Of a stretch of DNA of 20,698 nt, positions 1 to 20,698 are shown in pieces. Origin of the DNA: Thermoproteota archaeon. Lineage in GTDB: Archaea > Korarchaeota > Korarchaeia > Korarchaeales > Korarchaeaceae. The first letter of the stretch is position 1. Each line of letters opens with the position of its first letter. The position numbers and the translations under genes are program-made. The notes under the pieces were generated by a model. The model was not told the DNA's origin, searched no databases, and worked only from the letters and a program-made list of their open reading frames with translations. The DNA lies in the NCBI GenBank assembly GCA_037917625.1, contig JAVCBY010000043.1, positions 1-20,698 of the forward strand, in the 5' to 3' direction.

Positions 1-723
1 TTCATCCCATGTCAAGCTAGGTTAGTCGTTCTATTGGCGATATCACTCGCAGCATTCCCCTCACCATTGATTCAAGCATCCTTAATGCTCTCAATCTACA
101 TCCTCGGTGCACTAATTTTCCTCTTATCATCTAAGCTCTTGAGGACGATTATGGGATGGAAGGAGCCTACGGAACTCCTCATGGAGCTCCCGCCTTATCA
201 TAGACCTAGCTTAAGGGTGATCTGGTGGTACTCTAAAGCCAATGTGATCCACTTCATGAAGAAAGCTGGATTAATAATACTCTTCATGGGCTCCCTGACA
301 TGGCTCATCCTCAATACGGGTCCGTCTGGATACGTTGAGGATCCCTCTAATAGCTTCGCTTTCATGCTAGGTAGTGCCTTAACGCCCATGCTGAGTTTAG
401 TGGGTTTAGGAGATTGGAGATATGCTTTAGCCCTTGAAGTAGGGTTCATCGCTAAAGAAGGACTACTATCAACCTTCTCCCAGCTATCTGGCTCACCTGA
501 TCCGGTAAGTGCGATTAAGTACGTGGGAATAACTCCTCTTAAAGGGATCTCACTCGCTCTAATAATGAGCTTCTACGTCCCATGCTTAGCTACTATGTCG
601 ACTATGCTATCGGAGTTGGGGAAGTTGAAGTATGTAGCTTTAGCTATAATACTGGAGCTCTCAGTATCATTCATCCTCGCCTTTATCTCATATAATTTGG
701 GCTTGGCCTTGGGGCTCGGCTGA
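1..723 (+). CDS. feoB: Ferrous iron transporter FeoB, C-terminal membrane part (5' partial)
   Basis: Frame is open from base 1 (FIPCQARL gate motif). It also contains LLMELPPYHRP, GFIAKE and FYVPCLAT, all FeoB signatures. Confidence 0.93.
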   Translation, partial: FIPCQARLVVLLAISLAAFPSPLIQASLMLSIYILGALIFLLSSKLLRTIMGWKEPTELLMELPPYHRPSLRVIWWYSKANVIHFMKKAGLIILFMGSLTWLILNTGPSGYVEDPSNSFAFMLGSALTPMLSLVGLGDWRYALALEVGFIAKEGLLSTFSQLSGSPDPVSAIKYVGITPLKGISLALIMSFYVPCLATMSTMLSELGKLKYVALAIILELSVSFILAFISYNLGLALGLG

Positions 724-757
724 GCGTGTTCGCGACATATAAGTTAAAAATTTTGAG

Positions 758-770
758 GAGAAAATTATAT
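758..770 (+). promoter_or_regulatory. BRE/TATA for a probably leaderless Lrp transcript
   Basis: GAGAAAA-TTATAT ends about 22 nt before ATG 793, and no SD is present. Confidence 0.5.
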
Positions 771-792
771 CGCTTACCCTCTATAACTGACG

Positions 793-1290
793 ATGGACGG
801 CTTAGATATCAGCATACTTAGTGAGCTCGTCAAGGACGGTAGGATAACTGTTAGCGATCTGGCGAAGAAATTAGGAGTTCCTAGGACGACTCTGGATTCT
901 AGGGTGAGGAAATTAGTTGAATCAGGGATAATAAAGAGGTTTACGGCTCTCATAGATTACAAGAAGATCGGGTATCAGATCACAGCATTCGTGCTAGTTC
1001 AAATAAAGAGGAGGAAGCCAGAGCAGGAAAAATCCAATCAAGAGATATTCATAGAGGAGATTGCGAGGGAATCCGAGAGGAGGGAAGATCTCCCTTGGAT
1101 AGAGGAAGCTCATATAATAACGGGGGATTATGATGTGCTGCTTAAAGTGAGAGCGAGGGACATGGATGAGCTAACTAAGTTCTTGATAACCGAGCTAGCT
1201 AGACATCCCGATGTCGAGAGGACTCACACTATGATGGTCCTAAGGAGCCCATATTCAAGCGTCGCTCCCCTTGAGAAATTCTCCCCTTGA
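793..1290 (+). CDS. Lrp/AsnC family transcriptional regulator
   Basis: N-terminal HTH (LDISILSELVKDGRITVSDLAKKLG...RVRKLVESGIIKRFTALIDY) and RAM domain (AHIITGDYDVLLKV). Confidence 0.93.
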   Translation: MDGLDISILSELVKDGRITVSDLAKKLGVPRTTLDSRVRKLVESGIIKRFTALIDYKKIGYQITAFVLVQIKRRKPEQEKSNQEIFIEEIARESERREDLPWIEEAHIITGDYDVLLKVRARDMDELTKFLITELARHPDVERTHTMMVLRSPYSSVAPLEKFSP

Positions 1291-1975
1291 GATATCTTAC
1301 CATGGGTATCTCCCTCTCGATATCCTCAGTTATCAGCTCCCAGAGGATCTTAGGGTTCCCGAACCTCCCCGTCCTCATGACACTGGAGGGCGTAACTATG
1401 AGATACACTGGCATGTCCTGAGGTTCCATCGGGACCCTCTCGACTATCTGAAGATCGTGGACAGTGGTAGCTACTGGCGTCCTCCCATCTATAGCTCCCA
1501 TCTCCCCTAGTATCCCGTACTCCAGATCCGAGTAACCGTGACCCTTCCCAACTCTCCCTCCCTCCTTATCGACAGCTACTGAACCAGTGACCTTCAGATC
1601 TATCTTAGGGACCTCTAAGACCTTCTTCCCGTATTTGAAAGCCCCAGCTATCGTAGATGCTTCTGAGTACCTAGCGATCGGTATCCTCTTAGGATCGAGG
1701 AGGAGGAATCCCTCCCTCAACCTGGGGGTCGCCATTATCACTAGCTTACCCTGAAGTAAGCCCAGATATCTAACATATCTCTGAGGAGAATCAGGGTTCA
1801 CGAAGATAACGTTAGCTTCCTTCCATTCCTCCTGTCCACTCAACCTCTCAGCTGCTTCCTCAGCCCCTAAGAAGTTAGGTATCCTGCCCGATATGGGCTT
1901 CGGGAACCTTGCAATACCTCTCTCCTCCAACAGCTTCCAGATGTATGCCCTTATCCTCTCCTTCTCCTCCTTCAT
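1229..1975 (-). CDS. 5-formyltetrahydrofolate cyclo-ligase family protein (COG0212/MTHFSD-like paralog)
   Basis: Motifs RIPNFxGAEEAA, NPDSPQ, TPRLREGF, GSVAVD, GKGHGYSDLEY and TTVHDLQ. Confidence 0.9.
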   Translation of the reverse strand: MKEEKERIRAYIWKLLEERGIARFPKPISGRIPNFLGAEEAAERLSGQEEWKEANVIFVNPDSPQRYVRYLGLLQGKLVIMATPRLREGFLLLDPKRIPIARYSEASTIAGAFKYGKKVLEVPKIDLKVTGSVAVDKEGGRVGKGHGYSDLEYGILGEMGAIDGRTPVATTVHDLQIVERVPMEPQDMPVYLIVTPSSVMRTGRFGNPKILWELITEDIEREIPMVRYLKGRISQGERRLNMGSLGPS

Positions 1976-1993
1976 CCCTCAGATACTCCCAGC

Positions 1994-2005
1994 TAAAAAT
2001 TAAAA
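1994..2005. promoter_or_regulatory. Probable bidirectional TATA region of the divergent gene pair
   Basis: TAAAAATTAAAA lies centrally in the 52-nt gap between starts 1975(-) and 2028(+). Confidence 0.45.
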
Positions 2006-2027
2006 GATCGATCTGATTAACTCTTCG

Positions 2028-2333
2028 GTGCTCAAGTTGAGCTTCAGGGAGAGGATAATTGAGCTCCTCATGACTTCATCCGAGCCCCTTTCCGTCAATG
2101 AGATAGCTAGAAGCTTGGAGATAGATCCGAGCCAATCATGGGAGATATACGATCATCTAGAGCATGTAGCGAGGACTGTGAGGGCTAAATACGGTAAGGT
2201 ACTCTTGATGGATCCACCATACTGTAAGAAGTGCGGTTACATATTCAAAGATCTCAAGAAGCCTAAGAAACCTAGCAGATGTCCGAGGTGCGGGAGTGAG
2301 TGGATAGAGCCTCCTAGGTTCATAATCAAGTGA
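2028..2333 (+). CDS. Winged-HTH plus Zn-ribbon predicted regulator (PF0610/COG3357-like)
   Basis: RERIIELL...IYDHLEHVART HTH, then PPYCKKCGY...PSRCPRCGSEWIEPP with two CxxC. Confidence 0.88.
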   Translation: MLKLSFRERIIELLMTSSEPLSVNEIARSLEIDPSQSWEIYDHLEHVARTVRAKYGKVLLMDPPYCKKCGYIFKDLKKPKKPSRCPRCGSEWIEPPRFIIK

Positions 2334-3531
2334 GCAGATCAACTATAGTGTCCCTCATCTTCAAAATTATATCCTCTCTGACGTTCTCCAGCTCTCCGTG
2401 GGCGTTACTCTCGATCTCTATAGTGCCCAATGAGACAGTTGGAATCCCCCTCCTCGCGAACACGAAACCATCATTCCCCCCTAGGGATCCAGCTATGGTT
2501 CTAGATCCGAAGTACTTCTCATAACTCGCTAGGACTTCCTTAACGAAATCGTCATCAGGATCTGTCATCCACCCGGGATTAGCCGTATCCTTTATCCTCA
2601 ACTCAACATCAGCCCCTATCTTGCAAGAAGCAGCACTGAGTGCTGCTCTGAACCTCTCTATCACTTCCCCCTTGTCCTCATCCGGTATGAACCTTATGTC
2701 GAAGCCTATAATGGCCTCGCTCGGGATGACGTTGTGCTGAGTCCCCGCTTCAACCTTAGTTATGCTGAACCTACCCCAGAGCTTCGGGACGGGGGAGCCA
2801 GGGGGAGAGGGTATCTTAGATAGCTTCATAGCATGCATTTGAGAGAATCCCGTCAATAACTCATCTGCTAGCTTTATAGCCATGTTAACAGGGTTTAGGG
2901 CTGAGAAAGGCCTCCCAGCGTGCCCGCCCTTTCCCTTAACTATTATATCTCCATGTATGACCCCGCTAGCCCCTATCCCAACGAAGTCAGGGGCAGCATC
3001 TATCACTATGACGGCATCTGGTCGTATCCCAACTTCATCAAGCCCCCTATCAGCCAAAGCAGTGACTCCAGTCCCTCCAACTTCCTCATCACCGACTACA
3101 GCTACTATCGGGTTGTATCTAGCCTCCCCTCTCTCGATGACGATCTGGCAAGCTGAGAGGCTTAGGGCTATAGCTGACTTATCATCAGCTGCCCCCCTAC
3201 CATAGATCCTACCATCAATCCTCTTAGGATCGAAAGGATCGAACTCCATTCCATTGATCCTCCAGGGGCCCTTCGCCGGGACTACATCATAATGGGAGAG
3301 TAGAAGCAAATTCTTTTCAGCTCCTAGGTCTTTCCAAGCTATTAAATTGGGCAAATCTCCTCTTTCATCTCTAAAAACCTGAATATGAGTTCTCATTCCT
3401 ATTGATTCGGCTCTATCCCTTATCAAACTAACTATTTCTCGGTAGTTTCTTCTCTCAGATGCGTTAGTATCTATCCTGACGAGATCCATTAGGAAGAGTA
3501 GCATATCCTCATCTTCAGAGAGGCTGAGCAT
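2326..3531 (-). CDS. M20 family metallopeptidase/deacylase (ArgE/DapE-like)
   Basis: SHYDVVP, GRGAADDK, DEEVG, GKGGHAG, NVIP, DIRFIP and AHGELE motifs. Confidence 0.9.
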   Translation of the reverse strand: MLSLSEDEDMLLFLMDLVRIDTNASERRNYREIVSLIRDRAESIGMRTHIQVFRDERGDLPNLIAWKDLGAEKNLLLLSHYDVVPAKGPWRINGMEFDPFDPKRIDGRIYGRGAADDKSAIALSLSACQIVIERGEARYNPIVAVVGDEEVGGTGVTALADRGLDEVGIRPDAVIVIDAAPDFVGIGASGVIHGDIIVKGKGGHAGRPFSALNPVNMAIKLADELLTGFSQMHAMKLSKIPSPPGSPVPKLWGRFSITKVEAGTQHNVIPSEAIIGFDIRFIPDEDKGEVIERFRAALSAASCKIGADVELRIKDTANPGWMTDPDDDFVKEVLASYEKYFGSRTIAGSLGGNDGFVFARRGIPTVSLGTIEIESNAHGELENVREDIILKMRDTIVDLLT

Positions 3532-3550
3532 ATCCCGAATAACATAACCA

Positions 3551-3558
3551 CTTTAATA
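3551..3558 (-). promoter_or_regulatory. TATA box of the M20 peptidase gene
   Basis: Minus-strand TATTAAAG about 20 nt before ATG 3531. Confidence 0.45.
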
Positions 3559-3768
3559 GGATTTCCATGGGGAATTCAGGAGCGACATCTCTTAGCCCAT
3601 CCTCACGACCACGGGAAATTTACACATCTAACTCACTCTTATCTTTCTAGCCCGGCTTTCTTAGTCTTTATACGCTTTCTGGAAGCTCCTCATTGATCTC
3701 TGAGGAATACCTCGAGACGATAGCTCCACCGGAAGAGCTGATGCAGTGAGCTAGAGGCACACTCAGTC

Positions 3769-3779
3769 AAATTTTTAAC
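3769..3779 (+). promoter_or_regulatory. TATA box for adk
   Basis: AAATTTTTAAC about 30 nt upstream of TTG 3810, with a GGTG SD at 3800-3803. Confidence 0.5.
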
Positions 3780-3809
3780 ATTCAACTCTCGGCTGGTGCG
3801 GTGTGACCC

Positions 3810-4454
3810 TTGAGGATAGTGTTACTTGGTAAGCCTGGCGCTGGGAAGGGGACTCAGGGCGAGTTTCTATCGAAGGAGCTCAAAATTCCGAGGATAGTGA
3901 TGAGCGATCTGCTCAAGAGGGAAGTGGAGTCAGGATCAGAGCTAGGGATGCTTATAAAGGGGTACATGAGCGAGGGGAAGCTCGTCCCAGATGAAGTGGT
4001 CTATAAGGTCCTGGAGAGGGGAATAGGGGGCTTGAGAGATTTCATCCTAGACGGTTTCCCTAGAAACTTGAAGCAAGCTGAGTGGTTAGATTCATTCCTC
4101 TCATCGAGAAATATGGAGCTCGATGCCGTCCTCTACTTCGATGTGAGCGATCTCATAGTGCTGAGGAGGATGATGGGAAGGCTTGTCTGTGAGAGATGCG
4201 GTAAAACTTATAACATATTCTACGATCCTCCCGAGGACATAAGGAAGTGCTCCTGCGGGGGGAGGCTCTATCAGAGGGTCGATGATTGTTACGATAAGAT
4301 ACTGAGGAGGCTCGATGTATTCAGGGAGGAGACCGAGCCGCTCCTTGAGTACTATAAGAAGAGAGGGAAATTAGTATCGATAGATGCATCAGGTGGGATA
4401 GAGGATGTGAGGGAGGAGATGATCTCCATCCTTAAATCACTCGAGCGTGATTGA
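3810..4454 (+). CDS. adk: Adenylate kinase, bacterial-type long form with Zn-LID
   Basis: GKPGAGKGTQ P-loop, GKLVPDE, LDGFPRNLKQAE, LID CERC-x16-CSC, QRVDD. TTG start. Confidence 0.92.
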   Translation: MRIVLLGKPGAGKGTQGEFLSKELKIPRIVMSDLLKREVESGSELGMLIKGYMSEGKLVPDEVVYKVLERGIGGLRDFILDGFPRNLKQAEWLDSFLSSRNMELDAVLYFDVSDLIVLRRMMGRLVCERCGKTYNIFYDPPEDIRKCSCGGRLYQRVDDCYDKILRRLDVFREETEPLLEYYKKRGKLVSIDASGGIEDVREEMISILKSLERD

Positions 4455-4465
4455 GTTAGCGTAAC

Positions 4466-4493
4466 GTGGTCGGGGGACTCGGATCACATTTTT
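4466..4493 (+). terminator. Hairpin plus T-run after adk, overlapping the rpl14p TATA
   Basis: GTGGTC-GGG GGA CTCG-GATCAC stem-loop followed by ATTTTT. Confidence 0.35.
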
Positions 4494-4496
4494 AAA
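4489..4496 (+). promoter_or_regulatory. TATA box of the spc-type r-protein operon
   Basis: TTTTTAAA about 32 nt before ATG 4528, with a GAGGAGGG SD. Confidence 0.55.
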
Positions 4497-4527
4497 TCAT
4501 AGCTCTCGCTAGCTCTGAGGAGGGTCT

Positions 4528-4953
4528 ATGTCAAAGGTAGCGAGGAGGAGGAAAGTAGAGGGTGTAAAACCCAAGATAACGCATGGTCTTCCCGTAAGGG
4601 CCAGGCTGAAGTGCGCAGATAATACTGGTGCGAAGTTACTCATGATAATAGGTGTTCATGGCCATAAGGGGAGGAAGGACAGAGTGCCTACTGCGAGCGT
4701 CGGTGATATGGTGACTGTAGTCGTGAAGAGGGGGAAGTACGATCTCATGCACAAACCGTTCAAAGCTATAGTCGTGAGGCAGAGGATGCCTTATAGGAGG
4801 AAGAACGGACAGTGGGTGGTCTTCGAGGATAATGCTGCTGTGTTGGTCAATGACGACGGCACACCGAGGGGATCGGAGTTCAGGGGTCCTATAGCTAAGG
4901 AGGCTATTGAGAGATGGCCCAGCTTGAGCGTTATCTCAGCGCAAGTCGTCTGA
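4528..4953 (+). CDS. rpl14p: 50S ribosomal protein uL14
   Basis: [28 protein letters not shown] and GPIAKEA motifs. Confidence 0.97.
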
Positions 4954-4962
4954 GGTGATTTC

Positions 4963-5358
4963 ATGCGGACAAAGTCGCATAAGCCGAGTAAGCAGAGGAA
5001 GTATCTTTACAATGCTCCAATTCATCACAGGGGGAAGATAATGTCAGCCCCGCTCTCAGAGGAGCTGAAGAGCAAGTACGGGATAAACTCGATCCCCATC
5101 AGGAGGGGAGATAGAGTTAGAGTGATGAGAGGGGATTACAGAGGTACTGAGGGCGAGGTCATATCAGTAGATAGAAAGAGGTACAGGATCGCTGTGAAGG
5201 GGATAGTGAGGAGGAAGGCAGATGGGACTGAAGTACCGGTACCCATACATCCCTCTAAGGTGGTCATAACTAAGCTCTATCTCAAGGATGAGGCGAGGAA
5301 GAGGTTATTAGAGAGGAAAGGGGTAAGGGCAGAGGAAATAGTTGAGGAGAGTGAGTGA
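4963..5358 (+). CDS. rpl24p: 50S ribosomal protein uL24
   Basis: [13 protein letters not shown] motif [23 protein letters not shown]. Confidence 0.97.
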
Positions 5359-5359
5359 A

Positions 5360-6067
5360 ATGGGAAAGATGGGCGGATCTAGGCATTTGAAGAGCCTAGC
5401 AGCTCCTGGATATTATCCGATAGCGAAGAGGGAGAGGGTATGGGTAGTCAAGCCGAGCCCAGGGCCTCACGCGATAGATGAAGGGATCCCCCTCCTCCTG
5501 ATAGTCAGGGATGTGCTGAAGTTAGCGACTACAGCTAGAGAGGCTAAGAGGATCATAAGCATGAAGAAGATACTAGTGGATGGGAAGCCGAGGTATGATT
5601 ACAAGTTCCAAGTAGGACTGATGGACGTGATATCCATCCCAGAGATCGGTGTGAACTACAGGATGGTCCCAGACCCTCATAGGTTTTTGAGGCTCATCGA
5701 GATACCCCAATCCGAGAGCGGGATGAAGTTAGTGAAGGTTATAGGGAAGAGGACGATAAGGGGAGGAAGGATACAACTGACCTCTCACGATGGTAGGAAC
5801 TTCCTCCTAGATGGGAGGGATGTAAAGCCTGGAGATTCTCTGCTAATAGAGATCCCCTCTCAGAGAGTGATGGATCATCTGAGGTTCGATATAGGCTCCT
5901 CAGTGCTCGTGACTAAGGGTAGGATGGCTGGTCGAATCGGCAGGGTTGAGGGGATAGGGGCGATAATAGAGATGAGGGATCTGGAGAATCCTGAGCTCTC
6001 CTATAGGGGGGTAAAGGAGAATCTGATGGTTGTAGGTAAGGAGAAACCATTGCTCAAACTGAGGTGA
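5360..6067 (+). CDS. rps4e: 30S ribosomal protein eS4 (S4e)
   Basis: MGKMGGSRHLK, PSPGPH, VDGKPR..VGLMDVI, HDGRN. Start moved to ATG 5360, just after the rpl24p stop. Confidence 0.96.
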   Translation: MGKMGGSRHLKSLAAPGYYPIAKRERVWVVKPSPGPHAIDEGIPLLLIVRDVLKLATTAREAKRIISMKKILVDGKPRYDYKFQVGLMDVISIPEIGVNYRMVPDPHRFLRLIEIPQSESGMKLVKVIGKRTIRGGRIQLTSHDGRNFLLDGRDVKPGDSLLIEIPSQRVMDHLRFDIGSSVLVTKGRMAGRIGRVEGIGAIIEMRDLENPELSYRGVKENLMVVGKEKPLLKLR

Positions 6068-6071
6068 TGGG

Positions 6072-6629
6072 ATGGAGGACCTGAGGGAGGAGATATTGAG
6101 GAGGTGGGAGAGCAACCCTATGCTGATACCTAGGGTCATGGCTGTGACCCTCAACATAGCCGTTGGGAGGAGCGGGGAAGTATTAACGAGAGCTGGAAAA
6201 GTTTTAGAAGAATTAACTGGCCAGAAACCAGTAGAGAGGAGGGCTAAGAGGACGATAAGGGAGTTTGGAATAAGGAAGAAGGAACCTATAGCTGTCTCAG
6301 TGACTGTAAGAGGTAAGAAGGCAGTTGAGCTCCTCGATAGAGTTGCTGAAGCAGTGGGGAGGAGGGTGAAAGCGAGTTCATTCGATGAGCTAGGGAATTT
6401 TGCATTCGGGATAAAGGAGCACATAGATATACCTGGAGTGAAGTACAAGGCTGAGATAGGGATATTCGGGATGGACGTCATAGTTTCCATCGGGAGAGCT
6501 GGTTATAGGATAGCTAGGAGGAGGATGGAGAGGAGAAGGGTTCCACTGAGGCACAGGGTAAGCAAGGCTGAGTCGATGTTATTCGTTGAGAAGTACTTAA
6601 ATCTGAAGGTAGTGCATGAGGAAGAGTAG
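6072..6629 (+). CDS. rpl5p: 50S ribosomal protein uL5
   Basis: NPM..P, LTGQKPV, FDELGNFAFGIKEHIDIPG, GIFGMDV. Confidence 0.97.
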   Translation: MEDLREEILRRWESNPMLIPRVMAVTLNIAVGRSGEVLTRAGKVLEELTGQKPVERRAKRTIREFGIRKKEPIAVSVTVRGKKAVELLDRVAEAVGRRVKASSFDELGNFAFGIKEHIDIPGVKYKAEIGIFGMDVIVSIGRAGYRIARRRMERRRVPLRHRVSKAESMLFVEKYLNLKVVHEEE

Positions 6630-6638
6630 GTGATGGAA

Positions 6639-6803
6639 ATGGCGAAGCCGAAGAAGAAGGTCAGGACTAAGGGTAAGGGCGCTTATGTATGTAGGAGGTG
6701 TGGGAGAGTAGGATACGGTATAATCAGGAAGTATGGCCTCTACTTATGCAGGAGCTGCTTCCTCGAAGTTGCTCCCCTAATGGGTTGGAAGAAGTACGAG
6801 TAG
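6639..6803 (+). CDS. rps14p: 30S ribosomal protein uS14 (Zn-binding), absent from the ORF track
   Basis: Manual translation gives [54 protein letters not shown]. It has two CxxC, a GGTGA SD and the canonical position between uL5 and uS8. Confidence 0.96.
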
Positions 6804-6812
6804 GTGATGCTC

Positions 6813-7205
6813 ATGACGAGACTGGATCCCCTAGCTGATGCTATGAGCGCGCTCACGAACGGTTCAATGCTCGGCAAGAGGGAGGTTGTGATAAACATAG
6901 CTTCGAAACTCATAGGGAAAGTCCTCAAGGTATTGAAGGAGCACGGCTACATAGATGAGTTCGAGTACGTTGATGACGGTAGGTTCGGTAAGTACGTGGT
7001 CAAGCTGAACGGTAGGATAAACAAGGCTGGTGTGATAAAACCGAGATTCCCCGTGAGGGTGAGCGAATTTTCGAGGTGGGAGAAGATATACCTTCCAGCT
7101 GAGAACGTGGGCCTCATAATAGTTTCAACGAATCAAGGAATCATGACTCATAGGGAGGCGAAGGAGAGAGGGATAGGGGGAGTGCTGATAGCTTATTGTT
7201 ACTGA
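6813..7205 (+). CDS. rps8p: 30S ribosomal protein uS8
   Basis: [40 protein letters not shown]. Start set at ATG 6813 by SD spacing. Confidence 0.97.
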
Positions 7206-7215
7206 GGTGATCTGG

Positions 7216-7764
7216 ATGAGGTATCCAAAGGTGATAACACTAGCCCTAGAGTCCGAGGTTCCCATACCCGAGAGAGTCAAGGTGGAAGTGGATGGGAGCA
7301 AGATAAGGGTCTCCGGTCCGAAAGGAACGCTTGAGAGGGAGTTCCACAGCGAGTTAATCGAGCTCTCCATTGAGGATGGGAAAGTCAAGGTGAGGACGTA
7401 CGGGAAGAGGAAATTCAACAAGGCTTATCTCGGCACTGTGATAGCTCACATAAGGAACATGATGAGGGGAGTCACTGAGGGCTTCAGGAAGGAGATGGTG
7501 ATAGTCTACGCTCACTTCCCGATAAAAGTCGAAGTGGATGAGAAAAAGAAGATAGTGAAGATATCGAACTTCCTAGGGGAGAAGCTGCCGAGGTACGCGA
7601 GTATAGTCGGGGATACTAAAGTCAGAGTTGAGGGTGATAGGATATACATAGAGGGTATCTCTAAGGAGGATGTAGGGCAAACTGCAGCTAATATAAGGCT
7701 CGCGACCAAGATAAAGAAGAAGGATCCGAGGGTCTTCATGGATGGTATCTACGTGGTGAGGTAA
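7216..7764 (+). CDS. rpl6p: 50S ribosomal protein uL6
   Basis: VSGPKG, AHIRNMMRGVTEGF, YAHFPI, NFLGEK, DPRVFMDGIYV. Start set at ATG 7216 by SD spacing. Confidence 0.97.
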   Translation: MRYPKVITLALESEVPIPERVKVEVDGSKIRVSGPKGTLEREFHSELIELSIEDGKVKVRTYGKRKFNKAYLGTVIAHIRNMMRGVTEGFRKEMVIVYAHFPIKVEVDEKKKIVKISNFLGEKLPRYASIVGDTKVRVEGDRIYIEGISKEDVGQTAANIRLATKIKKKDPRVFMDGIYVVR

Positions 7765-7765
7765 G

Positions 7766-8122
7766 ATGAAGGAGATGCTCAAGCTCAAGAAGAAGAAACC
7801 TAGATTCCTCAATCTAGCGCTTTATCAGAAGTTAGGCGCTACTAAGAGCTGGAGGAGGCCCAGGGGGATAGATAATAAGCAGAGGCTGAAGTTGAAGAGC
7901 AGGCCGAAGCAACCCAACATAGGTTACAAGAACCCGGATGAGATAAGGGGGCTCCACCCATCCGGTAGGAAAGTAGCTATAGTCCATAACTTGGAGGAAC
8001 TGAGGAGACTATCGAGCGAGAGGGAGAGCGTTATAGTTTACATAGCTCATACCGTGGGTGAGAGGAAGAGGAGCATCATTAGGGAGGAGGCATCAAAATT
8101 AGGTTTGAAGCTAGCTAATTAA
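7766..8122 (+). CDS. rpl32e: 50S ribosomal protein eL32
   Basis: KKPRF, WRRPRGIDNKQR, PNIGY, RGLHPSG. Confidence 0.96.
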   Translation: MKEMLKLKKKKPRFLNLALYQKLGATKSWRRPRGIDNKQRLKLKSRPKQPNIGYKNPDEIRGLHPSGRKVAIVHNLEELRRLSSERESVIVYIAHTVGERKRSIIREEASKLGLKLAN

Positions 8123-8133
8123 GGGGTGTCTAT

Positions 8134-8535
8134 ATGGATCTCGAGTATCAGAAGAGGCTCGCTGCTAAAGTAGCAGGTGTGGGATTGGATAGAGTGAGGA
8201 TAAATCCTGAGAAGATAGATCTAGTCTCTGAGGCCGTGACTAGAGCTGATATAAAGAGGCTCATAAGGTCGGGGGCTATAGAGATACTTCAGAAGAGGGG
8301 CATAAGCAGGGCGAGGAAGAAGCCCAGGAGGAAGGGTCCTGGTAGCAAGAAGGGCGCTAAGTACTCAAAGCTACCTAGGAAGAGGAGGTGGATTAGGAAG
8401 ATAAGGGCATTGAGGAGAGAGCTGAGGAGGATGAAGGAGCAGGGATTGATAGATTCTAAGGAATACAGGGAACTATATGCTAAACTATCGAATTTCAACA
8501 GCGTCTCGCAGCTCAGATCTCATGTAGGGAGGTGA
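8134..8535 (+). CDS. rpl19e: 50S ribosomal protein eL19
   Basis: QKRLAA, RVRINP, AVTRADIKRLI, GPGSKKG, WIRKIRALR. Confidence 0.96.
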   Translation: MDLEYQKRLAAKVAGVGLDRVRINPEKIDLVSEAVTRADIKRLIRSGAIEILQKRGISRARKKPRRKGPGSKKGAKYSKLPRKRRWIRKIRALRRELRRMKEQGLIDSKEYRELYAKLSNFNSVSQLRSHVGR

Positions 8536-8540
8536 GCTCT

Positions 8541-9125
8541 TTGGCGAGATCAGGTAGATATAAGGTGAAGTTCAGAAGGAGAAGGGAAGGGAAGACAGAT
8601 TATATGAAGAGATTGGCTCTTCTAAAGAGTAGGAAGCCGAGAATCGTTGTGAGAAGGACCAATAGATACATAATAGTGCAGTTCGTTAAGTTTAAGGAGG
8701 AAGGGGATGAAGTGATAGCTTATGCTTTTTCAAAGGAATTGGAGAAGTATGGATGGCCTTATGGAGGAAAGAACCTACCAGCAGCATATTTGACGGGATA
8801 TCTAGCAGCTATGAGGGCTAAGAAGGCTGGAGTTATGGAAGCGATCTTAGATATAGGTAGGTTCCCATCTACGAGGGGATCGAGGCTTTACGCAGCCTTG
8901 AAGGGAGCGCTCGACGCTGGCATAGATGTGCCCCACTCCCCGGAGATCCTCCCGGATGAGGATAGGATAAGGGGAGAGCACATAGTTTCTTTCGCGGAGA
9001 AATTGGATGAGGAATCCCTCAAGAGGCAATTCTCCGATTACCTCAGGAGGGGAGCCGATCCAAAGATGATCTCTGAGACCTTTGAGAGCGTCTTGGAGAG
9101 GATATCAACTGTGAGTAATGATTAA
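8541..9125 (+). CDS. rpl18p: 50S ribosomal protein uL18
   Basis: RRRREGKTDY, NLPAAYLTG, ALKGALDAG, RIRGEHI. TTG 8541 lies 6 nt after GAGGTG (alternative GTG 8532). Confidence 0.96.
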   Translation: MARSGRYKVKFRRRREGKTDYMKRLALLKSRKPRIVVRRTNRYIIVQFVKFKEEGDEVIAYAFSKELEKYGWPYGGKNLPAAYLTGYLAAMRAKKAGVMEAILDIGRFPSTRGSRLYAALKGALDAGIDVPHSPEILPDEDRIRGEHIVSFAEKLDEESLKRQFSDYLRRGADPKMISETFESVLERISTVSND

Positions 9126-9150
9126 AATTTGATTATGGGAGGGAGGCTGG

Positions 9151-9780
9151 ATGTACGAGGAAGAAGTGGAGAGGGAGTGGACACCCAGGACATGGGTGGG
9201 CCGCTTAGTAGCTGAGGGTAGGATAAAGAGCCTTGAAGAGATACTTAGGAGAGGTATACCGATTCAAGAGCCTGAGATAGTCGATATACTCGTTCCAGGG
9301 ATCAAGGAAGAAGTCGTAGAGGTGATAAGGGTTCAGAGACAGACGGATGCAGGAGAACTAACTCAGCTGAGGGTAGTGGCTGCTGTGGGTGATGGGATGA
9401 ACTACGTTGGCGTGGGCAAGGGGAAGGGGAAGGAGTTCAATATAGCTTTAGCAGATGCCGTTAGGAACGCTAAGCTGAACCTCATCAAGGTGAGGAAGGG
9501 ATGCGGCTCTTGGGAGTGCGGCTGCGGGAGGCCCCATTCGATAGCCGCTGCTGTGACCGGGGCATCTGGATCCGTCAGGGTGACGCTCCTCCCCGCCCCT
9601 AGGAAGCTGGGGATAGTTGGAAATGAGACGGCTAAGATAGTCCTCGGGCTAGGAGGACTTCAGGATGTCAGGGTATTCTCTAAGGGTCACACGAGGAACA
9701 GGATGAATTATGCTTTCGCATTACATGATGCCCTACGCAAATTGTTAGTAATGAACCTCCCCCAGGACTGGAGGGGTTGA
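9151..9780 (+). CDS. rps5p: 30S ribosomal protein uS5
   Basis: WTPRTWVGRLV, QRQTDAG, GCGSWECGCGRPHS, GSVRVTLLPAP. Confidence 0.97.
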   Translation: MYEEEVEREWTPRTWVGRLVAEGRIKSLEEILRRGIPIQEPEIVDILVPGIKEEVVEVIRVQRQTDAGELTQLRVVAAVGDGMNYVGVGKGKGKEFNIALADAVRNAKLNLIKVRKGCGSWECGCGRPHSIAAAVTGASGSVRVTLLPAPRKLGIVGNETAKIVLGLGGLQDVRVFSKGHTRNRMNYAFALHDALRKLLVMNLPQDWRG

Positions 9781-9788
9781 CCATCTCA

Positions 9789-9797
9789 TTTTTTAAA
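9789..9797 (+). promoter_or_regulatory. Internal TATA (and/or U-rich terminator) between rps5p and rpl30p
   Basis: TTTTTTAAA in the rps5p-rpl30p gap. It matches the TATA form seen before rpl14p and tRNA-Leu. Confidence 0.5.
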
Positions 9798-9809
9798 CTG
9801 ATGAGCTGA

Positions 9810-9880
9810 TTCCAGTGGAGCGCACCCGTTAGGCGCGGGGCGCACGATGGCGGGTGCGCCCGGAGGTGGTGAGCCTGGAA
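9810..9880 (+). promoter_or_regulatory. Structured RNA element in the rpl30p leader
   Basis: Perfect 9-bp stem GCGCACCCG(9820-28)/CGGGTGCGC(9851-59), extended by UUA/UGG and an inner GCGC/GCGC. Outer stem TTCCAG(9810-15)/CTGGAA(9875-80). Confidence 0.55.
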
Positions 9881-10354
9881 GAGATCCCTTTGATAGCGGT
9901 AGTTAGGATAAGGGGCAGAGTTAATGTGAAGCCTGAGATAAGGAGAACTCTCGAAATGCTATACTTACGTAGGAAGTTTTGGGCGACTCTAGTGCCTCTA
10001 ACGGATTCCTATAGGGGGATGCTCCACAAGGTGAAGGACTACTCTACTTACGGTGAGATAGATGAGCCCACTCTCTTAACGCTCCTCAGGGAGAGGGGAG
10101 AGCTCAAGATGGGTGGGAGCTTGAGCGATGAATGGCTCTCCAGCAACACAGATTTCTCAAGCATAGAGGAGCTAGCAAAAGCTCTCCTCAGCAAGAGGGT
10201 ATACTTACATAAGTTGGGGTGGATAAAGCCATATTTCGGGCTCCATCCACCCAAGGGAGGTTTCAAGAGGACGACTAAGAGGGCTTGGAACGATGGAGGG
10301 GAGCTCGGATATAGAGGAAAGGAGATAAATACACTGATCAGGAGGATGATATGA
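9875..10354 (+). CDS. rpl30p: 50S ribosomal protein uL30 (start uncertain: CTG 9875, GTG 9869 or TTG 9890)
   Basis: IAVVRIRGRVNV, TLEMLYL, GMLHKVKDY.TYGEI, LHPPKGGF, GELGYRG. Confidence 0.95.
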   Translation: MEEIPLIAVVRIRGRVNVKPEIRRTLEMLYLRRKFWATLVPLTDSYRGMLHKVKDYSTYGEIDEPTLLTLLRERGELKMGGSLSDEWLSSNTDFSSIEELAKALLSKRVYLHKLGWIKPYFGLHPPKGGFKRTTKRAWNDGGELGYRGKEINTLIRRMI

Positions 10355-10830
10355 TGAGCATACCCAGGAGGAGGAAGAAGTCGAGGAAGATGAGGGGATC
10401 GAGGCTTCACGGATATGGGTTGCAGAGGCAACATAGGAGGAGTGGGAGGAGAGGGGGCTTCGGAATGGCCGGAACGAAGAAGCACTTATGGACCTGGATC
10501 ACAGCATACGAACCTGATTACTTCGGGAGAGGAAGGAGGGGATTCAAGAGACCTAGGGCCGTGAGAAGGGAGATTAGGAGCATAAATCTCGCTGATTTAG
10601 ACAAGATGATCCCAGATCTTCTGAGATCCGGAATAGCTGAGGAGCGTGAGGACGGAAGGATTGAGCTCGATCTCGGGAAGATAGGCTATAATAAGCTGCT
10701 CGGGAGAGGGGAGATAAGCAAGCCTCTGCTAATTAAAGTTGGGAGCGCATCTAGGAATGCTGTTAGCAAGCTAGAGAGCATAGGTGGAAGCGTTATTTTG
10801 ACGGAGGGGGATTCTGATGAGTCTGATTAG
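10351..10830 (+). CDS. rpl15p: 50S ribosomal protein uL15
   Basis: RKMRGSRLHGYG, GRRGGFGMAG..KH, GYNKLLGRG, KLESIGG. Confidence 0.96.
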   Translation: MMSIPRRRKKSRKMRGSRLHGYGLQRQHRRSGRRGGFGMAGTKKHLWTWITAYEPDYFGRGRRGFKRPRAVRREIRSINLADLDKMIPDLLRSGIAEEREDGRIELDLGKIGYNKLLGRGEISKPLLIKVGSASRNAVSKLESIGGSVILTEGDSDESD

Positions 10831-12220
10831 GCAAATAATTTCTAAGATGAATAAAGGGATCCCGGAGGTTGAGAGACCAAAGAGATCACCGACTCTAAAG
10901 GAAAAACTCGCTTGGACGGGGCTCGTCCTCATAATTTATTACTTCCTCACGCAAGTCCCTCTTTATGGTGTGCCGAGAGGAGGCTTAGATTACCTAGCTC
11001 AGATAAGGGTGATATTCGCTGGCGCCCAGGGTAGCATAGTTGAGCTTGGTATAGGTCCCATAGTCACAGCTGGAATAGTATTAGAGCTCCTCGTAGGTAG
11101 TAAGATCGTCAAACTAGATCTAACTGATCCAGAGGATAGGAAGTTCTTCCAGGAAGCCCAGAGAGTTGCTGCTATATTCTTCATACTATTCGAGGTATCA
11201 GCTTATACTCTGGGAGGGAGGTTCGGAAACTTAACGACTCAGCAAGCTCTAATAACGATAGCTCAACTATCGCTCGGCTGCTTTCTATTGATGATGCTAG
11301 ATGATCTCGTGGCGAAGTGGGGGATAGGGAGCGGTATAAGTCTCTTCATATTAGCGGGAGTTGCACAAGAAGCGATTTGGTCTATGTTCTCGCCTAAGAT
11401 AGAGCCGACTACAGGTAGGTATGTGGGCGTCATACCCGCCTTGATATCTGAGGGCGTTGGAGCTATATATAGGGACTCCCTCCCAGGGCTTGTCGGCTTG
11501 ATATCGACATTCGTGGTCTTCATAGCGGTCATATGGGCTTACGAAGTTAGAGTGAACATCTCCATTGCTCACTCCTTATACGGTGGTCTCAGGACTAAGT
11601 ATCCAATAAGGCTCCTTTACGTGAGCAATGTCCCCATAATATTCGCCTCAGCCCTCCTAGGGGATATAGATATCCTCGCTAAGATCGCATGGTCCAGGCT
11701 GGGCTCTGAGACGAGCGGATGGGCTAAGTACCTCGTGGACTTCTTGGGGAGATATGAAGCAGATCCCGTTAGCGGGAGCGTGGTCCCAGTTCAAGGACTG
11801 GCTTACTATCTTACCACTCCTCATGGGCCCTCAGTTCTCGTTCAAGATCCGATAAGGGCTATAGTATACATAGTGATTCTGGTCGCTTCATGCATCGCTT
11901 TCGCTAAGATATGGGTGATGACGGCTGGTATGGATCCGAGGACCGTGAGCGAGCAACTAGTCAGGCAGGGGATTGTGGTCCCGGGGAGAAGGGCATCAGC
12001 GAAAGTAATAGCTAGGACGATAGAGAAGTACATAGAGGCCGTGACTTACCTCGGAGGTATCTTAGTTGGCTTACTCGCAGCAGTAGCTAACTTCACAGGA
12101 GCCTTCGGTACTGGGAGCGGTATACTCCTCGCGGTGACGATAATAGCTGGGCTTTACGAGAGACTCGCTCAGGAGCGTACGCTCGAGATGTATCCGAGGC
12201 TCAAGAGGTTCATAGGGTGA
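10817..12220 (+). CDS. secY: Protein translocase subunit SecY
   Basis: ELGIGPIVTAGI, KWGIGSGISLFI, YPIRLLYVSNVPII, GTGSGILLAV, with about 10 TM segments. Confidence 0.97.
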   Translation: MSLIRQIISKMNKGIPEVERPKRSPTLKEKLAWTGLVLIIYYFLTQVPLYGVPRGGLDYLAQIRVIFAGAQGSIVELGIGPIVTAGIVLELLVGSKIVKLDLTDPEDRKFFQEAQRVAAIFFILFEVSAYTLGGRFGNLTTQQALITIAQLSLGCFLLMMLDDLVAKWGIGSGISLFILAGVAQEAIWSMFSPKIEPTTGRYVGVIPALISEGVGAIYRDSLPGLVGLISTFVVFIAVIWAYEVRVNISIAHSLYGGLRTKYPIRLLYVSNVPIIFASALLGDIDILAKIAWSRLGSETSGWAKYLVDFLGRYEADPVSGSVVPVQGLAYYLTTPHGPSVLVQDPIRAIVYIVILVASCIAFAKIWVMTAGMDPRTVSEQLVRQGIVVPGRRASAKVIARTIEKYIEAVTYLGGILVGLLAAVANFTGAFGTGSGILLAVTIIAGLYERLAQERTLEMYPRLKRFIG

Positions 12221-12224
12221 TCAA

Positions 12225-12728
12225 ATGGATCTAAGCTTTATTCTCTTCCCGCCAGGCTCAATAATATTCCTCACATTTTTAGCATTAACCATAAGTCTTG
12301 GTGTTAATTTGATAAACAAGAGGACGATAAATTATGAGAGGATGAGGGAACTGCAGAAAATAGTGAAGGAATATACGGATCTTCAGAGGGAGTTAGTCAA
12401 GAATCCGGATGATAAGAGATTGAAGAAGAAATTGGATAAGATGAAGCCCCAGTTCGATGCTGCTAGGGCTGAGATTAGCAGGATGAACATGAGGCCTCTC
12501 CTCTACACAACTATACCCATAATTATGATCTTCTGGCTCCTCGGTAACTTCTACGCAGATATCCCAGTGATAAATTTACCATTCCCACTCCCCTGGATCT
12601 TGGATTACTTCCATAATAATTCAGGTCTTTCGAACCAGACTTTGGGTTACGTCGGTTATTATGTGATAGCATCATTCTTATTCTCAGCTATCTTCCAGAG
12701 ATTACTCGGAACAATTCCTTCTGAATAA
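12225..12728 (+). CDS. DUF106 / EMC3-TMCO1 (Oxa1 superfamily) membrane protein
   Basis: TM1, then a cytoplasmic coiled coil (ERMRELQK...KKLDKM), MRPLLYTTIP and further TMs. Canonical position after secY. Confidence 0.85.
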   Translation: MDLSFILFPPGSIIFLTFLALTISLGVNLINKRTINYERMRELQKIVKEYTDLQRELVKNPDDKRLKKKLDKMKPQFDAARAEISRMNMRPLLYTTIPIIMIFWLLGNFYADIPVINLPFPLPWILDYFHNNSGLSNQTLGYVGYYVIASFLFSAIFQRLLGTIPSE

Positions 12729-12796
12729 ATTTTTAACATAACTTTCCGATATAATAAAATAATAATCAAAAGTAGCCCCCTCCGGGCTCCATAACA

Positions 12797-12804
12797 CTTA
12801 AAAA
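12797..12804 (+). promoter_or_regulatory. TATA box upstream of rpl34e
   Basis: CTTAAAAA about 37 nt before ATG 12842. Confidence 0.4.
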
Positions 12805-12841
12805 TTGGGGATGCATCCTTCTCCCGCCGCGGGGGTATCAG

Positions 12842-13141
12842 ATGATCAGCGTGAACAAAAGGGGAACTAGGAGGAGGCTGAAGAAGGTAAGAGTAGCCGT
12901 CAGAACGCCTGGAGGGAGACTGGTCTATCATTATAAGCACAAAAAGCACTCTTATGCTTTATGTAGCTGCGGTGCTAGGCTCAATGCAACACCCACTGGC
13001 CCCAGATCAGTGATCTCTAAGATTCCCTTGAGTCAGAGGAGGCCCAATAGGCCTTACGGAGGTAACCTCTGCCCCAAGTGCATGAGGAAGCTCATGGTGA
13101 CCTCTGCGGTTGCAGAGGGTCTGGACCTCCTCGCGTCCTGA
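12842..13141 (+). CDS. rpl34e: 50S ribosomal protein eL34
   Basis: VRTPGGRLVYHY, CSCGARL, RRPNRPYGGNLCPKC. Confidence 0.95.
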   Translation: MISVNKRGTRRRLKKVRVAVRTPGGRLVYHYKHKKHSYALCSCGARLNATPTGPRSVISKIPLSQRRPNRPYGGNLCPKCMRKLMVTSAVAEGLDLLAS

Positions 13142-13176
13142 GGGACGCATTACCCACTCGCGAGAGGGGTGTTATC

Positions 13177-13455
13177 ATGGGAGTTATCGAGGTGGGAAGG
13201 GTCTGTAGGAAGGTAGCTGGTAGGGAAGCCGGGAGACTTTGTGTGGTAGTCAGGATAATCGATAAGAACTTCGTTGAAGCGACAGGGCCGAAGGAGCTGA
13301 CGGGCGTCAGGAGGAGGAGGGTGAACGTGAAGCACTTAGTACCCCTGCCCGTGAAGCTCGATATACCTGAGGGAGCGAGAGATGAGGAAGTGATCGAGGC
13401 ATTGAAAGGCACCGATCTATACGAGAAGCTTCAGAAGGCTAGGGTATCTAGTTGA
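13177..13455 (+). CDS. rpl14e: 50S ribosomal protein eL14
   Basis: IEVGRVC.KVAGREAG..CVVV.IIDKNFV..TGPK.LTGVRRRRVNVKHL. Start at ATG 13177 after a GAGGGGTG SD. Confidence 0.95.
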   Translation: MGVIEVGRVCRKVAGREAGRLCVVVRIIDKNFVEATGPKELTGVRRRRVNVKHLVPLPVKLDIPEGARDEEVIEALKGTDLYEKLQKARVSS

Positions 13456-14429
13456 TCGATGAAGTAGAGGAGATAGCTGTTAAGAGCGCTTATGAACCCG
13501 GCCCCTATGGATATAGGCCTCAAGAGAGGCCCATATTTCTTTATTTAGATCACGGCCTCATAATATTGGATAAACCTAAGGGTCCATCATCTCACGAGGT
13601 CACCGAGAGGGTCAAGAGGATACTCGAATACCCAGGAAAGGTGGGGCATTGCGGGACATTGGACCCTAAGGTATCCGGAGTCCTCCCGATAGTTTTAGGC
13701 AATGCGACGAAGCTCAGTAAATTCATCGCGGGATACGATAAGGAGTACGTGGGCACGCTTTACTTACACGGTGAGGTCTCGATTGATGAGCTTAAGGAAG
13801 CTTTGAGCAAATTCACAGGACCGATATTCCAGAGACCACCGGTTAAGTCAGCAGTTAAGAGATCGCTCAGAGTGAGGAGAGTTTATTCCATCGAGCTATT
13901 GAGTAGCGAGGGGAGGTTCCACAAGCTGAGGGTCAGGGTGGAATCGGGTACATACGTAAGGAAGCTTTTCTTCGACATAGGGGAGTTCTTAGGAGTCGGA
14001 GGGAGCATGAGGGATCTGAGAAGGATAAGAAGTGGGATCTTCACGGAGAAAGATTGCGTAACTCTCGAGGATCTCAAGGATGCTTACGATAGTTGGAAGA
14101 CATCCGGAGATGAGAGCAAGATTAGGAGAGTCATCCTTCCCTTGGAGGTAGCGGTGAAGCACCTACCTAAGATATACGTGAAAGATAGCGCAGTCGCTTC
14201 CCTGACTCATGGAGCATCCCTCAAGGTGAAGGGGATCTGCTCACTGTCCAGGGGGATAAGGAAGAGCTCTATTGTAGCATTGATGACCCTGAAAGACGAG
14301 CTCATAGCGATAGGGAGAGCTCTAATGAATTTCGATGAGATGATCTCAGCTGATAGTGGGGTAGCTGCTAGTATCGAGAGGGTTATAATGCCTAGGGACC
14401 TCTACCCGCCGATGTGGAGGACCGGATGA
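13452..14429 (+). CDS. cbf5: H/ACA RNA-guided / tRNA Psi55 pseudouridine synthase Cbf5
   Basis: LDKPKGPSSHEV, GHCGTLDPKVSGVLP (catalytic Asp), QRPPVKSAVKR, SGTYVRKL and a C-terminal PUA domain. TTG start overlaps the rpl14e stop. Confidence 0.95.
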   Translation: MIDEVEEIAVKSAYEPGPYGYRPQERPIFLYLDHGLIILDKPKGPSSHEVTERVKRILEYPGKVGHCGTLDPKVSGVLPIVLGNATKLSKFIAGYDKEYVGTLYLHGEVSIDELKEALSKFTGPIFQRPPVKSAVKRSLRVRRVYSIELLSSEGRFHKLRVRVESGTYVRKLFFDIGEFLGVGGSMRDLRRIRSGIFTEKDCVTLEDLKDAYDSWKTSGDESKIRRVILPLEVAVKHLPKIYVKDSAVASLTHGASLKVKGICSLSRGIRKSSIVALMTLKDELIAIGRALMNFDEMISADSGVAASIERVIMPRDLYPPMWRTG

Positions 14430-14437
14430 TCTCAATC

Positions 14438-14445
14438 TTTTAATA
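14438..14445 (+). promoter_or_regulatory. TATA box of tRNA-Ser
   Basis: TTTTAATA about 23 nt before the mature tRNA 5' end. Confidence 0.55.
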
Positions 14446-14468
14446 TGTGTGCATTATATGAGACATGG

Positions 14469-14556
14469 GCCGGGGTGCCCTAGCCCGGAAGGGGGCTGGC
14501 CTGGAGAGCCAGTGGCCCGTTGGGCCGCGTGGGTTCAAATCCCACCCCCGGCGCCA
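14469..14556 (+). tRNA. tRNA-Ser(GGA), intronless, CCA encoded
   Basis: Acceptor GCCGGGG/CCCCGGC, anticodon arm CTGGC-CTGGAGA-GCCAG, long variable arm GGCCC-GTT-GGGCC, T arm GTGGG-TTCAAAT-CCCAC, discriminator G plus CCA. Confidence 0.97.
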
Positions 14557-14777
14557 CTAGCTGTTCCACTCTTTGATACCTCATAAAGAGGATTGAGCGT
14601 ACGTGAGGCCTCAAGTCATATACGATAGTGGAAAAGGGTTACAAAAACTCAATTATGACTTTCCCCCCAAGAATTACTATCTTTAAATCATAGCAGTTCT
14701 AAGTATCTCCTTTAAGGAATGCCGTGATGGACCTATCTATAAATCCATCAGATGGGCCTCGTAACTCGCTAGAGATA

Positions 14778-14790
14778 CGAAACATTAAAA
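14778..14790 (+). promoter_or_regulatory. BRE/TATA of the rps13p-rps4p-rps11p operon
   Basis: CGAAAC-ATTAAAA about 40 nt before TTG 14830. Confidence 0.45.
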
Positions 14791-14829
14791 TTGAGTGGTA
14801 CGATATACTCCGAAAAAAGGGGTGAGTGG

Positions 14830-15279
14830 TTGTCGGGAGTTGAGCTGAGGAGGGTAGTAAGGCTGCTCAACACGACTCTAGATGGTACTAAGCCCACTAT
14901 AGTTTCGCTCACAGGCGTGAAGGGGATAAGCCATACTCTAGCGCTAGCTATCCTGAGGAAAGCAGGCATATCTCCAAACAAACTCCTAGGAGAGCTTAGT
15001 GAGGAGGAATATGCTAAGATAGAGGATGTCGTAAATAACCCGCATAAATACGGGGTCCCTTGGTGGCTGATGAATAGGCAGAAAGATTACAGAAATAACG
15101 AATCTAGGATACTCATAGGGGATGATGTGAACTGGTACATGACCCAGGATATCAACTTAATGAAGAAGATAGGTAGCTGGAAGGGGATAAGGCATGAGCT
15201 AGGGCTGAAGGTGAGGGGACAGAGGACGAAGACGACTGGAAGAGCGGGGAAGACGGTCGGTTATCAGAGGAAGAAATGA
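14830..15279 (+). CDS. rps13p: 30S ribosomal protein uS13
   Basis: LTGVKGI, WLMNRQKDY, SWKGIRHELGLKVRGQRTKTTGR. TTG 14830 follows a GGGGTGA SD. Confidence 0.96.
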   Translation: MSGVELRRVVRLLNTTLDGTKPTIVSLTGVKGISHTLALAILRKAGISPNKLLGELSEEEYAKIEDVVNNPHKYGVPWWLMNRQKDYRNNESRILIGDDVNWYMTQDINLMKKIGSWKGIRHELGLKVRGQRTKTTGRAGKTVGYQRKK

Positions 15280-15288
15280 GGTGGTGAT

Positions 15289-15786
15289 ATGGGGGATATA
15301 AAGAAGCATAGGAAGAAATATGAGAGGCCTTACAAACCTTGGGATAGGAGAGTTCTGGAGGAGACGAATAGACTAGCCGGTTACTACGGTCTGAGGAACA
15401 AGAGAGAGCTCTGGAGGATGAGCTTCTTAGCGAAGAAATATAGGAGGATAGCTAGACAGCTTTTAGCCGCTCCTAAGAGCGAGAGCTGGAAGGTTGAGCC
15501 CATAATAAGGAAGCTGCAAGCCCTCGGGATCCTCGGTAAGGATGCGACTTTAGATGATCTACTCGATTTGAGCGTTGAGCAATTCTTGGAGAGGAGATTG
15601 CAGACAATCGTTTGGAGGAAGGGGTTCGCTAAGAGCCCATACATGGCTAGGCAGCTCATAACTCACGGTCATATAAGGGTTAACGGTAGGAGGATAAGGC
15701 AGCCAAGCTACTTAGTCAAACTAGAGGAGGAGGATAAGATAGAGTGCCTCCATCCCTCATGCTTGGAGGTTGAGGAGGTGAGATGA
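15289..15786 (+). CDS. rps4p: 30S ribosomal protein uS4
   Basis: [43 protein letters not shown]. Confidence 0.97.
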
Positions 15787-16184
15787 TGTCAACTGAGAGG
15801 AAGGGTAAGATAGGGGTGGCGCACATATACTCATCTTTCAATGATACTATAGTCCACATAACCGATATAACGGGAGCTGAGACCATAGCTAGGTACTCCG
15901 GTGGGATGTTCGTGGATGCTGATAGGCTAGAGGGCTCTCCTTACGCAGCCTTGAAGGCTGCGATGGCGGCAGCTAAAGAAGCTCAGAGGAAAGGGATAAC
16001 CCATCTAATAGTTAAGGTGAGAGCTCCTGGGGGTATAAAGAGTAGGATCCCAGGTCCGGGTGCTACAGCAGCCATAAGAGGTCTATCTAGATCTCAACTC
16101 ACTCTCATAAGGGTCGAGGACGTGACCCCGATACCTCACGATGGTTGCAGGAGGCCTCACGGTAGGAGGGGAAGGAGGGTCTGA
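15786..16184 (+). CDS. rps11p: 30S ribosomal protein uS11
   Basis: [51 protein letters not shown]. Confidence 0.97.
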
Positions 16185-16215
16185 GGGAACTTTCACATAA
16201 CGTTAACGATAGAAA

Positions 16216-16224
16216 TTTATTAAA
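16216..16224 (+). promoter_or_regulatory. BRE/TATA for the orphan gene and rpoD
   Basis: AGAAA-TTTATTAAA ends about 22 nt before ATG 16247. Confidence 0.55.
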
Positions 16225-16246
16225 GCCTCACAGTACATTTTAGGGG

Positions 16247-17141
16247 ATGCCCCCCTTGAGCGTTATGAGTGATTTGATTGAGTTTTACAGAGGAGCTGGA
16301 AACATAAAGTTAAGAGGGGGGCTCGACGAAAGTTCCTTCGTCATAGAAATATCCGGGAGAAGGGAGATAAGGGTCCTAGTCTCTATCTTCGACCCCTCTT
16401 ACGAGAGCGTGCAGGAATTCGTTGAGTCCCTGATAGATTCCTACAGGAGAGCGGGGATAGTTTTCGATAGGCTAGACTTATGGGTCCCTAAGAATCTATA
16501 TGCTACCGCGAGCAGGGAGGTAGAGGAGGGGAGAGCTAAGGGGGATGGCTGGGCCTCTAAGGTGATAGTGAGATCTCTAGATAGATCATTCATCCCCGAT
16601 CTCGAGATGAAATCTGTGAGTAGGGAGGATCTCCAGATTAAGAGGGACTCACAAGTAGCTAGATCCAGTAGGATAACACCAGATCCGGATATTGGGAAGC
16701 TGATTCAGGAGGTCGGGAAGGGGCTGGCTGAGGAGATCTCCAAGAATCTAGAGATTTTCATAAGGGGTCTACTATCCTCAGACCTTAAGAAGGAAGATCC
16801 AGAGCTGATACACAGAATACATGAACTAGAGAGGAGAATAGAGCTCTTAGAATCCTTTATCAAGATACTGGGGAGCTATGGTACCTTCTCCTCTCTCCCC
16901 AAGCCCAGCTTCCAGTTCAGTGAACTCGTTATAGAGAGCTCAACTAAACAGAAATCCGAGATTGAGAGAGTTGAGAAACAAGTTATCCCTAAAATAGAGG
17001 AAGACATTCATAATGAAAGATCCTATGACGTTGGATCTGAAGGGGGGTTCGATGGAGGATGTGCTCTCGGAGATATTTAATAATCCTTGGGTGAGCATCC
17101 TGAGGAGGAAAGGTGAGAACTTTGAAAGTGAGAGTAATTGA
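16247..17141 (+). CDS. Uncharacterised protein with central coiled coil; apparent +1 frameshift near the 3' end (annotated frame stops at 17080)
   Basis: 277-aa ORF with host-like codon usage and a heptad segment (LIHRIHELERRIELLE). The +1 frame reads ...GSMEDVLSEIFNNPWVSILRRKGENFESESN* to 17141. Confidence 0.7.
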
Positions 17142-17883
17142 GCTATCTGATCAAAGGACGCTCCTCGTTCTGGAGGGAGTCTCCCCATCTTTCGCGAACT
17201 CAATAAGGAGGGCAATAATAGCTGAAGTTCCGACTTTCGCGATAGATGAGGTGATATTCTTCGAGAACACGACACCCTTCTTCGATGAATATATAGCGCA
17301 TAGGTTGGCGATGATCCCGCTCAAGACTAGCCTCGATTTACTGAGGATCGATCCCAATAGGACTGTAGTGCTCGAATTATCGAAGAAAGCGAAGGATCCG
17401 ATTGAGATAGTGTATTCGGGAGAGCTAAAGTCCTCAGATCCTCTCGTATATCCGGCTAACGATAAGATACCGATAATAAAGATGAGGAAGGGGCAGAAAT
17501 TGAGGTTTCAGGCTATAGCTAGGATCGGTAGAGGGAAAGATCACTCTAAGTGGTCGCCAGCTGCAGCAGTCGGTTATAGTTACATGCCTATTTATGAACT
17601 GAAGGGCTTAGAATCTATAGAATGCGATTTGAGTCAATGCTCAAACTGCATTGAGTCAGATGGCGGAATTTTGAGGGTAGATTACCCCGTCCTCTGTGAT
17701 GGATGTTTGGAGGCGTTGGAGAGATGCAGGGTTAGGAACCCCGATAAGATAGTCAGGAGATGGGATGAATCCAGGATCATCATAAGCTACGAATCCACGG
17801 GCTCTCTGAGGCCGGAGGAGATATTCAGCGAGGCGTTGAATCAAGTGAAGGGGAAGCTCGGGGAGCTGCTCAGTAAGATATAG
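17122..17883 (+). CDS. rpoD: DNA-directed RNA polymerase subunit Rpo3 (D)
   Basis: ANSIRRAIIAEVPTFAIDEV, DEYIAHRLAMIPL, GRGKDHSKWSP, ESTGSL. TTG 17122 lies 6 nt after GGTG (alternative GTG 17113). Confidence 0.96.
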   Translation: MKVRVIELSDQRTLLVLEGVSPSFANSIRRAIIAEVPTFAIDEVIFFENTTPFFDEYIAHRLAMIPLKTSLDLLRIDPNRTVVLELSKKAKDPIEIVYSGELKSSDPLVYPANDKIPIIKMRKGQKLRFQAIARIGRGKDHSKWSPAAAVGYSYMPIYELKGLESIECDLSQCSNCIESDGGILRVDYPVLCDGCLEALERCRVRNPDKIVRRWDESRIIISYESTGSLRPEEIFSEALNQVKGKLGELLSKI

Positions 17884-17889
17884 ATAACG

Positions 17890-17897
17890 TTTTTAAT
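17890..17897 (+). promoter_or_regulatory. TATA box of tRNA-Leu
   Basis: TTTTTAAT about 22 nt before the tRNA 5' end. Confidence 0.55.
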
Positions 17898-17919
17898 CTG
17901 TTGAGGCATATAGGCTCGG

Positions 17920-18006
17920 GCGGGGGTAGCCAAGCCAGGTCCAAGGCGCCCGCTTGAGGGGCGGGTGGGCGTCAGGCCCGCGTGGGTTCAAATCCCACCC
18001 CCCGCA
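17920..18006 (+). tRNA. tRNA-Leu(GAG), intronless, CCA not encoded
   Basis: Acceptor GCGGGGG/CCCCCGC, anticodon arm CCCGC-TTGAGGG-GCGGG, long variable arm, T arm GTGGG-TTCAAAT-CCCAC, discriminator A followed by CTA. Confidence 0.97.
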
Positions 18007-18007
18007 C

Positions 18008-18030
18008 TAAAAAAGAAAGGAAGGGGGAGA
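18008..18030 (-). terminator. Pyrimidine/U-rich terminator of the cyd operon
   Basis: Minus strand reads TCTCCCCCTTCCTTTCTTTTTTA directly after the stop. Confidence 0.5.
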
Positions 18031-19179
18031 TTATTCTCCTTTAAATAACGTCTCATATATGAAGTAACCTATCGCTATGAGCAATATCGCTATCCCGAGA
18101 GCTGTTACTAAGAACAGAGTGGGATCACTGGCCAAGGGGCTCACGCTCTCGAGAGATAAGGATCTTCCTAGTATCGTCCTCCATGGTTCAGGTATTTTAT
18201 CAGCTACTATCGGTAGATTGGCTATGAAGTATGGGTATTGACTGAACATATTCAAGTACTCTCCAGTTAATATCGTGAGCGCTGCTGATATCGTTGCGAG
18301 GGCTGAGAGCTTGAAGTTAACGCTGCCGAATATTAGTCTCAATATAGCGTAGATCTGAATCACTATGAGTATTATCTTGATCAGGAAGAGCCAGCTCGTG
18401 TCGACTGTCTCAACTCCACCTAATCCCCATCCGAAGGATCTGAAGATATTGTTGAACTTCATCGGCGTCGATATCAATGACATAGAGTACCATGGGCCCA
18501 ATATCAGCGTTATGAAAGTCCCCACTACGGCTACCTTCAATGAAGTCGAGTAAAGCTGGGAGCTCTCCTCACTCCTCTCCTTGACCATTCGATAAGCTAA
18601 CAGAGTCGAGATGAAGAGGGAACCGAACGTTATGGCGCCGAATACACTCTTCAGATAGAGGGGCGCGAAAGTCGGATTGGCGAGAGCTCCGAGGGCATCT
18701 ATATAAGGCTTCCCATCTATCTTAAGCCCAGATGGCGTATTCAGGAAGGCGAAAACTAACCTGAAGCCGAGAGGTATAGTGTAAGCTGTGATAGCTAATA
18801 GGATACCGGAGGAGAGGTGAGCCCATCTCGGGAAGGAGTCCCAACCGTAGTAGTAGAGCACTATAGCTAGGAAGTGGATCAGTATCGAGAGTATCGCTAT
18901 CCCGAATGGGAGCAAGGTTATGTTGCCAGCAACCCCTATGAACTCGGGATAGAAGCTGAGTAGGAATACAGTGAAGGCTGTCCCCATGACACCAGCTATC
19001 GCATAGGTAGCAGCGTATATCCTGAATATCCCTCTAGCTATTCCGTCGAGCCTCTCATTCCCCGCGAGATCCGCTTTCCTCTTCAGCAAGGGCACTATCG
19101 TCGCGAGGGCCATTCCCAGGTTAACAGCCACTATATGTATGCCGAAGACGAGAGCTACGAAGTAGACCTGCGGGATCAT
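18031..19179 (-). CDS. CydA-paralogous second subunit (CydA') of a cytochrome bd-type oxygen reductase
   Basis: Multi-TM protein whose N-terminal half parallels CydA (FGIHIVAVNLG, YAIAGVMGT, YYYGWD, AFLNTPSG, ALANP) but lacks the Q-loop and GRxPW. Translationally coupled to cydA; ATG 19179 follows a GGAGGTG SD. Confidence 0.75.
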   Translation of the reverse strand: MIPQVYFVALVFGIHIVAVNLGMALATIVPLLKRKADLAGNERLDGIARGIFRIYAATYAIAGVMGTAFTVFLLSFYPEFIGVAGNITLLPFGIAILSILIHFLAIVLYYYGWDSFPRWAHLSSGILLAITAYTIPLGFRLVFAFLNTPSGLKIDGKPYIDALGALANPTFAPLYLKSVFGAITFGSLFISTLLAYRMVKERSEESSQLYSTSLKVAVVGTFITLILGPWYSMSLISTPMKFNNIFRSFGWGLGGVETVDTSWLFLIKIILIVIQIYAILRLIFGSVNFKLSALATISAALTILTGEYLNMFSQYPYFIANLPIVADKIPEPWRTILGRSLSLESVSPLASDPTLFLVTALGIAILLIAIGYFIYETLFKGE

Positions 19180-19181
19180 GA

Positions 19182-20698
19182 TCACACCTCCCTAACTGAT
19201 GGAGCGTACAGGAGCTTCCAAACGGCTAAGATCAGAGCTAAAGCTACGGAAATCAATATTAAAGCTATTAAGCCGTATGATAATGGATCTCCGGGGTTCG
19301 CTGTTTGAGCTACATCTACTGTCATTACACCGTAGATGGACCACGGCTTCCTCCCTATCTCCCTGACGGCCCACCCGAGGAAACTGATGATCTGAGCTAC
19401 TATAGGAGTCAATACGTTTATTTTGAGTAGAATTGGGGATAAATTCCCTCTCATGATTAATATAGATGAGATCAAAGCATATAGACCTAAGAGGATGCTT
19501 AGGCCCGTCTTAACGTAGTATAAGTAGTGTATCATGAGGGGAGGCCTACAATCGAACGCTGCTTCAGCTAATGTACAGTAATCTTTGGGTATCGAATCGT
19601 AATCGGGTAGTTTAGCTTCGAAGCTCCCATAAGCTATGAAGCTCATGATCTTCTCTATTCCTAGAGATCTGCTGAAGCTGAATATCGTATTACTAGTACC
19701 TTCCATCGCCGCTAATTTCTCGGGGTTATATGAAGCTATCTCAACCCCTATGATGTGCCCGAAAAGGAGACCTTGAACTGCTATGAAGATTAAGCTCAAC
19801 AAGATCCCTAGCCTTAATCCACTGGCATAATAGACTTTCCTCTTATCGCTCTTCGACCTGAGGAGTAGCAAGGAGTACCCCCCGAATATAGTGAATCCCG
19901 TTACCGTTATCGCAGCCCCTAGAGCATGCAATATGCTTCCAGCGTAAACTGGGGAGAGGAAAGTGACCATAGTATACCCGACGCTCTTAACAGTGTTGGT
20001 CAATATGATATCAACGACGTCCTTCACTAGCAGATCCTTAACGCTTCCAAGGGCCTCCTCCTTTATGACGAGTGAGAGTACGCTATCTCCCACTTTGACG
20101 TTACTCCAGGATTCGCTCGCGAGCTTAGATACTATCTTAGATGGGAGTAGAACAGCGACACCTTCACTCCTCTCTCCTAAAACTTCCATACCGAGAGATA
20201 GGAGCTTGTTCACATCTAGTACACCTACTATTTCCTTAGGGACTACTAAGAGCAGCTTAGGATATCCCTTATCGTACTTCCACCCGTTCATAGGATCGTA
20301 GGAAGCTTGTATCCCAGTGGGGGCAACCATGTAGCTGTTCACACTCATTATGAGGGCTCCTGAAAACCAAGCCCCTACTAAAGCTAGGAATGCTAGGATC
20401 AGCTTCCCCTTGACCCCTAGCTTCCTCCACCCGAATACTAAGAAGTATATGAAGGTTATCTCTATGAGGAAAGCGAAGATCTCCGCGTACAGAGGGAAGA
20501 ATATGTACCTACCGGCAGCCTCGAGTAAGTTTGGCCATATTAAAACCAAACCGAACTCGCTTAATGTCCCGCTAGCGGCTCCTACTGCGAATATTATGCC
20601 TAAGGCCTTTGCCATGGTCTTGGCCATCTCATGCCACTTCTCATCCTTGCTCCTCGCGTAGAGCAGTAGCGAGAGGATTATGAATAGGGGCAAACCGA
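19182..20698 (-). CDS. cydA: Cytochrome bd-type quinol oxidase subunit I (5' partial)
   Basis: FAVGAASGTLSEF, LYAEIFAFLIEITF, GAWFSGALIMSVNSYM..P, ILHAL, PEKLAAMEG and GWAVREIGRKPW. The frame stays open to the window edge. Confidence 0.93.
   Translation of the reverse strand, partial: GLPLFIILSLLLYARSKDEKWHEMAKTMAKALGIIFAVGAASGTLSEFGLVLIWPNLLEAAGRYIFFPLYAEIFAFLIEITFIYFLVFGWRKLGVKGKLILAFLALVGAWFSGALIMSVNSYMVAPTGIQASYDPMNGWKYDKGYPKLLLVVPKEIVGVLDVNKLLSLGMEVLGERSEGVAVLLPSKIVSKLASESWSNVKVGDSVLSLVIKEEALGSVKDLLVKDVVDIILTNTVKSVGYTMVTFLSPVYAGSILHALGAAITVTGFTIFGGYSLLLLRSKSDKRKVYYASGLRLGILLSLIFIAVQGLLFGHIIGVEIASYNPEKLAAMEGTSNTIFSFSRSLGIEKIMSFIAYGSFEAKLPDYDSIPKDYCTLAEAAFDCRPPLMIHYLYYVKTGLSILLGLYALISSILIMRGNLSPILLKINVLTPIVAQIISFLGWAVREIGRKPWSIYGVMTVDVAQTANPGDPLSYGLIALILISVALALILAVWKLLYAPSVREV

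Follow-up and report, generated by a model that had tools for sequence, protein, structure and literature searches.

The genes for the ribosomal proteins uS5 and uL30 are separated by a gap of 85–94 nt in the Candidatus Korarchaeum genome analyzed here, and inside this gap a hairpin is located on the + strand (positions 9817–9861 of the window, which is the whole stretch of 20,698 nt that was analyzed). What might such a structure do in front of the uL30-uL15-secY genes? The original prediction suggested either an autoregulatory leader of a ribosomal protein or a promoter-dependent translational switch. Classical operators of ribosomal proteins include the S8 operator of the E. coli spc operon and the L1 operator of Methanococcus. 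Few archaeal ribosomal-protein leaders are known, and we know of no organism for which autoregulation by L30 has been described. Here, we found that the hairpin is a real, conserved, covarying and structured plus-strand cis-element in front of uL30, and the leader hypothesis also emerged as the best reading of our comparative data.

Architecture of the uS5-uL30 spacer

When we checked the sequence, the hairpin, the T run, the Shine-Dalgarno sequence (SD) and the complementary hexamers of the original prediction were all located where it had placed them, and Pfam agreed with its assignment of the flanking genes (uS5, uL30, uL15, SecY, EMC3/TMCO1). The features of the locus are as follows:

9151..9780, + strand: uS5 gene (rps5p), from the ORF list, with the Pfam Ribosomal_S5 N and C domains
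9789..9797, + strand: T6AAA, TATA-like box of the predicted internal promoter, from the sequence and its spacing in homologous loci
9815..9822, + strand: region at the base of the hairpin where transcription is predicted to start, placed by the constant TATA-hairpin spacing and the usual archaeal distance
9817..9828, + strand: 5′ strand of the lower helix, GG-a-GCGCACCCG, pairing with 9851–9861 in the MFE fold
9829..9831, + strand: 5′ side of the internal loop, UUA, with A9831 invariant in the alignments
9832..9845, + strand: upper helix and cap, consisting of G9832-C9845, bulged A9844, GCGC 9833–36 paired with GCGC 9840–43, and apical loop GGG 9837–39
9846..9850, + strand: 3′ side of the internal loop, GAUGG, from the alignments
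9851..9861, + strand: 3′ strand of the lower helix, CGGGUGCGC-CC, from the MFE fold and covariation
9862..9870, + strand: SD, GGAGGUG(GU), abutting the hairpin and complementary to the 16S 3′ end
9866..10354, + strand: uL30 gene, from the ORF list, Pfam (Ribosomal_L30) and the alignment
10351–10830, + strand: uL15 gene, from the ORF list and Pfam
10817–12220, + strand: SecY gene, from the ORF list and Pfam
12225–12728, + strand: EMC3/TMCO1-like (DUF106) gene, from the ORF list and Pfam

The last gene before the spacer is that of uS5, which ends with the stop codon TGA at 9778–9780. The outermost pair of the hairpin is G9817-C9861, and its internal loop places UUA(G) opposite (A)C-GAUGG. From the alignments, it can be seen that A9847, U9848 and G9849 on the 3′ side of this loop are invariant, that position 9846 is either G or A and that 9850 accepts any base. 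A pair between U9830 and G9849 is possible, which would be U-G in Korarchaeum and C-G in genus g2. As had been predicted, the SD follows directly behind the hairpin (GGAGGUG at 9862–9868); the linker between the two measures 0–5 nt in relatives, and the SD is complementary to the 16S 3′ end (GGAUCACCUCCC) of a genome of the same genus (G012). Three starts are possible for uL30 (GTG 9866, GTG 9869 and CTG 9875), and in the alignment 14 relatives have a TTG start at the position of CTG 9875. Downstream of uL30 (10351..12728, +), neighboring ORFs overlap or lie 4 nt apart and presumably form one transcription unit. The surroundings also contain a CUGAUGA..CUGA word at 9799–9809 and, according to Pfam, a gene for Cbf5 3.6 kb downstream.

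Occurrence among relatives

At 23 of 30 uL30 loci from relatives, we found the hairpin between uS5 and uL30. The covariance model R1 gave matches in 27 of the 43 genomes of a phylum-level set, with exactly one copy in each; these were all genomes of genus g1 (21/21), g2 (5/5) and g4 (1/1), and the other 16 genomes gave no match. The hairpin was thus found in Korarchaeum and two sister genera. No R1 matches were detected in the sister genera g3 (0/5) and g5 (0/4), and the spacer of genus g3 carries a TATA-like palindrome and an SD without any hairpin. At all loci inspected (the 23 and four further g2 loci), the hairpin sits just upstream of uL30. In G002 (L020/L078), it follows directly after the uS5 stop codon and lacks an upstream strand. 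A DNA-pattern scan of metagenomes, which yielded at least 120 stretches, retrieved no new homologue; 80 loci were looked at, and among the matches listed the R1 score did not exceed 25.8 bits and none possessed the lower helix.

A dispersed repeat or MITE had been named as a finding that would speak against the original prediction, and our data indicate that the hairpin is not a repeat. A blastn-short search of the 1.22 Mb genome matched the hairpin only to itself, the strict core pattern occurred a single time, and neither R1 (one match in each of the 27 genomes) nor the core pattern identified a related element at any other gene of this genome. One loose core match on contig C39 was rejected, since an unrelated repeat protein has its start codon at this place.

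Covariation and the invariant core

The expectation that the hairpin is conserved and covarying was borne out in the relatives. Across 21 distinct sequences, six of the 11 pairs of the lower helix were changed on both sides and 90.7% of the cells remained paired. In the MAFFT alignment, 94% of the cells were paired, compared with 29–58% when the partners were slid, and 7 of 19 pairs were changed on both sides. The model alignment yielded 93.7% paired cells and 7 of 16 double-changed pairs, and RNAalifold counted 8 compensated pairs among 17. When the MAFFT alignment was tested, none of 500 shuffles reached any of five measures. For the model alignment, 2 of 500 shuffles reached the number of double-changed pairs and none reached the other four measures. 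The G-U wobbles fit the + strand only, and from these pairs the strand of the hairpin was assigned. A minus-strand RNA was rejected, as its fold was weaker (−37.8 vs. −43.5) and the wobble positions would become A-C mismatches.

The upper helix is invariant in sequence. Four of its five pairs never vary, and the top pair is C-G, U-G or U-A. The apical loop is variable (3–6 nt, identity 0.372). For the 13-nt core (AGGCG / CGC / CGAUG), we determined an identity of 0.993; the values for comparison were 0.871 for codon positions 1+2 of uL30, 0.475 for position 3 and 0.507 for the upstream spacer. Judged by these identities, the core is under purifying selection that acts on its sequence and not on structure alone.

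Folding stability and predicted transcript start

The hairpin alone folded with −31.0 kcal/mol, compared with −22.1 ± 2.8 kcal/mol for shuffled sequences (z = −3.2), and 2 of 200 shuffles were as stable. The entire spacer was unremarkable (z = −1.5, 16 of 200 shuffles as stable). For the 65 nt that precede the uL30 start, the folding energy at 85 °C was −9.4 kcal/mol, which was the most stable value when compared with the upstream regions of 1183 ORFs in the genome (next-best region −8.5 kcal/mol, 1st percentile −4.1). In the fold predicted for this temperature, the hairpin alone survives and the SD is free, which suggests that the RNA by itself does not occlude the SD. In most sequences, the SD was unpaired in the folds predicted for both 37 °C and 85 °C.

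In 26 of the 27 copies from three genera, a TATA-like 7-mer begins 24–30 nt upstream of the first paired base, the exception being L078 (G002). The usual distance between TATA box and transcription start in archaea is about 26 nt. Because of this spacing, an internal uL30-uL15-secY transcript, the start of which is predicted, should have the hairpin at its 5′ end. These data are in line with the internal promoter that had been proposed upstream of the hairpin, with a predicted box at about 25–30 nt in the same 26 copies. The oligo-T run at 9789–9797 may in addition serve as a terminator of archaeal type for the transcript that arrives from upstream.

Comparison with known RNA families

Searching the whole window against Rfam 15 at the gathering threshold, we obtained two tRNAs only. 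When the region 9600–10100 was searched at E ≤ 10, the sole match was a chance one that scored 14.1 bits against a threshold of 42. A survey by Eckert and Weinberg (2020; PMC7247131) presents ribosomal-protein leader candidates, including archaeal eL15 and S15 motifs, and in its main text the terms L30, uL30 and Korarchae are absent. The earlier statement that no family has been described for this element agrees with these results, and no uL30 leader was described in Rfam or in the literature searched.

In K-turns, a bulge of three nucleotides precedes tandem sheared G-A pairs, so that both strands carry 5′-GA, and these motifs serve as operators for L7Ae in the archaeal L7Ae 5′ UTR and for eL30 in the yeast L30e pre-mRNA. 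The Korarchaeum hairpin shares with these operators a small asymmetric internal loop that contains purines, the location before a ribosomal protein gene and a GA on the longer strand. However, its shorter strand reads AG-G and not GA, so that the two sheared G-A pairs of a K-turn cannot form, and a U-A pair comes after its bulged GA. With UUAGG (5′) opposite CGAUG (3′), each of the 27 copies has GA on just one strand, and a K-turn was rejected. L7Ae, which had been listed as a possible ligand, thus loses its support, since the loop does not carry the K-turn signature.

Resemblances to ribosomal RNA

Mimicry of rRNA by the putative leader is only suggestive, and two sites in the 23S rRNA come into question. 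In the internal loop of helix 41 (H41, domain II), the sequence is GU-UAA-GGC / GCC-GAU-A, compared with GU-UA-GGC / GC(w)C-GAU-G in the leader. Both strands match in the same two-dimensional arrangement, and in either RNA a G-C pair closes the upper side of the loop and a GC-rich helix lies below. In contrast to H41, the 5′ side of the leader is one A shorter, its 3′ side has an extra bulged base and two more loop bases, and where H41 has the U of UAA, the leader varies (A in G002, C in genus g2). We take the H41 loop to be a UAA/GAN-type motif; in the leader GAU is present, but the opposite strand (UUA-G, with AAA-G in G002 and GCA-G or ACA-G in g2) contains no UAA. The H41 loop is invariant in the three genera and thus offers no variation to compare with the leader. 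Passages in three reports describe uL30 as a domain II binder near H39-H42 and 5S rRNA (PMC4671574, PMC10618245, PMC5694952), and a passage in another one assigns H41 to eL33/bL20 and not to uL30, H100 to eL31/bL17 and H101 to eL24/bL19 with uL14 (PMC11354259).

The other site was identified by the two-part word UUAGG..CGAUGG, which occurs once in 5.2 kb of rRNA (0.044 expected) and marks the three-way junction of H99, H100 and H101 at the 3′ end of the 23S rRNA (domain VI). Here, the order of the elements is shared: G-UUAGG(G)C, a hairpin, (U/A)CGAUGG and a G-rich strand. However, the UUAGGGC of the rRNA has its pairing partner in a remote 3′ strand (H99), the UUA of the leader faces GAUGG instead, and nothing in the leader corresponds to the conserved H100 loop UAGAAGA. 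Moreover, the junction varies among Korarchaeum species (UCGAUG in four genomes, UUGAUG in four, GUGGAUG in one) and the leader does not follow these changes. As neighbors of this junction, the relevant passages name eL31, eL24, uL14 and uL3 (PMC11354259, PMC4671574), with uL3 as the major domain VI binder (PMC4671574).

Since the two resemblances point to different sites, at least one of them should be due to chance. A strict search for the same two-dimensional loop in 5S, 16S and 23S rRNA came out empty. A loose two-strand scan returned 79 rRNA word pairs of similar quality, compared with 22 ± 11 in shuffled sequences, which suggests that such words are common in rRNA and that the scan is too unspecific. 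Two further candidates were rejected. The 16S stretch CCCCGUAAGUCC...GGAUACUGCGGGG of G012, which we take to be the S8 site in helix 21, is superficially similar to the leader, but here the 2-nt bulge is found on the opposite side of the G-C pair. In 5S rRNA, the GUUAAGCC word alone is shared and the opposite strand has no similarity.

Proposed function and alternative explanations

Our best reading is that the uL30-uL15-secY mRNA made from the internal promoter begins with a new ribosomal-protein leader, namely the hairpin, which would act as a protein-binding translational operator, and we would give this reading an even chance of being correct. Transcription would start about 26 nt past the TATA-like box, so that the transcript would open with the hairpin. 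The GC-rich lower helix would hold the element folded at growth temperature, and the invariant asymmetric loop together with the upper helix (A-GGCG / CGC-w-C-GAUG) would constitute a sequence-specific binding surface. A ribosomal protein present in excess over free rRNA would bind there and would block or trap the 30S subunit, because the SD begins 0–5 nt after the last base pair. As a consequence, translation of uL30 would fall and, via the tightly packed ORFs, also that of uL15 and perhaps of SecY. Our first guess for the putative ligand is uL30, the product of the first gene, although we rate its chance somewhat short of even; uL15 or another rRNA-binding protein is possible instead. In its most far-reaching form, which we consider rather doubtful, the hypothesis holds that this is the first uL30 autoregulatory operator across all domains of life: the mRNA would open with a heat-stable structure that mimics the 23S helix-41 loop, and free uL30 would bind it and shut off the synthesis of uL30, uL15 and possibly SecY. 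If so, ribosome assembly would be tied to secretion capacity in a deep-branching archaeon.

The leader reading draws on what the hairpin has in common with known ribosomal-protein leaders. It is an intercistronic structure in the untranslated region directly upstream of a ribosomal protein gene and on its coding strand, its secondary structure is conserved and covarying, and it lies right next to the ribosome binding site. Genomes that carry it have a single copy, and its taxonomic range is narrow. Resemblance to the rRNA binding site of the ligand is common but not required among such leaders, and the hairpin may show it too. Unlike these leaders, the Korarchaeum element is located at an internal promoter within an spc-like cluster. 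A point against this interpretation is that the sister genera g3 and g5 manage without the element. Sister genera that have a promoter-like spacer but no hairpin also weaken an alternative that we regard as unlikely, namely a 5′-terminal stability element that guards the uL30-uL15-secY transcript from 5′-to-3′ decay or sets its half-life, with a loop read by a non-ribosomal RNA-binding or decay factor. The predicted position at the very 5′ end of the transcript, the top rank in stability at 85 °C among upstream regions of the genome, the free SD and the lack of convincing rRNA mimicry would suit such a function. However, a pure stabilizer needs a stem and not 13 loop and upper-helix bases that stay invariant (99%) while the stem drifts, and other genes of the genome carry no related element. 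The promoter-dependent switch fared worse and appears very unlikely to us. It assumes that read-through RNA pairs UUCCAG (9810–15) with CUGGAA (9875–80) and thereby hides the start codon, and that internal transcripts without the 5′ strand are translated. The hexamers are indeed complementary in the window, the internal promoter is well supported, and in one clade (L011-L013, L016, L017) a similar pairing of 12–13 bp is possible (p = 0.003–0.11). As a conserved feature, however, the outer stem did not hold up: the pairing was no better than in shuffles for 20 of 23 relatives and reached p < 0.05 in three only, RNAalifold did not predict it, and it melts at 85 °C, where the hairpin alone remains folded. 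In addition, the hairpin of G002 lacks the upstream strand, and the switch leaves the invariant internal loop unexplained.

We see a very slim chance that the hairpin senses a small molecule (as a riboswitch) or temperature (as an RNA thermometer) and thereby controls the neighboring SD. An invariant asymmetric loop next to the SD and the single copy per genome are compatible with a sensor RNA, but the SD is unpaired at both temperatures in most sequences, so that no alternative SD-sequestering fold is apparent. Moreover, the pocket is very small (3 + 5 nt), Rfam contains no matching riboswitch, and the ribosomal protein gene context is typical of protein-binding leaders. Highly improbable, and by its sequence largely refuted, appears a function as DNA operator (an inverted repeat for a dimeric transcription factor) or as separate small RNA or processing signal (K-turn/L7Ae, C/D, H/ACA or splicing-endonuclease site), even if the inverted repeat overlaps the predicted transcription start and both the CUGAUGA..CUGA word and the gene for Cbf5 lie nearby. 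The arms of the repeat covary rather than keep their sequence, and it contains G-U pairs, which would turn into A-C mismatches in the opposite strand or under DNA symmetry. Box C/D guide RNAs are characterized by conserved boxes at their ends (C, RUGAUGA; D, CUGA), and H/ACA guides by an ACA box that follows a hairpin containing a large pseudouridylation pocket. Here, the boxes in CUGAUGAGCUGA (9798–9809) are adjacent and not terminal, and they are not conserved, since the C/D-like word is confined to L001 and L004 while L002 and L003 read CTGAGGGACTGA. Neither an ACA after the hairpin nor a large pocket was found, and both bulges are on the same strand, which does not correspond to the bulge-helix-bulge of a splicing-endonuclease site.

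The comparative support for the candidate leader is clean (covariation, an invariant core, a fixed place between promoter and SD, and occurrence in three genera), and with about 50 nt the RNA is small. Should a protein bind to it, the element would show how a hyperthermophilic archaeon balances the synthesis of ribosomal proteins and SecY, and structural studies would gain a compact and heat-stable RNA-protein pair. If none of the ribosomal proteins binds, it would still be an unusually conserved 5′-terminal mRNA element that needs another explanation.

An upstream ORF beginning at the invariant AUG (9847–9849) was also considered and rejected. It would encode 5–26 amino acids in 22 of 23 sequences, its frame relative to uL30 is not constant, and the peptides of the 23 sequences show no conservation beyond that dictated by the stem. 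In L007, this AUG is in frame with uL30.

Structure and stability of the hairpin upstream of uL30

The window is contig C33 of an archaeal genome of 1.22 Mb that is 84% complete, and Pfam assigned its gene order as eL32, eL19, uL18, uS5, uL30, uL15, SecY, EMC3/TMCO1-like, eL34 and Cbf5. Two tRNA genes of the ordinary long-arm type, tRNA-Ser(GGA) at 14469-14556 and tRNA-Leu(GAG) at 17920-18007 (88 nt each by ARAGORN; Rfam spans of 85 and 87 nt), lie on either side of the Cbf5-to-r-protein region. From the end of uS5 and the start range of uL30 it follows that the gap between them measures 85-94 nt, whereas in distant archaea (L025-L030) there is practically no spacer, with 26-55 nt from the uS5 stop to the conserved uL30 codon. 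This bears out the unusual spacing from which the original prediction of a cis-regulatory RNA set out, and all its elements were located where it had placed them.

Features of the uS5-uL30 region
9151-9780, + strand: uS5 (Pfam)
9789-9797, + strand: TATA-like T6AAA (sequence)
9810-9815 and 9875-9880, + strand: complementary hexamers UUCCAG and CUGGAA of the outer stem (sequence)
9817-9861, + strand: hairpin, G9817 paired with C9861 (sequence, folding)
9862-9868, + strand: Shine-Dalgarno (SD) sequence GGAGGUG (sequence)
start within 9866-9875, + strand: uL30 (Pfam)

The isolated hairpin folds with -31.0 kcal/mol (z = -3.2 relative to dinucleotide-shuffled sequences, equalled by 2 of 200 of them); in a shuffle test the entire spacer is not unusual (z = -1.5). 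At 85 C the 65 nt preceding the uL30 start reached -9.4 kcal/mol, the top value when compared with the equivalent stretches upstream of the 1183 ORFs (120 aa or longer) of the same genome (best of the others -8.5 kcal/mol, 1st percentile -4.1), and several of the next-most-stable stretches were tRNA genes. A dispersed repeat or MITE, the doubt raised together with the original prediction, can be set aside: blastn-short against the 1.22 Mb genome returned the self-match only, and the strict pattern of its conserved core occurs once.

Distribution, covariation and conserved core

We sought uL30 loci in 40 relatives and compared 30 loci. The hairpin was found in 23 of them, always in the same place; these comprise the window and every one of the 20 other species genomes in its genus (Korarchaeum), plus one genome each from two other genera of the family. 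When the 23 spacers were aligned with MAFFT, 94.0% of the helix cells were paired and 7 of 19 pairs had changed on both sides, so that the covariation proposed as a check was indeed found. None of 500 shuffles attained any of five measures, and sliding the partners by 1-3 columns lowered pairing to 29-58%. RNAalifold gave the same two helices (8 of 17 pairs compensated) and no further structure. There are many G-U pairs on the + strand, at which the opposite strand would carry A-C mismatches, and the RNA is therefore read in the same direction as the r-protein genes.

A covariance model (52 positions, 16 pairs) matched 27 of 36 genomes in the family, 27 of 40 in the class and 27 of 43 in the phylum-level set, with exactly one match per positive genome without exception. 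Matches came from Korarchaeum (21/21) and two other genera, g2 (5/5) and g4 (1/1), and were absent from the sister genera g3 (0/5) and g5 (0/4) and from the five remaining genera (0/7). In the alignment built with the model (27 copies, of which 21 are distinct), 6 of 11 lower-helix pairs showed double changes and 4 of 5 upper-helix pairs were invariant; since this alignment was fitted to the structure, we gave more weight to the MAFFT alignment. Upstream of uL30, genus g3 (L023, L101, L103) has a hairpin-free spacer of its own of about 65 nt, which contains a TATA-like palindrome, CCTTAAA(A/T)AAGG, a conserved stretch, GGTGT(T)..ATCG, and GGAGGAAT ahead of ATG; this spacer may be a different leader.

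Pairwise identity by region
13-nt core (A9831 G G C G; C9841 G C; C9845 G A U G9849): 99.3%
uL30 codon positions 1+2: 87%
Lower stem (covarying): 81%
Upstream spacer: 51%
uL30 codon position 3: 47.5%
Apical loop: 37%

It can be seen from this contrast that the stem is held as structure, and the asymmetric loop and upper helix as sequence. Such a pattern is expected of a specific recognition surface.

The core includes an AUG (9847-9849) in 27 of 27 copies, perhaps kept just as a piece of the recognition loop. In most copies this AUG is not in the uL30 frame (in L007 it is), and it opens ORFs of 5-26 codons without constant length; a peptide starting from it was rejected, as no conserved reading frame is opened. 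On the minus strand of contig C39, near plus-strand position 6545, there is a core-like word, UAGGUGCG-CAUCUA-CGCACGAUG, whose AUG starts the reading frame of a repeat protein (MKLTLFRKVASNPRSPPELL...) about 20 nt downstream of a TTTAAAT box; this gene is nearly leaderless and starts inside a small hairpin.

Promoter and translation start

In 26 of 27 copies from three genera, a TATA-like 7-mer precedes the hairpin, beginning 24-30 nt ahead of its first paired base (TTTTTAA / TTTTATT in Korarchaeum, TTTATAA in g2, TATATTA in g4), which agrees with the internal promoter postulated before the hairpin. The sole exception is genome G002, where the hairpin lies directly behind the uS5 stop. With the distance usual in archaea between TATA box and transcription start, transcription is predicted to begin at the hairpin foot. 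The oligo-T run within the box (9789-9794), 9 nt past the uS5 stop, could also be an archaeal oligo-T terminator of the upstream transcript, so that a single run would close one unit and open the next.

The SD follows 0-5 nt behind the hairpin and fits the 16S 3' end of the genus, GGAUCACCUCCC. In the predicted folds at 85 C the hairpin alone persists and both SD and start are unpaired; thus, the RNA by itself leaves the ribosome binding site open. The uL30 start is ambiguous (window 9866-9877). Fourteen relatives carry TTG 5-6 bases after the SD, which is replaced by CTG (window position 9875) in L001-L006 (the window plus five close relatives). In-frame GTGs at 9866 and 9869 lie within or directly behind the SD; L002 has no canonical start before the conserved uL30 N-terminus other than the GTG inside the SD.

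Functional interpretation

The hairpin is a 5'-terminal, heat-stable structure with an invariant loop, flush with the SD and followed by tightly packed r-protein and secY genes, and for these reasons we consider a ribosomal-protein leader, a protein-binding class of explanation, to have about an even chance of being correct. With ribosomal leaders the element shares its position before an r-protein gene, covarying structure and nearness to the ribosome binding site; on these points the autoregulatory leader originally proposed stands, and protein binding is a prediction. A rather unlikely alternative is a 5'-end stability element, which would account for the position and stability of the hairpin but leaves the invariant loop unexplained. 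The original prediction had also envisaged a promoter-dependent switch through the outer stem. Its hexamers are complementary in the window, but pairing of the 28 upstream nt with SD and start exceeded that of shuffled upstream sequence in no more than 3 of the 23 sequences (p<0.05), the stem is not in the RNAalifold consensus, and it is lost in the predicted folds at 85 C; such a switch is improbable. About as improbable is a small-molecule or temperature sensor, for which an alternative SD-sequestering fold is missing. The least probable, even when taken jointly, are a DNA operator (the arms covary with wobble pairs), a K-turn (GA on one strand only), a splicing site (both bulges on one strand) and a guide RNA (no ACA box, and a C/D-like word at 9798-9809 that is not conserved). 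This word, CUGAUGAGCUGA, resembles box C followed by box D, occurs in the window and L004 only, is replaced by CTGAGGGACTGA in L002 and L003, and is probably due to chance.

As an RNA motif the hairpin is well supported, with a narrow distribution, and for the ribosomal-protein leader we infer a mechanism in which surplus free r-protein would bind the hairpin loop and hinder 30S binding at the adjoining SD, and the downstream genes of the uL30 unit would follow via coupling. Within this class uL30 itself is a plausible, if somewhat doubtful, ligand by the working rule, followed likewise in the survey of ribosomal leaders (PMC7247131), that a ligand is encoded in the operon it regulates. No Rfam 15 family matches the hairpin; L30, uL30 and Korarchae do not appear in the main text of that survey. 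Among the papers listed for archaeal ribosomal leaders and for stem-loops in Korarchaeum r-protein UTRs we found no description of the hairpin, which is in line with the novelty originally claimed and does not prove that none exists.

Similarity to rRNA

Across the rRNAs of the complete relative G012 there is a single instance of the two-part word UUAGG..(8-40 nt)..CGAUGG, at the H99/H100/H101 junction of the 23S 3' end; its 21 other occurrences, counted over the two strands of the 1.22 Mb genome, give an expectation of 0.044 for 5.2 kb of rRNA. The leader also matches both strands of the internal loop of 23S helix 41 (domain II) in correct two-dimensional arrangement (GU-UAA-GGC / GCC-GAU-A in H41, GU-UA-GGC / GC(w)C-GAU-G in the leader). 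According to published work, uL30 binds domain II/ES7 (PMC4671574; PMC12825303), lies near H38/H45 in bacteria (PMC5071890) and contacts 5S rRNA domain gamma (PMC5694952), and a long N-terminus of uL30 occupies a pocket of H39-H42, H89 and 5S (PMC10618245). Given these locations, H41 is the more attractive of the two as a model of where uL30 might bind. Mimicry of rRNA is nevertheless kept as a weak lead and not as a result, because other binders are named for H41 (eL33/bL20), H100 (eL31/bL17) and H101 (eL24/bL19 with uL14; all in PMC11354259) and uL3 as the major binder of domain VI (PMC4671574), and because a strict search of 5S, 16S and 23S for the loop geometry found nothing. Moreover, a loose two-strand scan gave 79 word pairs, so leader-like words are frequent in rRNA; Korarchaeum species vary at the H100/H101 junction and the leader does not follow, and H41 is invariant, which leaves no co-variation to compare. 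The 23S rRNA of G012 (L032) measures 3548 nt and that of G015 (L031) 2993 nt; the insertion of about 555 nt, between G012 positions of about 1651 and 2771, is presumably an rRNA intron.
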